Positions 1 to 64,000 of a stretch of DNA of 64,000 nt are shown here, piece after piece. Positions within the stretch are counted from its first letter, which is position 1, and each line of letters opens with the position of its first letter. Both the position numbers and the translations under genes were made by a program. Source of the stretch: an uncultured bacterium (GTDB lineage: Bacteria; Actinomycetota; Acidimicrobiia; Spongiisociales; UBA5794); the NCBI GenBank assembly GCA_963777645.1, contig CAVZRA010000004.1, positions 141,806 through 205,805 of the forward strand, in the 5' to 3' direction. The notes below the pieces were generated by a model. It did not search any database. It saw nothing but the letters and a program-made list of their open reading frames with translations, and was not told the origin of the DNA.

Positions 1-55
1 CTATCGCAGCGAGGGCGACCGCTCCGGCGATGATGAGTTTGTGGACCAACTTCAT
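1..55 (-). CDS. 5' end (18 codons) of a gene continuing past the window start; hydrophobic signal/TM-like N-terminus
   Basis: ATG at 53-55 on the minus strand with AGAGG about 8 nt upstream; reads MKLVHKLIIAGAVALAAI; too short to name. Confidence 0.25.
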   Translation of the reverse strand, partial: MKLVHKLIIAGAVALAAI

Positions 56-209
56 ACAGAACCTCTGGGGTCGATTGACGTCGGGCTCACTGTCGGCGGA
101 TGTCCATGCCAGGCAAGTGAAGAACTGTGGTCGCCGACTCCACCGAACACGAGGGCAGCGAAACCCAACAAGGGAGCAACCATGTCGGACACTTCGAAAC
201 GCGGCGAGG

Positions 210-567
210 TCAATCCTCGACGATCAGGCGCAGCATTGCATCCGGGTCGGCTAGCAGGTCGAGCAGAGCGAGAGCGTATGCGTCGGCGGGCTCGGTGGCG
301 GTGTATGTGCGTCTGTTACCGTCGACGATCACATTGCATTGGTAGCCGCTCGTGGTACTGCTGCAGCGACTCGAAGGCTCGGCCGAGCCGGTCACGTAGC
401 TGTGCTTCCGAGGGGAGCCACACCGCCTCATTTTGCATGATCGAATCGAGTGCCCACTCGACCGCACCGTTGAAGGAAATGCGCTGTCCCTCGCGTAGCC
501 GCTGTACCTCAACGGTCATCTCGCTGACGGAGAAGACGTTATTCTCGAGGTCACGATCGGGGATCAT
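210..567 (-). pseudogene. small hypothetical protein, apparently frameshifted near 330-365
   Basis: Overlapping minus ORFs 316..591 and 210..512 both read protein-like (..WLPSEAQLRDRLGRAFESLQQYHE, then ..CNVIVDGNRRTYTATEPADAYALALLDLLADPDAMLRLIVED). ATG at 567 is preceded by GGAGGGAG. Confidence 0.45.
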
Positions 568-688
568 GAAACGGTCTCCCTCCCCAGGCACCCATTCCAG
601 TCCCGCGTCGCGCAGTCTTCCGGGCCAGATCTATCGAAATCATATTCCCGAGTTTCGCACGTGTTGACGACCGGCAAAGACGATGGTT

Positions 689-2018
689 CTAGCTAGCTTT
701 CGGATCGTTGTGTTCTCCGGCGGCGGGGCCGAGATCGAGCCGTTTGGCTGCATCGAGGATCGGTTTGAGGTCGCTTTCGGGGAATCCCGCCTGATGGGCG
801 AGCTCCAATGCAAGCTCCGCCTGCTTCCTCAGCTCGCCGGTGCGACCGTCGTGGTCGTCGGCGACCAGCTCGTCGACGAGCTCACCCAACACATTGATGA
901 TGACCTTGAGCACCGCGGGCTGGTTTGCCGCCGCCAGGCGCAGCTCTGCGAAAGCCTCGCGGACATGGTCAGATCTCGACGGTGCCTCCGGCATGAAGAC
1001 ACGCTGTCGCTCGGGTCCGATGTACACCCGCTGCGGGGGCTCGAGGGTGAGGATCTCCCGAATGGGCAGCTTGAGATGCTGGACTACGTCGATGGCAGTG
1101 GTGGGATCGTTGATACCGGGGGACAGTGCACGAAGCCCGATATCGACGAGCTGGCGAATGCCGTATGCCGCATCCTGACTGGAGGTGCGGGCGCGCCCGA
1201 GGTGGATGGATCGCTCAATGGCCCGTGCGGCCGACGGACTCTGGTCGTCGGTCCATAGCGTTGCCAGTAGATCGCCTGCAAAGATCGCCTCCCCCAACCT
1301 CACCTCAATACGAGCGAGCGTGTTGGCTGGGAAGCATTCGGACAAGGTGGGCTGCGTCCATGTCGAGGACCCATCCCGTTTTCGTTGACTGCACCCGAAG
1401 CGGCTGTGACTCGGTGCGAGTGCGTTCCTCGAGTTCATCCTCCGGGGTGCGGTTGCGGTCCTGCTCGCGCACCGCCCGAGCGGCGAACTCCGCAATTCGT
1501 CTCACGACTGCGTCAATCCGCATCCGTCGCAGCGAGTGATCCAGGTACGCAACGATGGCGACTGCCGAGACGATGCCGAGGACAAGCACTGTGGTCACCG
1601 AAAGGCTGGGCCGGGCGGTTTCACTCGGCGGGGCTACTCCGGAGAGGTCGGCAAGCACCAGCAGCGAGAACACGAAGGTGCCGACCACGAGCCCTATGAC
1701 CAGCTTCTGCAGCCAGTCGTCCACGAAGCTGGCAACGGCGCGGGGCGAGTACTGAGTCGCCGCGATTTGACTCGACAACGCCATCATCGAAAAGACGATT
1801 GCCGCGACGGTGATAGTGGCGGCCGCCACTGTTCCTGTGATCGCCCTGCCACCCGCGATCGATGGGGAGAGCAGCCAGGCGACCCCGGTCGAGGTTTGCT
1901 CAGCGTGGTCGACGAGGATGGTTAGACGTGCCAGTGCAATAGCGACGGCGACGATCAGCAGGGGAACAACGTAGAGATTGCCCCGAAGACGCTGGAGGTA
2001 GTTGCGCAGAGACGCCAT
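689..2018 (-). pseudogene. DUF2254-family membrane protein, one frameshift near 1318-1325
   Basis: ORF 1305..2360 (from ATG 2018: MASLRNYLQRLRGNLYVVPLLIV.., TM helices) and ORF 689..1495 (..GINDPTTAIDVVQHL.. C-terminal half) join as ..HLVRMLP/ANTLARIEV.. next to a CCC run. The longer upstream extension overlaps the preceding gene. Confidence 0.8.
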
Positions 2019-2047
2019 TGCTGCTGAGTCTACGGCGGACCGCTGGT

Positions 2048-4681
2048 TCAGGTGGTGTCGAGGGCGCGGTGGAGGAATGCTGCCATTTGGGCTCTGGTGA
2101 CGTAGCTGTTGGGGCAGAACATGTTGTTGTCTGGTGGGTTGCAGCCTCTTGTGATGCCCGCTGTGGCGAGCCGACCGATTTGAGATTCGAAAGGCGACAG
2201 GTCGTCGTCGGTGAATAGGTCGGGTTGGTCCGGGTCGGGGAGATTGAGGGCCCGGTCCAAGAAGGCTGCCATCTGTCCTCTGGTGACATAGGCGCTTGGG
2301 CAGAACTGGTCGTTGGTTGGTGGGTTGCAGCCTTTGGTGATTCCGGTGGCGGCGAGCCATTCGACATCGGTTTCAAAGACGGTGCCGTCGTCGTCTGTGA
2401 AGTCGGTTGGGTCACCGGTTGCGGTGAGGGTGGTGTTGAAGGCCCGGTGCAGGAAGGCTGCCATCTGTCCTCTGGTTACATAGCTGTTGGGGCAGTACCG
2501 GTCGTTGGTTGGTGGGTTGCAGCCTTTGGTGATTCCGGTGGCGGCGAGCCAGATGATGTCGTCGTGAAACACGTTGTCGTCGTTGACGTCCCCAAACTCG
2601 GGAGCCGGTGGTGGCGGCACCGTTGTCGTAGTCGTCGTCGTCGTGGGCGGCACCGTTGTGGTTGTCGTCGTAGTAGTGGTGGTCGTCGTAGTAGTGGTGG
2701 TCGCAGATGTGGTGGTTGTCGTGGTCGTGGTGGTCTCACTCACATCGCCGACATCGATGGTGACCGTCACGGCTGTGGAGACGAGGCCATCGTCGATGGT
2801 CACAGCTGCGACATGCTGAGTCTGGCTCTCGTAGTCGAGAGTTGCGGCGAGAGTCACCTCACCGGTCACACTGTCGATGGCCACAGCGCCGTCACCACCG
2901 GCGATAGCGAAGCTCAGCTGGTCGCCGTCGGGGTCGGTCGCCGAGACGAAGCCAAGTGACGTCCCAACCCCGGTGTCCTCGTCAACCTCCCAGGCCACAT
3001 CCTCCGCCACCGGGTAGCGGGTCAACAGGGTCGAATACATCCGTAGACCGTTGCCATCAGGATTCGCTTCATAGACAACTCGGCTCGAGTCAGGCGAAAT
3101 GGTGATACCTGAGAGCTTGCCGAGCGCGGTGGGGAGTACACCCACATTGGCGTTGATCATGAACGCCGACCCGTCACCATCGCGGGGCACAGCCCATAGC
3201 TCGTTGTCACCGTCATCGTCGGTGTCGGCCCCATATACGAACCAGCGCGAGTCTCGCGAGATATAGGCCCGCAGGTCAGGGGAGATGAACGGGTAGTCGT
3301 TGGGTGCGGTAGCTCCTTCCCGGAGTTGTAGATCGCCACCACCGACCGGGATCGTATAGAGATGCGCCCAATCGTGAGTGCCCGTGTCCTGCCACATCCA
3401 CACGAGCCGGGAGTCGGGGGAGAGATACGCGGTGCCCACGTCACCGAGCTGCAAGGGATCGCCACCGTCCAGCGGGAATGCAGTCAGATACGGAGCTGCG
3501 GCAATCATCGTCGACGAGTCATTGGTTACGTACACGTACCCGATGCCGTCATTGATTTCCGTTGATGGGCCGCCGTCGATCCCAACGAGATGCCAGACCG
3601 GCACCGAGGAGTCCGCGATGCCGGCAATCCCATAGATGACTCCCGACGAATCCGGCAGCAAGGCAATGGGGTCAACCACGTACTCCCCCGGCTCCAGGTT
3701 TCGATTCAGCTTCGTTGTGGACCCTCCGCCCATGGCCGTTGCGTACAGCTCAACGACGCCCTTCGTATCGTGATCTGCCAGATAGACGATCCGAGACGAG
3801 TCCGGGGTGAACCAGTGCTGGGTGACATCGCCGTCGGCCGGGTTGGCTCCAGTGACATTGGTGGGGGTCCCGCCTGTCGCGGGGACTGTCCATACCTCAC
3901 CATTGCTCCCGTAGTAGTAGAGCCAATCTGGGTCTGGAGTAAAGGTTGTCCAATCCCAGACGGGTGAATCCAACTCTTCCGCAGTGGGAAGGAACGATGC
4001 ACTTCCCTGCTCTTCGATGGATACGAGATCGCTGCCGTCGAGGTTCATCGTGTAGAAGCCACCCTCGGTCTCGTTGTACCACCAGAAAGCGAGGCGTGAG
4101 CCATCGGGTGCCAGATCAGGCCTCCATAAGAAGTGCAGGTCCCCCGTGCTCATCCACGGCGCGATTTCGGTGACGGTGCCGCCTTCGATCGGTGTGATGA
4201 AGAGCGTTCGATCGAAGGTGGCCTCATCTGTCGAGTTGTCTGTGCCTTGGGCGAAGACAACTGATGATCCATCCGGTGTTGGCTCGAACCAAGACACCTC
4301 GTCGAACTCGGCACCCAGCACCGGGCTCAGCCGCGTTGCGGGAGAGCTCCCGTCCAGCGGCACCGAGTACAGCTCATTCCCCGGCGTCGTATCGGCGTCC
4401 ATGAGGCATACCCAGTGCTCTGAGTCCGGAGACATCTGCCCATAGGGGCAATCATCCATGAGTTCCACGGTCAGCGTTGCCGGATCGTGGCTGACATCGC
4501 CCATTGCCGACACCACGGGAACGACAGCAGCAACCAGGGTCACAGCCGCCAGTAATGCAGCCCTGCGAATCGTCACCCCTTGTGTTCGTTCACCACGCAC
4601 CGTGCCGATGGTAGAACAGGGGTCCCTGGATCTCACAAACGAGCGCAGACCAGCCCTCCCGACTATCGGCCAGTTGCACAT
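2048..4681 (-). CDS. large secreted surface protein: PD40/TolB-like beta-propeller repeats, cadherin-like domain, poly-Thr/Pro linker, three SLH-like repeats
   Basis: 1017-aa ORF whose first 140 codons overlap the DUF885 gene, so start taken at ATG 4681 (GTG 4600 or 4576 possible, just before RRAALLAAVTLVAAVVPVVSA). Motifs SPDSSRVVY, APDGSRLAF, ATDPDGDQLSFAI..LDYE, and 3x W.AATGITKGCNPP..YVTRGQMAAFL.RA. Confidence 0.85.
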   Translation of the reverse strand: MCNWPIVGRAGLRSFVRSRDPCSTIGTVRGERTQGVTIRRAALLAAVTLVAAVVPVVSAMGDVSHDPATLTVELMDDCPYGQMSPDSEHWVCLMDADTTPGNELYSVPLDGSSPATRLSPVLGAEFDEVSWFEPTPDGSSVVFAQGTDNSTDEATFDRTLFITPIEGGTVTEIAPWMSTGDLHFLWRPDLAPDGSRLAFWWYNETEGGFYTMNLDGSDLVSIEEQGSASFLPTAEELDSPVWDWTTFTPDPDWLYYYGSNGEVWTVPATGGTPTNVTGANPADGDVTQHWFTPDSSRIVYLADHDTKGVVELYATAMGGGSTTKLNRNLEPGEYVVDPIALLPDSSGVIYGIAGIADSSVPVWHLVGIDGGPSTEINDGIGYVYVTNDSSTMIAAAPYLTAFPLDGGDPLQLGDVGTAYLSPDSRLVWMWQDTGTHDWAHLYTIPVGGGDLQLREGATAPNDYPFISPDLRAYISRDSRWFVYGADTDDDGDNELWAVPRDGDGSAFMINANVGVLPTALGKLSGITISPDSSRVVYEANPDGNGLRMYSTLLTRYPVAEDVAWEVDEDTGVGTSLGFVSATDPDGDQLSFAIAGGDGAVAIDSVTGEVTLAATLDYESQTQHVAAVTIDDGLVSTAVTVTIDVGDVSETTTTTTTTTSATTTTTTTTTTTTTTTTVPPTTTTTTTTVPPPPAPEFGDVNDDNVFHDDIIWLAATGITKGCNPPTNDRYCPNSYVTRGQMAAFLHRAFNTTLTATGDPTDFTDDDGTVFETDVEWLAATGITKGCNPPTNDQFCPSAYVTRGQMAAFLDRALNLPDPDQPDLFTDDDLSPFESQIGRLATAGITRGCNPPDNNMFCPNSYVTRAQMAAFLHRALDTT

Positions 4682-4692
4682 TTGCGGAATCG

Positions 4693-6354
4693 CTACCCGG
4701 CGGACCACTCCTTGACCATGCGGTCGAGGGTCGACAGGGGCACCAGGCCGGAGCACAGCACCGTGTCGTGGAAGCCTTTGATGTCGAAGCGGTCGCCCAT
4801 CGTTTCCTCGGCCTCTTTGCGCATGCGGACGATCTCGAGCCGTCCGATCATGTAGGCGAGCGCCTGGCCGGGCATGCCGATGTAGCGGTCGATCTCGGGC
4901 TCGATGGTGCCGAGATGCAGCGGCGAGTTGTTGGCCATGAAGTCGATGGCCTGCTGCCGGGTCCAGCCCTTGGCATGCATGCCCGTGTCGACTACGAGCC
5001 GCCCGGCCCGCATCGAATCGGCAGACAGCATGCCGATGCGCTCGAGTTGCCCGCTGTAGAGGCCCATCTCGTCGGCGAGCCGCTCGGTGTAGAGACCCCA
5101 TCCCTCGGCATACGCAGTCACACCGGCATGCTTGCGGAACTCTGGAATGTCGGTCAGCTCCCCCGAGATGGCGAGCTGGAGATGATGGCCGGGGATGCCC
5201 TCGTGGTAGGCGAGGGACTCGAGCTCAAACCGCCCCCAGGACTTCGGGTCGCTGGTGTTCACGAAGAACGTCCCTGGCCGGGAGCCGTCGGTCGCAGGTG
5301 GGAAATAGAAAGCCGTTGGGCCGGAAGGGGTCTCCCTGACGAAACAATCCGCCTGGGGGAGACGACCGAACCAGTCAGCCATCGCCGCCTTTGCTTTGCC
5401 GAGAGCGACCTCGGCCGCGGCTCGCACCTCTTCACCGGTTTCGAAGTGCAGCGCCGGGTCGTCGCGCAGGCGGGCGTAGATCTCCTGGAGATCAGAGGTT
5501 CCCAACACCTCGGCTCCCAGCTCCCGATACTCGTCGCCGAGCTTGCGGATCTGAGCCAAACCGATCTCGTGGATCTCGTCTGCGGTGAGGTCGACGGTGG
5601 TGTGCCGTTTGATCGCCCGCCGATACCACTCATCGCCGTCTTCGAGATTGCAGATGCCGGGCTTGTCTTCGCCGCGGGAGGCGGGCAGCACGTGGTCTGC
5701 GATGTAGTCGCGGTATTCCTGGAGAGCCGGGTAGATGTCGGAACCTACGATCGAGGCGAGCCGGTCCTTCCACGCCGCGGCCTGCTCCTCGCTGTATGCA
5801 CCCGGGGTGCGCACACTCACAAAGACGCTCTGGTCGGGAGCGGTAGCCAGGAGTGCGTCGAGCTGGCCGACTACCTTCTCCGCAGTGCTCGCCATTGGGG
5901 TGCGGCCGGCTGCGACACCTTCGCGGAGGCGGTCGGTCATCTGGCGGAAGAAGACGCCGAACTTCGGGTACTTCACCAGCATCGCCTCGGCATGCCCGGG
6001 CTCGTCGATAGGAAGCTGCGGGAACAGCACTGGCAGCATCGCCTGGATCCCGACTGCGTGGTTAACGCCGAGCTCGGCTTCACGCATTTCGAGCAAGTCG
6101 GCACGGGTGGTGGTTTCGAAGAGCATGACGTCCCGGGTGACCAGGTCGTCTGCAGAGAGCGTCGCCGGGTCGAAAGCGGCCGCCTTGGCGGCGAAGTCAC
6201 GCAAATCGGCGATACGATCGTCTTCCGCTTCCCGGGAGGCGTCGTCCATTTCCTCGTCGTAATCGTGGATGCCCAGCATCAGTGCGTCGATGGGCGACGA
6301 CTCCAGTTCGGCCTTCCAATAGCTCTCGGCGAGGGAACGAAGTTCGGGGTTCAA
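4693..6354 (-). CDS. DUF885 domain-containing protein
   Basis: 553 aa; TTG start with AGGAGG 6 nt upstream; HEGIPGHHLQ motif and overall DUF885 layout. Confidence 0.9.
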   Translation of the reverse strand: MNPELRSLAESYWKAELESSPIDALMLGIHDYDEEMDDASREAEDDRIADLRDFAAKAAAFDPATLSADDLVTRDVMLFETTTRADLLEMREAELGVNHAVGIQAMLPVLFPQLPIDEPGHAEAMLVKYPKFGVFFRQMTDRLREGVAAGRTPMASTAEKVVGQLDALLATAPDQSVFVSVRTPGAYSEEQAAAWKDRLASIVGSDIYPALQEYRDYIADHVLPASRGEDKPGICNLEDGDEWYRRAIKRHTTVDLTADEIHEIGLAQIRKLGDEYRELGAEVLGTSDLQEIYARLRDDPALHFETGEEVRAAAEVALGKAKAAMADWFGRLPQADCFVRETPSGPTAFYFPPATDGSRPGTFFVNTSDPKSWGRFELESLAYHEGIPGHHLQLAISGELTDIPEFRKHAGVTAYAEGWGLYTERLADEMGLYSGQLERIGMLSADSMRAGRLVVDTGMHAKGWTRQQAIDFMANNSPLHLGTIEPEIDRYIGMPGQALAYMIGRLEIVRMRKEAEETMGDRFDIKGFHDTVLCSGLVPLSTLDRMVKEWSAG

Positions 6355-6431
6355 CGGGGCCTCCTGTGGGTCGCAGACTGTCTAGCTTATTCACTCGCCC
6401 TGAGGTCGGTGCGTCGACCCGGCTCGCGCGA

Positions 6432-6911
6432 TCAGGACTCGCCCTCCCACTGCGTGTAGGGAGAGATCACCAAGCTCGAGTTGTAGAAACGCGGGTCGTC
6501 TGTGACGTCCCGGCCGACCCAGTTGGGGATAGGGGGCGAGATGTGCTCGTCGTCGAGTTCTACCTCGGCGAGGACAAGGCCCTCGTTGGCGCCGTCGAAG
6601 ACGTCGACCTCCCAGGTGAAGGACTCGTATTGCACCAGATGGCGTGTCTTGTGGATCAGCGGCTGAATGCACAGCTCGAGCAATCGTTTGGCGTCGTGCT
6701 CAGGGATCTTGTACTCATACTCGACACGGACCGGGCCGTTGTTGCGGCCCTTGACGGTCAGCTTGGCGGCGTGCCCCTCCCGGATCCGGATCCTTACGGT
6801 GCGGTCCGGGTCGATCGACAGGTACCCCTGGGTCACCAAGCTGTCCGACGTTGTCTGTGTCCGCCAGTCGTCTGAGACGACGAGGTATTGACGCTCGATC
6901 TCATGTGCCAT
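6432..6911 (-). CDS. CYTH domain-containing protein (CyaB/ThTPase-like triphosphate tunnel enzyme)
   Basis: 159 aa; EIERQYLV start, ..RIRIREG..KLTVKG..R.EYEY.., LVLAEVELD pattern typical of CYTH. Confidence 0.9.
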   Translation of the reverse strand: MAHEIERQYLVVSDDWRTQTTSDSLVTQGYLSIDPDRTVRIRIREGHAAKLTVKGRNNGPVRVEYEYKIPEHDAKRLLELCIQPLIHKTRHLVQYESFTWEVDVFDGANEGLVLAEVELDDEHISPPIPNWVGRDVTDDPRFYNSSLVISPYTQWEGES

Positions 6912-7056
6912 CGAGCGATCCTCTGTCGGCGGTGGTGTGAGTCGGTGTGTTCATCTACACCATCCCTGCGCTTTCGGTCAGCCCTCCCGGCGAGCAGCAC
7001 CCGCCGATTCCGAGAAACCGTGACTCGAAACGGGCTCTAGTTCCTAGAGTCTGAGT

Positions 7057-8439
7057 ATGGACTCCAATCAGAATCTGGCCAAGACCGCGGCCGATCGGCT
7101 CGCCACGCTCACCAACCCCGTCATCGACGCCGACCATGGTGAATACCACACCATCCGGCAAACCTTCTATCACGGGCTCGATCGGCGCCCTGCCCTGATA
7201 GCTCGTCCCGTCGATGCGGCGGAGGTGGCCGCGGTGATCGGCACCGCCAGGGAGGTAGGGCTACCGCTTGCGGTGCGTAGCGGCGGGCACAGCGCATTTG
7301 GGCATAGCGTCTGGGATGGGTCGCTCGTGCTCGACCTGGCGGCGATGAAGTCGATCGAGATCGATCCCGGGCAGCGGTCTGCATGGGCGGAGACCGGGCT
7401 CACCGTGGCCGAGTACACAACGGCAACCGCTGCGCACCGGCTCGTTACTGGCTTTGGTGACACAGGCTCGGTAGGCATCGGCGGGATCACGCTTGGCGGA
7501 GGCGTCGGCCTGCTGCACCGGAGCCAGGGGCTCACCATCGATAGCGTCCTGGCCGCAGACGTCGTGACCGCCGACGGACAACTCCACCGTGTCGACGAGG
7601 ACCATCACCCGGATCTGTTCTGGGCGATTCGAGGTGGCGGTGGCAACTTCGGCGTCGTCACCAGGTTCCATTACAGGCTGCATCCAGTGAACAGAGTCGT
7701 CGGTGGAATGATGGCTTTCCACGCAACCCCCGAGGTTGCCGCCGCGATCCTCGCCGCGGCGCAGGACGCCCCCGAAGAGCTCTCCGGGGTTGTTACCGTC
7801 ATGTCGCTGCCGCCGATGCCGGCACTCCAGCCCCGCTATCACGGCCAGGTGGCGATCGGCATGATCATGGTGCACTCGGGACCGATCGATGAAGGCAAGA
7901 AGGTGTTCGACCAATTCCGTGGCATCGCGGAGCCGATCATCGATCTCGTCCAGGTGATGCCATACGTGGCGATGCTCCAGGGCCCCGAGCCGCCGCAACC
8001 GCCGTTTGCGGCCGACCGGACCTGGTTCAGCGATGGTCTCGACGCCGACACGATGGCCCGCATCATCGACGGGGTTGCCAGTTCCACGGCTCCGATGCGC
8101 GTCGTCCAGATCCGCCCGCTCGGTGGCGCTGTTGCCCGGGTGGCGCCGGAGGCAACGGCTTTCGCCCATCGCAACCGGAAGCTGATGATGGTGGTGGGTG
8201 CGGGGTACATCGATCAGGCAGAGCGGGATCGACACGAAGCCTGGGTCGACTCCATGGTCGATGCAGTCGGAGGTAGCGACGGCGCCGCATACGTGGGATT
8301 CATGTCGAACTCGTCCGAGGCAGAGCTGCGGGCTGCGTATCAGGACGCTACGTGGGAGCGTCTCACGGCGGTGAAGGGGCAATACGACCCTGACAACGTG
8401 TTCCATCTCAATCACAACATCCCGCCGGCGCAAGGGTGA
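7057..8439 (+). CDS. FAD-binding oxidoreductase with BBE-like C-terminus
   Basis: 460 aa; VRSGGHS, GGITLGGGVG, IRGGGGNFGVVT, C-terminal YDPDNVFHLNHNI. Confidence 0.9.
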   Translation: MDSNQNLAKTAADRLATLTNPVIDADHGEYHTIRQTFYHGLDRRPALIARPVDAAEVAAVIGTAREVGLPLAVRSGGHSAFGHSVWDGSLVLDLAAMKSIEIDPGQRSAWAETGLTVAEYTTATAAHRLVTGFGDTGSVGIGGITLGGGVGLLHRSQGLTIDSVLAADVVTADGQLHRVDEDHHPDLFWAIRGGGGNFGVVTRFHYRLHPVNRVVGGMMAFHATPEVAAAILAAAQDAPEELSGVVTVMSLPPMPALQPRYHGQVAIGMIMVHSGPIDEGKKVFDQFRGIAEPIIDLVQVMPYVAMLQGPEPPQPPFAADRTWFSDGLDADTMARIIDGVASSTAPMRVVQIRPLGGAVARVAPEATAFAHRNRKLMMVVGAGYIDQAERDRHEAWVDSMVDAVGGSDGAAYVGFMSNSSEAELRAAYQDATWERLTAVKGQYDPDNVFHLNHNIPPAQG

Positions 8440-8485
8440 GCATGCTGTTCGGGGAGTTCACCCGGCACCGGGGTACGGCTCTGTC

Positions 8486-9280
8486 ATGAGCTTTCTCTCT
8501 GTGAGTAGTTCCCGGGGTGGTCCCGGCCGGCGGAACGCCGAGTTGGCCGAGGGTTGGGATATTTTCGGCAGCACCAACGGTGGGTATCTGATGGCCGTGG
8601 CGACCCGAGCGATGGAATCCGAGGCCGAGGGAAGGACTCTGATCTCCGCTTCCGGAACCTATCTCAACCGGGCAACCGCGGGACCTGTCGACATCGACGT
8701 TGCGATCGCCAAGCGGGGCAGGAGTCTGAGCACTCTACGGGCGACGGTGTCTCGAGAAGGGAGAGATTTCGTGCTCGTCACGGCGGAGTTCGCCGTCATC
8801 GGCCCGTCCTCTCGCCAGGATGCCCTCCTGCTCGGGGCGCCGCCCGTGCTCCCACCGATCGACGAGTGCCTACCCATGGAGCCGGCGGCCGATGCGCCGT
8901 TGCCGCCCCCGTTCAGCGGCAAGGTGGATGTGCGCATCCACCCCGACGATGCGGTGCTGCTCGCCGGCGGCCAGCCCGACAAGCCGCTGATGCGTGGCTG
9001 GTTCCGGTTGAGGGACGGTGAGGATCTCGACGCACATGCGGTGGTCCTCGCCAGCGATGCGTTTCCACCTGCCATCTTCAACTCTGAGCTCGCCCTCGGC
9101 TGGACGCCGACGGTGCAACTGGCGGTGCAGGTACGCAACCCGATACCGACGGGGTGGTTGGCCTGCAACTTCGCCACTCGTTTTGTCACCGACGGCATGT
9201 TCGAGGAAGACGGGGAGATCTGGGACGAGGAGGGCAACCTGGTGGCGCTCTCCCGCCAATTGGCCCTCGTCGCTCGCTGA
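8486..9280 (+). CDS. acyl-CoA thioesterase-like (double hot-dog) family protein
   Basis: 264 aa; GSTNGGYLMAVATRA and overall thioesterase-family look; family assignment less certain than the CDS call. Confidence 0.75.
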   Translation: MSFLSVSSSRGGPGRRNAELAEGWDIFGSTNGGYLMAVATRAMESEAEGRTLISASGTYLNRATAGPVDIDVAIAKRGRSLSTLRATVSREGRDFVLVTAEFAVIGPSSRQDALLLGAPPVLPPIDECLPMEPAADAPLPPPFSGKVDVRIHPDDAVLLAGGQPDKPLMRGWFRLRDGEDLDAHAVVLASDAFPPAIFNSELALGWTPTVQLAVQVRNPIPTGWLACNFATRFVTDGMFEEDGEIWDEEGNLVALSRQLALVAR

Positions 9281-9329
9281 CACACTCCTGGCCTAGCCGC
9301 GACGATCTCTACTACCATGCCTCGACGCC

Positions 9330-9361
9330 GGATCAGTCACGGCACCACCCGTGACTGATCC
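9330..9361. terminator. perfect 13-bp stem hairpin (loop CACCAC) between convergent genes
   Basis: GGATCAGTCACGG-CACCAC-CCGTGACTGATCC read directly; no U-tract, so function is inferred. Confidence 0.4.
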
Positions 9362-9364
9362 TGG

Positions 9365-9719
9365 CACACGTTCGCCCCAGCGATTCGGCACTGTTGTCAC
9401 TGATGCTGGATGATCCGTTCATCGTCAACGACCCACCCGAGGAAGTCTGCGCAACGAGGACGCCGACGCCGTTTCATGTCACATTGTTGGTGACGGAGGT
9501 GCTCCCGTTCAGCGTCACGGCTGCCGTAGCGTCGTGCATGTAGATTCCGCCGCCGGAACCGCTCATGCGCCCACCGGTGACAGTGATGTCAGAAAGGGTG
9601 AGGCTGCCTGTGACGTTGACGACACGGCCGGTCTGGTTGGCGTCGATGACGGCGTTGCCGGGACCGGTGCTGGTGAGCGACAGCGTCGTTCCGACCGCGA
9701 CCTCCCCGGCTGTGAGCAC
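9365..9719 (-). pseudogene. remnant of a parallel beta-helix repeat protein (PMP/pectate-lyase-like repeats)
   Basis: ORF 9474..9719 reads ..IDANQTGRVVNVTGSLTLSDITVTGG..GGGIYMHDATAAVTLNGSTSVTNN. A similar repeat (SLTMNGSSSISDNSAESLG) continues downstream in another frame. An in-frame stop lies just upstream. Confidence 0.4.
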
Positions 9720-9843
9720 GATCGGGCTTGTGGCATGGCCGTGATGACTTTCTCCACAGAGTCAAGGGGGCAGGCCTGCGGCGGCCCTGCGGGCTGTCGT
9801 CGGCCGGAACGGGGTGTTCCTCGAGATTGGGGACGGCCGACGC

Positions 9844-11049
9844 CTATCCAGCGGGATGAACGGCTTCCGCCGGGTCCATGCGGGCAGCGCGTGCGGCCGG
9901 GTATAGGCCCGCCAGGGTGCCTACCAGCAATGCGGCTGCTACTCCCGCGGCCAGAAACCGCACCGGGATGTCAACGACCCACTGCTGGTGGTTGGCGTAT
10001 AGGTAGGTAATGGTGGCGCCGAGGGTTACCCCGGTGACTCCGCCCAATGCGGATAGGAGGACACTCTCGGTGATGAACTGTCCGGCGATGTGAATTCGCT
10101 TGGCGCCTAGAGCGCGGCGCAATCCGATCTCCGACCTACGTTCGAGGACTGAGATAACCATGACATTGGCGATCCCGACTCCCCCTACGACGAGCGCCAC
10201 TGCACCAAGGGCGAGCAGGAGCTGGGTGAGGTTCTGGTCAACGGCGGCTTTCGCTTCGAGGGCGTCCGAGGGTCGGCTTACCGCAACCTCGTTTGGCGCC
10301 TGCGGGTTGGCGGTGCGGGCGAGGATGCCCCTGACCTCATCGATCTGCTCCGGCTGTGTTCGGAGATAGATGGTCGATGGGTTGTTGGGGGTGTGGAAGA
10401 GTTGAGCGGCGATCGGGTATCCGATGAGCGCGGACCGGTCGAGGTCGGGACTGAGTGGCATCGGGTCGAGGATGCCGATGACGGTGAACCAGTTTCCTCC
10501 CAGGTAGACCATCGGCCCGTCGGTGACACCCGAAATCCCGAGGCGTTCGGCCGCTACCGAGCCGAGGACGATCGCCGGCACCTCGCTCGTCGCAGCGTCG
10601 AGCAGCCGCCCTTCGGCGACGGTCGCTCCGAGCGTGAAGAAGACTCGAGGTTCAGCGGCGAAGACCGAGATCCCGTTTGTCTCGAGCTCGGGGATGAGTT
10701 GGGTGCGTCGCACTGTGGTATCGACCTTGGTGATCGCGGCCGCCTGCTCGACGGGGGGAATGCGGCGGACCATCGCCGGCGACTCGATCGGGAGCATTGC
10801 GTCGTCTCCGAATGCCGATTGTCCGGGTCGAACTGCCAGGAGGTTGGTGCCGAGCGCGTCGATCTGGCGCAGCAGCGCCGCCTTCGAGGAAGAAGAGATA
10901 CCGAGAACACCGATCATGGCAGCAATGCCGATCGCGATACCGATGGCGGTGAGCGCGGTTCGGACGCGGCGGCTGCGGAGCCCGTGGGTTCCGGTGGCGA
11001 CGAGATCTCCCGGACGGAGGCGGCTCGAGATCGACGGCTTGGCCATCAT
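9844..11049 (-). CDS. ABC transporter permease, MacB/FtsX family
   Basis: 401 aa from [11 protein letters not shown]: N-terminal TM, extracytoplasmic domain, C-terminal FtsX bundle (..[14 protein letters not shown]..). ATG overlaps the ATPase stop (ATGA). Confidence 0.9.
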
Positions 11050-11738
11050 TGGTGCCGCCCCGGCCGGGTGTCTGTCTCTACCCGACCGTCGGTGACTCGG
11101 ATCTGTCTGGGGAACTCGGCGGCGATGTCGCTGTCGTGAGTTATCACGAGAATCGTCGAGCCGCCGGCGTTGAGGTCGGCGATGAGTTGGACTATCCCTG
11201 CGCTGGTCTTCGAGTCGAGGTTTCCGGTTGGTTCGTCGGCGAGCACGATCGCCGGATCTCCGACGATGGCCCGGGCAACGGCGACACGCTGCCGTTCGCC
11301 ACCGGAGAGCTGGCCGGGCTTGTGTTCCATCCTTCCGGCGAGACCGACCTTGTCGAGGGCGGCTGCGGCAAGTCGACGTCGTCGGCGGCGGGCCACTCCC
11401 CGATAGACGAGCCCCGCGGCCACGTTGTCGAGAGCGCTCAGGCCGGGGAGGAGGTGGAACTGCTGGAACACGAAGCCGATTCGGTTTGCCCGGATCGCGG
11501 CCAGGGAGCGATCCGATTCGTTGGTGAGATCCCGACCTTCCAGACGAACGCGTCCGTCGGTAGGTCTGGCCAGAGTGCCCACCACGTTGAGAAGTGTCGA
11601 CTTTCCCGACCCCGAAGCCCCCACTACGGCGACCAGCTCCCCGGTCTCCACTCGGAGCGTGACCGCATCCAGTGCCCGTACCGGCGGACTGGCCGGATAC
11701 TCCTTGGTCACCTGGTCGAGCTCGAGAACTGCGGTCAC
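11046..11738 (-). CDS. ABC transporter ATP-binding protein (MacB/LolD-like)
   Basis: Walker [18 protein letters not shown], Walker B ILADEPT. GTG 11738 overlaps the upstream stop (GTGA); ORF-track start 11792 is a possible alternative. Confidence 0.9.
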
Positions 11739-12778
11739 GACGGCACCACGATCTCGTCGCCTGCCTCGATCTCGCCCGTGACCTCCACCCAACCTCCGGC
11801 AAATGCGCCGATCTCGACCGCCCGGTACTCCGTCGAGCCGTCGGGTGCGACTAGCTCGACCGCAAAGCGGCCATCCGCCAGGGCCACCAGGCCTCTCACC
11901 GGGATCACCACTACATCTGTGGCGAGCACCCGAGTGACCCGGACCGTCACCTCACCCGGCTGCTGTCCGGCAGGCGCTGCCGGCGTGAGCTCGACTGTGA
12001 ATCGCAGTGTTCCCGAAGCATCTCGATCGGCGGCGGCAGTGGAATGGAGCGTCGCCGGAAAGCGCGATCCATCCGCCGTCTCGACCTCGATGTCGGGGTC
12101 GCTTTCGAACGCACGCTTCTTGGCGGCCGAGGTCTCGACCGTGACGGTTGGGATCGCCGTCGTGACCTCGAGGATCCCAGCGCCGGATGCCTCGCCGACC
12201 CGCTGAGTGGTCGCAACCCGCAACACATCGTATGGCAGGAACAACAGCTGAGCTGCATCGACCCGACCCGTCCTCTCGAGCTTGTGGTCCTGCTGCCACT
12301 GCTCGACTGCCCGGTACGTGCCGGTACCAAAGACACCGTCGACTTCGTCTGCTTCGAGGTAGCCCCCGGCTTCGAGGAATCGCTGGAGCTGGGTCACGTC
12401 ATCACCCTTGGTGCCCCTGGAGAGCTCCCGATAGGTCGGCACGGCACCTTCGGTCCAATACGTCGGCACTTCGTCGACTCTGTAGAGCAAGTCTCCCGAC
12501 TGGAGGACCGTGCCCGGATTCGGTACCCAGGTCACCGTACCCTCGGGGCCGGCCGGTAAGGAGAAGACCTCCCCGTATCCGATCGCTCCGGTGAGTTCCT
12601 CCGTCTGCTCGAGGGTTCTCCTCTCGACCGTCGCCGTTCCGGTTGTCGCCGTCACAGTCGTGTTCGAGGACTCCGGGTCGGAGGCAGGCGTTTCTGCCCT
12701 GCCGGCGGCAACGACTGCCAGCCCGGTCAGCGTCAACACGATCAAACCGCCGGCGACGCCGAACATACGCCGTCTCAT
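11735..12778 (-). CDS. HlyD-like periplasmic adaptor with peptidoglycan-binding domain
   Basis: 347 aa; N-terminal TM; PG_binding_1-like [34 protein letters not shown]; beta-barrel-like C-terminus. Confidence 0.85.
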
Positions 12779-13368
12779 GGTGCGCTCTCCCCGTCGGCGC
12801 CGTTGTTGCCGACCTGGTTGCAGGTTTCGAGTGCCGCCTGAAACACGTCAGGGTCGACGTTGTCGTAGAAATCGGGGCCGATCACCGTCGGGCCGTTCGG
12901 GTTCGGATCGGGAAAATCGACCCCGTTGTCACGCATGCACCGCGCAAAGGCGAGATCCCGGTCGCGAGCTGCAGCCACTTGCTCCGGCGACAACTCGAAG
13001 TCGGCGAAGTAGTCGTCGAGAAAGTGCGCACACGCGGCGTCGGCGTCCGCACGGGCCGCGGGATCGTCGTCGCGTGGGGAGACCATGGCCATCCCCGTAT
13101 CGGTAGCGGTCGGGTCGGGCATGTCCACGCCGTGGTCCCGCATGCACTGGCCGTATTCCAGCATCGCCTTGTCCGGGTCGCTCGCTGTTGTCGGGGGCGT
13201 CCCCTCCGTTGTGGACGGAGGCTGCTGGGTGCCGACAGCCGGGGCGGCTGTTGTTGTCGGCGCCACGGTAGGCAGGGTCGGTGCGGGGGCCGTGCCGTTT
13301 GCGCTGCAGGCTGTTGCCAGCAAGGCAAGTGCGGCCAGAGTGAGGGCCGATTGCACGGCGGTGTACAT
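12775..13368 (-). CDS. lipoprotein with duplicated CMRDxGVDxPDP motif
   Basis: ATG 13368; lipobox LLATAC; Thr/Pro-rich linker; two Cys-containing repeats. Stop overlaps the next start (ATGA). Confidence 0.75.
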   Translation of the reverse strand: MYTAVQSALTLAALALLATACSANGTAPAPTLPTVAPTTTAAPAVGTQQPPSTTEGTPPTTASDPDKAMLEYGQCMRDHGVDMPDPTATDTGMAMVSPRDDDPAARADADAACAHFLDDYFADFELSPEQVAAARDRDLAFARCMRDNGVDFPDPNPNGPTVIGPDFYDNVDPDVFQAALETCNQVGNNGADGESAP

Positions 13369-13432
13369 CCTCACGTTGAGCTTCCTCCTGGGTCGACTGA
13401 CCCGATCGTGCCGACGGCCGCCTGTGGGGAAA

Positions 13433-13467
13433 CTGAGAATGCCTGAGAGTTCTCTCAGCTTTCTCAG
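13433..13467. promoter_or_regulatory. four CTGAGA/TCTCAG hexamers at about 10-bp spacing in the divergent promoter region
   Basis: CTGAGA at 13433 and 13443, TCTCAG at 13453 and 13462; inner 7-bp arms CTGAGAG-TT-CTCTCAG. Candidate response-regulator operator. Confidence 0.35.
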
Positions 13468-13503
13468 CTGGTTATCAGCAGAACCGCGAGATACTGAAGT
13501 CCG

Positions 13504-14172
13504 ATGCGTGTGCTTGTGGTTGAGGACGAGTTGAATCTGGCGACGGCGATTGCCCAGGGACTGACCGCCGAGGGCTGCGACGTTGAGGTCGCCAACGATG
13601 GCGAGGACGGCCTGTGGCGCGCCCGGGAAGGCCAGTTCGATGCGATCATCCTCGACATCCTTCTTCCCCGTATCAACGGCTATCGCGTATGTGCCATCTT
13701 GAGAGAGGAAGGGGTGCAGACGCCGATCCTGATGCTGACTGCCAAGGCCGGCGAACACGACGAGGCGGAGGGTCTCGATACCGGGGCCGACGACTACATG
13801 ACCAAGCCATTCTCCTTCGTGGTTTTGCTGGCGAGGCTTCGCGCTCTGGTTCGGCGCGGAAGGGATCTACGCCCGGCAGAACTCGTGGTGGGAAACCTGT
13901 TGCTGGACCCGGCGTCTCGCCGCTGCCGCATGGGAGAGCGTGAGATCAGTCTGACCCCACGCGAGTATGCCCTGCTCGAAGCGCTCATGTCCCGAGCCGG
14001 AACCGTTGTCGGCAAGCAGGATCTGATCGACCGGGTGTGGGGGCTCGATTACTTCGGCAACCCCAACGTGGTCGAGGTCTATATCGGGTACCTGCGCAAC
14101 AAGATCGACCGGCCGGACGATGCACACATGATCGAGACGGTGCGCGGAGTGGGATACCGCATCACCCCATGA
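13504..14172 (+). CDS. OmpR/PhoB-family response regulator
   Basis: 222 aa; MRVLVVEDE..DAIILDILLP..DDYMTKPF; winged-helix C-terminus ..VRGVGYRI. Confidence 0.95.
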   Translation: MRVLVVEDELNLATAIAQGLTAEGCDVEVANDGEDGLWRAREGQFDAIILDILLPRINGYRVCAILREEGVQTPILMLTAKAGEHDEAEGLDTGADDYMTKPFSFVVLLARLRALVRRGRDLRPAELVVGNLLLDPASRRCRMGEREISLTPREYALLEALMSRAGTVVGKQDLIDRVWGLDYFGNPNVVEVYIGYLRNKIDRPDDAHMIETVRGVGYRITP

Positions 14173-15560
14173 GCGGCACCAGACGAGCTCTGTCTCTGCG
14201 CACACGGCTCACAATCGTGGTGACCGCACTCTTCGCCGTTGTTGTCGCGGTGGGAAGTTGGTTCCTGCTCAGCAGAGCCGAGACCGCCTGGATCAAGGAC
14301 CTCAAGGCCCAGGACGTCATCGAACTCAACCAACTCGCCGCAAGCCTGCCTGCACTCGATCCGTCTGACCCCGCGCTTGCCGAAAGCCCGATCTCACTGC
14401 CGCAGGGGAGGGACGGGACCGCGTTCCGGTTGCGCAACGAGTCGGGCACCGTGATTGGGACGACCCCGACGATCTTTCTCGGCGACACCATGGCCCTCTC
14501 GCTCGAAACGGCGCAGCAGGCAGGCGAGCCGCAACCCGTCGACACCGCTGGTGATGAGGCGCTCGGGAGCGAATTCTCGACCGAGAGCATCGTCATCAGA
14601 CGCCCCGGTGGGGACATGACGCTGACGGCGCTCTCCTGGCTGGGATCGGTTCAAACCGGCGTTGCGACCCTGCGGAACACTCTCCTGCTGGTCACCCCAC
14701 TGTTGATCGTTGCGGTCGCGGTGCTCGCCTGGCTCACCACCGGCCGTGCCTTCAAGCCGGTTGCCGCTATTGCCGATCAGGTCGACCGGATCACCGACGA
14801 TCGGCTCGACGAGCGGGTCCCTGTTCCCGCCACCGGTGACGAGATCGCCCACCTCGCACGAACCATGAACAGGATGCTCGACCGGCTCTCCGGCAGCCGT
14901 CGGCGCCAGCGCGAGTTTGTCTCTGATATCTCCCATGAGCTGCGTAACCCGATAGCTACCAGTCAAGCCAAGCTCGAAATTGGTCTCAGCCGGCCTGAAG
15001 ACACCGATTGGAGAGAGACGGCCGAGATCGTCCTCGGCGAGCAGGAGCGTCTCGCCACACTCGTCGAAGATCTGTTGCTGCTCGCCCGGCTCGACGAGAG
15101 CCAGGTCACGACGCGGGAGGACGTCGATCTCGACGACATCATTCTCGAAGAGACGCGGCGGGTGCAGCATCGCCCGGTCGACCTCTCGAGTGTCCAACCG
15201 GTGCGCATCACAGGTGATCCGAGACAGCTCGCCCGACTGGTCCGCAACCTCATCGACAACGCCGGAAGGCATGCGCGGGACCGGATCATGGTGTCTCTCC
15301 GGTCCGATGTTCACGACGCGGTCCTCACCGTCGATGACGACGGACCGGGCATCCCGCCGGGAGATCGGCAGCGGGTCTTCGAGCGGTTCGTCAGGCTCGA
15401 TCCCGACCGGAGTCGGGGTCAAGGGGGGACCGGCCTCGGCCTCGCCATAGTCCAGGCAGTCGTTGCATCCCACGGTGGCTCGATATCGGTAGACGACGCC
15501 CCGATAGGCGGTGCCCGGATCATCGTCCGCCTTCCGGTCGAAGCGATCCAGACTCGCTGA
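14169..15560 (+). CDS. sensor histidine kinase (2 TM, HAMP, HisKA, HATPase_c)
   Basis: ATG 14169 overlaps the RR stop (ATGA); FVSDISHELRNP H-box; DDDGPGIP, GGTGLGLAIV. Confidence 0.9.
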   Translation: MSGTRRALSLRTRLTIVVTALFAVVVAVGSWFLLSRAETAWIKDLKAQDVIELNQLAASLPALDPSDPALAESPISLPQGRDGTAFRLRNESGTVIGTTPTIFLGDTMALSLETAQQAGEPQPVDTAGDEALGSEFSTESIVIRRPGGDMTLTALSWLGSVQTGVATLRNTLLLVTPLLIVAVAVLAWLTTGRAFKPVAAIADQVDRITDDRLDERVPVPATGDEIAHLARTMNRMLDRLSGSRRRQREFVSDISHELRNPIATSQAKLEIGLSRPEDTDWRETAEIVLGEQERLATLVEDLLLLARLDESQVTTREDVDLDDIILEETRRVQHRPVDLSSVQPVRITGDPRQLARLVRNLIDNAGRHARDRIMVSLRSDVHDAVLTVDDDGPGIPPGDRQRVFERFVRLDPDRSRGQGGTGLGLAIVQAVVASHGGSISVDDAPIGGARIIVRLPVEAIQTR

Positions 15561-16069
15561 TCCGTCACTGGACGCCGTGCCCTTCGCCGAATCCCGTGTG
15601 TGCTCAAAGTCAGACGCGGTATGCGGTGCCTTGGACGACGCCGCCTCGCCCTGTCGTGATTTCCACAGGCTCGTGATCGTGAAGCCCACTTGACTGATGG
15701 CGTGTGTCGTCGGCCGGTTGGGGTGGCAGCCGCCCGACATCCGGAGTCAGGTGGGTGTCGCCACATCTCGGGCGCATGCCGAGAGCACGTCGCCGATGTC
15801 CTCGATCCCGATGAATACGATGAGGCATGGGCTGACGGCGCCGGCATGGATGTGAACCGAGCAATAAGCTATGCCCTGGTCGACCTATCCGCATCCACGA
15901 AGTGACGGTGTGAGCTGAGAGCTTGGGACCGGGTCGAGTGAAGCCGGATGCGAACTCCCATCCGGTGGGGAGGATGCGAACGCCAACGGCTATCATGTCG
16001 GCCGAAGGCGCGAGCTACCGCTGGCGAGATCGGACTCTCGTAGGCTGCAGCGAGCGCTATTACAAACAT

Positions 16070-16146
<77 letters not shown>

Positions 16147-16967
16147 GCGAGTCCCCGGAATACGGGGCTTCGTCGAATCCAGCGGAGGGCAAGAAGGGTC
16201 ACCGAGTGGGCAGCTTCTACCCGGGCGTATCGCAAGGCGACAGGGTCGAGTCCCTCCAGGCGTGCTGTCATCTTGTGCAGACGATCCGCCATGCCTAGCT
16301 CGTCACAAAGATCTGAATCGTCTGGGCATTGACGCCGTGCACTCTTTGGTCTGAGCTGCCTCGTCAGTCGCAAGCGCCGACTACAGCGTTTCCATGTGCG
16401 GCGTGCAGAACGGTCAACCGCTCCAAGCACCAACATCATGTCGTGCGCTTCTGCGTCGTCCATCGCGTTCCCTCAAGGTACAGGGGTCCTGCCAATCTCG
16501 CGGTTGCTAACGGGCATCCAGGCATTGGCGGCTCAAGTTGGTGAGGTCGGCACCCGCGCAACCCCCGCAACAAGTCCTGCACGCTGGCTGATCTCACCAA
16601 TGAGGCATCGGTCGAGCAGTTCTTGGTCGATCGGTCCTCAAGGACTTGGGCTACTCAGACAGCCAGATCGCCCCGAAGGCATCTCTCCCTACGAGAGCAA
16701 GGAGTTCGCCACGTGTGGCATTCGCGGACGATCGGCCCTGCACCGGTTGGGGGCAACTCTTGGGCGCCCGACGGAGTCTGTTTTCTCACCACTACCGTTG
16801 GGGCGTTGTTCATTCGAATCGTCCGCCGGGAGTGAGCGTATGGGAGTCGCAGTCATGGTTGGCGACGGCGAAGTGATCGCCAGGGGTGGGCTATTCTTGC
16901 CTGCGATTCCCACCCAGGTTGAGCCGGACCCGACCGGCCGCCGGGTTTGGTGATAGAAGGAACATCA

Positions 16968-17982
16968 ATGAACAATCCGATCGTGCGCGTCGAGAACGTC
17001 GTCAAGACTTTCGGCAAAGAGACCCGGGCACTCGATGGCGTCAGCCTTGAATTCGAGCCCGGCATTGTCTATGGGCTGCTCGGCCCCAATGGTGCCGGGA
17101 AAACGACATTGATTCGTGTGCTCACGACGTTACTCAAGGCCGATTCCGGGTACGCGGAGGTGGCGGGGATCGATGTGAGGGCAGACCCTGTTGCCGCGAG
17201 AACCCACATCGGGCTCGCAGGTCAGTTTGCCGCCGTTGACGACTACTTGACCGGTCGGGAGAACGTCGAAATGGTCGGCCGGCTCTACAACCTATCTGCC
17301 GCCGATGCCAAACAGCGCGCCGGAGAACTGCTCGAGAGGATTCATCTGGACGAAGCCGCCGATCGGACCGTGCGGACATACTCTGGAGGCATGCGGCGAC
17401 GTCTCGACCTTGCTGCCTCCCTGGTGGGGAGACCGGACGTGCTGTTTCTTGACGAGCCGACCACAGGCATCGATCCGCAGAGCCGTCTCGATCTCTGGAG
17501 TCTCATCCGGGATTTGGTCGCGGGTGGCACAACAGTTCTACTCACCACGCAATATCTTGATGAGGCAGACCAGCTTGCCAAGCGCATCGCCGTGATCGAT
17601 CGGGGCAGGCTGATTGCCGAAGGAACCGGAAACGAGTTGAAGGACAAGATGGGCGGTTCGGTCGTCGAATTGCATCATAGCGGACGAGGACACGGACAAG
17701 GGCTCTCGACGCGATGAGCGCGATCTCAAACGAAGTGGTGTTCGAGGAATCTCGAAAGGTACTGCGTTTGCCCGCTCCTGAGGGTTCGCAAACTCTCGTG
17801 CAGGTGGTGCGTGAGCCTCGATGAACGCCGGCATAACGGCTCAGGACGTGGCACTCCGCAAACCGAGTCTCGACGACGTGTTCTTGACATTGACGGGTCA
17901 GGGCGCAGCTGCGGCGGAGGCAGAGCGGGAATCGGCCGCGAAGCCTGGACGGCGCGGTCGCCGGGATCGGAAGGCGGGCTAA
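16968..17982 (+). pseudogene. DrrA-like ABC-2 ATP-binding protein, at least three frameshifts in the C-terminal third
   Basis: GAAGGA RBS before ATG 16968; GPNGAGKTT, YSGGMRRRLDLA, LFLDEPTTGID. The ORF stops at 17717, but the family C-terminus continues in other frames (IADEDTDK; ALDAMSAISNEVVFEESRKVLRLPAPEGSQTLVQVVRE; GITAQDVALRKPSLDDVFLTLTG) to TAA 17980-17982. Confidence 0.8.
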
Positions 17983-18870
17983 TGACGACTGCAACGGAAA
18001 CTGTTCGCCACACCAGGATCAGCGTTCGTCAGACGATCAAGGACATCGCCGTCATCACTCGGCGCAACCTGCTGCGCAATATCAGGCTGCCACAGCTGCT
18101 CATATTTGCCACGGTCCAACCGGTGATGTTTCTTCTTCTCTTCAACTATGTGTTCGGTGGCGCCATCGGCGGCGCGATCCCACCTATCGCTCAGGGCGAA
18201 TACATCAATTGGTTGCTGCCCGGGTTGTTGATCCAGGTTGCCGCTTTTGGCGCCGGGCAGACCGCTCTCGGTCTCACTGAGGATTTGTCCAAGGGAGTGA
18301 TCGACCGATTCCGGTCGCTCCCCATGGCCCGTTCGGCCGTTCTGGCGGGAAGGACGTTGTCGGATCTGATCAGGAATGGCTTCGTCATCGGGTTGATGGT
18401 GATCATGGGTTTTCTGATGGGGTTCCGCTACCAGAGTGACTTCATCCGGTTCGGCGCCGGGCTGGCGTCGCCATGGTGTTCTCGTTTGCGCTGTCGTGGA
18501 TCATGGCCACCATCGGGCTTGGCCGTGAAGAGCCCCGAGGCGGCACAGTCGGCCGTATTCCTGCCGGTCTTCCCATTGGTATTCGCCAGTTCTGTGTTCG
18601 TTCCAACCGAAACCATGCCCGCCTGGTTGCAGGGTTTTGCGATTAACCAGCCGATAACCGTCACGGTAAATGCACTGCGTGGTCTGATGCTGGGCCGGGA
18701 GGCGCTCGCCAATTTCCAACCGGGGATGAATGCGAGTCAGATTGCCGATGCGCGTGGCAAACGCCCCGACGGTGCAAGGCCAGGTGCTGCTTTCGTTGTT
18801 CTGGTCGGTTGCCATCATGGTCGTGTTCGTGCCGCTGGCCATCCGGGTCTACCGCAAGACCGTGACCTGA
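17982..18870 (+). pseudogene. DrrB-like ABC-2 permease, about three frameshifts
   Basis: ATG 17982 overlaps the upstream TAA. A TM segment GVAMVFSFALSWIMATIGL lies out of frame between about 18462 and 18522. The true C-terminus VQGQVLLSLFWSVAIMVVFVPLAIRVYRKTVT is in another frame and ends at TGA 18868-18870. Confidence 0.8.
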
Positions 18871-19315
18871 AGGGTCAGGCACGGCTATGCTCGGAATCGG
18901 GATGGGCGGGATCGCTCAAACCGGTCTCACCCCAGCCGGGATCGCGGTCAACGTCGCGTTGCCTGACAATGGATAGACAAGATCGGATAAGGTGAGCAGA
19001 TTGGTGTTGACACCGGGTCGACGCGCCGCCGTCTCCAGCGATCTAGTCGAGCCACCCGTTACCTGGGCGTCCCACCCTACGTGAGCTCTTGACGCCATTC
19101 TTGGAGGCGCACTTGTGATCCGGCGATCCCCGAACCCGTCCCCTCCACACACGACAGGCGTCTGCCGCTCCGCCGCTCGAAATGCGCCGTGCCCCTCGCC
19201 CATTTTCGGCGTCCGATGTTACTGCTCGGCTAGGTGCTGCTCCGTTCTCTGTCAACGTATCGGGTGACGGGATAGGGCGGCCGCCGGTTGCTACAAGTCT
19301 CCGGGCAGAGCCTCG

Positions 19316-20972
19316 CTACGGCGTGTCCAGGGTGGGGCGAGATGGCATAGTGCGCCCGGTGTCCCCGGGACCTTCGACGGCCGCTGGTCCCACCGGCAAC
19401 TCGCCCCGGACGACCGTCCCGTGACCGGGAGCGCTTTCGATGCTGAGCTCGCCCCCGTATGCTCCGAGGCGGTCCCGCATGTTGACAAAGCCGTGGCTCT
19501 CATCGACTACCTCCGGCGCGAATCCTGCCCCGTCATCGCTGATCTCGAAGACGAGGTGATGGGCGGTTTCGGTCAACCGGACCAAGACCTCGGCTGAAGA
19601 CCCGGCGTGCTTGGCTGCATTCTGCATCGCCTCGAGACAGCAGAAGTAGACCGCCGCTTCGATGCCCGGGTCGAATCTGTTGTCGGTCTGGATGTCCGCC
19701 TTGGTGGCGATCGTGGAGCGGGCGGCGGCGCGTCGCAGGGCTTCGCCCAGGCCGGCGTCACGAAGCAATGGTGGATAGATACCATGCGCTAGTTCCCGCA
19801 TCTCTTCGATAGTCTGGCCGACTTCTTCGCCGAGATCGTCGAGAATGTGACCCAGTGCCTCGGGATCAGCAGACTTGAGTTTGGCCAGCTGGAGTTTCAC
19901 CGCCAGCGCCACGAGCCGCTGTTGGGCACCATCGTGCAGATTTCGCTCGATATTGCGCCGCGACTCATCTGCAGCAGTGACGATTCTCGCTCTGGATTCC
20001 TGGAGCAGCCGGTTCTTGTTTCGTAGTTCCTCCAGCGACTCCTGCAACGCTGAGTCGAGATGGACATTGTGCAGTGCCAGCCCAACCTGCCGGGCGAGGT
20101 CGGCCAACAGGGTGTCGTCTTCGATCTCGAACAACCCGGCTGCCTCCGATCGGCCTGCGACGATCAGTCCGAGCAGATTTCCCATGTGTGTGATCGGTGC
20201 CACCCTTACGTGGGTGTCCTCGGACGATCCAAACGGATCCAGCAGCGACGGGAGCCACATCGATGTCCACGATGTACCGGATACTCTCGCTCCGGCCACC
20301 GCGGCTAGCTCGGCCTTGTTCAGTTGGATCCGGCCGAGACCATGGTCCGGGACCGACGTCGTTCGGTCGAGCACGCCGTCCTTACCGGTCCATATCTCTG
20401 CACCTTCCGGCGCCATGGTTTCGCGAAGTGTCTCGGCAAGCTGGAGCAGCAACTCTTCCATTGGTACCGACCGGGTCATGCGTGTGCCGAAGCTCTGCAG
20501 TGCCGCGCTCGCCGACGGCCGCACCGGGCCTGCCGTCGAGCGAGTCAAGTCCGCGTAGGCGGGAGCGAGCCGGCCCGGCGAGGGTCACCGCAACCGCACC
20601 AGCGACCATCGATAGACCGAGTACACGGTGTTCGGAACCATCGACATCATCACCGAGCCCAACGACGATGATCAGATACACGGCGAGCACCATCGTCACC
20701 AGACCACCAGCGGTGACGGTGGCTCGCAGCACGGGTGGGCCCATTCGCCGCAGCGGAAGAACCCAGATGGCGATAGCGGGAAAGGCGAAGGCGATGAGAC
20801 CGGCCACCCACCACAATCCGAGCCGGTGTGGTGCGTCGACGAGAACATGGAGCGCCCAGACGACGAATGCGACCACCGTGGCGACGAAGGCGGCCCACAG
20901 CAACCACAGCCCAACAGCGCGCCAAGGCGCCTCTCCGGTCGACGATGCGATCATCGCTCGGTCATTCGGCAC
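19316..20972 (-). pseudogene. NarL-type sensor histidine kinase (multi-TM N-terminus, GAF-like, HisKA_3, HATPase_c) with one frameshift near 20500-20540
   Basis: ORF 20382..20972 gives the TM region. ORF 19316..20548 gives ..NLHDGAQQRLVALAV.. and ..GHGTVV... The frames overlap, and no separate start or RBS is evident for the second part. Confidence 0.7.
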
Positions 20973-23346
20973 GCAGCACCTGAGCGATCTGCAGCCGGGC
21001 CGCCCTCCGGGACGGAGTGACTGCGAGCAGATTGACGGCTGCCAGCACCAATGGGATCAGTGCTGCCAGGACTAGCAACTCGCCGGGAGCAAGATAGAGA
21101 AGGGGGGTGCGTTCGGCGACGTACCGCCACACGATCCGCCCGAGAGCTACGCCGAGGGGGATCCCTACGACGAGGCCGACGAGGCCGAGGATGGTCGCCT
21201 GGGTGGCCACGATCAGCTGAGACTGACGCCGATTCATCCCGACTGCCCGCAGCACAGCCAGGTCGTGGCCACGTCGGCGGACGGCAGTGGTCAGGGCGTG
21301 CCCGACCGCGCCCAGGGCGAGCACCACCAGGAAAGCCGCCAGGAACACCGGTATGGCCCGGACCTGGCCTAGCTCGGCGACCTGCGTCGGTGTCTCCGGC
21401 GTGTCGAGCGGAAGGCCGAGGCCGGCGGTCCGCTCGCTGACAGCATCGAAGTCCGCACCGTCGCGCAGATCGACGAGGACGAAGTGAAACTTGTGCCCGT
21501 CGAATAGCGCGTGGTAGCCGTCTGCCGTGACCCATCCTCCCGAGTCATAACCGTTGTGGGGACCGGCGGGAACAAAAGCGATCCCAGAGACGGTCAGTTC
21601 TCGGGTCCCGAGTGTCCCGGTGAACAGAGCCTTGTCACCGACATCGAGCCCGGCGGCCTTGGCGGTAGTCGGGGCCAACGCAACCTCGTCGGTCCCGGCC
21701 GGAGTTCTGCCCGCGGTGAGCACGAGATCGATCGGCCGGTCGACCGGATCGATGGCGAAGAGGGACACCGCGACATCATTTACCTGGGCAACGTCCATAG
21801 GTGTGTCATTCACCGCTACCACGTCGGGGTCGGCGGCGACCGCGGGAAGGATCTCGCTCGTGTCGGCGAAGTCGAACCCGTTGTATCCGACAAAGCCTCC
21901 GGCCTCGTAGGTGATACCGAAGCGGTCCAGGTTGCCGACGGCGTCGCTGATCCCGTTCGACAGGGTGAGGGCAGCAAGTACGCCGAGCACGCCGATCGTG
22001 GCGCCGATCAGCGCCGGCCGTACCGGGATCGCAGCACGCCCGCGGCCCGGTTCAAGGGCGAAACGCGACCCGACGACGACAGGCACCGGCATCCCGGCCC
22101 GCACGGCTCCGGCCGCGACCGTGGATCGTCGCGGAGCCGCTTCGGTTGCGCGTCTGCGCAGCGTGGCGAATGCGATTGCTGCAGCTCCACCGATCGTCAG
22201 CACCATCGTCGCGGCGAGACCAAGGCCGAGCACGACAAGGTCAAGGCTCACTCCGGGCGCCGGCTCCAAGGTCGATGCCGTTCCGACCGGGAACCAGCGC
22301 GACGCCTCGACGGCCACAGCTGTGCCGATCATCCAGCCTGCGAAGCTCGCAACCGATGGGCCGAGTACTACGGCGGCTCGGGTTTCCACCGGGGTCATGC
22401 CTACAGCACGAAGGGGCTCGAGGTCTGCGAGAGTCGAAGTGACGTGGCGCACCACAGCCTGGCCGACGATGAAGAGAGCGGCGATGGCGGCGGCACAGGC
22501 GAAGACGGCGAGGCTGCTCGCCTCGAAGCCTGCCACCTCCCGAGTGTGCTGAGCGACCTCGGTCTCGTCCCAAACGTCAATGTCGTTGCGGCCGGTGATG
22601 CGAGCTAGATCCTCTTTGAATTCCGGAATGTCCGTCGCTCCGTCTTCGAGGCGGATGAGGGCGTTCACATAGCCCGAGTCCCGATGAGACCCGAGAAAAT
22701 TGTCCGTGTAGGCGTCGAACAGCGCCGGCGACGGGAAGATGAAACCAGGATCGTCGCCCGGGTTATCGGAGAACCAATAGGAGCGCACAACGCCGACGAT
22801 TGTGGTCTTGACGGTGGGTCCTTCCGGTGGCCCTGCGTCGCCCACCAAGAGGCTGTCGATCTGCTCCGGGGTGAACATGTGCAGGGTTACCGAGTCGCCG
22901 ACGCGCATCCCGTGTTTGCTGAGAAAGTGCGGGCTCACCACGACCTCGTCGACACGGGTCGGGTCGAGAACCCGGCCTTCGAGAACTATCGGTCGCTCTA
23001 TTCTGTCGAACACCTCTGTGTCCGTTGAGGGGAACCAAACTGATACGTTATCCTCGGCTGGTATCTCGTCGACCGTGTAGTTGGTGACGGCAAACCCGGT
23101 CAGGGCCGCCACCTCCGGTAGGTCTCGCACCGGCTTCCAATCGAATCCCGGCTCATTGGGGAGAGCGACGACAGTGGCGGGTAGTGTCTGGCTGAGTAGA
23201 CGGTCCAGCGCACTGTTGCCCCGCCGGGCACCCGCTAGGGCAGTCATCACCGTCCCGGATGCAAACGCAACCAGGAGCGTCAACACGAGTAGCGACCGCC
23301 ACCGCTGACGTAGATCGAGGCGGAACCAGGTCCAAACGGCAGTCAT
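20962..23346 (-). CDS. ABC transporter permease with two FtsX domains (BceB/10-TM type)
   Basis: 794 aa; two FtsX-like TM bundles separated by large extracytoplasmic regions; 4-nt overlap with the ATPase gene. Confidence 0.9.
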   Translation of the reverse strand: MTAVWTWFRLDLRQRWRSLLVLTLLVAFASGTVMTALAGARRGNSALDRLLSQTLPATVVALPNEPGFDWKPVRDLPEVAALTGFAVTNYTVDEIPAEDNVSVWFPSTDTEVFDRIERPIVLEGRVLDPTRVDEVVVSPHFLSKHGMRVGDSVTLHMFTPEQIDSLLVGDAGPPEGPTVKTTIVGVVRSYWFSDNPGDDPGFIFPSPALFDAYTDNFLGSHRDSGYVNALIRLEDGATDIPEFKEDLARITGRNDIDVWDETEVAQHTREVAGFEASSLAVFACAAAIAALFIVGQAVVRHVTSTLADLEPLRAVGMTPVETRAAVVLGPSVASFAGWMIGTAVAVEASRWFPVGTASTLEPAPGVSLDLVVLGLGLAATMVLTIGGAAAIAFATLRRRATEAAPRRSTVAAGAVRAGMPVPVVVGSRFALEPGRGRAAIPVRPALIGATIGVLGVLAALTLSNGISDAVGNLDRFGITYEAGGFVGYNGFDFADTSEILPAVAADPDVVAVNDTPMDVAQVNDVAVSLFAIDPVDRPIDLVLTAGRTPAGTDEVALAPTTAKAAGLDVGDKALFTGTLGTRELTVSGIAFVPAGPHNGYDSGGWVTADGYHALFDGHKFHFVLVDLRDGADFDAVSERTAGLGLPLDTPETPTQVAELGQVRAIPVFLAAFLVVLALGAVGHALTTAVRRRGHDLAVLRAVGMNRRQSQLIVATQATILGLVGLVVGIPLGVALGRIVWRYVAERTPLLYLAPGELLVLAALIPLVLAAVNLLAVTPSRRAARLQIAQVLRAE

Positions 23347-24047
23347 TCGGCGTTGCCAACATCGCGGGCAGCGGGACCACCGTTCAGGATCCGGCCGTCG
23401 GTCATCCGCACCACGCGGCTCGCACCCGCGGCAACATCACGCGAATGGGTCACGAGGAGGATCGTCTGCCCGTCTTGATGGAGCCGTCGGAACAACTCGA
23501 GGACCTCAGCCCCGCCTTCGCTGTCCAGGGCACCGGTAGGCTCGTCGGCAAGGAGGACGGACGGCTCGTTCACCAGTGCTCGGGCGATTGCAAGGCGCTG
23601 TCTTTGGCCGCCCGAGAGGGATGCAGGCAGCTGTTCGGTTCGGTCGCCGAGACCAAGCAGATCGAGCAGGTCCCGGGCACGCGATTCGGCCGTCCGGCGG
23701 GTCATCCCGCCGAGCATGCCGGGGAGGGCGATGTTGTCCAGCGCAGACATGCCCTCGAGCAGGTTGAAGAACTGGAATACGATTCCGACGTGGTGGCGGC
23801 GGAACTCGGCGAGCCATCGCTCCTCACGACCGGTGATTACGAGATCGTCGACCGCGACTTCCCCCTCGTCGGCGGTGTCGAGGCCGGCGAAGATATTCAA
23901 CAGGGTGGACTTGCCGCATCCGGACGGGCCCATGAGCGCCACGAATTCGCCGCGCTTGACTTCGAGATCAACGCCCCTCAGGGCCCGGACCGGGGCCAGT
24001 TCTGCCGCAAATGTACGCCGTACACCGGTGGCACTCAACGCTGTCAC
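23343..24047 (-). CDS. ABC transporter ATP-binding protein
   Basis: GTG 24047 preceded by GGAGGAGG (ORF-track start 24158 is an alternative); GPSGCGKST, LSGGQRQR, LLADEPT. Confidence 0.9.
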   Translation of the reverse strand: MTALSATGVRRTFAAELAPVRALRGVDLEVKRGEFVALMGPSGCGKSTLLNIFAGLDTADEGEVAVDDLVITGREERWLAEFRRHHVGIVFQFFNLLEGMSALDNIALPGMLGGMTRRTAESRARDLLDLLGLGDRTEQLPASLSGGQRQRLAIARALVNEPSVLLADEPTGALDSEGGAEVLELFRRLHQDGQTILLVTHSRDVAAGASRVVRMTDGRILNGGPAARDVGNAE

Positions 24048-24154
24048 GATATCCTCCTCCAGCGGACGATCATCGTGCCCCCGCGTGGAATTGGCAAGGG
24101 TCTCGTCGGTCTGGCGGAGATCATGCGGCGCAGGGCGTCCTCTCCTTGCCGGGG

Positions 24155-25150
24155 TCAAGCCTCCTCCTTGCGGTGGGTCGATGCAATAGCAGCCAGCGCG
24201 GCGTCGTCTACGGTTATGGCTCGCTGTACTGCGACCCGGGCCGCGGTTCGAGCTCGCACGGTGGCGGACCGCACGCCACCCTCGAGAATCGCCCGCTCGC
24301 CGACAATGGCGCCGGGCCCGACCTCGGCGACCGTCTTCCCATCGACGTCGACGTCGAAGACGCCGTCAATGACAAGGTACAACTCGTCGCCGGGCTCGCC
24401 CTGGACCGTGATGGTTTCGTCGGGCTTCACGTCTCGGAACCTGGGTTTCGATTGCATCAAGTCTTTGGAGTACTCGCGTTCCGTCGGGCTGGCAACCTCG
24501 GCCACGAGCGGGGTGTGCTCCACCCCGTGCCATGGCGAGCGTGCATGGTCATGGATCCTGGTCCATGTTTTCCAGTCGGTAGTCGCCGTCTTCATCGCTA
24601 GATCACCGTTGTCGTCGTAGATCCACTGCCGGGGGAACGGCGATGCGCCAGAGAGCTCGAAGGACGATGTGCCGCCTGCCGTGATCTCGAGGGTCAGAGT
24701 GGACCATGCAGTCGGTCCACTGATCCGCACGAACGGCGGGCGATCGATACGCCGCGGCAACGGGGCCCCGGTGCGTCCCCCGGCCGTCTGAGTGAACTGG
24801 GCGCTTCCGTTCGTGACAACCGGGGGCTGCTGGATACACCGGGTAGGCAACACCGGGGAAGGTGACCTTGAGGGGACCGATGCCTGCGGTGGTTGAGCCA
24901 ACGATGCCCGTCCCCGAGTATCCGGCGTCGACGATCTTCGTCACCATCCACGTCGATCCATGCCGAGAGGCGATTGGCGAACCGGATGGCGTCGTCTCTG
25001 ATGAGTCCTGCCAGGACATCGTCGTCGACGAAATCGGGGGGCGGCGGGATCGTAGTGACCAACCCCGATATCGATCGGGAGCCTCATCATCCCCTTGATC
25101 GCTTCTGATGGGATCCAGCCGAGAGCCGTGACCGTCGATTCGTATCGCAT
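24155..25150 (-). pseudogene. cyclic nucleotide-binding domain protein with conserved N-terminal domain of unknown function; three frameshifts
   Basis: GGAGGAGG RBS before ATG 25150 (MRYESTVTALGWIPSEAIKG..HYD). Continues as PPPPDFVDDDVLAGLIRDDAIRFANRLSAW, then KIVDAGYSGTGIVGSTTAGIGPLKVTFPGV, then the 24155..24901 frame ending in a cNMP domain (GEPGDELYLVIDG..GERAILEGGVRSATV). Confidence 0.7.
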
Positions 25151-25306
25151 TGTTACCTCCTCCGGCGTGAGTACACAGCCCACTGTCCCTCACGCACCGT
25201 CGGGTTGCGATGGTGTGACCAGGCAACATGAGGTGTGGGAAACCCCACCCCGGATCGACGGGCCTCCATCCTGGCGGGTCGGTGATCCTCGTCCCACTAT
25301 GGCTGT

Positions 25307-26612
25307 ATGACCATCTCGGTTTTCCTGGCCGACGACAACCTGCTGGTGCGCGAGGGAGTGGCTGCGCTCATCGCCCTTGCCGACGACATCGAGATCGTCG
25401 GCCTCGCCGGTGACTTCGACGGACTTGTCGAGGGAGCGACGGCAACGGCGCCCCAGGTTGTGGTCACCGACATCCGGATGCCACCCGACTTCATGAGGGA
25501 AGGAATCGAGGCCGCCAAGATCGTACGCAAGGCACATCCTGGAACCGGGATCGTCATCCTCTCTCAGTACGACGACCCGGAATACGCAGTGGCGCTTCTG
25601 TCTGAGGGAGCCGCCGGGTATGCGTATCTGCTGAAGGATCGTGTCGCCGAAGGAAACCAGCTGGTCCGGGCGATTCGCGAGGTAGCTACCGGCGGCTCGA
25701 TGCTCGACCCCAAGATCGTTGAGGCCCTTACCCGACCGGTGAACAGGGATGGCCTCCTCAACGTTGATGAAGAACGCCTCCTGAAGCATATTGCGGAGGG
25801 GACCCCGATCAAGGGCATCGCGGTTGCGATGAAGACGACCGCAGCGGACGTAGATGCCCGGATAGAGGCCCTCTTTGTGAAGCTGGCTGCAGGCGTGTCG
25901 GCGGGAAGCCGTGCCGCAGTGGAGCAGCTGCGTAGCCTGCAGCGGGCAATTGCCCTCCGCGAAGAGCAGGGTGAAGAGCTGTCCCGGCTTCTCCCGGGCG
26001 GTATTGCGGAGAGGCTCAAACAAGGCGGCCGCCGGATCGGCGAGACCGAGGAGCTGGACGTCACTGTGCTGATGTCGGATATCCGCGGGTATTCAGGCAT
26101 CGCGGAGAGGGCTGCCCCTACCCAGCTGGCCGGCCAGCTCAACCGTCATCGAGCCGAGATGAACAAGGCGATTCTCAGCCACGGCGGCACAGTGATGCAG
26201 TTCGTTGGTGATGCCGTGATGGCCGTGTTCGGAGCGCCCGATCCGGACCCGGATCACGCCGAGCACGCCGTCGCCGCCGCTATCGACATGCACAAAGCAC
26301 AGGCACTGGTCAATGCCGCGTGGCAGACGGAGGGTCTCGATGCGTTCGGCCTCGGCATCGGGTTATCGAGCGGACCGGTTGCCGCCGCATTGCTCGGATC
26401 AGAAGAGCGTGTCGAGTACACCCTGGTCGGCGATACCGTCAACCTCGCCCAGCGGCTGCAGCAGTGGGGTGAGCCGGGGGAGACAGTCCTCAGCGAAGCG
26501 ACCCATGCCGGTCTCGAGGACACCACCGGAGTGCGACGTGATCGAGCCAGCCCTGGTGAAAGGTCGTGAGTCGGCGGTAGGGGCCTATAGGTTCCCACCC
26601 CGTGGTCGGTGA
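25307..26612 (+). CDS. response regulator receiver + LuxR-like HTH segment + class III adenylate/guanylate cyclase; C-terminal frameshift near 26530
   Basis: REC (VVVTDIRMPP); HTH-like EERLLKHIAEGTPIKGIAVAM; cyclase (VLMSDIRGYS, FVGDAVMAVFGAP, GDTVNLAQRLQ). The ORF stops at 26569, but the canonical end ..IEPALVKGRESAVGAYRF is in the ORF 26313..26612 frame. Confidence 0.8.
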
Positions 26613-26645
26613 GTGGTGAGTCTTCGAGTCCGAGCGCATGGGTAC

Positions 26646-27053
26646 CTATGAGTCTGCGTCTGCCTCCAACAGTGCCGCAAGGCTGTGCGGCCCGAAGTCG
26701 GATTTCGAAATGAAAGCAATCGCCCCTGCATTCAGTGCCGGTGTCTCGTACTCCTCGGCGTGGTACGTCGAAAGCACAATCACCTTCATGCCGTCGTGGG
26801 CAGCGGTGAGCCGACGGGTTGCTTCGAGACCGTCGATGCCAGGCATCTGCACGTCCATCAACACCAGGTCGGGAGCCAGCTCGTCTGCCATGGCGAGGCC
26901 GGACTCTCCGTCGTGGGCCTCTCCTGCTACCTCGAAGCCGTCCGTCAACTCCACAACCATGCGAAGGGCAGCACGGAACGGCGCCTGGTCATCGACGATG
27001 AGGACACGGATCGGGCGTTTGGCAATGGTCACGATGGCATCGTCTCCCACCAA
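26646..27053 (-). CDS. single-domain response regulator (REC only)
   Basis: 135 aa; IRVLIVDDQAPFR..DLVLMDVQMPGIDGLEA..VIVLSTY; start uncertain (TTG 27053, GTG 27032). Confidence 0.85.
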   Translation of the reverse strand: MVGDDAIVTIAKRPIRVLIVDDQAPFRAALRMVVELTDGFEVAGEAHDGESGLAMADELAPDLVLMDVQMPGIDGLEATRRLTAAHDGMKVIVLSTYHAEEYETPALNAGAIAFISKSDFGPHSLAALLEADADS

Positions 27054-27105
27054 GCCGATCGCGGGAAGGAGGCGGGCATGTTTGTCACGGTGGGGTTTTC
27101 CACAC

Positions 27106-27789
27106 CTACCCCTGTTCGGCGAGGTACATCATCACTGCAATCACACGACGGTTGGTGCTGCGTTCGGGCATGAGATCGAGCTTCATGAATATCGAATTGA
27201 TGTGTTTCTCAACGGCTCGTTCCGACAGGTACAAAGCATCGGCGATTGCAGCATTGCTCTTGCCGGTCGCCAACTCTGCCATCACCTCGGATTCCCTCGG
27301 GCTGAGACGGTGGAGCTTGGATTCCTTGCGTTTCAGCCGGGCATCGACGAGGGCATCCACGACCTTGGGATCGATCATCGAGCCACCATTGCAGACGTAG
27401 CTGATGGCGTCCTCGAGCTGGCTGATGTCTGCGACCCGTTCTTTAAGGAGATAGGCGAGGCCGGCGGACCCGCCCTCGAGCAGGCCGAGGGCGTACTCAG
27501 GTTCCACGTACTGGGACAAAACGACCACCCCAACTTCGGGATGGGTGGTCTTGATATGCCTTGCGGCCCTGATGCCCTCATCCGTCCTCGTGGGCGGCAT
27601 GCGAATGTCGGTGATGACTACGTCGGGAGTAGCGGCGTCGACAGCGTCGACGAGCTCATCGTATGTCTCGGCGATGGCCAGGATCTCGTAACCAGCTCCC
27701 TCCAGGAGCATTCGGATCCCCTCACGGACGATGAAGCTGTCCTCCGCAAGCACGATTGTCGTTGTCACCGGCCACACGATAGACCGCAT
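27106..27789 (-). CDS. NarL/LuxR-family response regulator
   Basis: REC (VVITDIRMPP) plus LuxR HTH (LSPRESEVMAELATGKSNAAIADALYLSERAVEKHINSIFMKL); ATG 27789 or GTG 27768. Confidence 0.9.
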   Translation of the reverse strand: MRSIVWPVTTTIVLAEDSFIVREGIRMLLEGAGYEILAIAETYDELVDAVDAATPDVVITDIRMPPTRTDEGIRAARHIKTTHPEVGVVVLSQYVEPEYALGLLEGGSAGLAYLLKERVADISQLEDAISYVCNGGSMIDPKVVDALVDARLKRKESKLHRLSPRESEVMAELATGKSNAAIADALYLSERAVEKHINSIFMKLDLMPERSTNRRVIAVMMYLAEQG

Positions 27790-27848
27790 GGGCCGCGGGC
27801 CGGGTGTGGTGAGCAGGCATGTGATCGCCGATCTGGATGGGGGCCGCG

Positions 27849-28676
27849 ATGCAGCTGACACTCCTCGGAACGCGCGGATCGATACCCACACCGGGAGCGA
27901 GATTCATCAGATACGGAGGCAATACCTCATGTGTCGCAGTTGCGCGGGACGGTGAGCTACCCACGTTGTTGCTCGACGCCGGGTCCGGACTGGCGACCAC
28001 TGGCCCGCTGTTCGAGGCGGAGCCGTTCCGGGGGTCGATTCTTCTCGGCCACCTCCATTGGGATCATGTATACGGGCTTCCATTCTTCGGCGCAGGGGAT
28101 CGTCCCGGCTCCCGGGTTCGGGTGTTCCTCCCCGCACAGGGTGATCCGTATGAGGCCCTGGCTCGCCCGCTTTCACCTCCCGCGTTTCCCATCGATGCGC
28201 GAGGGCTGCGAGGTGATTGGATTGTGAGCGGGGTCGACCCGGGGGCGTTCGAGACGGAAGGCTTCACGGTGCTTGCCGCGGAGATCCCGCACAAGGGGGG
28301 CCGAACCTTCGGATATCGGGTCGAGGATGGAGTCAGATCGATTGCGTATTTGTCGGACCACAGTCCGACGGATCTCGGCAGGGGACCGGATGGCATCGGC
28401 GAATACCACGAAGCTGCCCTGGCACTCGCCGCCGGGGCCGATCTCCTCATCCACGATGCGCAGTACACGCCGGCAGAGCTCGTCGAGAAGATCGATTGGG
28501 GGCACTGTTCGTATCGATATCCGATCGAGCTGGCGCGGCGGGCGGGAGCGAGACGTACGCTGCTGTTTCACCACGATCCCGGTCACGATGACGAAACACT
28601 CGATGTCATCGCGGGCCTCGTCGCCGAGGAGCAGGATGTATCTCTCGCCGTCGAGGGGACCGTGGTCGATCTGTAG
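27849..28676 (+). CDS. MBL-fold metallo-hydrolase
   Basis: MQLTLLGTRGS.., HLHWDH motif, ..LLFHHDPGHDD. Confidence 0.85.
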   Translation: MQLTLLGTRGSIPTPGARFIRYGGNTSCVAVARDGELPTLLLDAGSGLATTGPLFEAEPFRGSILLGHLHWDHVYGLPFFGAGDRPGSRVRVFLPAQGDPYEALARPLSPPAFPIDARGLRGDWIVSGVDPGAFETEGFTVLAAEIPHKGGRTFGYRVEDGVRSIAYLSDHSPTDLGRGPDGIGEYHEAALALAAGADLLIHDAQYTPAELVEKIDWGHCSYRYPIELARRAGARRTLLFHHDPGHDDETLDVIAGLVAEEQDVSLAVEGTVVDL

Positions 28677-28708
28677 CTTCTGGTAGAACCAGGTGAGGAG
28701 TTTCGACA

Positions 28709-29086
28709 ATGGACGGACCAGAACATGTCAGTGAGCGGCTGGTATCCCTGCTGAACGCGGGCGACATCGATGCCGTACTGGCGCTCTACGAGGACGATGC
28801 GGTGTTTGCAGATCTGGGAGGGTCGGTACGGGGACTCGAAGCGATTGGCGAGGCACATCGGGAGTTCTTCGAGTCAGGCTACGTTCTGAGCCTGAACCAC
28901 CCCGCTGTCTTCGAATCCGGTGACATCGCCCTCGTCCACTGGTCGTGGACGGTGACACGTCCAGACGGGTCACCGATCGAGGGTGTCAGCGCCGAGGTAC
29001 TACGGCGCCAACCCGATGGGCAGTGGAAGTACGTCATCGACAATTCGGATGGGGCCGCGGTGATTGGATCCGGCACGCACCCATGA
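28709..29086 (+). CDS. SnoaL-like/NTF2-fold (DUF4440-type) protein
   Basis: 125 aa; ..LLNAGDIDAVLALYEDDAVF.., ..RRQPDGQWKYVIDN. Confidence 0.8.
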   Translation: MDGPEHVSERLVSLLNAGDIDAVLALYEDDAVFADLGGSVRGLEAIGEAHREFFESGYVLSLNHPAVFESGDIALVHWSWTVTRPDGSPIEGVSAEVLRRQPDGQWKYVIDNSDGAAVIGSGTHP

Positions 29087-29098
29087 CGACGGGACGAT

Positions 29099-30496
29099 TC
29101 AGCCCCGATCTCGAACGGCAGCTCGCGCCGCGTGATAGCCGCACATGCCGTGCACGCCGGCACCAGGTGGGGTCACAGACGAACAGAGATAGACCCGCTC
29201 ACCAAGCCGATAGTGCCGCGAGGCACCGAGACCGAGGAACCGTCTCGTGGTGAGTGCCCCGCCGGCGATGTTGCCACCGACGTAGTTGGGGTTGTACACC
29301 TCGTAGGCAGACGTACCCATCGTGTGCCGGGCGAGGATGCGGTCCCGAAAGCCAGGTGCGAAGCGCTCGATCTGAGCCTCTATCGCGTCCGTCATGTCGA
29401 CGTTCGAGCCCGACGGCACGTGGCAGTACCCCCAGAGCGTTTGATTTCCGGCCGGGGCTCGATCCGGGTCGAACAGCGACTGCTGGGCAACAAGCACGAA
29501 TGGCCGTTGCGGATGCTCGCCACGCTGCACCTGGCGCTCCGAAGCGGCTATTTCTGCGAAGGTGCCGCCGACGTGGACCGTTCCCGCAGAACCGCTGTGG
29601 TCATCCCGCCAGGGGACCGGGCCATCGAGAGCCCAGTCGATCTTGAACACACCCGGCCCGGACCGCCACGACCGCATGCGGCGGCGTGTTGCTGTGGTCA
29701 TCTCGGTGCCGGCGATCTCGTCAGCGGCCGGCGGCATGACATCGAGCATGACGACCGCATCATGGGGTAATTCCGCGATAGATCGGATCGTCCTTCCCGT
29801 TTCGATCTCTCCTCCCGAAGCGAGGATGGTCCCGGCCATGAGCTCGGCGATGCGCTGGGAACCGCCGCGAACGAGAGGCCATCCACCGCTGTGCACCGTT
29901 GTCGCAAACGTCCCGGCGACCGCACCGGTGAACGGTGTCGACATGGACGCAATGGAGTGAGCGGCGAGCCCGGCAATGATTGCTCTGGCCTCTTGAGTGC
30001 GGAACGTCTTTGCGAGCACGCTGGCGGGCACGGCACCAAGGATGGCGAGCCTCCCCAGGCCCAATATGTCCCCCGGGATCGGCCTTATCGGCGCCAGGAC
30101 CCGGTTCATCAAGGCATCCGACCTTGCCACCATCGGCCCGATGAGCCGTCTGTAGATGGATCCGTCTGCGCCGAGGCCCCGTACCGTCGCGTCAAGGTCG
30201 TGGTGCAGCACTCCGACCCGTCCATCATCGAGCGGGTGCGTCACAGGCACCGTTGGGTGAATCCAGTCGATCGGGTCGAGGGACCGGAAGAACGGTGATG
30301 CCGCGCCAAAGGGATGGATGGCGGAGCAGACGTCATGGATGAAGCCAGGAAGGGTGAGCTCGGCGGTCCGGGTGCCCCCGCCGATGGAATCGGAACTCTC
30401 GACTACCAGCACTCGACGGCCGGACCGGGTCAGCTCTACTGCCGCTGCCAGCCCATTCGGCCCTGAACCGACCACCACCGCATCAAAATTATCCAT
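29099..30496 (-). CDS. NAD(P)/FAD-dependent oxidoreductase, phytoene desaturase (CrtI)-like family
   Basis: ATG 30496: MDNFDAVVVGSGPNGLAAAVEL dinucleotide fold; C-terminal ..YLCSSVTPPGAGVHGMCG. Confidence 0.9.
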   Translation of the reverse strand: MDNFDAVVVGSGPNGLAAAVELTRSGRRVLVVESSDSIGGGTRTAELTLPGFIHDVCSAIHPFGAASPFFRSLDPIDWIHPTVPVTHPLDDGRVGVLHHDLDATVRGLGADGSIYRRLIGPMVARSDALMNRVLAPIRPIPGDILGLGRLAILGAVPASVLAKTFRTQEARAIIAGLAAHSIASMSTPFTGAVAGTFATTVHSGGWPLVRGGSQRIAELMAGTILASGGEIETGRTIRSIAELPHDAVVMLDVMPPAADEIAGTEMTTATRRRMRSWRSGPGVFKIDWALDGPVPWRDDHSGSAGTVHVGGTFAEIAASERQVQRGEHPQRPFVLVAQQSLFDPDRAPAGNQTLWGYCHVPSGSNVDMTDAIEAQIERFAPGFRDRILARHTMGTSAYEVYNPNYVGGNIAGGALTTRRFLGLGASRHYRLGERVYLCSSVTPPGAGVHGMCGYHAARAAVRDRG

Positions 30497-30600
30497 GGGC
30501 TGATTCTGCCACCGCCAATCTGTGACTGACACGGCGAGCACTACTGCAGCGTCTTCACGGCAATCACTCCTACCTCTGGGCGTCCACCGGACGCAGCCCG

Positions 30601-30725
30601 GGCGACACCGGCCAGTACACCGGGCTGGCCAACCCGAGCGACACCCCTTTCCCGATCATCCAGGGTCACTATATCCTCGGCGAGATCGCCGAAACGGCCG
30701 CCCCTATCCGCGACCACGGCGGGAC
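30601..30725 (+). pseudogene. internal fragment of a zinc-type alcohol dehydrogenase paralogue (copy of part of 35429..36586)
   Basis: By manual alignment about 113 of 125 nt match 35589..35713. Reads GDTGQYTGLANPSDTPFPIIQGHYILGEIAETAAPIRDHGG and then runs into a stop. Weaker similarity extends back to about 30558. Confidence 0.6.
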
Positions 30726-30937
30726 GTCGACTGCCCTGACAACAGAGCCGCCATGAAGGTCGCCGCGAAGATCGGCAACCTGATCGGCGCCCGGTCGCAG
30801 ACTATGCCAGCGATCGAGCGCGACTTCCTCCGGCTATCAGCCGAGCTGTAGATCGTACGTCGATCTCGATCACGCCATTGCTGTCGGCCGTGAAGATCAA
30901 GGTGTGGCACCAGCTCGCCATCGCCGGGCGAACCCGG

Positions 30938-31591
30938 TTACGAGGTTCGCTCCTCGCCGCAGGTCGCTTCGAACGTGCCGGTCGCGGTCTCGACCTCACC
31001 GGAAAAGAGACTGTTCTGTCTGAAGAACGTTGCCGTTCCGCGCACCGTCCGCCCGTCGATCTTCACAGTATCGACCTGACTCATCCCCGGTTGCAGCGCG
31101 TCAAAATTCTCGAACATCATGCTGGCTTCATCGGCAACCCAGTCCTCGTCACCGATGCCGACCTCGATCGAGTTGACTTCTCCAACCACCTCGGGGTCGG
31201 TTCCTTCTTGCAATGCGACAATGCTTACGCTGCCCTTCGTTTGTGCCCCGCCCTCGTCGACCATCGGCAACTGAACCGAGAAGATACCGAACAGATCGGT
31301 GAGGCACTGCGCTACAACGGCACCTTCGGTAGAGAAGTTGTAGGTCTCGCCCTCCAGAGTCACGGTTGCCGTCGATGGACCGGAACCTTCGGAGTCGTCT
31401 GCACTGGCGGTCGTCGTGGGAGACGCCGTTGTCTCCTCGGTGCCGACGCCCGCCGACACCGCTTCAGTGGTTACTGCCGCAGTCGTGCCAGGTTCGTCCG
31501 AGGTGCCGTCGGCTCCTGTGTCAGCGGAATCTCCGCCGCATGCCGCCACCGAGAGAAGGATGGCAACGACCAATACATTCAAACGTCTCAC
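30938..31591 (-). CDS. hypothetical lipoprotein
   Basis: 217 aa; lipobox LLSVAAC; Thr/Ala-rich linker; no recognisable family. Confidence 0.8.
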   Translation of the reverse strand: MRRLNVLVVAILLSVAACGGDSADTGADGTSDEPGTTAAVTTEAVSAGVGTEETTASPTTTASADDSEGSGPSTATVTLEGETYNFSTEGAVVAQCLTDLFGIFSVQLPMVDEGGAQTKGSVSIVALQEGTDPEVVGEVNSIEVGIGDEDWVADEASMMFENFDALQPGMSQVDTVKIDGRTVRGTATFFRQNSLFSGEVETATGTFEATCGEERTS

Positions 31592-31862
31592 TTGCTACTC
31601 CCTCCGCCGCGGAAAGCCCCCGCCCCCGCAGCAATTGCAACCGACCATACAGGAGGACTCTCTCACGTGGGACGGCAATTCCCAATCGCCACGGCTCCTG
31701 GCAGAACGTCCGCCGGAACGCCTCCGATGTTGTGTCCGTAGCTATGCGTGTCGGCACGTCGCCCGGGTCGGGTGGGAATCGTGCCGGCGATGTTCTCTGG
31801 CACCGCTGTGCCGATTGCGCCTATATGGTTGGATCGTTGCGGGATCTGTCGAGGGAGGGACC

Positions 31863-34058
31863 ATGGGGAGCCTGACGACGACGCGGAGACGGGTAGCGGC
31901 CTGGTTCGTCGCGCTGTTGGCGCTCTCGGCTTGTACCAGCAGCGGCCCGACGGGTGCGCGCTCTGATGACGGAGCGACGGCGGTGGTACCGGGGGGCGCT
32001 GGGGCCACAGCGATGCTGGTTGGCGCCGAGGAGCAGGCGCTCCCGGACCTCGCGGATCTCAGCCTCGTCGACAACCTCATCGCCAAGGAGGCAGATGGCG
32101 AATGGACCCGGGGAGAGGGGCTCGTTGCGACACTGGGAATGGTGGTCGGGGACGTCGACGCCTCCGCGATACTCCGGTATCCCGAGCCCGTCGAACCGGA
32201 GCTGACCGGGATCGTTGCCATGGCCCGTGACTACCTCGAGGATGACTCCAACACCGAAGCGCGGTCCGACATCGCCCGTCTCCTCGAGCGGCTCGTGTTC
32301 TCCGGCGAGCAGCTGGACGCGATGGCCGGCAATGGTCCGCAGGCGCTGGCGGCGGTCCCCGGTTCGGTGCTTGCCGCCGCGGCGTTCCAAGACCCCGAGG
32401 AGGATTGCCACAAGTTCTTTGCCACGACGACCCCGGCCGGTGTGAGCACATGTCTGGAGGAGAGAGAGGTCTTCGTCCTCGACGTCGCCGGGGAGGGACC
32501 GTACCGGGTCTATGTCCCCGCGCCGGAGATGGACGCGGCCGGGTGGACCGAGGACCAGTACCAGCTGGCGGTGGATGCGCTTCTCGAAACGGTGCCGGTG
32601 TACACCGAGCTGCCGGCTGACGAGGACTTCACCATGCCGCCGGTCAACCTCGTCTTTTCCGTAGCCGGCGGCGGCGGGACCTCGGCGATGGCGGACCCGG
32701 TTGCGGGTGGGGAGTGTGGCGTCGTTCTGTTCACGGAGCTGTTGAAGTCGAAGTACACCGCCGGCGACTTCAAGCAGGTGGTGGCCCACGAGCTCGGCCA
32801 CTGTTACCAGACCGAACGTTTCCCGGCACAGAACGCAGTCCGCTACGAGGACACGCGATGGCGCGAGGAGGGAATGGCCAACCTGCTCTCGAACATCGTG
32901 TATCCCGCCAATGACCTCGAGTGGGATCCGGGGACGATGAACAAGCTGGCGCAACACGAGCTGCAGACATCCCTGTTCGATCGGGCATACACCAACTCGA
33001 TTTTCTTTCAGCATCTCCTGTCGACCGGTTCGATCGAATCGCTGTTCGATCTGGTCGCCAGCTTGCCCACCACCGACGGCATCCAGCTCCAGAAGGACGC
33101 GATGGCCGGCTACCCGGGGATGATCGAAAAACACCACGAGTACGCCCAGACCGTCACCGACGAGATGATCGTCGACAGCAGCCAGGAGTTCGGGGGCTAC
33201 GAAATGGCGAATGACAACTTCCCCAAGGTCGAGGTAACCAACCCCGGCACCGTCCTCGTCGCCAATCTCGTGCCGTTCCAGGTTGCCCGGCGCCATGTCG
33301 TCGTACCGCCCGGCAAACAGGCGTGTCTCACCTGGGACGACTCGAACTTCATCATCACCAAGCGGGACCATCCCATGGGGCCCAACCCGCCGGAGTGGAG
33401 CCCGCTGCTCACGATGCTGCCACCGGTGCTCGAGGAGTCGGGCGATGTGGCGCTCGTGGTCACGGCCCGTAACCCGGGGACGTTCTCACTCGTTGCAGAG
33501 TCGGTTCACGATCTCAACGAGGAGACCGACGGGGAGCTCGTCGGCACATGGGTCGTTCAGAACACAAGCCTCTGGGACAAAGTCGGCTACATCGCACCGG
33601 TACAGAACCTCAACTCGATCACCGGCCGGATCACCGTGACCTTCACGCGCGACGGCACGGTACAGATCGCCTACGACAGCTTCAGCGTCTCGGGTGACAG
33701 CACCGTGAAACTCACGGAAGGAGCGTTCTCGTCCGACTTTTCGAGGACATACTCGTCTATGACCGATGCCGAGGGCAGCGACGGGTACGAGCTGACCGGT
33801 GACTACGTCTTCTACGACCACATGTCGGAGGGCGATTTCCTGACAGGCACCGAAGCCGTGTCGGAGGCCTCCCGCGGGGTGTTCCTCGGCGTCGAGACCG
33901 AGAACATCGAGCTCGAGACCCGACTCCCGGACAGCACGGTCGATACCCATCAGGCGAATGGCTGGGGGATCATCGGCGCCGCCAACCAGGTTCGCTTCGC
34001 CTGCGGCGGCCACATCCTCCTTCTCGACGACACGATTTTGCGCCGCGTGGACCCGTGA
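31863..34058 (+). CDS. secreted lipoprotein with HExxH zinc-metalloprotease motif (family not recognised)
   Basis: GAGGGAGGG RBS before ATG 31863; lipobox LLALSAC; VVAHELGHCYQ; 731 aa. The upstream part of the 880-aa ORF is non-protein-like. Confidence 0.8.
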   Translation: MGSLTTTRRRVAAWFVALLALSACTSSGPTGARSDDGATAVVPGGAGATAMLVGAEEQALPDLADLSLVDNLIAKEADGEWTRGEGLVATLGMVVGDVDASAILRYPEPVEPELTGIVAMARDYLEDDSNTEARSDIARLLERLVFSGEQLDAMAGNGPQALAAVPGSVLAAAAFQDPEEDCHKFFATTTPAGVSTCLEEREVFVLDVAGEGPYRVYVPAPEMDAAGWTEDQYQLAVDALLETVPVYTELPADEDFTMPPVNLVFSVAGGGGTSAMADPVAGGECGVVLFTELLKSKYTAGDFKQVVAHELGHCYQTERFPAQNAVRYEDTRWREEGMANLLSNIVYPANDLEWDPGTMNKLAQHELQTSLFDRAYTNSIFFQHLLSTGSIESLFDLVASLPTTDGIQLQKDAMAGYPGMIEKHHEYAQTVTDEMIVDSSQEFGGYEMANDNFPKVEVTNPGTVLVANLVPFQVARRHVVVPPGKQACLTWDDSNFIITKRDHPMGPNPPEWSPLLTMLPPVLEESGDVALVVTARNPGTFSLVAESVHDLNEETDGELVGTWVVQNTSLWDKVGYIAPVQNLNSITGRITVTFTRDGTVQIAYDSFSVSGDSTVKLTEGAFSSDFSRTYSSMTDAEGSDGYELTGDYVFYDHMSEGDFLTGTEAVSEASRGVFLGVETENIELETRLPDSTVDTHQANGWGIIGAANQVRFACGGHILLLDDTILRRVDP

Positions 34059-34211
34059 GCGAGAAATAGGCCTACCGGGCAGAAGAAAGGGCGTGCCGGA
34101 CGGCGACAGGCGGCCTCCTGGCAGGGACGGCTGCATAGATGAACCCTCCACGGTGTCGTTGCACAAGAGATTCGTGCTCCTGGCATCTCGCGACGTGAGA
34201 GACTTGCACTC

Positions 34212-35114
34212 GTGACAACCCGATTGCCCGCGTTGCTCGTCGTCATCCTGATCGTGTGCGCCTCTTGCGCGGGTGCGGCGGCCCCGGGCGGCTCTACCGT
34301 GGTCAGCGTGTCGAGCACCAGTGCACCCGGTGAATCGCCCGGCGCCACCACCACTCAGCCGACCCAGGCGCCATCGACACAGTCCACCGATTCGCCGACG
34401 ACGACTACGACCGCGACCAGCACGACCACTACGACGACCGCCCCCGCGCCTTCCGCCCCGCTCGCGGGGGTGACGATCGTCCTCGACCCCGGCCACAACG
34501 GTATGAACTGGGCACACCCGGACGAGATCAACGCACTCGTCGACATCGGCACCATCACCAAGGCGTGCAACACCACCGGAACCGCATCGGCAGACGGCTA
34601 TCCCGAGGCAACGTTCACGTGGGAGCTGGCCCTGCTCACGCGGGCACGGCTCGAGGAGCTGGGCGCGACTGTGGTGCTGACCCGCCAGGACAACGAGGGG
34701 TGGGGACCCTGCATCACCGAAAGGGCAGCGATCGGAAACCGTAACGAGGCGGCGGCGGTGGTCTCGATCCACGCCGACGGAGGTCCAGAATCCGGCCGTG
34801 GATTTCACGTCATCTACCCCAAAGTCGTCGCCGGGTTGACAGACGACATTGCGGTGGAATCTCAGCGGCTGGCGACGGCCATTCGCTCAGCAGTAATGAC
34901 CACCGAGATGCCTATTGCCGATTACATCGGCGAGAACGGATTCTCGGTTCGTGATGATCTCGGCGGGTTGACCCTGTCTGACGTCCCGGTCGTGTTCCTG
35001 GAAGCCGGAAACATGAAGAACGCTACGGACGCCGCGCTGCTCGAGGATCCGGATTTCCAGGCGAGCCTCGCCGATGCGCTCGTTGCCGGTTTGGTGGGAT
35101 TCCTCGGCGGCTGA
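34212..35114 (+). CDS. N-acetylmuramoyl-L-alanine amidase (Amidase_3) lipoprotein
   Basis: GTG start; lipobox LIVCASC; poly-Thr linker; IVLDPGHNG, SIHADGG, VVFLEAGNMKN. Confidence 0.9.
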   Translation: MTTRLPALLVVILIVCASCAGAAAPGGSTVVSVSSTSAPGESPGATTTQPTQAPSTQSTDSPTTTTTATSTTTTTTAPAPSAPLAGVTIVLDPGHNGMNWAHPDEINALVDIGTITKACNTTGTASADGYPEATFTWELALLTRARLEELGATVVLTRQDNEGWGPCITERAAIGNRNEAAAVVSIHADGGPESGRGFHVIYPKVVAGLTDDIAVESQRLATAIRSAVMTTEMPIADYIGENGFSVRDDLGGLTLSDVPVVFLEAGNMKNATDAALLEDPDFQASLADALVAGLVGFLGG

Positions 35115-35125
35115 GTCAGGACGCG

Positions 35126-35156
35126 GGAGACCCCCGCCGATGGGGCAGGGGTCTCC
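35126..35156. terminator. GC-rich hairpin after the amidase gene
   Basis: GGAGACCCC-12 nt-GGGGTCTCC, starting 12 nt after the stop codon. Confidence 0.55.
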
Positions 35157-35428
35157 GGATCGACTATGGCTTCTTTGTCTGCGGGGCGCAGTACCACGCT
35201 CCGAGTACGACGTACCACGGATCGGTGCGTTTCGGCTGATTGATCATGGATTCTCCCATCGCCAATTCATCCTTGGCACTCTCACGCTATGCCCTGATTG
35301 TTGCGACGGTGTTACGGGAACGTGAATCTATGTATCCGCATCTCAGCAACCCGATTCCGCGCTGGTTGAAGCCACGTTGCAGCCTGCGATCATGTCGATG
35401 AACCGATCTGCCGACCACGGAGGCGCCG

Positions 35429-36586
35429 ATGGAAGCAAGCAGCCTGGCTGCGGTGCTGACTGCACCCGGAGAGTACGAGACTCGCGAGTATCCGGTCGGG
35501 GAGCTTGCCGAGCCGGGGGAGGCAATCGTCAAGGTGCACCTCTGCGGGATCTGCGGCACCGACAAGCACACCTACCAGGGCTACACCGGCCAATACACCG
35601 GGCTGTCCAACCCGAGCGACACCCCCTTCCCGATCATCCAGGGTCACGAGATCCTCGGCGAGATCGTCGAGACGGCTGGCCCTATCCGTGACTACGGCGG
35701 GACTCTGCTGCAGCCGGGCGACCGCGTCGTGGTCGGGCCCAACCTTGTGTGTGGCTACTGCCGGGCGTGTGTCAGAGGTGGGCCGTACACGCTGTGCGAG
35801 AACATCCGCGACTACGGCAACACGATGACGTGCGACGATCCTCCACACCTGCTCGGGGGATGGTCACAGTACATGCACACCCTTCCCGGCACATACTTCT
35901 TCAAGGTGCCCGACGAGGTACCAGACGAGATCGCGGTGCTCGCCGAGGTATTCGCAGTCACCGTCGGCCTCGACCGGGCCCGCCAGATCTCGGCCGTTCC
36001 CGGCGAGTCTTTCCTATTCGGCGACTCCGTCATTGTCATCGGCTGCGGTCCACTGGGGCTGCTCCACATCGTCAAAGCGAGAATGCTTGGTGCCGGTGAC
36101 ATCATCGGCGTCGACCTCCTCCAGGGTCGCCTCGATGCGGCCATGACCCTTGGTGCCACCAAGACGGTCTGCGATCTGGACATGAGCGACGAGGATCTGG
36201 TCGGCCGGCTGCTCGAGATGACAGACGGCGGCGCTGACGTCGTCGTCGAGACCGCGGGGGTTCCGGAGGTGATCCCGCCGGTGCTCGACGTGACCCGACC
36301 CGGAGGGGTGGCTGTCATCGTTGGGAACTTCAGCGACCTCGGTCCGGTGGAGATCACCCCCAATCGGCACCTGGTCAGCAAGGGGATACGTCTCATCGGG
36401 GTCTCCGGTCAGGAGGCGCCCGGGTATCTGCCCGGCATGCGTCTCATGGCGAAGGACGCCTCCACCTCTGGGCTGAGGGACTTCGTAACCCACCGCTTCG
36501 GCATAGACGAGGTGTCGGCCGCGGTGGCCAAGTCGATGGAGGGAGACGCGGTCAAGGTCGTCATCGACCCCTGGAAGGTCGGCTGA
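35429..36586 (+). CDS. zinc-binding alcohol dehydrogenase (MDR superfamily)
   Basis: 385 aa; CGICGTDKH, GHEILGEIV, second Zn site CGYCRACVRG..C, Rossmann VIVIGCGPLG. Confidence 0.9.
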   Translation: MEASSLAAVLTAPGEYETREYPVGELAEPGEAIVKVHLCGICGTDKHTYQGYTGQYTGLSNPSDTPFPIIQGHEILGEIVETAGPIRDYGGTLLQPGDRVVVGPNLVCGYCRACVRGGPYTLCENIRDYGNTMTCDDPPHLLGGWSQYMHTLPGTYFFKVPDEVPDEIAVLAEVFAVTVGLDRARQISAVPGESFLFGDSVIVIGCGPLGLLHIVKARMLGAGDIIGVDLLQGRLDAAMTLGATKTVCDLDMSDEDLVGRLLEMTDGGADVVVETAGVPEVIPPVLDVTRPGGVAVIVGNFSDLGPVEITPNRHLVSKGIRLIGVSGQEAPGYLPGMRLMAKDASTSGLRDFVTHRFGIDEVSAAVAKSMEGDAVKVVIDPWKVG

Positions 36587-36592
36587 CTTCTA

Positions 36593-36645
36593 CCGCTTTG
36601 GCGTCGCATCGCGGAATATATTCCGGTTTGCGACGCCAGACGCGG
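36593..36645. repeat. palindromic element, copy 1 (imperfect), between the ADH stop and the DUF559 stop
   Basis: CCGCTTTGGCGTCGCATCGCGGAATATATTCCGGTTTGCGACGCCAGACGCGG; best match is the reverse complement of 37611..37662. Confidence 0.85.
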
Positions 36646-36650
36646 TTTGG

Positions 36651-37568
36651 TCAGTAGACGTCCAGGGCTTGTCGGAGCGTCCAGAGGACCACGGCGGGCT
36701 CATCCACCACCTGGCGCCAGGTGAATCGGTAGACGGTCCACCCCAGCGTATGCGCCTGGTTCTGCTTGATCCTGTCTGCCTGGAACGTCTCGCGGTCCAT
36801 GTGATACCGCTCTCCATCCAGCTCGATCAGGATCTGCCACTCCGGGTATGCGAAGTCGGCGCGGCACACAAATCGCGATCCGGTGCAGAGCTCATATTGG
36901 GGCACCGGTGGGGGGAGGTTCGACGCAGCGATCAGCCGCCGGAAGCGATCCTCGAGGGCGCTCTCTGATGCCGTGTCCCAGTGGGTTCGCTCATCCAGCA
37001 GCGGGCGGATCTTCCCGATGCCGTTGCGGCCGGGCCTGGCGACCCGCTTCACGAATGCCTTGACATCGCCGAGTTGAAAGAGCCCTAGGCGGAGCCCCGT
37101 ATCCAGACAATGCTCGACGTATCGAGACGACGCGGTGGCGCCGACATCCACCACCGTTCTCACGGCTCCGGTTGTCGGGATGCCCTCCACAGTCACGACG
37201 TCATCTGGTGCGAGGTCTTTCGACTCGTGGATCTGGGGGTGTTCACGCTGGATTCGCAGATGACGGACGGTGACTATCTCAGCGCGTTCGGGCTCGAAGG
37301 AGGACATTCCCCAGAGGAACGTCGCGGTCTTGTGTGACGCCGCCGCCAGACCCGGCACGGACAGCACTAGGGCAATGGCCTCCCTTCGCCAGCTGGCCGG
37401 TGCGCCGGGGAATGCGAAGACGGAGGGCTGGAGCCGGGCGAGCGCACCGCGGGCGACACGCTTGTCGAGCGTCGATCTGTCAATCCCGACGGCGCGGGCC
37501 TGGCTGAGGGAGAAAACGCCGTGCTGTTTCGTAGCGATATCTGCGAGCAGGTGGTCGAGGTTTGACAC
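36651..37568 (-). CDS. DUF559 (Vsr-like endonuclease fold) protein with AbiEi-like N-terminal HTH
   Basis: 305 aa, GTG start; ..QHGVFSLSQARAVGIDRSTLDKRVARGAL..; C-terminal ..ADFAYPEWQILIELDGERYH...DRIKQNQAHTLGWTVYRFTW. Confidence 0.85.
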   Translation of the reverse strand: MSNLDHLLADIATKQHGVFSLSQARAVGIDRSTLDKRVARGALARLQPSVFAFPGAPASWRREAIALVLSVPGLAAASHKTATFLWGMSSFEPERAEIVTVRHLRIQREHPQIHESKDLAPDDVVTVEGIPTTGAVRTVVDVGATASSRYVEHCLDTGLRLGLFQLGDVKAFVKRVARPGRNGIGKIRPLLDERTHWDTASESALEDRFRRLIAASNLPPPVPQYELCTGSRFVCRADFAYPEWQILIELDGERYHMDRETFQADRIKQNQAHTLGWTVYRFTWRQVVDEPAVVLWTLRQALDVY

Positions 37569-37610
37569 CTTCGAGGGTTACACAAACCACAACGTGATTC
37601 GACCCCCCTG

Positions 37611-37662
37611 CCGCTTTGGCGTCGCAAACCGGAATATATTCCGCGTTGCGACGCCAAAGCGG
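37611..37662. repeat. palindromic element, copy 2 (perfect 17-bp outer arms plus inner CGGAATATATTCCG palindrome)
   Basis: CCGCTTTGGCGTCGCAAACCGGAATATATTCCGCGTTGCGACGCCAAAGCGG, 14 nt downstream of the stop of 37676..39052. Confidence 0.85.
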
Positions 37663-37675
37663 GGTTCTTGGGTGG

Positions 37676-39052
37676 TTAGCCGCAGCCTCCGCCGCCACCG
37701 CCGGTGGCTACGACCGTGGCTGCTTCGCTGGGTAGCTGCTCGGTCCCCGGGATGGACAGGTAGGCGGGGACGGCAAGCGTTGTGCCCGTCATCCAGGCAC
37801 GAACCTCGTCCTGATATTCGGCCACGCTCGGCACAGTCGACGACGTCGTGGTTCCCTCACCACCGGCGACCGTCCACTCGGGCCACGTCGCATCGGTACC
37901 CAGGACGTCGGCCTGCCAGGCGGCATCACCCCCGTCGAGTAGCAGGGCATTGACCCCCTGGAGCCGAAGATCTGTGACGATCGTCCGCGCTGTCTCCGAT
38001 TGGTCCTTGTCGACAACCACCAGCGGCTTGTTCTTGTCGGCGGTTGTGACCAGGAGGTCGTCGAGGACCGCAAGAGCAGACTCGTACTGATCGTCACTCT
38101 GCGGCACCACAACCGTGCCCTGCATGGGGATCTCAGCCCGGACCTGCTCATCTCGAAGATCGAGGACATGGGAGTTGGGAGGGGTCTCCTCGGCGATGCG
38201 GTTTGCGTCGGCAACGATCCATCCCGCCAGGCTGAGCGCATCGATGCTGGGGACCTGTGCCTCGTCGACGGCCACCGCCGTAGGAACCTCGGATCCCACA
38301 GCGAGGATATCTGGTTCGTCTGCGCCAACCGAGAACACGGCGAGCACAATCGCCAGTGCCCCGGCCAGGCCGATGACCACCCTGGTGGAGCGGCCTGCGT
38401 GGGGTTTGGCCACGGGAGGCCGCGGCTCACCGGCGAGCTGCTCAGGGGTCCGCAAGGCGAAGCGCTGCTCGAAGATGTACAGATAGCGGAACGAGAGAAT
38501 CACTCCACCGGTGATCGCGATAGCGACGACCCAGGCGAGCGGATGACCGTTCAGGCTCTGCACGGCGGCGCCGGCGGGTGCGTAGAAGCTCTGGAACCAC
38601 GACGCCTGCCCGGCACCGTCGTAGAACAGAGCGAACCCGTAAATGCCGAGCACGATCCCGACCAGGAACACCCACGCATCCAGCCGCCCGCGCACCGCCG
38701 AGACCACCGCGGTGCCGGGACAGAACCCGCCGAAGTAGAAGCCGACACCGAATAGGAGACCACCGACGAGCATGGGCCAGAAGAAGGTCGTGCTCAGCTC
38801 GAGCAGACCGAGGTCCATCCAGCCGAATGCGCTCATCAGCTGAGCACCGATCATTGCGGTGACCAGGGCGGTGAACATGACCCGGTAGACGCCCCAGTCC
38901 CTCAGTATGAATACCGCAGTGAGTTTCTTGGCCGAGCCGAAGCCGGACCGCTCCAGGAAGAAGCCAAATGCAATACCCACCACAGCGGCCATCACCAGAT
39001 AGGTGGTGGGAGAGCCGCCGTCAAGGGGGAGTATTGGAAAGATCGTGCTCAT
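37676..39052 (-). CDS. YeeE/YedE (Sulf_transp) half-transporter fused to a rhodanese-like domain
   Basis: ATG 39052 overlaps the upstream stop (ATGA). GFFLERSGFG.., GGFCPGTA; extra TM (VVIGLAGALAIVLAVF); rhodanese-like ..HVLDLRDEQ..PLVVVDKDQSETAR..; ends GGGGGGCG. Confidence 0.85.
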   Translation of the reverse strand: MSTIFPILPLDGGSPTTYLVMAAVVGIAFGFFLERSGFGSAKKLTAVFILRDWGVYRVMFTALVTAMIGAQLMSAFGWMDLGLLELSTTFFWPMLVGGLLFGVGFYFGGFCPGTAVVSAVRGRLDAWVFLVGIVLGIYGFALFYDGAGQASWFQSFYAPAGAAVQSLNGHPLAWVVAIAITGGVILSFRYLYIFEQRFALRTPEQLAGEPRPPVAKPHAGRSTRVVIGLAGALAIVLAVFSVGADEPDILAVGSEVPTAVAVDEAQVPSIDALSLAGWIVADANRIAEETPPNSHVLDLRDEQVRAEIPMQGTVVVPQSDDQYESALAVLDDLLVTTADKNKPLVVVDKDQSETARTIVTDLRLQGVNALLLDGGDAAWQADVLGTDATWPEWTVAGGEGTTTSSTVPSVAEYQDEVRAWMTGTTLAVPAYLSIPGTEQLPSEAATVVATGGGGGGCG

Positions 39053-40308
39053 CGCCACACCTTCTTGAATGCAAAGGCAGTGCCAAATCCACCAATGAAC
39101 ACTGCCGCCAGGAACAACCAGGAACCGGCCGATAGCAGGGCCGCCTCCGAGAGATGATGCGAGGTGCAACCTCGGGCGAGTCGGGTGGCGACGCCGACCA
39201 CGATCCCGCCGGAGAGGGCGAAGAAGAGCCTGCTCCGTCGGGAGATGAGGCTGCCACGGTCGATTCCAAACTTGATCCGGCCCGCAAGCAGCGCAGAGAC
39301 GAATCCGCCGACCGCAATCCCGAGGACCGTCCACGTCAGCCAGTAGCTGCCCAGGCTCTCATTGAGGACGGTGCCCCAATATGCGTTTGACGCAACCTGC
39401 TCGGGGGCCACCTGGGCGACGGTGACTGCCCCGAGCCGCGAGAAGAATCCCGATGCTCCGGGGCCATGTCCCATCAGTGCGAACCCGGCGAGCACGCTCA
39501 GGCCGAGCCCGATCCCCGCAAGATACGGGGAGCCGAGCGGCTTCGGCTTGGCGTTGTGCACTCGCAGCACCAGACGCTTGACTGCGCCGAACACCTTGCG
39601 GGGCAGGGCGAATCGCTCTGTCGGGTGCAGCGGCTCACCCTCCTCGCCATGCTCCCGGTACCACTCAGCATGGTGGTGCTCTGCGTACTCGACGTCGACT
39701 TTGCCGGTGAGCATGCTCATCAGCGCCGGGCGCTCCTCCTTCATGAGAGCCGCCATGGCGAAGTGAACGAAGAAGAAGGCGATGACCGCACCGACGGTGA
39801 TCAGGTGGATGAGGACGAGTGATCTGCCGAAGGAACCACCACCGGATCCGAACCACATGATCAGGCCGGTCGTCCCGATGACGGTCGACCCGATGAGAAC
39901 GACGGCGCCAAAGGCCTTCTGACCCGCGTTGTATGCCCCCTGGTCCGGCATCGGCAGCGACGGGTCGAAGATCTCCGCCTTTGGCTTCACCTTGAACCAC
40001 GTGATGTCGTTTCGGGTGGGGACCAGGTCCCGCAGGAAGCGCAGCGACAGGCCGTGGGGATCGATCAGGAACGACACAGCGAGTATCCCGAACCACAACA
40101 TCCCCACATAGACGTGGGCGTGGAGCAGCCGGGTAGCACCGCCGAAGAGGCTGTTCACCGCATCGATGTAGAAGCGCGGGCCAATCTGGTAGCCGGAGTT
40201 GCTGATGATGGCGATTCCGGTCAGCCACAGGAACAGGAAGCTGGCCGCGTTGTACCAGTGCACGATGCGCTGTTGCAGCGGGTGCTTGACGAGAGCTCTC
40301 TCACTCAT
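39049..40308 (-). CDS. FdnI/PhsC-type cytochrome b fused to a YeeE/YedE (Sulf_transp) half-transporter
   Basis: N-terminal 4-TM cyt b with conserved His (IVHWYNAASF, HAHVYVG, HLITVG, HFAMAAL); C-terminal TM domain with RLARGCTSHH sulfur-transport motif. Confidence 0.85.
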   Translation of the reverse strand: MSERALVKHPLQQRIVHWYNAASFLFLWLTGIAIISNSGYQIGPRFYIDAVNSLFGGATRLLHAHVYVGMLWFGILAVSFLIDPHGLSLRFLRDLVPTRNDITWFKVKPKAEIFDPSLPMPDQGAYNAGQKAFGAVVLIGSTVIGTTGLIMWFGSGGGSFGRSLVLIHLITVGAVIAFFFVHFAMAALMKEERPALMSMLTGKVDVEYAEHHHAEWYREHGEEGEPLHPTERFALPRKVFGAVKRLVLRVHNAKPKPLGSPYLAGIGLGLSVLAGFALMGHGPGASGFFSRLGAVTVAQVAPEQVASNAYWGTVLNESLGSYWLTWTVLGIAVGGFVSALLAGRIKFGIDRGSLISRRSRLFFALSGGIVVGVATRLARGCTSHHLSEAALLSAGSWLFLAAVFIGGFGTAFAFKKVWR

Positions 40309-41103
40309 TGTCCGCTACCTCCTCTTGCTCTGCGAGCATCTGCTCCTCCATCTCCAGCAGGGCAACCTTTTCTTTGCGTTCGCGCAGCTTGCGCATTCCG
40401 ATCATCGCCCCCATTGCCAGGGCACTAGCAACACCAAGCCCGCCGACGGCCTTGCCGATGCCGTTGCGCCAGAGCATGCTGGCCTCGCTGCCACCACCCT
40501 GCGGCGGTAGCTTCTCCTGCAGTAACGCCAGATCCTCGGGCAGCCCGCTGAACCGCAGCGTCGGCCCCGGGTTCACCTCGTTGGTGGTGAGTGCGATGAG
40601 TTCGTGCCCGTCGTCGATGGCATTCACATCACCAACGCTGACGGTTCTCTCCTCGCCGTCGATCTCGACGACTTCGTAGAACGTGCGAGCACCGGCCGGG
40701 CACACCTCGAAGCAGGCGGGCGCCTGGCCGTTCTCGACTCGTCCTTCGCAGAGAGTGCACTTCTCCAGCTTCTTGGTGTCCTGAGCGACGTATCGAGCCT
40801 CGTAGGGACAGGCGGGTACGCACAGGCCACAGCCGATGCAGAGATCCTTGTCGACCAGTACCCGGCCGTCTGCAGCCTTGAACGAGGCACCTGTGGGACA
40901 GGCGTCGACACACGGCGCATCAGCACAGTGGTGGCAGAGATAGGGGGCAAACGTCGTGTTGCCGACGACATTGCTGTCGTCTTCGAGGAACTTCACCCAG
41001 TTGCGGGCGCTTGACGGGTCGAGATCGTTGGCAGTGATACATGCCACCTCGCAGGCCCGACAGCCGATGCAGCGCGATATGTCGATACGGAACTGAAAAG
41101 ACA
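40301..41103 (-). CDS. 4Fe-4S dicluster (four-cluster) electron-transfer subunit with C-terminal TM anchor
   Basis: AGGGGGAA RBS before ATG 41103; CIGCRACEVAC, CHHCADAPCVDACP, CIGCGLCVPACP, CTLC..C..CP; TM GKAVGGLGVASALAMGAMIGM. Confidence 0.9.
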
Positions 41104-41115
41104 TCGTTGTTCCCC

Positions 41116-43443
41116 CTACGCCGAATTGGGCCGGACTAGACGTACGAAGTTCACTCGCATCCCGGTGCCGCCCGAGAGAGGATCGACCGCGTACTGTGTC
41201 ATCAGGGCCGAGTCGTCGACGCCACGTTTGTAGGCACGGGTGAGCTGCCGGCTGTTGTGGCCAAAACCATGGGTGATATAGGCGGCGTCGTTGCTCATCC
41301 GGTCGGTCACTTTCACCTTGATGGGGCCCTGGCGGACGCCGTCCTGGTTGAGCATCTCGACTAGTTCTCCATCTTCGACTCCGTAGGCGGCGGCGGTCGC
41401 CGGCGACGCCCACACCGCGTTCTCGGGGTCGCGCCCGTGGAGGATTGGCGTGTTCTGGGTACGCCCGAAGCTATGAACGGGCGACCGACCGTAGAGCAGA
41501 CGAACGTGGCCGGGTGGAGCCTCCAGCGGCGGGTAGTAGGTAGGCATCGGCTCGTACCCGGTGGGATCGTCACCGGATTCGATCTTGCTCAGCCAGACCT
41601 CCTCGAGATCTGGCGAGTACAGCTTGACGCGACCGTCGCCCGGCTCGCCTTTGAAGGTGGGGAAGTCGAAAGGTGCCCCGGCCCGGCCACTGCCGTCGGT
41701 CCCGAGCCCGTGTCCCTCCCGATAGATGGGAAGGTTTGCGTCGGTGATTACGTATCCTGTGGAAACGAGGGTGTCCCAATCGACCGCGCCGCCTACTGGG
41801 CCTGAGTTGTATTTGGCGATCGTCGCTTCGGCGAGCTCCTCGACTGAGTCCCACGCCCAGTAGCGCTCCAGGCCGAGCTCGGCTCCTATGTCGCGGGCGA
41901 TTTGTGCTTCACCGCGGCTCTCGCCGATAGGTTCCACCGCCTGCTGCATCACGGCCACGAAGGGATCGCGGCTTCCGCCGACGCATAGATTGTCCGACCG
42001 TTCCAGATAAGAAGCCGCCGGCAGGAGCACATCGGCGTACTGGGTTATCTCGGTGGGGAGCACATCGACGACCGCCAGGAACTCGAGCTTCTTGAGTGCC
42101 TCGATGGTCTCCTGCTGTGCGGGCAATGACGTGATGAGGTTCGTTCCGACAACAACCCAGGCCTTGATGGCACCGTCGCGTGTTGCCTGGCGGATGCCGT
42201 TGACGTTGACGCCGACGGCGAACGGATACCCGGGGTCGCGCCGCTCTGCCAATTCCGGGTAGTCGGGAAGTTCGGGATAGACCTCTTCGAGGCTCGGCAT
42301 ATGTGCCTGGTTGGGCAGGTAGTAGCCGCCACGCGATCCCCAGGTTCCGGTGATGGCCACCAGAATGGCCATGGCGCGGGCTCGCTGTGTGTCGTTGCCA
42401 TACCAGACGACGTGTCTGCCGGGATGGAGCGCCATGTGCGGCCCGGCCTTCCCGATCATCTGGGCCGATGCCTCGATCTCCTCGACCGTGAGACCGGTCT
42501 CGGCTGCCGCCCACTCGGGAGTACTCGACGCTACATGTTCACTGAGGAGGTCAAATCCGGCGGTGTAGTCACGAACGAAGTCGTGGTCGTAGAGCCCGTC
42601 GCGGATCAGGATGTGGGTCCACGCCAGGAGCAGTGCCAGATCGGTCCCCGGCTTGATCTGTAGCCAGATGTCGGCGCGCAAGGCAGCTGTGGACCGTCTA
42701 GGGTCGACGACGATGAGGTCGGCCCCGCGGGTCGTCGCCTGCACGAACTCCTGCACCTGGAGGTTGTGCATGTTCTCCCCGAGGTGGGAGCCGATCAGCA
42801 CGAGGCAGTCTGTGTTGGCGATGTCGACCGGCTCGGGGGACTTCAACGGATGCCCAAAAGTCAGCTGGTACCCCACTTCCCGCGGCGCCTTGCATTGGTC
42901 GTACGCGGAGTGGGCGTGGTGGGCAGTGCCGATCGCTGCAGCCAGATGCTCAAAATGGGTCTCGGCGGCACCGTGGGTGAGGAAGGCGACAGCACCGGGG
43001 CCGTCCTTCTCGATGATCTCGCGCAGTCGAGCTCCTATCTCGGAGTTGGCTTCGTCCCAGGTGGTGTCACGGAACACAGCTTCCCCGCGCTCGCCGGTGC
43101 GGATCTGGGGATGTAGCAATCGGTCCGAGTCCTCGTAGAAACCGATACCACCTACGCCACGCGGGCAGAGCCTGCCTTCGCTGTTGGGATGGCCCGGTAC
43201 TCCGCTGATGTGGAGGGGTTTGCCGTCTTCTCCGATTTCGACGTTGATGCCGCACTTCCAAAAGCACACACCGCACACCGATCGAACGGATCGAACGGCG
43301 ACCGGTGGGTCGAAACGGGGGTGGTCGATGTTTGTCTGAGTTGCACCCGCCTCCTCTTCGAAGAGGAAGCTTGCGGCGGTGCCTGCCGATCCGGCAAGAC
43401 CGAAGCGGATGAATTCGCGCCTGGTATGACCGTTGGCACTCAT
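41116..43443 (-). CDS. Tat-exported molybdopterin (bis-MGD) oxidoreductase catalytic subunit, Phs/Psr/Ttr size class
   Basis: AGGAG RBS; TRREFIRFGLAGSAG twin-arginine leader; CGVCFWKCG..C FeS motif; 775 aa. Confidence 0.9.
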   Translation of the reverse strand: MSANGHTRREFIRFGLAGSAGTAASFLFEEEAGATQTNIDHPRFDPPVAVRSVRSVCGVCFWKCGINVEIGEDGKPLHISGVPGHPNSEGRLCPRGVGGIGFYEDSDRLLHPQIRTGERGEAVFRDTTWDEANSEIGARLREIIEKDGPGAVAFLTHGAAETHFEHLAAAIGTAHHAHSAYDQCKAPREVGYQLTFGHPLKSPEPVDIANTDCLVLIGSHLGENMHNLQVQEFVQATTRGADLIVVDPRRSTAALRADIWLQIKPGTDLALLLAWTHILIRDGLYDHDFVRDYTAGFDLLSEHVASSTPEWAAAETGLTVEEIEASAQMIGKAGPHMALHPGRHVVWYGNDTQRARAMAILVAITGTWGSRGGYYLPNQAHMPSLEEVYPELPDYPELAERRDPGYPFAVGVNVNGIRQATRDGAIKAWVVVGTNLITSLPAQQETIEALKKLEFLAVVDVLPTEITQYADVLLPAASYLERSDNLCVGGSRDPFVAVMQQAVEPIGESRGEAQIARDIGAELGLERYWAWDSVEELAEATIAKYNSGPVGGAVDWDTLVSTGYVITDANLPIYREGHGLGTDGSGRAGAPFDFPTFKGEPGDGRVKLYSPDLEEVWLSKIESGDDPTGYEPMPTYYPPLEAPPGHVRLLYGRSPVHSFGRTQNTPILHGRDPENAVWASPATAAAYGVEDGELVEMLNQDGVRQGPIKVKVTDRMSNDAAYITHGFGHNSRQLTRAYKRGVDDSALMTQYAVDPLSGGTGMRVNFVRLVRPNSA

Positions 43444-43630
43444 GTGACTCCTAAGGGGGGATTGTCAATGGACAACCCATACAGCCTATATATTGTCGGT
43501 TCTGAATATGGCTGCGATAGTCCCTAGTAAGGGGCCAATAGGCACAAGACAATGGTGCTGAGAGACACCGGGCCTGGCAATTACTGTGTCACAGCCCGGC
43601 GCCGCGGTCGAGATGATTAGGTCTGGGTGG

Positions 43631-45241
43631 CTATCTGGCGCCCACCAGGAAGTAGGTCGGCATCAGGCCCTTGCCTTTGACCTCGACCTCGCCCCGCGAT
43701 TCGAACTCGTATCGGTGCGACAGCAGGCTGCGCACCGCCTCCGTGCACTGGATGTGGTCTCCGACACCCTGTGACTCCATCCGGCTGGCGGTGTTGACGG
43801 TGTCGCCCCACAGGTCGTAGATGAACTTCTGTCGACCGATCACCCCGGCGACGACGTCACCGGAGTGCAGCCCGATTCGCACCGAGAGAGGAATGTCGAG
43901 TCGACTCCCGAGTGCCGCAAGGGCCGGCATCATGTCGAGGGCGGCGCTGGCGACTCGTTCCGCATGATCTGGTCTCGGCTCCGGTATGCCACCGACAGCC
44001 ATGTAGCAGTCCCCGATCGTCTTGATCTTCTCGAGCTCGTAGTACGCCGCGATCTTGTCGAACTCGGTGAACACTGCGTCGAGCAGCTCGACCACGTTCT
44101 CCGGCGCGAGGGCCGACGACATCGGGGTGAATCCGACGATGTCTGCAAACAAGACGGTGACGTCGCTGAACCGATCGGCGATCATCCCCTCTCCCTGCTC
44201 GAGGCGCTTGGCGATGGGCGAGGGGAGGATATTGAGCAGCAACTCCTCGGAGCGGCGGCGTGCTTCCTCCAACTCCCTGGTTCTGACGTCGATGCGGTGC
44301 TCGAGATCCTTGTTGAGGGTCGTCACGTCGCCGAGGTACTGCTTGATGTATAGACCGGACATCGGGTCGGAGATGTCCAGCTCGTCGCCTCCCGGCTCCG
44401 GGTCGATTCGGGGCATTTCGATGACCCCGACTCGCTCCAGGGGCTCGAAAGGGTCGGCCACCTGGCCGTGGTATTCGGGGCCGTGAACGATGGCATACGC
44501 CAATGCAGTGGCGCAGTGGTCTACCGGCATCAGACCCGGGTACCCGGGGTTGTGCGCGATTACCGGGAGGACCTCGGCCTCGGCGATTCCCATTGCTGCT
44601 GCCGCCTGCGGCAGAATCACGTCACGGATCAAAGGGGTGTCGACGATTCCGGGAACAAATGAGAAGACGGACACTCCCGACTCGGTTCCGATCTCACGAG
44701 CGGCCGTGAACGCCATCGATCGCAGTGCCATCTTCGTGCCCGAGTAGGCGGTCGCCAGGGGCGCACCCTCATAGGCGATCATGTTGACGACGGTTCCGCG
44801 ACCGCGCTCCAGCATGCCGGGCAGCAGGTGCTTGATGATGAGGAATGGCGCCCGGAAGTTGGTAGCAATGGTTTCCTCGAACTCATCGAGAGGGAAATCG
44901 ACGATGGGCGCAGAGTTCAGGTGGAGTGCGTTGTTGACCAGGATGTCGATCTCTCCAAACGCCGCGGTTGCATCCGGGATCATCGCCAGCAATTCGTCGA
45001 CGTTGCTCAGGTCGCACTGGATGAACCGGGCTGGGCCACCCCCTCGTCTGATCTGGTCTGCCACATCCTGACCTTCGGGCAGGATGTCGACGATCACGAC
45101 CTGCGCTCCGAGCTTGGCCAGCGTGTGCGCGAGCCCCTCGCCGATACCACGGGCACCTCCGGTGATCAGAGCCGTCTGACCGGCGAGCGTGCCTGGCGTG
45201 AGCCCGAGCTTTGCCATGAGATCGTGATTGATGCTGTACAT
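43631..45241 (-). CDS. short-chain dehydrogenase (SDR) fused to class III adenylate/guanylate cyclase
   Basis: TGGARGIGEG, NNA, YSGTK; coiled linker; FADIVGFT, KTIGDCYMAVGG, GDTVNTASRME. ATG 45241 with GGGAG RBS (45265 is an alternative). Confidence 0.85.
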   Translation of the reverse strand: MYSINHDLMAKLGLTPGTLAGQTALITGGARGIGEGLAHTLAKLGAQVVIVDILPEGQDVADQIRRGGGPARFIQCDLSNVDELLAMIPDATAAFGEIDILVNNALHLNSAPIVDFPLDEFEETIATNFRAPFLIIKHLLPGMLERGRGTVVNMIAYEGAPLATAYSGTKMALRSMAFTAAREIGTESGVSVFSFVPGIVDTPLIRDVILPQAAAAMGIAEAEVLPVIAHNPGYPGLMPVDHCATALAYAIVHGPEYHGQVADPFEPLERVGVIEMPRIDPEPGGDELDISDPMSGLYIKQYLGDVTTLNKDLEHRIDVRTRELEEARRRSEELLLNILPSPIAKRLEQGEGMIADRFSDVTVLFADIVGFTPMSSALAPENVVELLDAVFTEFDKIAAYYELEKIKTIGDCYMAVGGIPEPRPDHAERVASAALDMMPALAALGSRLDIPLSVRIGLHSGDVVAGVIGRQKFIYDLWGDTVNTASRMESQGVGDHIQCTEAVRSLLSHRYEFESRGEVEVKGKGLMPTYFLVGAR

Positions 45242-45548
45242 GGGATCTCCCGAGGTAGACGGCACGGTTGGAGTCCGGCAACAACGAGTGTACGGATTCG
45301 AAGCCCTTGTCGAAGGGCCCTGGTTGAAGGTCGGCGTATTGCGCAGTCGACATTCAGCTCAGGGAGACAGGCACTCGAGGTGGGTGCCGAGCGACGAATT
45401 GCCGATGACTGCTGCGGTAGCCGAGCAGGGCATCGAGAGAGGCTCCGGCAGGAACGAGGACTGCCCGGGTCGACTTCACCCGCTAGTTGGCCCTAGCAGA
45501 GCGTTCCCCGCCCTGTAATGATGGGTAGGAGGCAACCAAGGATGTCTG

Positions 45549-46622
45549 GTGCGGATTCTGCTCATTGCACCGCCGTGGCTCCGGGTGCCACCGATCGCAT
45601 ACGGCGGTATCGAATGGGTGGTCAGTGGCCTAGCCGACGGACTCGTGGACGCGGGGAACGAGGTGACGCTGATAGCACCCGGGGGATCTACGACGCGGGC
45701 GCAACTCGAGACCGTATTCGACGGGCCCAAATTCCAGTTTCTCGGCGACTCTCGCATCGAGACAATCCAGGCACTATCGGCGTACTACCTCCGCGGTGAC
45801 TTCGACATCGTTCACGACCACACCGCGGCTGTTGGTCCCGCCCTTGGCTCGATGACCACCGGCCCACCAGTCGTGCACACACTGCACCACGTGTGGGACG
45901 AGGCGCAGATCCAACTCGCTCGCCTCACTTCCCCCCCGCTCCACCTCGTGGCAATCAGCAACGACCAGGCGAGGCGAGCGCCCGACGACATCTCAATCAC
46001 CGCAGTGGTTCACAACGGTATTCCCGTGGAGCGCTACCCGTTCATGACCGAGAAGGACGACTATCTGCTCTGGATCGGTCGCGCCAGCCCGGACAAGGGC
46101 CCCGGCGTCGCCATCGAGGTGGCAGCACGTACAGGTAGACGACTCGTCATCGCGGTCAAGATCAACCAGAGGGATGAGCGTGAGCACTGGGCGGAGGTTG
46201 TCGTACCCCTGATCGAAGCGAGCCCAGTTCCTATCGAGGTTGTGAGCAATCCGGGACACGAGCGCAAGGCCGAATTGATGGGCCGGGCCGCGGCGGTCAT
46301 TCTGCCGATCCAGTGGGCTGAGCCATTTGGATTGGTGATGCCGGAGACCAACGCATGCGGGACGCCTGTCGTCGTATACGGGATCGGGGCTGCGCCCGAG
46401 GTCATTGCAGACGGCACGTCGGGGTTCGTTGTCCCGCCCGGTGATGTCGACGCCTTCTGTGCCGCCGTGGACCGGGTTGATGAGATCGATCCCATCGCGT
46501 GCAGGGACCATGTCGTCGAACACTTCTCCGCTCAGCGCATGGTTGCCGGATACGAGCGGGTTTACGAAGCGGTGACCACCATCGACCTGAGGTCCGACTC
46601 GTCAGTTGTCTTGAGACCATAG
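45549..46622 (+). CDS. glycosyltransferase family 4 (GT-B)
   Basis: GTG start; MRILLIAPPW..PPIAYGGIEWVV; C-terminal E..FGLV..E..ACGTPVV. Confidence 0.9.
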   Translation: MRILLIAPPWLRVPPIAYGGIEWVVSGLADGLVDAGNEVTLIAPGGSTTRAQLETVFDGPKFQFLGDSRIETIQALSAYYLRGDFDIVHDHTAAVGPALGSMTTGPPVVHTLHHVWDEAQIQLARLTSPPLHLVAISNDQARRAPDDISITAVVHNGIPVERYPFMTEKDDYLLWIGRASPDKGPGVAIEVAARTGRRLVIAVKINQRDEREHWAEVVVPLIEASPVPIEVVSNPGHERKAELMGRAAAVILPIQWAEPFGLVMPETNACGTPVVVYGIGAAPEVIADGTSGFVVPPGDVDAFCAAVDRVDEIDPIACRDHVVEHFSAQRMVAGYERVYEAVTTIDLRSDSSVVLRP

Positions 46623-46646
46623 GAGTCGTGGCGTAGCCTGCTCTAT

Positions 46647-48770
46647 ATGGTGCGTGACGAACGTCGGGTGAATTCCGGGGACCGGGCTCATACGTGGTCG
46701 GAGATCGGGAAGGTGCCGCCTCGACCCGGACGAGAGATATTCACCATTGCCGGGCGTGCCTTTTGTGTATCCGGGCGCAGCGGCAATATCGCGGCGCGGG
46801 GACCGCAGGGTTTCTTCAACGACGACACCCGGTTCCTCTCGGGCTTCAGACTCACCGTGGATGGTGTTGATCCCCAGGTAGTCGATGCCACGTCGATCGA
46901 TGCCGCTGAAGCAGTCTTCTTCCTCAGGAGTCGTACGGAAGAGCAGGATCCGCGTGGCGAACCGGGCCTGATCATCCGCCGTCACCGTTATCAGGGCCCG
47001 ACGCTGCACGAGGACATCATCATCGACAACCGGGCCGGCGCGGCAACAACGGTGACGGTGGAGCTGGACATGAACGTCGACTTCGCAGATCTCTTCGATG
47101 TCCACCTGGCAGGACCTATCGCAAGCCGACAAGTCCGCGCCCGCGACGAGGACGGAGAGCTCGTCTTCATCTATGAGCGGGATGGCTTTGAGCGAGCTAC
47201 CAGCGTCGCCACCTCGGAGCCGGCGGAGATCGACGCCAACCGGTTGCTTCTCCGTTGCACCATCGAGTCCGGGGCAAGGTGGAGTACATGTGTCGACATC
47301 GTGCCGATCGTTGACGGGAACCGGCTTGCCGTGGAGCGCTCGTGTCGCCGTGGACGTACCAGCCCCGCAGTTGAGGTGCCGCGTCAGGTAGCCCACGTTG
47401 CGCAGGTGCGGTCCTCGGCCGATGCCCTCGAGCATTTGTGGGCGCACAGCCTCTCTGACCTCGCTGCTCTCGAGATCCGGATGGAGGGGGTGCGGGCATT
47501 CGCCGCAGGGATCCCTTGGTACGTCGCGCTATTCGGCAGGGATAGCATCATCACCTCGATTGAGGCCACAATGCTTGACCCGGATGCCGCTTTCGGAACC
47601 GCCCTGCTTCTGGCCGAGCTGCAAGGGACCAAGGCCGACCCTTCGATGTCTGAGGAGCCTGGAAAGATCCTTCACGAAGTCCGGTTTGGCGAACGCAGCT
47701 ACCCGCGGGACCGCATGAGCAGGTACTACGGGAGCGTCGACACCACGCCGCTGTGGTGCATGCAGCTTGAAAAGATGCACCGCTGGGGCGTGGGTCGCTC
47801 CCAGATGGAAGGACTCCTGCCCAACCTGAGAGCAGCGATCGGCTGGATTCGGAGCCAGCTCGACGCGGGTGATGGGCTCCTCGCCTATGAAGGCGACTCG
47901 ACCCGCCTCAACAACCAGGGCTGGAAGGATTCGGCGGACTCGATGGTCGATGCCGACGGCACGCTTCTTGACCCTCCTATCGCAGTTGTCGAGGCCCAGG
48001 GGTACGCGGTGGCGGCACTGCGGTCGGCGGCCCGACTCGAAGAGGACCTGGGTGAGGCTTCGCGGTCGGACGCACTACGTGCCGAGGCGAACGAACTGCA
48101 GCAGTGCATAGAAGACCGGTTCTGGCGCCCACATCTCGGCACGTTCGACATGGCCATCGGCAGAGATGGGCAAGCGGCCAACTCTGTCTCTTCAAACGCG
48201 GGGCACCTCCTCTGGGCCGAAGCGGTAACCGCCGAAAAGGCAGCCGCTGTGGCGCAGTCTCTGTGCGGCGACTCGCTGTGGTCTGGTTGGGGTATCCGAA
48301 CTCTGGCGGCAGATCATCCTGCGTACCATCCTCTGTCATACCACCGGGGGAGCGTCTGGCCGCATGACACGATGATCGCGATAGGAGGGCTGATCGCCTA
48401 CGGGTTCATCGATGACGCGCTCGAGATCGCCGGGGGTCTGCTGGCGGCAGCCGCCCACTTCTCATATGAGCTTCCCGAGTTGTTCTCCGGTATCTCGCGT
48501 GGCGAAGTTCCGCAACCGGTGGCCTATCCGACGAGTTCATCTCCTCAGGCGTGGTCGGCGGCCGTCCCGATCTACCTCACCGAGCAGCTTCTCGGCCTCC
48601 GCCCCGACCTGCCGCGAGGTCGGATAGTGGTAGATCCTCGCCTTCCCGAAGGCGTGCGGCTCAGCCTCGACGATCTGCACCTCGGCGGAGGATCGCTTTC
48701 GATACGGGCCGAAGGACGAAGCGTCCAGTTCTTCGAGGTGCCACCCGGCGTCGACGTGGTGGTTCGCTGA
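46647..48770 (+). CDS. amylo-alpha-1,6-glucosidase / glycogen debranching enzyme-like (GDE_N_bis + GDE_C)
   Basis: 707 aa; ..GFFNDDTRFLS.., ..IPWYVALFGRDS.., ..YHRGSVWPHD.. Confidence 0.9.
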   Translation: MVRDERRVNSGDRAHTWSEIGKVPPRPGREIFTIAGRAFCVSGRSGNIAARGPQGFFNDDTRFLSGFRLTVDGVDPQVVDATSIDAAEAVFFLRSRTEEQDPRGEPGLIIRRHRYQGPTLHEDIIIDNRAGAATTVTVELDMNVDFADLFDVHLAGPIASRQVRARDEDGELVFIYERDGFERATSVATSEPAEIDANRLLLRCTIESGARWSTCVDIVPIVDGNRLAVERSCRRGRTSPAVEVPRQVAHVAQVRSSADALEHLWAHSLSDLAALEIRMEGVRAFAAGIPWYVALFGRDSIITSIEATMLDPDAAFGTALLLAELQGTKADPSMSEEPGKILHEVRFGERSYPRDRMSRYYGSVDTTPLWCMQLEKMHRWGVGRSQMEGLLPNLRAAIGWIRSQLDAGDGLLAYEGDSTRLNNQGWKDSADSMVDADGTLLDPPIAVVEAQGYAVAALRSAARLEEDLGEASRSDALRAEANELQQCIEDRFWRPHLGTFDMAIGRDGQAANSVSSNAGHLLWAEAVTAEKAAAVAQSLCGDSLWSGWGIRTLAADHPAYHPLSYHRGSVWPHDTMIAIGGLIAYGFIDDALEIAGGLLAAAAHFSYELPELFSGISRGEVPQPVAYPTSSSPQAWSAAVPIYLTEQLLGLRPDLPRGRIVVDPRLPEGVRLSLDDLHLGGGSLSIRAEGRSVQFFEVPPGVDVVVR

Positions 48771-48826
48771 GAAGCTCTTGTGCGGCCCACCCGATGGCGG
48801 GGTGACCAGCCACAGCCGGGGTGCGC

Positions 48827-48922
48827 TCAGGTGCGCTCATCCCTTGCTACCTGGTCGTTGTACAAGCGCAGCAAGATCCGGTTGAGGTCTGACCTCTCGC
48901 CCTCGTCGAGGGCAGCGAGGAA
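48827..48922 (-). pseudogene. 31-codon plus stop remnant of a MarR-family gene 3' end (copy of the end of 53769..54227)
   Basis: Reads DFLAALDEGERSDLNRILLRLYNDQVARDERT-stop and is preceded by an in-frame stop. The DNA at 48812..48925 matches 53755..53867 at about 100 of 114 positions by manual alignment. Confidence 0.65.
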
Positions 48923-48976
48923 GTCTCACCGAGCGCGTGCTGGCGTTTCCCGGCCGCATCGACTGAGGCGTAGCCG

Positions 48977-49759
48977 TCACGCGGTGGTTCTCTTGTTGAA
49001 GAGCTGGGCCGAGATTGGAATAGCGACTGCGAGGATGGCGACGCACCAGGCTACAGCCAGCCAGGCGTTGTTGCCGATCGGCTGGTCGAGAAGTAGCCGG
49101 CGTGCCGTCTCGATGATCGGAGTCACCGGTTGGTGGTCGGCTACTGCACGAAGTACCCCGGGCATGGTGTCGGTGGGGACGAAGGCACTGCTCACGTAGG
49201 GCAGGAACGCCACGAAAAAGGCGAAGCCGCTCGCCGCGTCTACGTTCTTGGCCACCATTCCGAGAATCACGGCAATCCAGGTAATGGTGAACACGTAGAG
49301 GGAGATGATCCCGATGGCGCCCACCCACTGCTGTGGTCCCGCTTGCGGTCTGAACCCGATCGCGATGGCGACCGCGAAAACGAGCGCAGTCACGATGAGA
49401 TTCCTCACCATGCTGGCGAAGACGTGCCCTGTCACGGCCGAGGAGGGTCGCACCGGCATCGAGCGGAGTCGATCCATGAAGCCGTCCGTCAGATCGGCAC
49501 ATACTGCGGTGGCGGTCAAGCCTGCCCCGAACCCGGCGGTCAGCAGGATGATCCCGGGTGCCACGTAGTTCACGTAATCGGTGTCGGTCCTGATCGCTCC
49601 TCCGAACACGTAGACGAAAAGGAGAAGAACGGTGACCGGCAGCGCGATGGAAAGGATGAGCGCATCGGTGGAACGGACGATGTGGCGCACGCTGCGACCG
49701 ATGAGGATTCGGCTGTCCCGTAGCAAGGAGCGGCGGGTCGCCGCATTGATCGTCGTCAT
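48977..49759 (-). CDS. DrrB-like ABC-2 transporter permease (intact)
   Basis: 260 aa, 6 TM; ATG overlaps the ATPase stop (ATGA). Confidence 0.9.
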   Translation of the reverse strand: MTTINAATRRSLLRDSRILIGRSVRHIVRSTDALILSIALPVTVLLLFVYVFGGAIRTDTDYVNYVAPGIILLTAGFGAGLTATAVCADLTDGFMDRLRSMPVRPSSAVTGHVFASMVRNLIVTALVFAVAIAIGFRPQAGPQQWVGAIGIISLYVFTITWIAVILGMVAKNVDAASGFAFFVAFLPYVSSAFVPTDTMPGVLRAVADHQPVTPIIETARRLLLDQPIGNNAWLAVAWCVAILAVAIPISAQLFNKRTTA

Positions 49760-50724
49760 GGTCGCCTCCCTTGGCCGTTGCCGGTGGCGGTAACCGCCAG
49801 GAAGACATCGTCGAGTGTTGGCTCTGTGACCGTGACACCATGCGGCTTCAACTCGGATCGCCTGAGTCGATCGAGGACGTCATACAACTGCCACGGGTCA
49901 TCGATGCCAATGGTCAACTTCATCTTCGCCACATCGCGCACAATTCCAGTCTCACCGAGCAGCGCCGCTGCCGTCGACAGCTCAGCAACGTTGGCGAATA
50001 CCAGCTCAGCTCGTTCGGCGCCAACCCGGCGTTTCAGCGCAGGCGGGGTCCCCTCTGTGACCACTCGACCGTCGTCGATGACGACGATGCGGTCGGCGAG
50101 TAGGTCGGCCTCCTGGAGGTACTGGGTGGTCAGCAGCACGGTCGTTCCCCCGCTCATCAGTTTCCGGACAATGTCCCACACTCTCTGTCTGGCCAGCGGG
50201 TCGAGTCCGGTGGTGGGTTCGTCGAGAAACAGGATCGATGGGGTCCGCACCAGACCGGCAGCGAGGTCGAGGCGGCGCTTCATCCCACCTGAGTAGGTCT
50301 TCGCCCGCCGGTTGGCGGCGTCTTCGAGGTTGAAAAGGCATAGAAGCTCGTCGGCCCTGGCACCCGCTGCGGCGGTGTCGAGACCCAGCAGCCGCCCCAT
50401 CATCACCAGGTTCTCTCGTCCGGTCAGAAGCTCATCGACGGAGGTGGCCTGGCCGGTGAGCCCAAAACTCTGTCGAGCTCCGACCGGGTCGCTCATCACG
50501 TCGTGGCCCCCTACCAGGACCGTGCCACTGTCGGGTGCCAGGAGCGTGGCCAGGATCCGTACGGTCGTCGTCTTGCCGGCCCCGTTTGGGCCTAGGAGAG
50601 CCAGCATGGTGCCGGGTTCAACCTCGAAGTCGATTCCCCGCAGAACGCGGGTCTCGCCAAATGACTTGGTCAGCCCGGCGACGACGATGCCGGTGCTGCG
50701 AGCAGTTGCTGTTTCGACTGTCAT
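49756..50724 (-). CDS. DrrA-like ABC-2 ATP-binding protein (intact)
   Basis: 322 aa; GPNGAGKTT, YSGGMKRRLDLA, LFLDEPTTGLD, C-terminal ..PTLDDVFLAVTA. Confidence 0.9.
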   Translation of the reverse strand: MTVETATARSTGIVVAGLTKSFGETRVLRGIDFEVEPGTMLALLGPNGAGKTTTVRILATLLAPDSGTVLVGGHDVMSDPVGARQSFGLTGQATSVDELLTGRENLVMMGRLLGLDTAAAGARADELLCLFNLEDAANRRAKTYSGGMKRRLDLAAGLVRTPSILFLDEPTTGLDPLARQRVWDIVRKLMSGGTTVLLTTQYLQEADLLADRIVVIDDGRVVTEGTPPALKRRVGAERAELVFANVAELSTAAALLGETGIVRDVAKMKLTIGIDDPWQLYDVLDRLRRSELKPHGVTVTEPTLDDVFLAVTATGNGQGRRP

Positions 50725-50734
50725 CTCGGTCTAG

Positions 50735-50770
50735 CTCCGTACATAATACGAGGTCGTATATAGTACGGAG
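50735..50770. promoter_or_regulatory. 36-bp AT-rich palindrome between the drrA-like and tetR starts (candidate TetR operator)
   Basis: CTCCGTAC-ATAATACGA-GG-TCGTATATA-GTACGGAG. The related motif CGTATAT(A/G)(G/A)TACG is repeated at 50755 and 50780. Confidence 0.45.
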
Positions 50771-50815
50771 TTTATACACCGTATATGATACGAAGTCAAT
50801 AGATGCATCGACGAG

Positions 50816-51562
50816 GTGACGATGACTGCCGAGAACGTTGGCTGGGACCCGCTGCGTGTCGAGCTGCTCTGGGATCTCAAAGAGTCGCCGGGCCGGGGTC
50901 CGAAGCCGACGCTGACCGTCGGGCAGATTGTCCGGGCCGGCATCGATATCGCCGATGCAGAAGGTCTGAGCGCCCTTTCCATGCAGCGGCTTGCCAAGGA
51001 GCTAGGTGTCGGCACGATGACGCTGTACACCTATGTGCCCGACAAAGACGCGCTGCTCGAGTTGATGCTCGACCGAGCCTATGGAGCTGCGATCAGCTCC
51101 CTGGCACCGACCTCGGGATGGCGGGAGTATCTCGAGCGGGTAGCGATCGCTCTCTTCCAGGCGTACCAGGTCCACCCCTGGGCCTTGCAGATCTTCGTGG
51201 GTGGGCCTCCACTCGGTCCCAACCAGATGCGTTTTCTCGAGGCCGCACTCCAGGCCCTCGGCAATTCCGGGCTCGGACCCGAGGATAGATTGGATGCGGT
51301 GATGGCGGTGACCTCATATGTCAGGGGCGTTGCGCATATCTCCGTCGGCATTCTCGAACATGAGAATCGCACCGGGCTCACCGAAGATCAGCTGGCCGTT
51401 GAACACTTCAAGGCATACAACCGGGTGCTCGATCCGAGAGAGTTTCCGATGACATTCGAGCTTCTAGCTGCGCCGCCCGGCGAGAGCGACTCGCCCTACG
51501 ACTTCGGTTTCGAATTCGGTCTGCAATGCCTGCTTGATGGCATCGAGGCGCACATCGCGTAG
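50816..51562 (+). CDS. TetR/AcrR-family transcriptional regulator
   Basis: 248 aa; HTH ..LSALSMQRLAKELGVGTMTLYTYV; divergent from the drrAB-like pump. Confidence 0.9.
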   Translation: MTMTAENVGWDPLRVELLWDLKESPGRGPKPTLTVGQIVRAGIDIADAEGLSALSMQRLAKELGVGTMTLYTYVPDKDALLELMLDRAYGAAISSLAPTSGWREYLERVAIALFQAYQVHPWALQIFVGGPPLGPNQMRFLEAALQALGNSGLGPEDRLDAVMAVTSYVRGVAHISVGILEHENRTGLTEDQLAVEHFKAYNRVLDPREFPMTFELLAAPPGESDSPYDFGFEFGLQCLLDGIEAHIA

Positions 51563-51665
51563 CAACGCTGACCAATCCGCGCCGGGGCGGTCAGCCGCAC
51601 TTGTCGTCCCGGGAGGCTTGCATGGACGCACCACCGCTCTGTTTGCGTTTAGGGGCCGGCGTCGC

Positions 51666-52499
51666 TCACAGCCAGATCGCCAGCAGCGCCATCACTCCGA
51701 ATCCCAGGGCCGTTGCCACCCATTTCTGTCCGTGATCGGCAGGGCTATCAAACTCGGTCTTGATGATGTCCAGCGCTGCGATGTACAAGAAGGTGCCGGC
51801 GCCAAGCGAGTCGAAGATCCCTTCGAAGATCACGTCGGGGCGGCCACTCAGCGCCAGCCCTATGCCGGCGCCGAGAAGAATCCCGGCGGGGGTCGTCGTC
51901 GAGAAGAACGCCAACTCGGGCATTGCCCGGCGTCGACTCAGCCCGGCCCGCTGGTAGCCGACACCGAGAGCGAAGGCGGCCGCGCCCTTGTGAGCGATGA
52001 CGGCAAGAAATATGGTCATCGTCGCCGCCACGGCCGTCTGCGCTCCGAGGGCGAGGCCGAGGATCACCGAGTGCACTGATAGCACCACGAGCAGGATCAC
52101 AGGGTGGTGGGTGGTCGGCATGTCTGGATGCCAGCTCGTCTCGTGCTGCAGGGCTGGGATGTCTGCCGGCGTGTGCGGTCCGTGATGGCCGTGACCATGC
52201 ACCATCACCACACTCTCGATGAGCAGGATCATGAGGAACCCTACGCCGGCGAGCAGCAGCGCGAGCGGGTAGGCGAGGTTGGGAAAGGCTGAGCGAAAGT
52301 TGTCGATGCCGCCGCTCATCAGGTGGATGAGGCCGGCACCCCCGAGGACACCTCCGGCGAATGTATGGGTCAGTGCGAGCGTGCGGTCACTCGATCCCCG
52401 GCCACGCAATGTCCATGGGACCAGAGCACCGACGATCCCGGTGGCAGCCACGACCACGGCGAAGACCACCTTCAGCCAAAACAAGCCTTGGACGCTCAT
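51666..52499 (-). CDS. ZIP-family metal transporter
   Basis: 277 aa, 8 TM; His-rich loop HGHGHHGPH; HSVILGLALG motif. Confidence 0.9.
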   Translation of the reverse strand: MSVQGLFWLKVVFAVVVAATGIVGALVPWTLRGRGSSDRTLALTHTFAGGVLGGAGLIHLMSGGIDNFRSAFPNLAYPLALLLAGVGFLMILLIESVVMVHGHGHHGPHTPADIPALQHETSWHPDMPTTHHPVILLVVLSVHSVILGLALGAQTAVAATMTIFLAVIAHKGAAAFALGVGYQRAGLSRRRAMPELAFFSTTTPAGILLGAGIGLALSGRPDVIFEGIFDSLGAGTFLYIAALDIIKTEFDSPADHGQKWVATALGFGVMALLAIWL

Positions 52500-52651
52500 G
52501 TGATCGCTGGCGACGACACGGTCGGCAGCCTACACCCGTTCGGAATGCCGATCGCTGGCAGAGGATCAGCGCAGTGACATCTGGCTCTGGAGTCCCGGCC
52601 CGCAACGCCATACCCTGGTGACAAGCACAGTCCTCTTGATGGAGATGCACC

Positions 52652-53182
52652 ATGCACGTCCTCGTTGCCTACGCCAGCCGACATGGGTCGACCAAAGGGA
52701 TCGCAGAGCGCCTCGCTGAGAAGATCACCTCTGCGGGTCACGTGGCCTCAGCGGTTCCGGTACGTGAAGTCCGCGACACCGCGGGCTATGACGCATTTGT
52801 TGTTGGCAGTGCCGCATACCTGTTCCATTGGCTGAAAGACGCCACCAGGTTTGTCAACAAGAATCGGTCCGTGCTCGCATCACATCCCGTGTGGCTGTTC
52901 AGCAGCGGACCGGTCGGTACCGATTTGGTCGATGACAAGGGCCGCGATGTCATGGAGACTTCGCGACCCAAGGAGTTCGACGAGTTCAAGGACTCGATCC
53001 ACCCGAAAGGGGAGCAGATCTTCTTCGGCGCCTGGGACCCTGATGCTCCCGCAGTGGGTATGGCGGAGCGGTTCATGAAACTGATGCCTGCGGCGAGGTC
53101 ATCGCTCCCTGTTGGCGATTTCCGCGACTGGGATGCGATCGACGCCTGGGCGGGCGAGATCGCAACGGGACTCAACGGCTGA
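52652..53182 (+). CDS. flavodoxin-domain protein (HemG/Flavodoxin_5-like)
   Basis: MHVLVAYASRHGSTKGIAERLA.. Confidence 0.85.
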   Translation: MHVLVAYASRHGSTKGIAERLAEKITSAGHVASAVPVREVRDTAGYDAFVVGSAAYLFHWLKDATRFVNKNRSVLASHPVWLFSSGPVGTDLVDDKGRDVMETSRPKEFDEFKDSIHPKGEQIFFGAWDPDAPAVGMAERFMKLMPAARSSLPVGDFRDWDAIDAWAGEIATGLNG

Positions 53183-53203
53183 GCAGCCAGCCGACTTCAA
53201 CTC

Positions 53204-53464
53204 CTAGCGTGCGGCTTCCATACAGGTGACTCCATTGGGGCCAACCGTCGCTGAGTGCCTGGTGCCCGGAGGGAGGTCGAGCCGGTCACCAGGCGACATG
53301 GCAATGTCCCCATCGGGTGTGTGAAACGTGATCGACCCTGCGACGCAGTAGAGCACCTTTTGGTAGGGGTGCTCGTGCTCGCCGTAGCGGTAGTCCGGGC
53401 CGTTTGCCCAGGTGCTCGGAGCGAGACCTTCGGCGGCGAACGCGGCGACGATCGGATCACTCAC
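53204..53464 (-). CDS. cupin domain-containing protein
   Basis: 86 aa; ..GEHEHPYQKVLYCVAGSITF..GDRLDLPPGTRH. Confidence 0.8.
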   Translation of the reverse strand: MSDPIVAAFAAEGLAPSTWANGPDYRYGEHEHPYQKVLYCVAGSITFHTPDGDIAMSPGDRLDLPPGTRHSATVGPNGVTCMEAAR

Positions 53465-53748
53465 AGGTAGTCCCGAATGCGCTGGGGATACTCGGGGAAG
53501 TACCTCTCGATCACCGACAGGTTGAAGCTGGAGAGGATGGATTCCTTTGGTTCTCGATCCAGCAGAAAGCGAAAGGATGCCTCGACCAGTGCCGAGTTGT
53601 TGGAGCCCTCGATGCTCCGATCGACTGTGACGATGTAAGTCGTCTCCGACCCTGGCTCGCTGACGGTGACGCGGTATTCGCCGGTCCCGGTGGGCTCAAC
53701 GTTGATATCAGCCACGGTCCGATCGTAGCGGCGCCATCCGCGTGACAA
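53461..53748 (-). CDS. conserved hypothetical protein (..FRFLLDREPKESIL..IERYFPEY.. type)
   Basis: 95-aa ORF with TTG start; GTG 53715 is an alternative; 4-nt overlap with the cupin gene. Confidence 0.65.
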   Translation of the reverse strand: MSRGWRRYDRTVADINVEPTGTGEYRVTVSEPGSETTYIVTVDRSIEGSNNSALVEASFRFLLDREPKESILSSFNLSVIERYFPEYPQRIRDYL

Positions 53749-53768
53749 TGTATGACAGCCGGGTGCGC

Positions 53769-54227
53769 TCAGGTGCGTTCATCTCTTGCGACCTGGTTGT
53801 CGTATAGGCGCAACAAGATCCGGTTGAGGTCCGACCTCTCGCCCTCGTCGAGGGTGCGGAGGAAGTCATCCTGTACTGCACGTGCGTCGCTCGCAACGGT
53901 GTTGCTCACCTTTGTGCCTCGTGAGGTCAGGAGGACCTGCCGTCTGCGACCGTCGGTCGGGTCGTGCCGCCGCTCTGCGAGACCGAGCTCGGCGAGGCCA
54001 TCGATGACGGCAACGACGTTTCTCGGGTCAACGGCGATCAACTCGGCAAGTCTGCCCTGTCCGAGGGGTCCAGACTCTCCGAGCACGACGAGTGCGGAAT
54101 ACTGCGCCTGGGTCAGGCCGTGCCGGGCTAGCAACACCGACCACGAGCGTTCTGCCAGCGCACCGAGCCGGGACAGCAGAAACCCGGTTCCCTGTTCGTA
54201 GCGTGGTCGTCCGTCCGTGTCAGTCAC
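53769..54227 (-). CDS. MarR-family transcriptional regulator
   Basis: 152 aa, GTG start; ..LTQAQYSALVVLGESGPLGQGRLAELIAVDPRNVVAVIDGLAELGLAERR. Confidence 0.9.
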   Translation of the reverse strand: MTDTDGRPRYEQGTGFLLSRLGALAERSWSVLLARHGLTQAQYSALVVLGESGPLGQGRLAELIAVDPRNVVAVIDGLAELGLAERRHDPTDGRRRQVLLTSRGTKVSNTVASDARAVQDDFLRTLDEGERSDLNRILLRLYDNQVARDERT

Positions 54228-54236
54228 ACCTGCAGT

Positions 54237-54278
54237 CTACATAGTTCATGTATAGTACGATATACATAGATCATGTAG
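54237..54278. promoter_or_regulatory. 42-bp AT-rich palindrome between marR and the VOC gene (candidate MarR operator)
   Basis: CTACAT-AGTTC-ATGTATA-GTACGA-TATACAT-AGATC-ATGTAG. Confidence 0.45.
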
Positions 54279-54291
54279 AGATGGGAGCGAC

Positions 54292-54804
54292 ATGTCACAT
54301 CTGGTTGCGATACCTCCACGGGCCAACGGCCACAACAGCATCAATCCGTTTGTCATCGTGAAGGGATCGGCTAGTGGGTTCATCGAGTTTGTCGTTGCGG
54401 TCTTTGACGCCGCCGAACGCAACGAGGTCAGAACACCTGATCGGGATGGCACCCTCATCCACGCCGAGGTCAGCATCGGCAATGCCACCATCATGGTGTG
54501 TGATTCGAAACCCGATTGGTCGCCGACGCCTGCGTTCATCCAGGTATACGTCAGCGATGCTCAGGCGGTGCTGGATCGGGCCGAGTCTCGCGGGGCGAAG
54601 GTCGTCACTCGCCTCTCCCCGTTCTACAACGGCGTCGAGCTGGCGCGGTTCCTCGACCCCTGGGGTAATCTGTGGTGGTTGTACGAGCCTGAAGCGGAGC
54701 AGCCGCGCGCAGATGGTTCCAACACGTCATGGCACGACGCCGAACCAAGCTACGTGTACACCAGTCTGATGGAGGGGATGCAGACGCTCGGGAACCAGGG
54801 CTAG
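54292..54804 (+). CDS. VOC (glyoxalase/bleomycin-resistance, PhnB-like) family protein
   Basis: 170 aa; ..IHAEVSIGNATIMVCD.., ..FLDPWGNLWWL. Confidence 0.85.
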   Translation: MSHLVAIPPRANGHNSINPFVIVKGSASGFIEFVVAVFDAAERNEVRTPDRDGTLIHAEVSIGNATIMVCDSKPDWSPTPAFIQVYVSDAQAVLDRAESRGAKVVTRLSPFYNGVELARFLDPWGNLWWLYEPEAEQPRADGSNTSWHDAEPSYVYTSLMEGMQTLGNQG

Positions 54805-54810
54805 ACCTAC

Positions 54811-56615
54811 CTAGGGCGCAAAGTCTCCGGGATCGTCGTACATGGCGTCGAGCACAGCGGCATTGCGTTGCTCGACGACCTTTCGCTTCATCTTCATCGA
54901 CGGCGTGAGTTCGCCGGTCTCAATGGAGAATTCGGTGGGGAGGATGTGCACCTTCTTGATCGTCTCATAGGAGGCAAGGCCACGGTTCACCTCGGCGACG
55001 GCCGCTTCGATGAACTCGACCATTGCAGGATGCTCGGCAATCGCTACCGGGTCGTCGGCGATCCCGTTCTCCTTGGCCCAAATGACCGGTGGCGTCCGGA
55101 TCGAGGGTCACCAGCGCAACACAGTACTTGCGGCGATCGCCGTGGACGAGGACCGTTGAGATGTAGGGAGATGCGACACTCAGCAATCCCTCGAGCTTGG
55201 CCGGGGCCACGTACTTGCCACCGGAGGTCTTGATCAGCTCTTTCTTGCGGTCGGTGATCCGCAGATAGAGATCCTCGATCGAGCACCCCGATGTCGCCGG
55301 TTTGGAGCCAGCCATCCACGCAGAGATGTTGGCGGTTTCCTCCGGGAACCCGTGGTAGCCACGCATGATCGGCCCGGCTCTCGATCAGAACTTCGCCATC
55401 ATCGGCGATGCGCACCTCGGTGCCTGGGATCGGCGGTCCAACGCTGCCGAAACTAGCTGCGCCGGGCGGGTTGACAAACGTCGATGCTGAGGACTCGGTC
55501 AGTCCGTACCCTTCGAGAATGGAAGACCGGCCGCATCGAAGAATTCGGCAAGCTCCACCGACAGCGGCGCTGAACCGAGACACAAAGTATCGAAACCGCC
55601 CCCGAAGCGAGCTCGCAGCTTCGAGAACACGAGCCGATCGGCGATCGCGTGCTGCAATGCGAGCAGACGTCCCGGTTCCTGGCCGCGTTGTCTGAGTCTG
55701 TGAGACCGTCTTGCCGACACCGACGGCCCAGCGGAAGATGGCGAGCTTGGCGCCGCCTTCGGCCTCGATGGAAGACACCATAACGTTGTAGACCTTCTCG
55801 AAGATTCGGGGAGCGGCAGCCATCACGTCGGTCTGATCTCGGCGAGGTTCTCGACGATCTTGTCGACACGGCCGTCGATAGCCGTCTCAACTCCCACATC
55901 GACCATCAGTACCTCGATGACTTTCCCGAAGGAGTGGGATAGCGGCAGCCAGAGGTAGTGGAGGTCATCGGGCGGGATGATTCCCGCCCGCGACGTCGCC
56001 TCGGACGTGTACAGCCAGTTGTCGTGGGTCAGCTCGACGCCCTTGGGGCGACCGGTCGTGCCCGAAGTGTAGATCAAGGTCGCCAGATGGTCGCGCTTGA
56101 TGGCGTCGATTACGGCCTTCGATCGATGTCGGGTCACCCATCCCGGCGAGTTGGTCAAGCGGAAGGACGCCCAACGCGTCGCCGTCGATGAGCACAATGT
56201 TGGTAACCAGAGGAAGCCGATCGAGATCCTCTGGATCTTGGCGAGCTGGCTCGACGTTCTCCACGATGATCACGGTGGCTTCCGAATCGGAGATGATGAA
56301 TGCGCACTCGTCGGCAACGCTCGACGGGTAGACGGTGGTGGTTGCACCACCTGCGGCGAGTATGCCGAAGTCGGCGATCACCCACTCTGCCCGGGTGGAG
56401 CACAGAAGCGCCACCCGGCTCTGCGACCCAACACCGAGACTTCGCAATCCTGCTGCTACATGGATGACTTTGTCGTACAGATCCTGCCACGACATCTTCT
56501 CCCAGCCGCGTCTACGGGGTAGCGCAACGCTACCGCTCGGGAGACTCATCCGCTCGCACTCCGCAAGAGGTCGGGGATCGAGTTGAACGGTCCTGTTCTG
56601 AAGGATGTATGTCAT
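54811..56615 (-). pseudogene. long-chain fatty-acid-CoA ligase (AMP-binding), about ten frameshifts
   Basis: GAGGTGG RBS before ATG 56615. Family segments are scattered over ORFs 55965..56681, 55823..56197 (LIYTSGTTGRPKGVELTH), 55044..55826, 55499..55720, 54965..55366 (ITDRKKELIKTSGGKYVAP) and 54811..55023. Confidence 0.8.
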
Positions 56616-56792
56616 AGCCACCTCGATAAACCATAGCGGTACGCTCGGCACCATCTGCGTGGTATGCGACGTGTAATGCATCTCGAGGTTGCACGCCGCC
56701 AGCTCGACCGGTCGCGTAGTAGCTTTGCGATGAGGGTTCCGGTCGGCGCCACGCCTCCGAATCGACGGCGACCGGGCCCCGAGGAGGAGAAC

Positions 56793-58328
56793 ATGTCATT
56801 GAACCTGGCCCTTGCTACTTCGCAGAGAGCACCCGCGCTTATCCGGATCGAACTGCACTCGTCATGGGGCCGAGCACGTTGAGCTACGCCGCTCTCGACA
56901 ATCAGGCGCGGCGTTTTGCGGGTGCTTGACTGACTGGGTGTCGAGCCTGGAGATCGAGTAGCGCTGATGTTGCCCAATGTCCCGCACTTCAGCATCGCCT
57001 ACTTCGGGGTCCTCTATGCCGGGGCGATTGTGGTTCCGCTCAATGTGCTGTTGGCCGGACCGGAGGTCGCGTACCACCTGGCCGACTCCCATTCCAGGGT
57101 GCTGGTGGCATGGGAAGGATTTCTCGATGCCGCCCGGGCCGGATTCGCCGAATGGGGTGACTCGGATCACCTGGTGGTCGTCTCTGAGCGGAGAGGGAAA
57201 CCGGAATTGGGTCACAAGGAGCACGACTTCGCCGCTTTGCTCGCCGCGCGGAGCCGAGGCGGTGCAAGATCTGCCCGCCACCACGGCGGAGGACACGGCG
57301 GTGATCCTTTACACGTCGGGCACCACCGGCAAGCCAAAGGGTGCCGAATTCACTCAGTTCAACATGTTCTTCAATGCCCACTACTGAGGACGATGCTGCT
57401 TCCGCTGACACCCGACACAGTCGCATCTGGGGACTCTGCCCGCTGTTCCACAGCTTCGGGCAGACGGTGATGCACAATGCGGTCATCGGGTGCAGGCGGG
57501 ACCGTGGTCCTGCTACCCCGGTTCGATCCGACGGCGGCCTTCGAGTTGATGCAGCGGACACAAGATGAACTTCTTCGGCGGCGTACCCAACCATGTACTT
57601 TGCGTTGCTGAACCATCCCGATGCCGACAAATACGACCTCTCGGGCTCGAGTACTGCGTCTCGGGAGGCTCGGCGATGCCCGTCGAGGTGATGAAGGCTT
57701 TCGACGAGAAGTACAACGTCAACATCCTCGAGGGCTACGGGCTCTCAGAGACCTCACCCGTTGCCAGTTTCAACCATGCTCGACCGACCCAAGAAGGCCG
57801 GTTCGGTAGGGCTGCCATTGTGGGGAGTCGAGTTTCGGCTCGAGGACGCCGAGGGCAAGGTCGTCGTCAACACCGATGAGCCTGGTGAGATCTGCATCAA
57901 GGGCCACAACGTGATGAAGGGATACCTGGGTCGAGCCAGACGCCACCAAGGAGGCGATCATTGACGGCTGGTTCCACTCGGGCGACATCGGAGTTCGCGA
58001 CGAGGACGGCTACTACTTCATCGTCGACCGGAAGAAGGACATGATCATCAGGGGCGGCTTCAACGTTTATCCGCGTGAGGTCGAAGAGGTTCTCTACGCC
58101 CATCCCGCGGTCGCCGAGGCTGCAGTCATCGGAGTTCCCCACCCGAGTCATGGTGAGGAGATCAAGGCGATCCTGACTCTCAAGCGTGATGCTGAAGCAG
58201 ACGCGGACGAGGTCATCGCCTTCTGCAAGACTCGCCTGGCCGCATACAAGTACCCGAGAATCGTCGAGTTCCTAGACGAACTACCCAAAGGGCCAACCGG
58301 CAAGATCCTCAAACGCGAGCTTCGGTGA
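56793..58328 (+). pseudogene. acyl-CoA synthetase (AMP-binding), about ten frameshifts
   Basis: GAGGAGGAG RBS before ATG 56793. Segments sit in alternating frames: AYPDRTALVMGPSTLSYAALD, LGVEPGDRVALMLPNVPHF, ILYTSGTTGKPKGAEF, PLFHSFGQT, SGGSAMPVEV, EGYGLSETSP, DGWFHSGDIG, IVDRKKDMIIRGGFNVYPREVEE..PKGPTGKILKRELR. Confidence 0.8.
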
Positions 58329-58357
58329 TCTCGCACGTAAACCACGCCCTTCCTGGG

Positions 58358-58579
58358 TTACCAGCGGTGCTGGCTGCTGCGGTGGCCGAGTAGCGCACCG
58401 ACGGCGGCTCCCAGTGGCAGCACCGCCCTGGTGGCAGCAGTTGCGGCTAGATCGGCGATGTCGTTGCTTGGTGCCACCAGCACCACGAGCAAGCCAAGCA
58501 TCAATGCGGCCGTGGCGCCAAACACGGCTCCAACCGACACCCGTGCCAGCCGATTTCCTCCCAATGTGTCGTTGATCAT
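58358..58579 (-). CDS. small two-TM membrane protein (73 aa)
   Basis: GGAGGAGG RBS 7 nt before ATG 58579; MINDTLGGNRLARVSVGAVFGATAALMLGLLVVLV..LPLGAAVGALLG. Confidence 0.55.
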   Translation of the reverse strand: MINDTLGGNRLARVSVGAVFGATAALMLGLLVVLVAPSNDIADLAATAATRAVLPLGAAVGALLGHRSSQHRW

Positions 58580-58640
58580 GGATGTGCCTCCTCCGGCCGT
58601 CGATACTTCTGAGACGCTAGGTGGCCCTGCAAAGGTTCCC

Positions 58641-59531
58641 GTGACATTCGGATTGTTTGGCCAAACGACCGGCGGAGACGAAACTGCCGCTGTGAGCACC
58701 AACGGCACCCCAAGACGCGACCTGCCTTCTGCCGCCCTCAACTACGACCGGATCGAGGCTCAGCTCGAGGCGGCGGAAGCAGCAGTCTTCCTCGACTACG
58801 ACGGGGTGCTCTCGCCGATTGTCTCCCATCCAGACCTGGCCGTGTTGTCCGATGAGACACGTGCCGTCCTCACCGAACTTGCATTGGTGACGACAGTCGC
58901 CGTTGTGAGCGGGCGAGACGTCGACGACGTCATGGGCAAGATCGCAGTGCCAGGCATCTATTACGCCGGGAGTCACGGCTTCGACATCGTCGCCCCGAAC
59001 GGCCAGCCGGTGGAGGACGAGAGCCTCGATCGCTTCTCCGTCTATCTCGAACCGCTGGACCGGGCTACCGAGATGCTCGAGGCAAGAGTTCGTGATATCG
59101 AGGGTGCTCAGGTCGAGCGTAAACGGTTTGCGATTGCCGTCCACTACCGCAGGGTCGCTGCCGACGACTATGCGCGCCTCGAAGGCGCCGTGGCCGAGAC
59201 TGCCCCCGAAGTGCCGATGCTGCGTGTTGAATCGGGCAAGAAGATCTTCGAGTTTCGACCTGATTTCGAATGGGACAAAGGCAGCGCGCTCGAATGGCTG
59301 CTCCATGAGCTCGGGCTGGATGGGCCCGGGGTCGTGCCGCTCTATCTCGGCGACGACACAACAGACGAGGACGCCTTCCGGGTGATCAGAGATTACGGGA
59401 TCGGGATCGTCGTCGGCCGCGACGGCTACCCATCGCTCGCCAGTTACATTCTCGAGGACACCGACGAGGTGCGCCTGTTCCTCTCCAGGCTCGTCAGATC
59501 GTTGCGAGCGAAGTCAGGCGAACTGGACTGA
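58641..59531 (+). CDS. otsB: trehalose-phosphatase
   Basis: HAD motifs FLDYDGVLSP, VVSGR, LGDDTTDEDAF; start uncertain (GTG 58641 or 58692). The upstream part of the 366-aa ORF overlaps the small membrane-protein gene. Confidence 0.85.
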   Translation: MTFGLFGQTTGGDETAAVSTNGTPRRDLPSAALNYDRIEAQLEAAEAAVFLDYDGVLSPIVSHPDLAVLSDETRAVLTELALVTTVAVVSGRDVDDVMGKIAVPGIYYAGSHGFDIVAPNGQPVEDESLDRFSVYLEPLDRATEMLEARVRDIEGAQVERKRFAIAVHYRRVAADDYARLEGAVAETAPEVPMLRVESGKKIFEFRPDFEWDKGSALEWLLHELGLDGPGVVPLYLGDDTTDEDAFRVIRDYGIGIVVGRDGYPSLASYILEDTDEVRLFLSRLVRSLRAKSGELD

Positions 59532-60389
59532 CCGTTTGGCGAAGCCGAACTGGAAATCGTCGATGACGGTGAGCGGAGCCTGTTGCGGGTCCGTTGCCGC
59601 ACCAATAGCGACGAACAGCGGCGTGTAGTGCTCGACCGTCGGATGCGCATAAGGCATCCCGGGCGCTTTCTCGAAAGTCGCCAGTGTCTCGATGTCACCA
59701 CGCTCCAGGGCTTCCGCTACCCAGGCGTCGAATTCGGCAGACCACCCGGGAATGACGTTCTCCTCGAACATTTCCCTTGTGGCAAATCGGAGGCCATGAG
59801 TCATGAATCCGGATCCGATTATCAGCACACCCTCGTGTCGCAGCGGCGCCAGTCGCCTTCCCAGTTCCATCAGACGACCCGGATCCTGGGTGGGCATGCT
59901 CAATTGCAGAACCGGTACATCCGCATAGGGATACATCACCTTGAGCGGAACCCAGGCGCCGTGGTCGAGGCCGCGGCTGTTGTGCTGGTACACGGGCTCG
60001 GAGTCGGCCATCAGCGCCGTGACCTTCGTCGCCAACTTCGTGGCATCCGGGGTGGGGTATGTCATCTGGTAGTAGCGGCGGGCGAAGCCTCCAAAGTCGT
60101 AGACGAGAGGGGTGGCGGCCTCCGGCGAAGACAACGCAAGCGGCGCCGTCTCCCAGTGGGCGCTGACAATGAGGACCGCGGTCGGCCGCGGCATGGTCAG
60201 AGACCAGGTGGACAGCTGGTCGATCCAGTGGGCATCGTCGAACACCGGCGGCGCCCCATGGCTCAGATACAGCGCAGGCATTGGACCATCCGACTCAGAC
60301 CAGTCACGAAGTGCCCGGGTCTTTGCAGCCGACTCACTCATGAACGCATCAAACGCCGCACCGGGCGTTGCTGGTGTCATGATGCCCAT
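59514..60389 (-). CDS. class III extradiol dioxygenase (4,5-DOPA dioxygenase/LigB-like)
   Basis: GGAG RBS before ATG 60389; ..LYLSHGAPP.., ..VSAHWE.., ..LDHGAWVPL.., ..IGSGFMTHG. Confidence 0.9.
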   Translation of the reverse strand: MGIMTPATPGAAFDAFMSESAAKTRALRDWSESDGPMPALYLSHGAPPVFDDAHWIDQLSTWSLTMPRPTAVLIVSAHWETAPLALSSPEAATPLVYDFGGFARRYYQMTYPTPDATKLATKVTALMADSEPVYQHNSRGLDHGAWVPLKVMYPYADVPVLQLSMPTQDPGRLMELGRRLAPLRHEGVLIIGSGFMTHGLRFATREMFEENVIPGWSAEFDAWVAEALERGDIETLATFEKAPGMPYAHPTVEHYTPLFVAIGAATDPQQAPLTVIDDFQFGFAKRSVQFA

Positions 60390-60619
60390 GAGGTTCTCCG
60401 GATAATTTAGTTGAGCCGTCAGACTAACTCTATCGCAGTCCGCTGGGGTTCTTCGACGGTTCAGCGTCGCTGCACCCGATCGGGACGGGCTAGCGTCCGG
60501 GGAACCGTTTGCGGGGCTACGTTCGTACTGGTGATCAGGCGAGCGGCCCGATCCGGGAGGACCCTGCGGGTTCCCGATGACGGTCCCGACAGCACGACAC
60601 GAGGGAACGGACGCACGCA

Positions 60620-61385
60620 ATGGCAGCAGGATGGAATCGCAAGCTCATCGCATACTCCGTCGGAGGGGTGATCGTGCTCGTTGTGGTCGCCGTGGTCGCC
60701 TATTTCGTCTTGTTTGGCAACTCCCCCGATGAGGTCTCCCTGGAGTCGGCGGTCAACAGTGCGCAGTCGGCTTCTACAACGACCCAGACCGGGACCGGGA
60801 GCAGCGGAGCAACGGGATCCATTGATGGCATCGCCGGCAAGTGGGTGGTGGACACCTCTATCGGAGACTTCAGTTTTGAAGACGCCACATCGTCCTTCGT
60901 CGGTTTCCGTATCAAGGAGCAGCTGGCGACCATCGGCGCTACCGAGGCCGTCGGGCGTACGCCGTCCATTGATGGCTCGCTCACCATCGAGGGATCAACC
61001 GTCACCGAGGTTTCTCTGACTGCGGACATGACCGATATCGTCACCAACAACTCGCAGCGCAACAGTCGGGTCCAATCTGCTCTGTCAACCAGCGAGTTCC
61101 CAACGGCCAACTTCACTTTGACGCGGCCATTCGACATTCCGGCGAGTCTGTCGGACGGCGATCAGTTCAGCGTTTCCGCGGTTGGCGATCTGACCATCGT
61201 CGGTGTCACCAATGAGATCGAGATTCCACTCGAGGCTCAGGTTGTCGGCGATCTGGTAGTTGTCGTCGGCTCGGTCGACCTCAGCTTCGACGATTGGAAC
61301 GTCTCAGTTCCCTCGGCCCCGATCGTGGTATCAGTCAGCGGATCACGGTCTGCTCGAGATGCAGCTGTTCTTCGCCAGAGCCTGA
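60620..61385 (+). CDS. YceI-family protein with N-terminal TM anchor; frameshift at about 61340
   Basis: ..GKWVVDTS..SFVGFRIKE... The ORF frame runs on to 61492, but the family C-terminus DHGLLEMQLFFARA-stop is in the next frame and ends at 61385. Confidence 0.8.
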
Positions 61386-61392
61386 TCGCCGA

Positions 61393-62002
61393 TCACACGC
61401 CGAGCAGGGTGGCAACAGTCTGTGCCAACTCTTCGTATGCGCCTTCGCCGACATGGTCGAAGCGGATGAACCCGTTCTGGTCGAGCACATAGGTGCGCGG
61501 CCAATATGCCGGGCTGCCCTGCCAGGCGTGGAAATTATGCTTGCGAGTGTCGAGTGCAATCGGCCAGGTGACGCCAAGATCCTGAGCGGCAGACAGAATC
61601 GATCCCGGCTCACTCTCATAGTCGAACTCGGGGGCGTGAACTCCGACTATCTCCAGCCCCTGATTGTGGTACTCGGCGTAGATGTCTTGCAGGTAGGGGA
61701 TCGTGTTCTTGCAGTTGTAGCAACCGAACGTCCAGAACTGGAGGATGACGACCTGTCCACGCAGGTCGTCGAGGCTGGAGATGTCGGTCTGCAAGCCATC
61801 CGTCGAGATCGGTGAGGCCGAGGGCCTGGCCGAGCATGGCGGGCGCGGATGTGGTCGCGGTCGTCGCCTCCTCGAGGACGCTCGTTGTGGTGGCCGGCAC
61901 CCGGCTGGTCACCCCGGCAGCAGGATCGTCGTCGCCGCTGCGTAGGACGGCGACACCCACCGCAGCTACGAGTAGGACGAGCATTGCGAGCAGAGTACGC
62001 AT
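61393..62002 (-). pseudogene. TlpA/ResA-like thioredoxin-fold thiol-disulfide oxidoreductase, frameshift at about 61796
   Basis: Signal/TM start MRTLLAMLVLLVAAVGVAV (ORF 61616..62002) joins ..LTDLDGW/LQTDISSLDDLRGQVVILQFWTFGCYNCK.. (ORF 61393..61794). Confidence 0.75.
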
Positions 62003-62109
62003 GGGACAACCATGCCAGTGCCCGGCGCCGGATGTGGCGAAACCGCCATTACAAAAGGCTGAACATCACCTTGATATGCCCCGTCACCGCGTGGGACGAT
62101 AATGGCGCC

Positions 62110-63050
62110 GTGACCGACATCATCAACAGGATTCTGCCGATTCTGCTCCTACTCGGCCTCGGGTTCGGGATCAGACGGACCGGATTCCTCAGCTCGACGA
62201 CGATCGCAGATCTGCGCAAAGTCATCGTCAACCTGGCACTGCCCGCCGTCTTGTTCACCGCCTTCCTCGAGATCGAGCTGAAGGCGAGTGACTCGGTTCT
62301 TGTGGTCGTCACCTTTTTGCTGTGTGTAGCCCTCTACGGGCTGGGTAAGTTGCTCCAGCCGCGTTTTGGTGGAGGCAGGGAGTACTTCCCGTTCCTGATG
62401 ACCGGCTTCGAAGCCGGCATGCTGGGGATCAGCCTATTTGGCTCTGCATACGGTGTCGACCGCATCGCACACTTTGCCATCGTCGACCTCGGTCACGAGC
62501 TGTTCATCTGGTTTGTTTTCCTTGCTCTGCTGATGGCGAGACGTGACCGGGATACAGAAAGCAGGTGACCTTGCCAGGGCGTTCTTCACCTCGCCGGTGA
62601 TCATCGCCATCCTGGCCGGCATCCTCGCCAACCTCGCCGGGCTTGGGGAGTCGGTGAACGAGTGGCCGGTTGCCGGGGGAGTGATGGAGACACTCGGGTT
62701 CCTGGCAGGTCTCACCGTCCCGCTGATCCTGCTCGTGATCGGGTACGGCATCGACTTCGACACGGCGGGTTTTCGCGAGGCCGTAACCCCTGTGGCTGTC
62801 CGGCTGGCCGTTGTTTTGCCGCTGGCGCTGTTGTTGCCGCCGTTGCTGGTAGGCAAAGTGCTTGGTGGTGGTGAGTATGCCAGGGCGGCGATGTTCACGC
62901 TGATCATCCTGCCGCCACCGTTCATCTTGCCGCTCTACATGCGCCAGGGGATTCCCGACGAGCAGCGCTACGTCAACAACGTGCTCAGCCTCTATGCACT
63001 GGTATCGGTCTGCGATCTTCATCGTGTATCTGACGGTGAACCCCATCTGA
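62110..63050 (+). pseudogene. AEC-family (auxin efflux carrier-like) transporter, two frameshifts (about 62545 and 63010)
   Basis: GTG 62110 VTDIINRILPILLLLGLG..; second half in ORF 62543..63097; true C-terminus AIFIVYLTVNPI-stop at 63048-63050 in a third frame. Confidence 0.75.
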
Positions 63051-63124
63051 GCCGCATCCTCACACACGGCCCCTTGGGCAGGGACTTCCGCCTCTAGGTA
63101 ATTTGCACTACCTCGCTAGATTTA

Positions 63125-63136
63125 TAGGCATGCCTA
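63125..63136. promoter_or_regulatory. perfect palindrome TAGGCATGCCTA spanning the DtxR-like start codon (within a 20-bp imperfect palindrome 63121..63140)
   Basis: Read directly; resembles half-site content of DtxR/IdeR boxes (TAGG..CCTA), but spacing differs from the 19-bp consensus. Confidence 0.3.
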
Positions 63137-63849
63137 AACAATCACTGGCCGAACTGACAGCCTTGCCCGAACTCGGCTCGACGTCCGAGTCGGAGCAGAT
63201 GTACCTCATCACCGTGGCCAGGGCAATCGAGGCGGGGGCGATGGCGCCAGTCTCGATCTCGAAGATCGCAGCAGCTCTAAGGGTCTCCGTGCCATCGGCA
63301 AACGAGATGGTGCGCAAGCTCGACAGCAGGGGATTGCTGATCTATGAGCCGTATCACGGGGCTCGGCTCAGCGATGCCGGCCGGTATCTGGCCAATCAGG
63401 TGCTGCGCACCCGGAGGCTGTGGGCTACGTTTCTCGCCGATCACCTCGGCTTCAGCCCCACCGAGGCAGACGACCAGGCGTGCCACCTCGAGCATGCCAC
63501 CACCGCCGAGGCCGCCGATCGGCTCGCCGGGTTTCTCGGCAACCCGTCTGCCGGCCCTCTCGGTCAGCCGATCCCTGACAACGACATGACTACGGAGAAA
63601 CGACGCACGCTGGTCCTAGCCGATGTCGCGGTTGGAATCCCGGTGGAAGTCATCTCGGTTGCCGCGGACGGAGCGACGGCGGAGTTCCTGAAGTCGGAGG
63701 GCGTCAGTGTTGGCGCCCGCCTCGAAGTGATCGGCTTCGGCGGCTCCGGACTGCTCATCGAGGTTGGCAACGGTGTGGTTCACCTGACCGCCGGTCTCCT
63801 CCGGGGTATCGAGGTCCTGCCCGTGGAGGCAAACGATGCTTCCGCGTAG
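63130..63849 (+). CDS. DtxR/MntR-family metal-dependent regulator with C-terminal FeoA-like domain
   Basis: ..SEQMYLITVARAIE..VSVPSANEMVRKLDSRGLLIYEPYHGARLSDAGR..; C-terminal SH3-like ..GARLEVIGFGGSGLLIEV; TTG 63103 is an alternative start. Confidence 0.85.
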   Translation: MPKQSLAELTALPELGSTSESEQMYLITVARAIEAGAMAPVSISKIAAALRVSVPSANEMVRKLDSRGLLIYEPYHGARLSDAGRYLANQVLRTRRLWATFLADHLGFSPTEADDQACHLEHATTAEAADRLAGFLGNPSAGPLGQPIPDNDMTTEKRRTLVLADVAVGIPVEVISVAADGATAEFLKSEGVSVGARLEVIGFGGSGLLIEVGNGVVHLTAGLLRGIEVLPVEANDASA

Positions 63850-64000
63850 AGAGGCTGTTCGTGAGATCGCCACAAACGGGAGTGGCCCGCTCAGCCTGGT
63901 AGGTGCCAGACGCAACGACCGGGTCAGGGTGGTCCGTGTTGCTGGTCACCCGAGCCTCATTCAGCGGTTGGCCGCCCTCGGCATCGTGCCCGGAGTGGTG
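63836..64000 (+). CDS. feoA: FeoA-family protein, 3' end beyond the window
   Basis: ATG 63836 overlaps the end of the regulator gene; reads MLPRREAVREIATNGSGPLSLVGARRNDRVRVVRVAGHPSLIQRLAALGIVPGVV; open to the window edge. Confidence 0.65.
   Translation, partial: MLPRREAVREIATNGSGPLSLVGARRNDRVRVVRVAGHPSLIQRLAALGIVPGVV

What the first reader, a model, noticed from the sequence alone, without database searches (positions are those of the whole stretch)
36593..37662. DUF559 endonuclease-like gene bracketed by inverted copies of a 52-nt palindromic element at a convergent-gene junction
Copy 2 (37611..37662) has perfect 17-bp outer arms (CCGCTTTGGCGTCGCAA/TTGCGACGCCAAAGCGG) around an inner palindrome CGGAATATATTCCG. 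Copy 1 (36593..36645) matches the reverse complement of copy 2 better than its direct orientation. The asymmetric core has 1 mismatch in the inverted orientation against about 5 in the direct one, and the right arm has decayed. Copy 1 starts 7 nt after the ADH stop. Copy 2 lies 14 nt after the stop of the YeeE-rhodanese gene. The only thing between the copies is the 305-aa AbiEi-HTH + DUF559 (Vsr-fold nuclease) gene. The simplest reading is that an ancestral single hairpin served as a bidirectional terminator between two convergent genes, and the DUF559 gene arrived there with duplication of the hairpin. That is selfish, homing-like behaviour targeted at a palindrome. Alternatively the palindrome is a genome-wide REP-like element that happens to flank the gene.
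Basis: partly seen in the sequence, partly recalled or inferred. Interest (0 to 1): 0.65.

Follow-up and report, generated by a model that had tools for sequence, protein, structure and literature searches.

The report
Nuclease gene bounded by its own palindromes
The two hairpins around this gene are not a split terminator: genes of this DNA-binding nuclease family are, as a rule, bounded by their own matching palindromes, which also lie scattered behind other genes, a layout like the REP/RAYT systems of proteobacteria but built on an unrelated enzyme.

Summary
Two copies of a ~52-nt palindrome bracket a 305-aa gene, and nothing else lies between them.

The palindrome belongs to a genus-wide, REP-like hairpin family.
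- This genome has about 37 loci in three subtypes.
- Almost all sit within 18 nt of a gene's 3' end.
- Compensatory changes support the stem.
- Single copies have inserted as precise ~50-nt units.

The bracket is not chance and is not special to this locus.
- The genome's only paralog is also bracketed, by another subtype.
- About 14 of 22 evaluable homolog loci in the genus are bracketed, and at least 7 of 29 loci from other genera and families of the class.
- All 32 hairpins tested match their own locus partner best. Inner-stem identity is 0.88 within loci and 0.40 between loci.

The protein is a complete AbiEi-type DNA binder fused to a Vsr-like nuclease domain that resembles a homing endonuclease. 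It is intact and under purifying selection.

ADH and YeeE are never adjacent in relatives, and sites without the gene lack the hairpin.

My best reading is one unit: the protein recognises its own palindromes. That recognition is inferred, not shown. Against a strict dependence, solo abundance does not track whether the cognate gene is intact.

This scan has noted the same gene-plus-palindrome pairing on other DNA. I found no published description.

The parts
35429..36586 (+). Zn-dependent alcohol dehydrogenase gene, the left neighbour. It converges on the nuclease gene.
   Evidence: ORF. Pfam ADH_N and ADH_zinc_N. The G001 ortholog has its own trailing hairpin and is followed by ftsH; the G008 and G009 orthologs have none.
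36593..36645 (.). Hairpin copy 1 (type A), with a 3x3 internal loop and a decayed outer right arm. It lies 6 nt after the ADH stop and 5 nt after the nuclease gene's stop.
   Evidence: model R1, 64 bits; -22 kcal/mol, z -6.3.
36651..37568 (-). 305-aa gene: a complete AbiEi-like DNA-binding module (residues ~1-200) fused to a Vsr-like / DUF559 nuclease domain (~205-305).
   Evidence: Pfam. AlphaFold model with pLDDT 93. Foldseek matches to 6Y8Q AbiEi (E 2.6e-6), 3R3P I-Bth0305I catalytic domain (prob 1.0, TM 0.69-0.78) and 3HRL. Conserved motifs and invariant D238, E249, D265. dN/dS 0.13 against the G008 ortholog.
37569..37610 (-). 42-nt spacer between the 5' hairpin and the GTG start. It presumably holds the gene's promoter or leader.
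   Evidence: The spacer length is conserved: on the 60-nt model the gap is 37-68 nt in genus homologs and 38-40 nt in the three orthologs. The G000/G008 blast alignment runs through the spacer and hairpin. There is no sigma-70 consensus match, so the promoter is inferred.
37611..37662 (.). Hairpin copy 2 (type A), with perfect 17-nt outer arms. It lies 42 nt upstream of the nuclease gene's start and 13 nt after the transporter gene's stop.
   Evidence: 74 bits; -28.8 kcal/mol, z -7.7. It is conserved at the same place in G014, G010 and G008 orthologs. Metagenome contigs show a depth spike and many loose ends here, as expected of a dispersed repeat.
37676..39334 (-). Sulfur-transporter (YeeE-like) gene, the right neighbour, on the same strand as the nuclease gene.
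   Evidence: ORF. Pfam Sulf_transp. It is adjacent to hairpin plus nuclease gene in G014 and G010. G004 and G013 orthologs lack both.

Best explanation
The hairpin - gene - hairpin block at 36593-37662 is one unit. The gene encodes an AbiEi-type DNA binder fused to a Vsr-like nuclease, and it is bounded on both sides by copies of its own cognate ~50-nt palindrome. The same palindrome type also occurs as solo copies just behind other genes.

Shown:
- Genes of this family are bracketed as a rule, in this genome, the genus and the class.
- The two palindromes at one locus match each other and differ from those at other loci.
- Homology between copies of a cassette in different genomic contexts starts and stops at the outer edges of the hairpins.
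- Solo hairpins have entered existing gene junctions as precise ~50-nt units.
- The hairpin stem is kept by compensatory change, while the outer arms (T-Y-T-G-G-C-G-T / A-C-G-C-C-A-R-A) are conserved in sequence.
- The protein is intact and under purifying selection.

Inferred:
- The protein binds the palindrome, probably at the conserved outer arms, as AbiEi binds inverted repeats. Through the 5' copy it would regulate its own gene.
- Its nuclease domain cuts at or near the palindrome.
- Repair or copying from another copy keeps the two flanking copies alike, and now and then places a hairpin, or more rarely the whole cassette, at a new site.

At this locus, copy 2 has travelled with the gene. 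Copy 1 is either the cassette's own 3' copy or the ADH gene's solo copy, joined to the cassette by a rearrangement at the hairpin.
For: Family of hairpins:
- About 21 loci by nhmmer and 35 by a structural census, 37 with three added from the nhmmer list, in subtypes A, B and C.
- A covariance model finds copies in all 15 genus genomes, with very uneven counts.
- Covariation: 54 double-sided changes against 34 +/- 4.5 in shuffles; 81% of cells paired against 35-49% in slid registers.

Bracketing is a rule of the gene family:
- G000's only paralog (C10:121009-121909) is flanked by two type-B hairpins.
- 14 of about 22 evaluable genus loci have both sides flanked.
- 7 of 29 loci from other genera and families have clear cognate pairs with lineage-specific sequences.
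- By contrast, about 8 gene intervals out of 4013 predicted genes in G000 have a family hairpin at both ends.

Cognate pairing:
- Inner 26-nt identity is 0.88 within loci and 0.40 between loci.
- 32 of 32 hairpins have their own locus partner as best match.
- The arms GCGTAACTGGCGGC are kept in four syntenic orthologs whose synonymous sites are saturated.

Behaviour as a unit:
- G009 matches G000's type-B cassette from hairpin edge to hairpin edge only, in a different context.
- G008 carries hairpin-gene-hairpin between rhodopsin and epimerase, while G012 has the two genes adjacent with no hairpin.

Solo mobility:
- The GyrI_b/ABC2 junction is empty in G010, has an exact 50-nt insert in G000, and has another subtype in G014.
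- The GyrI_a/GyrI_b junction has 0-3 nt between the stop and the next ATG in eight genomes and is occupied in three.

Protein: fold matches to AbiEi and to the I-Bth0305I catalytic domain. All 28 ORFs examined are intact with conserved catalytic motifs. dN/dS is 0.12-0.31. AbiEi is known to bind inverted repeats at its own promoter (PMC7319586).
Against: - No binding or cleavage has been shown. Recognition of the palindrome by the protein is inference.
- Solo abundance does not follow gene integrity. In G010, 17 of the 20 best-scoring fetched copies are type A, yet its type-A gene is broken into three pieces and lacks a 3' hairpin, while its intact paralogs have few detectable solos.
- In G000 the type-B gene is frameshifted, and type C has no gene of its own type in the 89%-complete assembly.
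- G011 has bracketed genes but almost no model hits elsewhere.
- G003 has hairpins but no homolog of this gene found, though it is only 66% complete.
- In G000, same-subtype hairpin pairs also bracket ordinary genes: methyltransferase, GyrI-like, Kelch, MaoC, EamA and aldo-keto reductase.
- About 5 genus loci and about half of the class loci show no palindrome with my detectors.
- One paralog type is syntenic on one flank in seven genomes, so it is stably inherited rather than visibly mobile.
- Metagenome contigs show no excision or inversion joints, although contigs drop rare variants.
Confidence: 0.55

Rival explanations
1. One reading: a single ancestral hairpin served as a bidirectional terminator between convergent ADH and transporter genes. 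The nuclease gene homed into it and duplicated the hairpin.
For: The nuclease domain resembles a homing endonuclease. The G001 ADH ortholog has a solo hairpin 4 nt behind its stop that shares the unusual G-G mismatch position with copy 1, so copy 1 could be a pre-existing ADH hairpin. Family hairpins do favour convergent junctions: 14 of 31 classified sites against a 20% background.
Against: ADH and the transporter gene are not adjacent in any relative searched. Transporter orthologs without the nuclease gene have no hairpin. The G012 empty site for the G008 ortholog has no hairpin. In G010 the gene keeps the 5' hairpin but has none at its 3' end and converges on a cytochrome c gene. The hairpins have no T-tract.
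Confidence: 0.1
2. Regulatory parts plus scars. The 5' palindrome is the operator of an autoregulated AbiEi-like gene and the 3' copy ends its transcript. Solo copies are what remains after recombination between the two flanking copies deletes the gene, like solo LTRs. The nuclease domain acts on something else.
For: AbiEi proteins bind inverted repeats at their own promoters (PMC7319586). The 5' hairpin sits at a fixed 37-68 nt before the start. Deletion between two direct copies would leave exactly one hairpin, the same end product as the 50-nt insert seen.
Against: It needs dozens of past cassette insertions per genome against 1-5 cassettes present. It does not explain same-subtype pairs that bracket ancestral, ordinary genes, such as the GyrI tandem. 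It does not explain why solo B and C copies are more perfect palindromes (18.4 and 18.9 of 19 pairs) than the copies at the cassette (15-17). No site was found with a cassette in one genome and a solo hairpin in a relative.
Confidence: 0.17
3. The hairpins are REP/MITE-like elements moved by some other enzyme or by host recombination. The nuclease gene is a passenger, or a guardian that deals with such palindromes, and sits where hairpins accumulate.
For: Solo abundance does not track gene integrity. Hairpins bracket ordinary genes too and cluster locally: 9 neighbour pairs within 3 kb against 0.9 expected.
Against: No Y1/RAYT transposase is found in G000. Each paralog has its own palindrome type, 32 of 32 best matches are the locus partner, and this holds in other families with unrelated palindrome sequences. 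That is hard to explain if the gene and the repeat are unconnected.
Confidence: 0.1
4. Chance: a common intergenic repeat happens to lie on both sides of this gene.
For: G000 has about 37 copies, and about 8 gene intervals are bracketed.
Against: Both genes of this family in G000 are bracketed, while only about 0.2% of genes are. The same holds in 14 of about 22 genus loci and in other families.
Confidence: 0.03

Closest known systems
REP/REPIN-RAYT systems (REPtrons) of Proteobacteria (PMC3116915, PMC3337134)
   Same: An enzyme gene is flanked by copies of a short palindromic repeat that is also scattered through the genome in extragenic positions, mostly behind genes. Different paralogs go with different repeat types. 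At least one paralog type is inherited at a fixed place across the genus.
   Different: The enzyme is unrelated: an AbiEi DNA binder plus a Vsr-like PD-(D/E)xK nuclease, not a Y1 HUH transposase, and none of the latter is found in this genome. The repeat is one long ~50-nt hairpin rather than a REP doublet. Genomes hold 1-8 gene copies. No conserved GTAG-type end is seen. Activity is untested.
EDxHD / Vsr-like homing endonucleases, e.g. I-Bth0305I (PMC3239194)
   Same: The C-terminal ~100 residues have the same fold as the I-Bth0305I catalytic domain. The gene is small, patchily distributed and sometimes decayed, as selfish nuclease genes are.
   Different: It is not inside an intron or intein. 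Its N-terminal module is AbiEi-like. It is bounded by palindromes. The one clean empty site has no copy of the putative target.
AbiEi antitoxins of type IV AbiE toxin-antitoxin systems (PMC3985639, PMC7319586)
   Same: Residues ~1-200 match the whole AbiEi structure 6Y8Q. AbiEi binds inverted repeats upstream of its own gene, and here a palindrome lies at a fixed distance upstream.
   Different: There is no AbiEii (DUF1814) toxin gene beside it; the neighbours are ADH and a transporter. A nuclease domain is fused instead. The palindrome is repeated at the 3' end and across the genome.
DUF559 proteins as predicted programmed-inversion targets (PMC9881135)
   Same: That survey lists 'DUF559 domain-containing protein' as 14-fold enriched among genes lying between inverted repeats. 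Flanking palindromes would give such a signal.
   Different: It is a table row with no explanation. No repeat family, cognate pairing or solo copies are described.

Membership tests
REP-RAYT (REPtron) | The flanked gene encodes a Y1 HUH tyrosine transposase (Pfam PF01797) | tested here: not met
   The flanked gene is AbiEi_4 + DUF559. PF01797 finds nothing in G000, which is 89% complete, while the control genomes ring.
REP-RAYT (REPtron) | The gene is flanked on both sides by copies of a palindromic repeat | tested here: met
REP-RAYT (REPtron) | The same repeat type is scattered through the genome in extragenic places | tested here: met
   G000 has 17 type-A and 9 type-B copies. 23 of 26 evaluable copies lie within 18 nt of a gene's 3' end.
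REP-RAYT (REPtron) | Repeat abundance depends on the presence of the cognate enzyme gene | tested here: inconclusive
   Types A and B have cognate genes in G000. However, G010's abundant type A goes with a broken gene, G011 has genes but few scattered copies, and G003 has copies but no homolog found (66% complete).
Vsr-like (EDxHD) homing endonucleases | Vsr-like PD-(D/E)xK catalytic fold with conserved acidic and His residues | tested here: met
   Foldseek gives 3R3P with prob 1.0 and TM 0.69-0.78. DUF559 scores above the Pfam cut-off. D238, E249 and D265 are invariant and H256 nearly so.
Vsr-like (EDxHD) homing endonucleases | The gene lies in an intron, an intein or the recognised target, and the empty allele carries the target site | tested here: not met
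   The gene is intergenic and free-standing. The empty site in G012 has no family hairpin. Transporter orthologs without the gene have no hairpin.
Vsr-like (EDxHD) homing endonucleases | Site-specific cleavage of the target | not testable with these tools
   Needs purified protein.
AbiE type IV toxin-antitoxin | Two-domain AbiEi antitoxin fold | tested here: met
   6Y8Q, E 2.6e-6, about 205 aligned columns. AbiEi_4 Pfam hit.
AbiE type IV toxin-antitoxin | Adjacent AbiEii (DUF1814 nucleotidyltransferase) toxin gene in one operon | tested here: not met
   The neighbours are ADH and Sulf_transp, and nothing else lies between the hairpins.
Intrinsic (bidirectional) terminator | GC-rich stem followed by a T-tract, with an A-tract before it for the other strand | tested here: not met
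   No terminator-like site in 36500-37750. The stem is preceded by T and followed by A, the reverse of a terminator.
MITE / IS element | Terminal inverted repeats with a target-site duplication, and a related transposase-bearing IS | tested here: inconclusive
   The exact 50-nt insert shows at most a 2-nt ambiguity (GG) and no clear duplication. No transposase is associated. The element is a single palindrome.

The most novel reading that the evidence does not exclude
The AbiEi-Vsr-like nuclease is the enzyme that makes and spreads its own palindromes. This would be a second, independent invention of the REP/RAYT kind of partnership, widespread in Actinomycetota.

A possible mechanistic clue comes from one syntenic cassette lineage. 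The two arms of its imperfect flanking hairpins correspond to different near-perfect solo subtypes: B in G000, C1 and C2 in G010, and a B/C hybrid in G009. It looks as if solos are generated from one arm plus its own complement, by a fold-back or template-switch step after a nick.
Probability: 0.3. Interest if true: 0.8.

Novelty: new variant of a known kind. Interest (0 to 1): 0.6.

Why it matters
AbiEi_4 + DUF559 proteins are among the commoner unexplained proteins of Actinomycetota. Here 106 of 201 genomes of the class have them, often in several copies.

If the protein works on its flanking palindromes, three things follow.
- A large family of unknown function gains a substrate that can be tested at once.
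- A family of REP-like repeats in an uncultured salt-marsh actinobacterial lineage gains a candidate enzyme.
- The gene-between-its-own-repeats layout, known so far only for RAYT transposases, would have arisen a second time with a different catalytic chemistry.

It would also explain why surveys of programmed inversions flag DUF559 genes.

Practically, these hairpins mark synteny breaks and contig ends. The G014 contig stops exactly at the cassette's 3' end.

Tried and rejected
- My first scan of paralog loci used an nhmmer profile trained on type A. It wrongly suggested that only the orthologous group had hairpins. A structural scan, a covariance model and a model-free palindrome detector overturned this.
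- I considered that the inverted register of the two copies reflects a fixed polarity relative to the gene each one trails. Among copies with the asymmetric position, 3 agreed and 2 disagreed, so I dropped the idea.
- I tested whether hairpin pairs mark mobile gene cassettes in general. They do not. The GyrI-like tandem is ancestral and the hairpins were added to it. The cysK/methyltransferase/cysE arrangement exists in G010 without hairpins.
- I asked whether the short canonical DUF559 gene of G000 (C1:42261-42581) goes with the apparently orphan type C. It has no model hit and sits beside a different repeat.
- G010:C12 was checked as an empty site for the type-B cassette. It holds a different 228-aa ORF instead, so it is not a clean comparison.
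- The G008/G012 indel boundaries cannot be placed to the base because the intergenic DNA has diverged.
- The single-sequence fold was useless (pLDDT 39), and a sequence search of the PDB found nothing.
- Rfam gave no match and no sigma-70 promoter consensus was found.
- Metagenome contigs gave no excision or inversion joints.
Full report
OBSERVATION. The sequence is as described. Copy 1 (36593-36645) and copy 2 (37611-37662) are near-identical ~52-nt palindromes. They match 45/46 in inverted register and 43/49 in direct register. Copy 2 has exact 17-nt outer arms. Between them lies a single 305-aa ORF (36651-37568, minus strand) with an AbiEi_4 wHTH at residues 8-54 and a DUF559/MTES_1575 nuclease signature at 237-302. 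An alcohol dehydrogenase gene ends 6 nt before copy 1, and a Sulf_transp gene ends 13 nt after copy 2. Both copies fold strongly as single strands. Contigs from four independent salt-marsh, sediment and soil metagenomes bridge the ADH-hairpin-nuclease junction. The 'inverted' preference rests on two adjacent asymmetric positions only.

THE HAIRPIN IS A DISPERSED FAMILY. The window lies in a 4.0-Mb, 62% GC, 13-contig assembly. Protein look-alikes are from Actinomycetota, and the runs holding the locus are salt-marsh and sediment metagenomes. nhmmer with copy 2 finds about 21 loci. A structural census finds 35 loci, 37 with three added from the nhmmer list, in three subtypes that share a 38-nt core of the form GGCGTY-N26-RACGCC. 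Type A, the window's type, has 17 copies, type B has 9 and type C about 11.

On a 29-copy alignment the 24-bp stem shows 54 double-sided changes against 34 +/- 4.5 in shuffles, and 81% of cells are paired against 35-49% for slid registers. The outer arms are conserved in sequence, while the inner stem varies with compensation. Of 26 evaluable copies, 23 lie within 18 nt of a gene's 3' end. Convergent junctions are over-represented, 14 of 31 against a 20% background. There are 9 neighbour pairs within 3 kb against 0.9 expected, with 0 of 5000 permutations reaching 9. There is no T-tract, no Rfam match and no Y1/RAYT transposase in the genome. A covariance model (R1) finds the family in all 15 genus genomes, with two-strand hit counts ranging from 91 down to 1.

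SOLO COPIES INSERT ON THEIR OWN. At the GyrI_b/ABC2 junction G010 is empty, G000 has an exact 50-nt type-A insert, and G014 has a type-B-like hairpin at the same junction. At the GyrI_a/GyrI_b junction the stop and the next ATG are 0-3 nt apart in eight genomes, while G000, G014 and G010 carry a hairpin plus a short AAGGAG-bearing tail. In G000, same-subtype pairs also bracket ordinary genes: a SAM methyltransferase between cysK and cysE, a GyrI-like gene, a Kelch protein, a MaoC dehydratase, an EamA transporter and an aldo-keto reductase.

THE TURN. The structural scan showed that G000's only paralog of the gene (C10:121009-121909, 46%/39% identity over two pieces, apparently frameshifted) is also bracketed, by two type-B hairpins. 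My type-A nhmmer profile had missed them, which made misleading. With model R1 and a model-free palindrome detector, 14 of about 22 evaluable homolog loci in the genus have a hairpin on both sides, several more on one side, and about 5 none. The geometry is constant. The 5' hairpin ends 37-68 nt before the start, and the 3' hairpin abuts or overlaps the last codons.

In the class, 106 of 201 genomes have homologs, with 1-8 copies each. At least 7 of 29 loci from other genera and families have clear pairs with quite different palindrome sequences. The two copies at a locus share their inner 26 nt (mean identity 0.88), copies from different loci do not (0.40), and all 32 hairpins tested have their own partner as best match. 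Four syntenic orthologs keep the arms GCGTAACTGGCGGC although their synonymous sites are saturated. In G000 about 0.2% of genes are bracketed, against both genes of this family.

THE UNIT. G009 matches G000's type-B cassette exactly from hairpin edge to hairpin edge, in another context. The G008 ortholog of the window gene (71% aa identity) sits, with both hairpins, between a rhodopsin and an epimerase gene. In G012 these two genes are adjacent, with an ordinary GC-rich terminator and no family hairpin. One paralog type is syntenic on its 3' flank in seven genomes and so is long resident. Another lies beside tRNA-Leu(taa) in a variable region.

THE PROTEIN. With a 47-sequence alignment the model reaches pLDDT 93. 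Residues ~1-200 match the whole AbiEi antitoxin (6Y8Q, E 2.6e-6). The last ~100 residues match the catalytic domain of the homing endonuclease I-Bth0305I (3R3P, prob 1.0, TM 0.69-0.78) and the DUF559 protein NGO0050 (3HRL). All 28 homolog ORFs examined are intact, the motifs RxDFAYP, IELDxE, H, DRxKQN and GWT are kept, and D238, E249 and D265 are invariant. dN/dS is 0.12-0.31. AbiEi proteins bind inverted repeats at their own promoters (PMC7319586).

HISTORY OF THIS LOCUS. G014 (96% nt identity) and G010 (84%) have nuclease gene - hairpin - transporter gene in the same order. The G014 contig ends exactly at the gene's 3' end. In G010 the gene is broken into three pieces, has no 3' hairpin and converges on a cytochrome c gene. 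Transporter orthologs in G004 and G013 have neither gene nor hairpin.

ADH orthologs lie elsewhere. In G001 the ortholog has its own hairpin 4 nt after the stop, followed by ftsH, and that hairpin shares the odd G-G mismatch position with copy 1. In G008 and G009 the orthologs have no hairpin. So copy 2 belongs to the gene. Copy 1 is either the cassette's 3' copy or ADH's solo copy, and the ADH side was joined by a rearrangement at or next to the hairpin. An ancestral ADH/transporter junction with one terminator hairpin is not supported.

MECHANISM AND RIVALS. The best-supported reading is a functional unit in which the protein recognises its own palindromes. It would bind through the AbiEi module, probably at the conserved outer arms, and it would cut through the Vsr-like domain. 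Repair or copying between copies would keep the two ends alike and occasionally seed solo copies or move the cassette. Only the association, the cognate pairing, the unit boundaries, solo insertion and the protein's fold and constraint are shown. Binding, cutting and spread are inferred.

Several results weigh against a strict dependence.
- G010's abundant type A goes with a broken gene, and its intact paralogs have few solos.
- G011 has bracketed genes but almost no scattered copies.
- G003 has copies but no homolog found, at 66% completeness.
- Ordinary genes are bracketed too.
- No excision or inversion joints are seen in contigs.

One unexplained lead remains. In one syntenic cassette lineage the hairpin arms are B-like in G000, C1- and C2-like in G010, and hybrid in G009. 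Solo B and C copies are near-perfect palindromes (18.4 and 18.9 of 19 pairs), while the cassette copies are not (15-17). It looks as if solos arise from one arm plus its complement.

COMPARISON AND NOVELTY. The layout works like REP/REPIN-RAYT (PMC3116915, PMC3337134), but the defining Y1 transposase is absent, so this is not a member. The nuclease fold is that of EDxHD homing endonucleases (PMC3239194), but there is no intron or intein and the empty site has no target copy. The N-terminal module is AbiEi, but there is no AbiEii toxin. In the 25 papers that mention DUF559, the only relevant item is a table row listing DUF559 proteins as 14-fold enriched among predicted inversion targets (PMC9881135). 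Flanking palindromes would explain that enrichment. Earlier notes of this scan describe the same pairing on other DNA. I reached it independently on this genome before reading them, and tested it here.

Noticed in passing
G000:C1:42261-42581 (L138:1435-1872) and L138:1864-2600: A short, canonical DUF559 gene (103 bits to PF04480, about 145 aa) has no R1-family hairpin. It lies next to 4-5 tandem copies of a 166-177-nt repeat with purine-rich tracts and the palindromes CGTCCTCCCTCGAGGGAGGACG and ACCCTCCCAGCGGGAGGGT. Similar short genes exist in G001, G003 and G014.
   Followed up: partly
G000:C10:120972-122001 (L003:1465-2510), G010:C5 (L031), G009:C256 (L023): The syntenic or orthologous type-B cassette carries B-like hairpin arms in G000, C1- and C2-like arms in G010, and a B/C hybrid in G009. 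Solo B and C copies are near-perfect palindromes, while the cassette copies are imperfect.
   Followed up: partly
window 36831-36921: One salt-marsh metagenome contig (run X1) matches the locus, but 39 differences and 4 small indels are packed into a ~90-nt patch inside the nuclease domain. The patch looks like a mosaic or conversion tract from a paralog or another strain.
   Followed up: no
window 37566: In runs X1 and X2 a contig follows the nuclease gene up to its start codon and then continues with unrelated sequence (CAGCCGTCCGG...). A variant with a different upstream region therefore exists in the community.
   Followed up: no
window 30597-30725 (G000:C4:172402-172530): A 129-nt stretch is 90% identical to bases 147-275 of the ADH gene. 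It is a paralog or a gene fragment about 5 kb upstream.
   Followed up: no
L069:2417-2487 (G000:C4, GyrI_a/GyrI_b junction); L070, L071: The hairpin insert between two formerly abutting genes ends in AAAGGAGCAACG just before the downstream ATG. The insert therefore supplies or preserves a ribosome-binding site for the second gene.
   Followed up: no
G014 contig CAWJPT010000003.1, end at 215646: The close relative's 216-kb contig stops exactly at the 3' end of the nuclease gene, where copy 1 lies in G000. Its copy of the gene carries one in-frame TGA.
   Followed up: no
L022:2437-2522 (G006:C90); G000:C5:359247-359330: tRNA-Leu(taa) lies 10 nt from the 3' hairpin of another cassette. The region between this tRNA and a conserved left flank varies from about 1 to 5 kb among genus members.
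   Followed up: partly
Pfam shows only Sulf_transp (residues 129-332) and, below its cut-off, DUF6691 at E up to 0.001, and no rhodanese hit.
   Followed up: no
L018:509-1321 (G008), L048, L049, L050: A bacteriorhodopsin-like gene is present in G008, G011, G012 and G001, but tblastn finds none in G000.
   Followed up: no

Follow-up and report, generated by a model that had tools for sequence, protein, structure and literature searches.

A predicted Psr/Phs-type molybdoenzyme operon with a two-piece sulfur channel and a C-terminal cysteine arm

Described systems and their relation to the operon

Polysulfide reductase of Wolinella succinogenes has a rhodanese-like partner, Sud. GGCGG is the swinging-arm motif of SoxY, and DsrC bears a penultimate Cys on its C-terminal arm. 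In Salmonella, the anchor PhsC is reportedly of the cytochrome b type, and we know of no arm protein associated with Phs.

The SoxY swinging arm is covered in PMC11237559, citing Sauve et al. 2007. YeeE is oriented N-out, with H7 reversing the topology of its two halves (PMC7449682). PmpA and PmpB of Serratia are two half-size proteins with one Cys each, predicted to form a heterodimer (PMC11582611), and the two-piece YedE1E2, in which Cys is essential, imports zero-valent sulfur (PMC10812762). A neighbourhood of psrABC, two DUF395 genes and a rhodanese gene has been described in 'Ca. Thermonerobacter thiotrophicus', Melioribacter roseus and Ignavibacterium album, where the authors took the adjacency as an argument for involvement in sulfur metabolism (PMC6338057, PMC3362086).

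The operon described here lies in a window, meaning the whole stretch of 64,000 nucleotides analysed, and contains the same families. In the published neighbourhoods these occur as adjacent genes only, and neither the cytochrome b-YeeE fusion, nor the lost rhodanese Cys, nor the C-terminal Cys arm is mentioned (PMC6338057, PMC3362086); we found neither the fusions nor the arm described in the literature. The initial annotation, which knew of no description of the fused arrangement, had missed the earlier account of the gene neighbourhood (PMC6338057).

With PsrABC (Thermus thermophilus, PDB 2VPW-2VPZ; W. succinogenes) the operon shares a Tat-exported PsrA-type subunit whose Mo ligand is Cys and whose active site has the His/Arg pair, a four-cluster PsrB and an outside rhodanese-fold protein beside the enzyme (Sud). 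However, the PsrABC anchor is a haem-free NrfD-type PsrC, whereas here it is an FdnI-type dihaem cytochrome b; moreover, a TM helix is present in B itself, the rhodanese fold is tethered to the membrane and lacks the catalytic Cys, and a sulfur channel is predicted to form part of the complex. PhsABC of Salmonella enterica is similar in its cytochrome b membrane subunit and in that PhsA is the best NCBIfam model for A, but PhsC has no YeeE fusion and A scores below the PhsA equivalog cutoff. The likeness to FdnGHI of Escherichia coli (1KQF) resides in the FdnH-like C-terminal helix of B and in the FdnI match of C with its four haem His, and presumably also in the geometry of the redox loop, although the catalytic subunit here is not a formate dehydrogenase and has a Cys ligand instead of Sec. 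PmpA/PmpB and YedE1E2 likewise consist of two halves, the gene for the C-half preceding that for the N-half; here, by contrast, the PmpA-like half is fused to cytochrome b, and the PmpB-like half continues into an H7-like helix, another helix, a rhodanese fold and a Cys arm. Finally, the flexible Gly-rich C-terminus with a near-terminal Cys resembles those of SoxY and DsrC, and its predicted outside location that of SoxY, but there is no SoxY or DsrC fold or Pfam match here, the arm being attached either to a rhodanese fold or to a short TM protein.

Table 1. Positions of the genes and of their main features in the window
Feature	Position (nt)	Strand	Description
Gene A	41116-43443	-	Tat-exported PsrA/PhsA-type Mo-bisPGD catalytic subunit, 775 aa
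A, Tat leader TRREFIRFG	43336-43443	-	Twin-arginine leader
A, FS0 Cys motif CGVCFWKC...C	43138-43275	-	
A, His157	42973-42975	-	Aligned to PsrA His145 (PDB 2VPW)
A, Mo-ligand Cys184	42892-42894	-	Aligned to PsrA Cys173 (PDB 2VPW)
A, Arg343	42415-42417	-	Aligned to PsrA Arg332 (PDB 2VPW)
Gene B	40301-41104	-	Four-[4Fe-4S] ferredoxin subunit, 267 aa, four Cys groups
B, C-terminal TM helix, aa 215-237	40394-40462	-	Followed by R/K-rich tail
Gene C	39049-40308	-	419 aa, cytochrome b and YeeE/YedE half
C, N-terminal part, aa 1-225	39634-40308	-	FdnI-type dihaem cytochrome b
C, linker, aa 226-258	39535-39633	-	Cytoplasmic amphipathic segment between cytochrome b and YeeE half
C, C-terminal part, aa 259-419	39049-39534	-	PmpA-like YeeE/YedE C-terminal-type half
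C, Cys381	39166-39168	-	Equivalent of YeeE Cys293, outer side
Gene D	37676-39052	-	458 aa
D, N-terminal part	38459-39052	-	PmpB-like YeeE/YedE N-terminal-type half (aa 1-145) and H7-like helix (aa 171-198)
D, Cys111, invariant GGFCPGT motif	38720-38722	-	Equivalent of YeeE Cys91, inner side
D, extra anchor helix TM6, aa 221-243	38324-38392	-	R/K-rich cytoplasmic loop before, acidic segment after
D, rhodanese-fold domain, aa 270-385	37898-38245	-	Predicted extracytoplasmic, without catalytic Cys
D, loop VVVDKDQSE	37994-38020	-	Asp at rhodanese active-site position
D, C-terminal tail, aa 386-458	37676-37897	-	Ends in disordered Gly-rich arm
D, arm EAATVVATGGGGGGCG	37679-37726	-	pLDDT <50 for aa 443-458 (AF2)
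D, penultimate Cys457	37682-37684	-	

Subunits encoded by the operon

The four ORFs, transcribed in the order A, B, C, D, are free of internal stops and closely packed or overlapping (Table 1). Gene A matches Molybdop_Fe4S4, Molybdopterin and Molydop_binding in Pfam, and in the PDB it matches PsrA of T. thermophilus best (2VPW; E 1e-157, 529 bits), the runner-up reaching 163 bits and FdnG only 82 bits. Its top NCBIfam model is PhsA, aligned end to end at 402 bits, below the 694-bit equivalog cutoff. The QC(K/R)xPR motif with the Mo-ligand Cys occurs in 73/73 aligned copies of A from related loci. These matches place gene A firmly in the Psr/Phs clade, apart from formate and nitrate enzymes. 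Gene B, which has no signal peptide, matches Fer4_11 and its relatives, and its nearest NCBIfam models are TtrB, DmsB and DsrO, each below cutoff.

In gene C, aa 9-202 match Ni_hydr_CYTB above the gathering score (E 2e-17), and a profile search of the PDB with the cytochrome b part retrieved FdnI (1KQF_C, E 9e-21), with a Foldseek TM of 0.80 against the same chain. The haem ligands His17, His65, His168 and His182 are all invariant among 50 homologues. The linker, helical in the AF2 model, is present in every fused homologue with variable length. Beyond it, aa 259-408 correspond to positions 177-309 (of 310) of the Sulf_transp profile (E 1e-8, above the gathering score), and R376 and the RGCTS motif (R379, G380, C381, T382 and S383) are invariant in the homologue alignment; the half was assigned according to PMC11582611 and the membrane side of its Cys according to PMC7449682. 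Homologues of C carry the source annotation 'formate dehydrogenase gamma subunit', a misleading label given the scores of the catalytic subunit against FdnG and PsrA.

The complementary half is found in gene D, whose aa 35-238 match Sulf_transp positions 1-197 and which also matches DUF6691. Cys111 is invariant, except that in 10 Acidobacteriota orthologues an in-frame TGA takes its place, followed by a SECIS-like hairpin. D from these ten loci has a UGA-encoded selenocysteine at the channel position, which argues that the residue works as a nucleophile. In 26 orthologues the net charge of successive loops alternates, which indicates an N-out protein with six TM helices and an outside soluble domain. 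This domain (AF2 pLDDT ~90) gives a Foldseek TM of ~0.6 against single-domain rhodaneses; the Rhodanese Pfam match (aa 294-381) remains under the gathering score (19.8 vs 22.2 bits), and the D orthologue profile retrieved the Uba4 rhodanese domain from the PDB (E 2e-4), the catalytic Cys corresponding to Asp in the alignment. None of the 26 D orthologues has a Cys in the active-site loop (0/26), and the active-site position is Asp or Gly, never Cys. Judged from its sequence, the rhodanese domain of D is catalytically dead.

Most of what the initial annotation had proposed for these genes was borne out: four packed minus-strand genes, all intact, with overlaps of 8 nt (B/C) and 4 nt (C/D); the leader, FeS motif and length of A and its PhsA/PsrA/TtrA rather than FdnG class; a four-cluster ferredoxin with an FdnH-like C-terminal TM helix in B; ~230 aa of cytochrome b plus a YeeE half with RLARGCTSHH in C, and the other half with GGFCPGTA in D. 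By hmmscan, the Molybdopterin, Fer4, cytochrome b and Sulf_transp families were all matched, the last at both the C-terminal end of C and the start of D, Rhodanese alone staying below its gathering score. Some details had to be revised. The range given for B (40301..41103) is indivisible by three, so that its start was corrected to 41104, and the A-B gap is 11 nt instead of 12. D had been credited with one extra helix, but two follow the YeeE half, an H7 equivalent and a further anchor, and its rhodanese-like domain was confirmed as to fold (profile, Foldseek) but not as to catalytic Cys.

Distribution of the fusions and of the cysteine arm

Among the 80 best related loci, 60 have the in-frame cytochrome b-YeeE fusion together with D, so that the survey for the same fusions suggested by the initial annotation found them across several phyla. 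The fusion-bearing loci belong to Acidimicrobiia, Acidobacteriota, Myxococcota, Ignavibacteria, Calditrichia and Gammaproteobacteria (at least six phyla), and ~60 full-length homologues show 34-96% identity. Sizes across independent assemblies are ~410-470 aa for C and, in clade 1, ~445-500 aa for D. In Anaeromyxobacter oryzae, B is fused to cytochrome b. Conserved synteny, together with fusion partners that vary by lineage, suggests that reductase and channel would form a physical complex.

The arm of D ends in GGGGGGCG in the window, and in GGCGG, GRGCS or DEGC elsewhere. G455, G456 and C457 are invariant in 26 D orthologues (36-83% identity), and the complete D orthologues listed all terminate in GGCG or GGCN; GGCGG is the exact ending in several orthologues. 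The fusion of the arm to D is restricted to clade 1, and in clade 2 the arm protein is encoded separately, directly after D. Such a separate gene, E, is present in 41 loci, its products having an N-terminal signal anchor; a TM protein of 91-133 aa with a terminal DEGC occurs in the Ignavibacteria group. Altogether, all 67 proteins have the near-terminal Cys (26/26 for the D orthologues, 41/41 for E). The charge of the tail preceding it varies widely by lineage, from neutral Gly to KLKLGRGCS and EEDDEGC, and thus a single shared docking surface is not evident. The arm tracks the channel halves and not the reductase alone: A-B-cytochrome b loci without YeeE have none. The apparent lack of an arm protein in A. 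oryzae cluster 1 counts against the arm-based mechanism proposed below. The positive-inside pattern and the crystal topology of YeeE suggest that the arm sits outside the cell. The initial annotation had overlooked the dead rhodanese, the C-terminal thiol arm and, in most other lineages, the separate fifth gene encoding it.

Proposed mechanism and competing explanations

On balance, the operon would encode one membrane complex, in which a Psr/Phs-type Mo enzyme is combined with a split sulfur channel and a Cys arm tethered on the outside. In the first module, A would be exported by Tat, taking along B, which would be anchored by its own C-terminal helix, and electrons would pass between B, the two haems b in the FdnI-type domain of C and menaquinone at the cytoplasmic face. 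The second module would be a PmpAB-type split YeeE channel of two antiparallel halves: that in C would be N-in/C-in, with Cys381 at the outer vestibule, and that in D N-out, with Cys111 towards the cytoplasm, followed outside by the Cys-less rhodanese fold and the flexible Gly-rich arm with Cys457. The arm Cys may carry sulfane sulfur covalently, as a persulfide, polysulfide or thiosulfonate, shuttling it between the Mo site of A and the channel mouth, and the two channel Cys would relay it through the membrane. With moderate confidence, we favour a quinone-linked Psr/Phs-type enzyme that forms a unit with a channel for sulfane sulfur and a carrier arm resembling that of SoxY. It could run either as a reductase of polysulfide, S0 or thiosulfate, importing part of the sulfur, or in the direction of sulfide oxidation through a proton-motive FdnI-type redox loop, importing the sulfane product. 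Counting against this reading, a cytoplasmic acceptor (TusA, DsrE or a rhodanese with its active site intact) is neither part of the window operon nor a conserved neighbour of the related clusters. If the reading is right, extracellular redox chemistry on sulfur would be coupled directly to the transport of sulfur through the membrane.

The proposal, made with the crystal structure, that YeeE passes thiosulfate through hydrogen bonds to Cys, not covalently (PMC7449682), counts against a covalent relay and fits a different, though unlikely, explanation: a thiosulfate reductase like PhsABC, in which the YeeE part serves as a simple anion channel of the non-covalent kind described for TsuA/YeeE, taking thiosulfate in or sulfite/sulfide across, with the arm as a docking or assembly accessory without bound sulfur. 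The experimentally established import of thiosulfate by YeeE is in line with it (PMC7449682), as are the end-to-end PhsA match of A and a weak TsuA NCBIfam match of D. The cytochrome b-type anchor PhsC of Salmonella is comparable as well. However, the PhsA score is far under its cutoff, and the channel halves, each with one Cys, belong to the PmpAB type, whose sole tested example imports zero-valent sulfur (PMC10812762); this explanation also leaves unaccounted for why all 67 proteins keep the terminal Cys on a flexible arm while the Cys of the rhodanese is always missing, and why Sec replaces the channel Cys.

It is quite unlikely that the modules are co-expressed and partly fused for convenience, with reductase and importer acting independently, the latter for instance in assimilation. 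Each module can stand alone, since PmpAB and the arm occur without any Mo enzyme at locus L083 and with multihaem cytochromes at locus L081, and PsrAB-cytochrome b is also found without YeeE. Nevertheless, the fusion of redox anchor and half channel has been kept in the 60 loci, across several phyla and down to 34% identity, lineage-specific fusion partners are a classic sign of physical interaction, and the fusion forces a 1:1 stoichiometry and co-localisation hard to explain in an uncoupled system.

A selenium system has a slim chance; it would combine an SrrA-like selenite reductase with a YedE-type Se channel, the arm Cys binding Se for import towards selenoprotein or selenouridine synthesis, or for detoxification. 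SrrA belongs to the Psr/Phs clade, rhodanese-like neighbours being regarded as its signature (PMC8528874), certain YedE family members transport selenium (PMC11582611), C and D weakly match selenium YedE/FdhT models of NCBIfam, and ten D orthologues are selenoproteins themselves. Against this, the selenium-specific models score ~27 bits vs cutoffs of 200-350, the rhodanese domain has no catalytic Cys, selD, selA and selB are neither beside the operon in the window nor conserved in related loci, and a dihaem quinone-anchored enzyme of respiratory scale looks oversized for trace-element supply.

Lastly, the chance that the fusions are sequencing or assembly artefacts is negligible, because, although indel errors do arise in related assemblies, as the frame breaks in A, B and D of the closest MAG (L001) attest, the window genes are unbroken and relatives are not split by a mere indel, fused ORFs of the same length being present in dozens of independent assemblies.

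The operon and its Psr/Phs-type enzyme

The four genes A to D follow one another closely, with 11 nt between A and B, GGGGGA ahead of this gap, an overlap of 8 nt between B and C (ATGAGTGA) and one of 4 nt (ATGA) between C and D. In the initial annotation the start of B had been placed at 41103, which is off by one and gives a length not divisible by three; the correct start is 41104. A scan for promoters and terminators gave counts at chance level. The G+C content (~63%) is even along the sequence, and the nearest relatives are Acidimicrobiia MAGs. The flanking genes, an AbiEi/DUF559 protein, a zinc alcohol dehydrogenase and an amidase on one side, and an SDR-adenylate cyclase fusion and glycogen-related enzymes on the other, are unconnected with sulfur, and thus the four genes form a stand-alone unit. 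Immediately upstream of the operon, one ORF contains both a short-chain dehydrogenase domain (aa 30-214) and a catalytic domain of the adenylate/guanylate cyclase type (aa 363-541); the sulfur-unrelated ORF directly downstream of D joins an AbiEi antitoxin-type HTH to a DUF559/REase_MTES_1575 endonuclease-like C-terminus.

Positions of the operon genes, their neighbours and selected features of related loci (L-numbers)
Locus	Positions	Strand	Feature
Window	36651-37568	minus	AbiEi/DUF559 protein, directly downstream of D
Window	37676-39052	minus	D, 458 aa, no internal stop
Window	39049-40308	minus	C, 419 aa, no internal stop
Window	40301-41104	minus	B, 267 aa, no internal stop
Window	41116-43443	minus	A, 775 aa, no internal stop
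Window	43631-45265	minus	SDR-cyclase ORF, directly upstream of the operon
L001	4844-10597		Nearest relative
L012	4442-4801		ArsR-family regulator, upstream of A
L017	9716-9718		In-frame TGA in D
L021, L029, L030, L031, L032, L033, L038, L042, L064			In-frame TGA in D
L028	511-1110		TorD/NarJ-type chaperone
L028	6429-6821		TM protein ending ...DDEGC
L031	10021-10683		E, separate arm protein
L048	10082-10483		TM protein ending ...DDEGC
L051	5318-5596		TM protein ending ...DDEGC
L056	6977-7252		TM protein ending ...DDEGC
L058	8420-8698		TM protein ending ...DDEGC
L077	4859-9898		Anaeromyxobacter oryzae, first cluster
L077	11404-16997		Anaeromyxobacter oryzae, second cluster
L081	3559-9248		Channel-arm-cytochrome b module with cytochromes c
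L083	5027-7745		Channel-arm module, Marinimicrobia MAG

The catalytic subunit A carries the twin-arginine leader already named in the initial annotation (TRREFIRFG, present in the translation) and an FS0 [4Fe-4S] motif of the form C-x2-C-x3-C-x27-C, which the Molybdop_Fe4S4 Pfam match corroborates; Molybdopterin and Molydop_binding complete the Pfam trio. Among all PDB sequences its top match is PsrA of T. thermophilus (2VPW; 529 bits, E 1e-157), followed by a formate dehydrogenase with 163 bits, and by ArrA and FdnG with ~82-84 bits. Of the NCBIfam models, PhsA scores best, with 401.7 bits over 7-757, against 253 bits for the second, Fdh-alpha. Since the PhsA score lies under the 694-bit equivalog cutoff (NF012032), A is a relative of PhsA and not its equivalog. 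Thus, A stands nearest to PsrA/PhsA, and not to Fdh, Nar, Nap, Dms, Arr or Tor. Its C184, H157 and R343 align with Cys173, His145 and Arg332 of PsrA, the Mo-ligand Cys and the active-site His and Arg, and the QC(K/R)xPR motif holding the Mo-ligand Cys is found in all 73 aligned copies of A from related loci.

Subunit B follows the FdnH design of four Cys groups and a C-terminal TM anchor: its sixteen Cys fall into four ferredoxin motifs (four [4Fe-4S] clusters), it lacks a signal peptide, and its hydrophobic helix (aa 215-237) is followed by RKLRERKEK. Residues 1-225 of C constitute an FdnI-type cytochrome b (PF01292, E 2e-17; profile against PDB, 1KQF_C, E 9e-21), modelled by AF2 with a pLDDT of ~90 and a Foldseek TM of 0.80 to FdnI. 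Its H17, H65, H168 and H182 align with H18, H57, H155 and H169 of FdnI and are invariant among 50 homologues. With four TM segments and these four His, this part is of the FdnI dihaem type, and haem binding is predicted.

A split YeeE channel and a terminal cysteine arm

The rest of C and the first part of D had been proposed to be complementary halves of a YeeE/YedE transporter, and the profile coordinates agree with this proposal: aa 259-408 of C match positions 177-309 of the 310 of Sulf_transp (PF04143), and aa 35-238 of D match positions 1-197, both above the gathering score. Li, Dahl and co-workers have described PmpA as the C-terminal half of YeeE, with the equivalent of Cys293, and PmpB as the N-terminal half, with the equivalent of Cys91 (PMC11582611), a scheme that C and D together reproduce. 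Each half has one conserved Cys, C381 of C (RGCTS) and C111 of D (GGFCPGT), both invariant, whose equivalence to Cys293 and Cys91 is taken from Pfam coordinates and PMC11582611. The orthologue profiles run against PDB did not reach YeeE (6LEO), FdnI was the sole Foldseek match of the C model, and the YeeE halves have low confidence in the single-chain models (pLDDT ~50-70).

In D, the net loop charges over the orthologues alternate (-0.7, +1.9, -1.7, +2.0, -1.3, +2.7, and then -4.3 past the sixth helix), and therefore an N-out protein with six helices and its soluble domain outside is predicted. The YeeE half of C would be N-in/C-in, since it follows the cytoplasmic C-terminus of FdnI and ends in KKVWR. 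The positive-inside pattern thus predicts two antiparallel halves, in agreement with the crystal structure of YeeE, whose N terminus is outside and C terminus inside, with H7 reversing the topology of the halves (PMC7449682). The fifth helix of D would be the equivalent of H7, because the Pfam match extends to profile position 197. In YeeE, Cys293 is located at the outer thiosulfate site, and Cys91 and Cys22 on the cytoplasmic side (PMC7449682); C111 of D is likewise predicted to face inward. This topology would place the arm described below in the same compartment as the Tat-exported A and the outer channel mouth (C381).

The soluble domain of D has a rhodanese fold, as revealed by the profile of its orthologues against PDB (E 2e-4) and by a confident AF2 domain at aa 270-440 (pLDDT ~90, Foldseek TM ~0.6). 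The catalytic Cys of Uba4 aligns with Asp in D (VVVDKDQSE), and none of 26 orthologues (36-83% identity) has Cys at this position; the domain is therefore a rhodanese fold but not an active sulfurtransferase of the usual kind. Both the missing Cys and the arm that follows the domain had been overlooked in the initial annotation. D ends in GGGGGGCG-COOH, its last 16 residues being disordered in the AF2 model. The tails of the 26 aligned orthologues are always Gly-rich with a penultimate Cys, ending in ...ATGGGGGGCG in Acidimicrobiia and allies, and in ...GGGCN or ...SGGCN in Myxococcota, Bradymonadales and Ectothiorhodospiraceae; GGCGG-COOH endings occur in some orthologues.

In the other large clade (Acidobacteriota, several Myxococcota and the Chlamydiota MAG L050), D is short (~170-220 aa), and clustering of the flanking ORFs of 80 loci revealed, in 41 of them (L016-L066), a gene E immediately after D. 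E corresponds to the C-terminal part of the window D: it has an N-terminal signal anchor, which independently places the rhodanese-fold domain outside, a rhodanese domain (Pfam E 3e-16), and a tail of the type KLKLG(R/K)GC(S/T), AGGCG or AGGCGG. The terminal Cys is the only Cys conserved throughout the family (41/41). The catalytic position holds Gly in 39 of the 41 E proteins, and the other two, from divergent Myxococcota, align poorly there and likewise have no Cys. In five of the loci checked from the Ignavibacteria group, which includes Melioribacteraceae, D is followed by a TM protein of 91-133 aa without Pfam match, whose Pro-rich acidic tail ends in ...DDEGC-COOH and which resembles a minimal arm lacking the rhodanese fold. 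Proteins of ~390 aa in the wider family, made of a YeeE half and a rhodanese domain, end in GGGC, GGGCGG or REGC. Loci with A, B and cytochrome b that lack YeeE have no arm protein, and thus the arm belongs with the channel.

The arm of SoxY has the motif GGCGG, and DsrC carries sulfur on a C-terminal arm. The arm of D and E shares with the sulfur-carrying C-terminal arm of SoxY (PMC11237559) its Gly-rich sequence and invariant Cys; it hangs from a rhodanese fold, and the operon proteins of the window have no SoxY Pfam match at E <= 0.1, the resemblance being of design and not of family.

In 10 Acidobacteriota loci, the Cys111 codon of the GG(F/Y)CPGT motif of D is replaced by an in-frame TGA, beyond which the conserved frame runs on to the normal stop. 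A conserved hairpin resembling a bacterial SECIS (GGUGGC-GGUC-GCCAUC) lies 16 nt downstream of the TGA. These genes probably encode a selenocysteine version of the split YeeE half, with the motif GGYUPGT. Sec-containing YeeE/YedE proteins are already on record with a different motif, GUxSG (PMC13188914). The exchange of Cys for Sec at this position argues for a role as nucleophile.

Conservation of the fusion and variant arrangements

A database search with C retrieved ~60 full-length proteins (34-96% identity) with the same PF01292 and PF04143 architecture, and when one genome per GTDB species was scanned, 309 loci encoding a relative turned up. When the six domain pieces were mapped onto the best 80 of the 309, the order A, B, cytochrome b, YeeE half, YeeE half was found in ~66 of these 80, and in 60 cytochrome b and the first YeeE half form one uninterrupted ORF, followed by D. 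The hosts include Acidimicrobiia, many Acidobacteriota, Myxococcota, Bradymonadales, Ectothiorhodospiraceae, Melioribacteraceae and other Ignavibacteria, Calditrichia and one Chlamydiota MAG. The family is nevertheless narrow in sequence space, with only ~six or seven 50%-identity clusters of full-length fusions among 1.84 billion representatives. The concern, raised when the fusion was first noticed, that an indel might have created it is ruled out by the recurrence of the same architecture in these ~60 proteins and 60 loci, and the ORFs of the window are intact. In the nearest relative (L001, C 98% identical), tblastn matches to A, B and D each fall in two frames, which points to indel errors in the assembly of that MAG; none of these interruptions is present in the window copy.

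The fusion partners change between phyla, and this comparison speaks strongly for the parts acting as a single machine. Anaeromyxobacter oryzae Red232, a cultured strain (L077, NZ_AP025591), possesses two related clusters. The first has a fusion of B to cytochrome b (497 aa) and two free YeeE halves, and no arm protein was seen for it; the second encodes A, a short B, two YeeE halves and an NrfD-type anchor, the second half carrying a rhodanese-like domain and a ...GGGGCSG tail. L081 and L082 line up the genes of two multihaem cytochromes c, an unfused cytochrome b, a PmpA-like half and a PmpB-rhodanese protein with a GGGCGG end, this being the same channel-arm-cytochrome b module joined to a different redox partner. 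In L083, a 314-aa soluble rhodanese is encoded beside a PmpA-like half and a PmpB-rhodanese protein whose tail closes with ...REGC, with an adjoining MarR regulator and no redox enzyme nearby. Taking these arrangements together, the channel-arm module is portable, its partner in the window being a Psr/Phs-type enzyme.

The flanking ORFs of the 80 loci were clustered to look for a conserved chaperone or cytoplasmic acceptor of sulfur, and E alone was broadly conserved. Multihaem cytochromes appear in 11 of the 80 loci and not in the window. In eight Ignavibacteria/Calditrichia loci, such as L028, the gene immediately upstream of A encodes a TorD/NarJ-type chaperone (Nitrate_red_del, E 1e-22), and none adjoins the window operon. 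Eight loci have an ArsR-family regulator near the cluster (L012, L029, L037, L067, L071, L074, L077 and L079), which is absent from the window; ArsR-type repressors of other bacteria sense sulfane sulfur (PMC12423496).

Working model and competing readings

Starting from the identities of the parts and their conserved key residues, their conserved linkage with variable fusions, and the universal terminal Cys, a working model can be drawn. A, B, C and D would form one complex, in which a sulfane-sulfur species would travel on the arm Cys between the Mo site and the mouth of the channel, and C381 and C111 would then take the sulfane sulfur across the membrane. We favour this reading as, on balance, the most likely one. 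The electron path is established in PsrABC and FdnGHI, and an FdnI-type anchor conserves energy if a donor outside reduces quinone at the inside; oxidation of sulfide to bound sulfane sulfur would fit such an anchor. In the opposite direction, the Salmonella PhsABC studied by Stoffels et al. in 2012, with its cytochrome b anchor, reportedly uses the proton-motive force to reduce a low-potential acceptor. Cys-dependent import of zero-valent sulfur is known for the two-piece relative YedE1E2 (PMC10812762), and models of sulfur disproportionation invoke Psr outside together with YeeE for import (PMC12142623). For the I. album homologue, Liu et al. have suggested a possible role in sulfur assimilation (PMC3362086).

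A bolder version, which we consider unlikely as it stands, holds that the true substrate is sulfur bound covalently on the tethered arm Cys and not a free ion, relayed from Cys457 to Cys381 and then to Cys111 (Sec in some lineages). If true, this would constitute a redox-coupled covalent route for sulfane sulfur into the cytoplasm, and a concrete answer to how zero-valent sulfur enters sulfur oxidisers, disproportionators and assimilators.

Among the competing explanations, a plain thiosulfate reductase accompanied by a non-covalent anion channel has a small but appreciable chance, being in keeping with the similarity of A to PhsA and with the TsuA precedent, although it leaves the invariant arm Cys and the Sec unexplained. 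That reductase and importer are independent and merely co-expressed is rather improbable, being hard to reconcile with a fusion kept across phyla. It is quite improbable that the operon is a selenium system, formed by an SrrA-like reductase and a YedE-type selenium channel: SrrA falls in the same clade and has rhodanese neighbours as its mark (PMC8528874), and YedE relatives move selenium, but the scores for the selenium-specific models, ~27 bits, fall far below the cutoffs (200-350), sel genes are not linked to the operon, and the rhodanese is Cys-less, where a neighbour with an active Cys would be expected for SrrA. An assembly artefact is excluded by the conserved fused ORFs.

Every constituent family is already known, and a neighbourhood of psrABC, two DUF395 genes and a rhodanese has been reported in 'Ca. 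Thermonerobacter', with homologues in M. roseus and I. album (PMC6338057). In a literature search to which most subscription journals were out of reach, neither the cytochrome b-YeeE and PmpB-rhodanese-arm fusions nor the systematic loss of the rhodanese Cys and the terminal Cys arm were found described. Recent work regards the route by which sulfane (zero-valent) sulfur made or captured outside reaches cytoplasmic enzymes as unclear (PMC9371685, PMC11582611). Three parts usually drawn apart, namely a Psr/Phs-type enzyme, a putative sulfur carrier on the outside and a YeeE-type channel, are here gathered in one operon and partly welded together, which is of relevance to those working on sulfur trafficking. 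The operon offers a defined small system, with at least one cultured host in A. oryzae Red232, for asking whether a molybdoenzyme acts on protein-bound sulfur, whether the Cys of split YeeE channels work covalently, and what role is played by Cys-less rhodanese domains bearing a terminal Cys arm, which are widespread.

A formate dehydrogenase reading of the operon, to which the source names of C homologues lead, is ruled out by the identity of the catalytic subunit. In public sources the cytochrome b-YeeE fusion (P0001, P0003, P0005 and others) goes under 'formate dehydrogenase gamma subunit' or under 'cytochrome b/b6 domain-containing protein'. The former, a common annotation, is misleading, since the catalytic subunit with which the fusion is paired belongs to the Psr/Phs type, and is corrected here.
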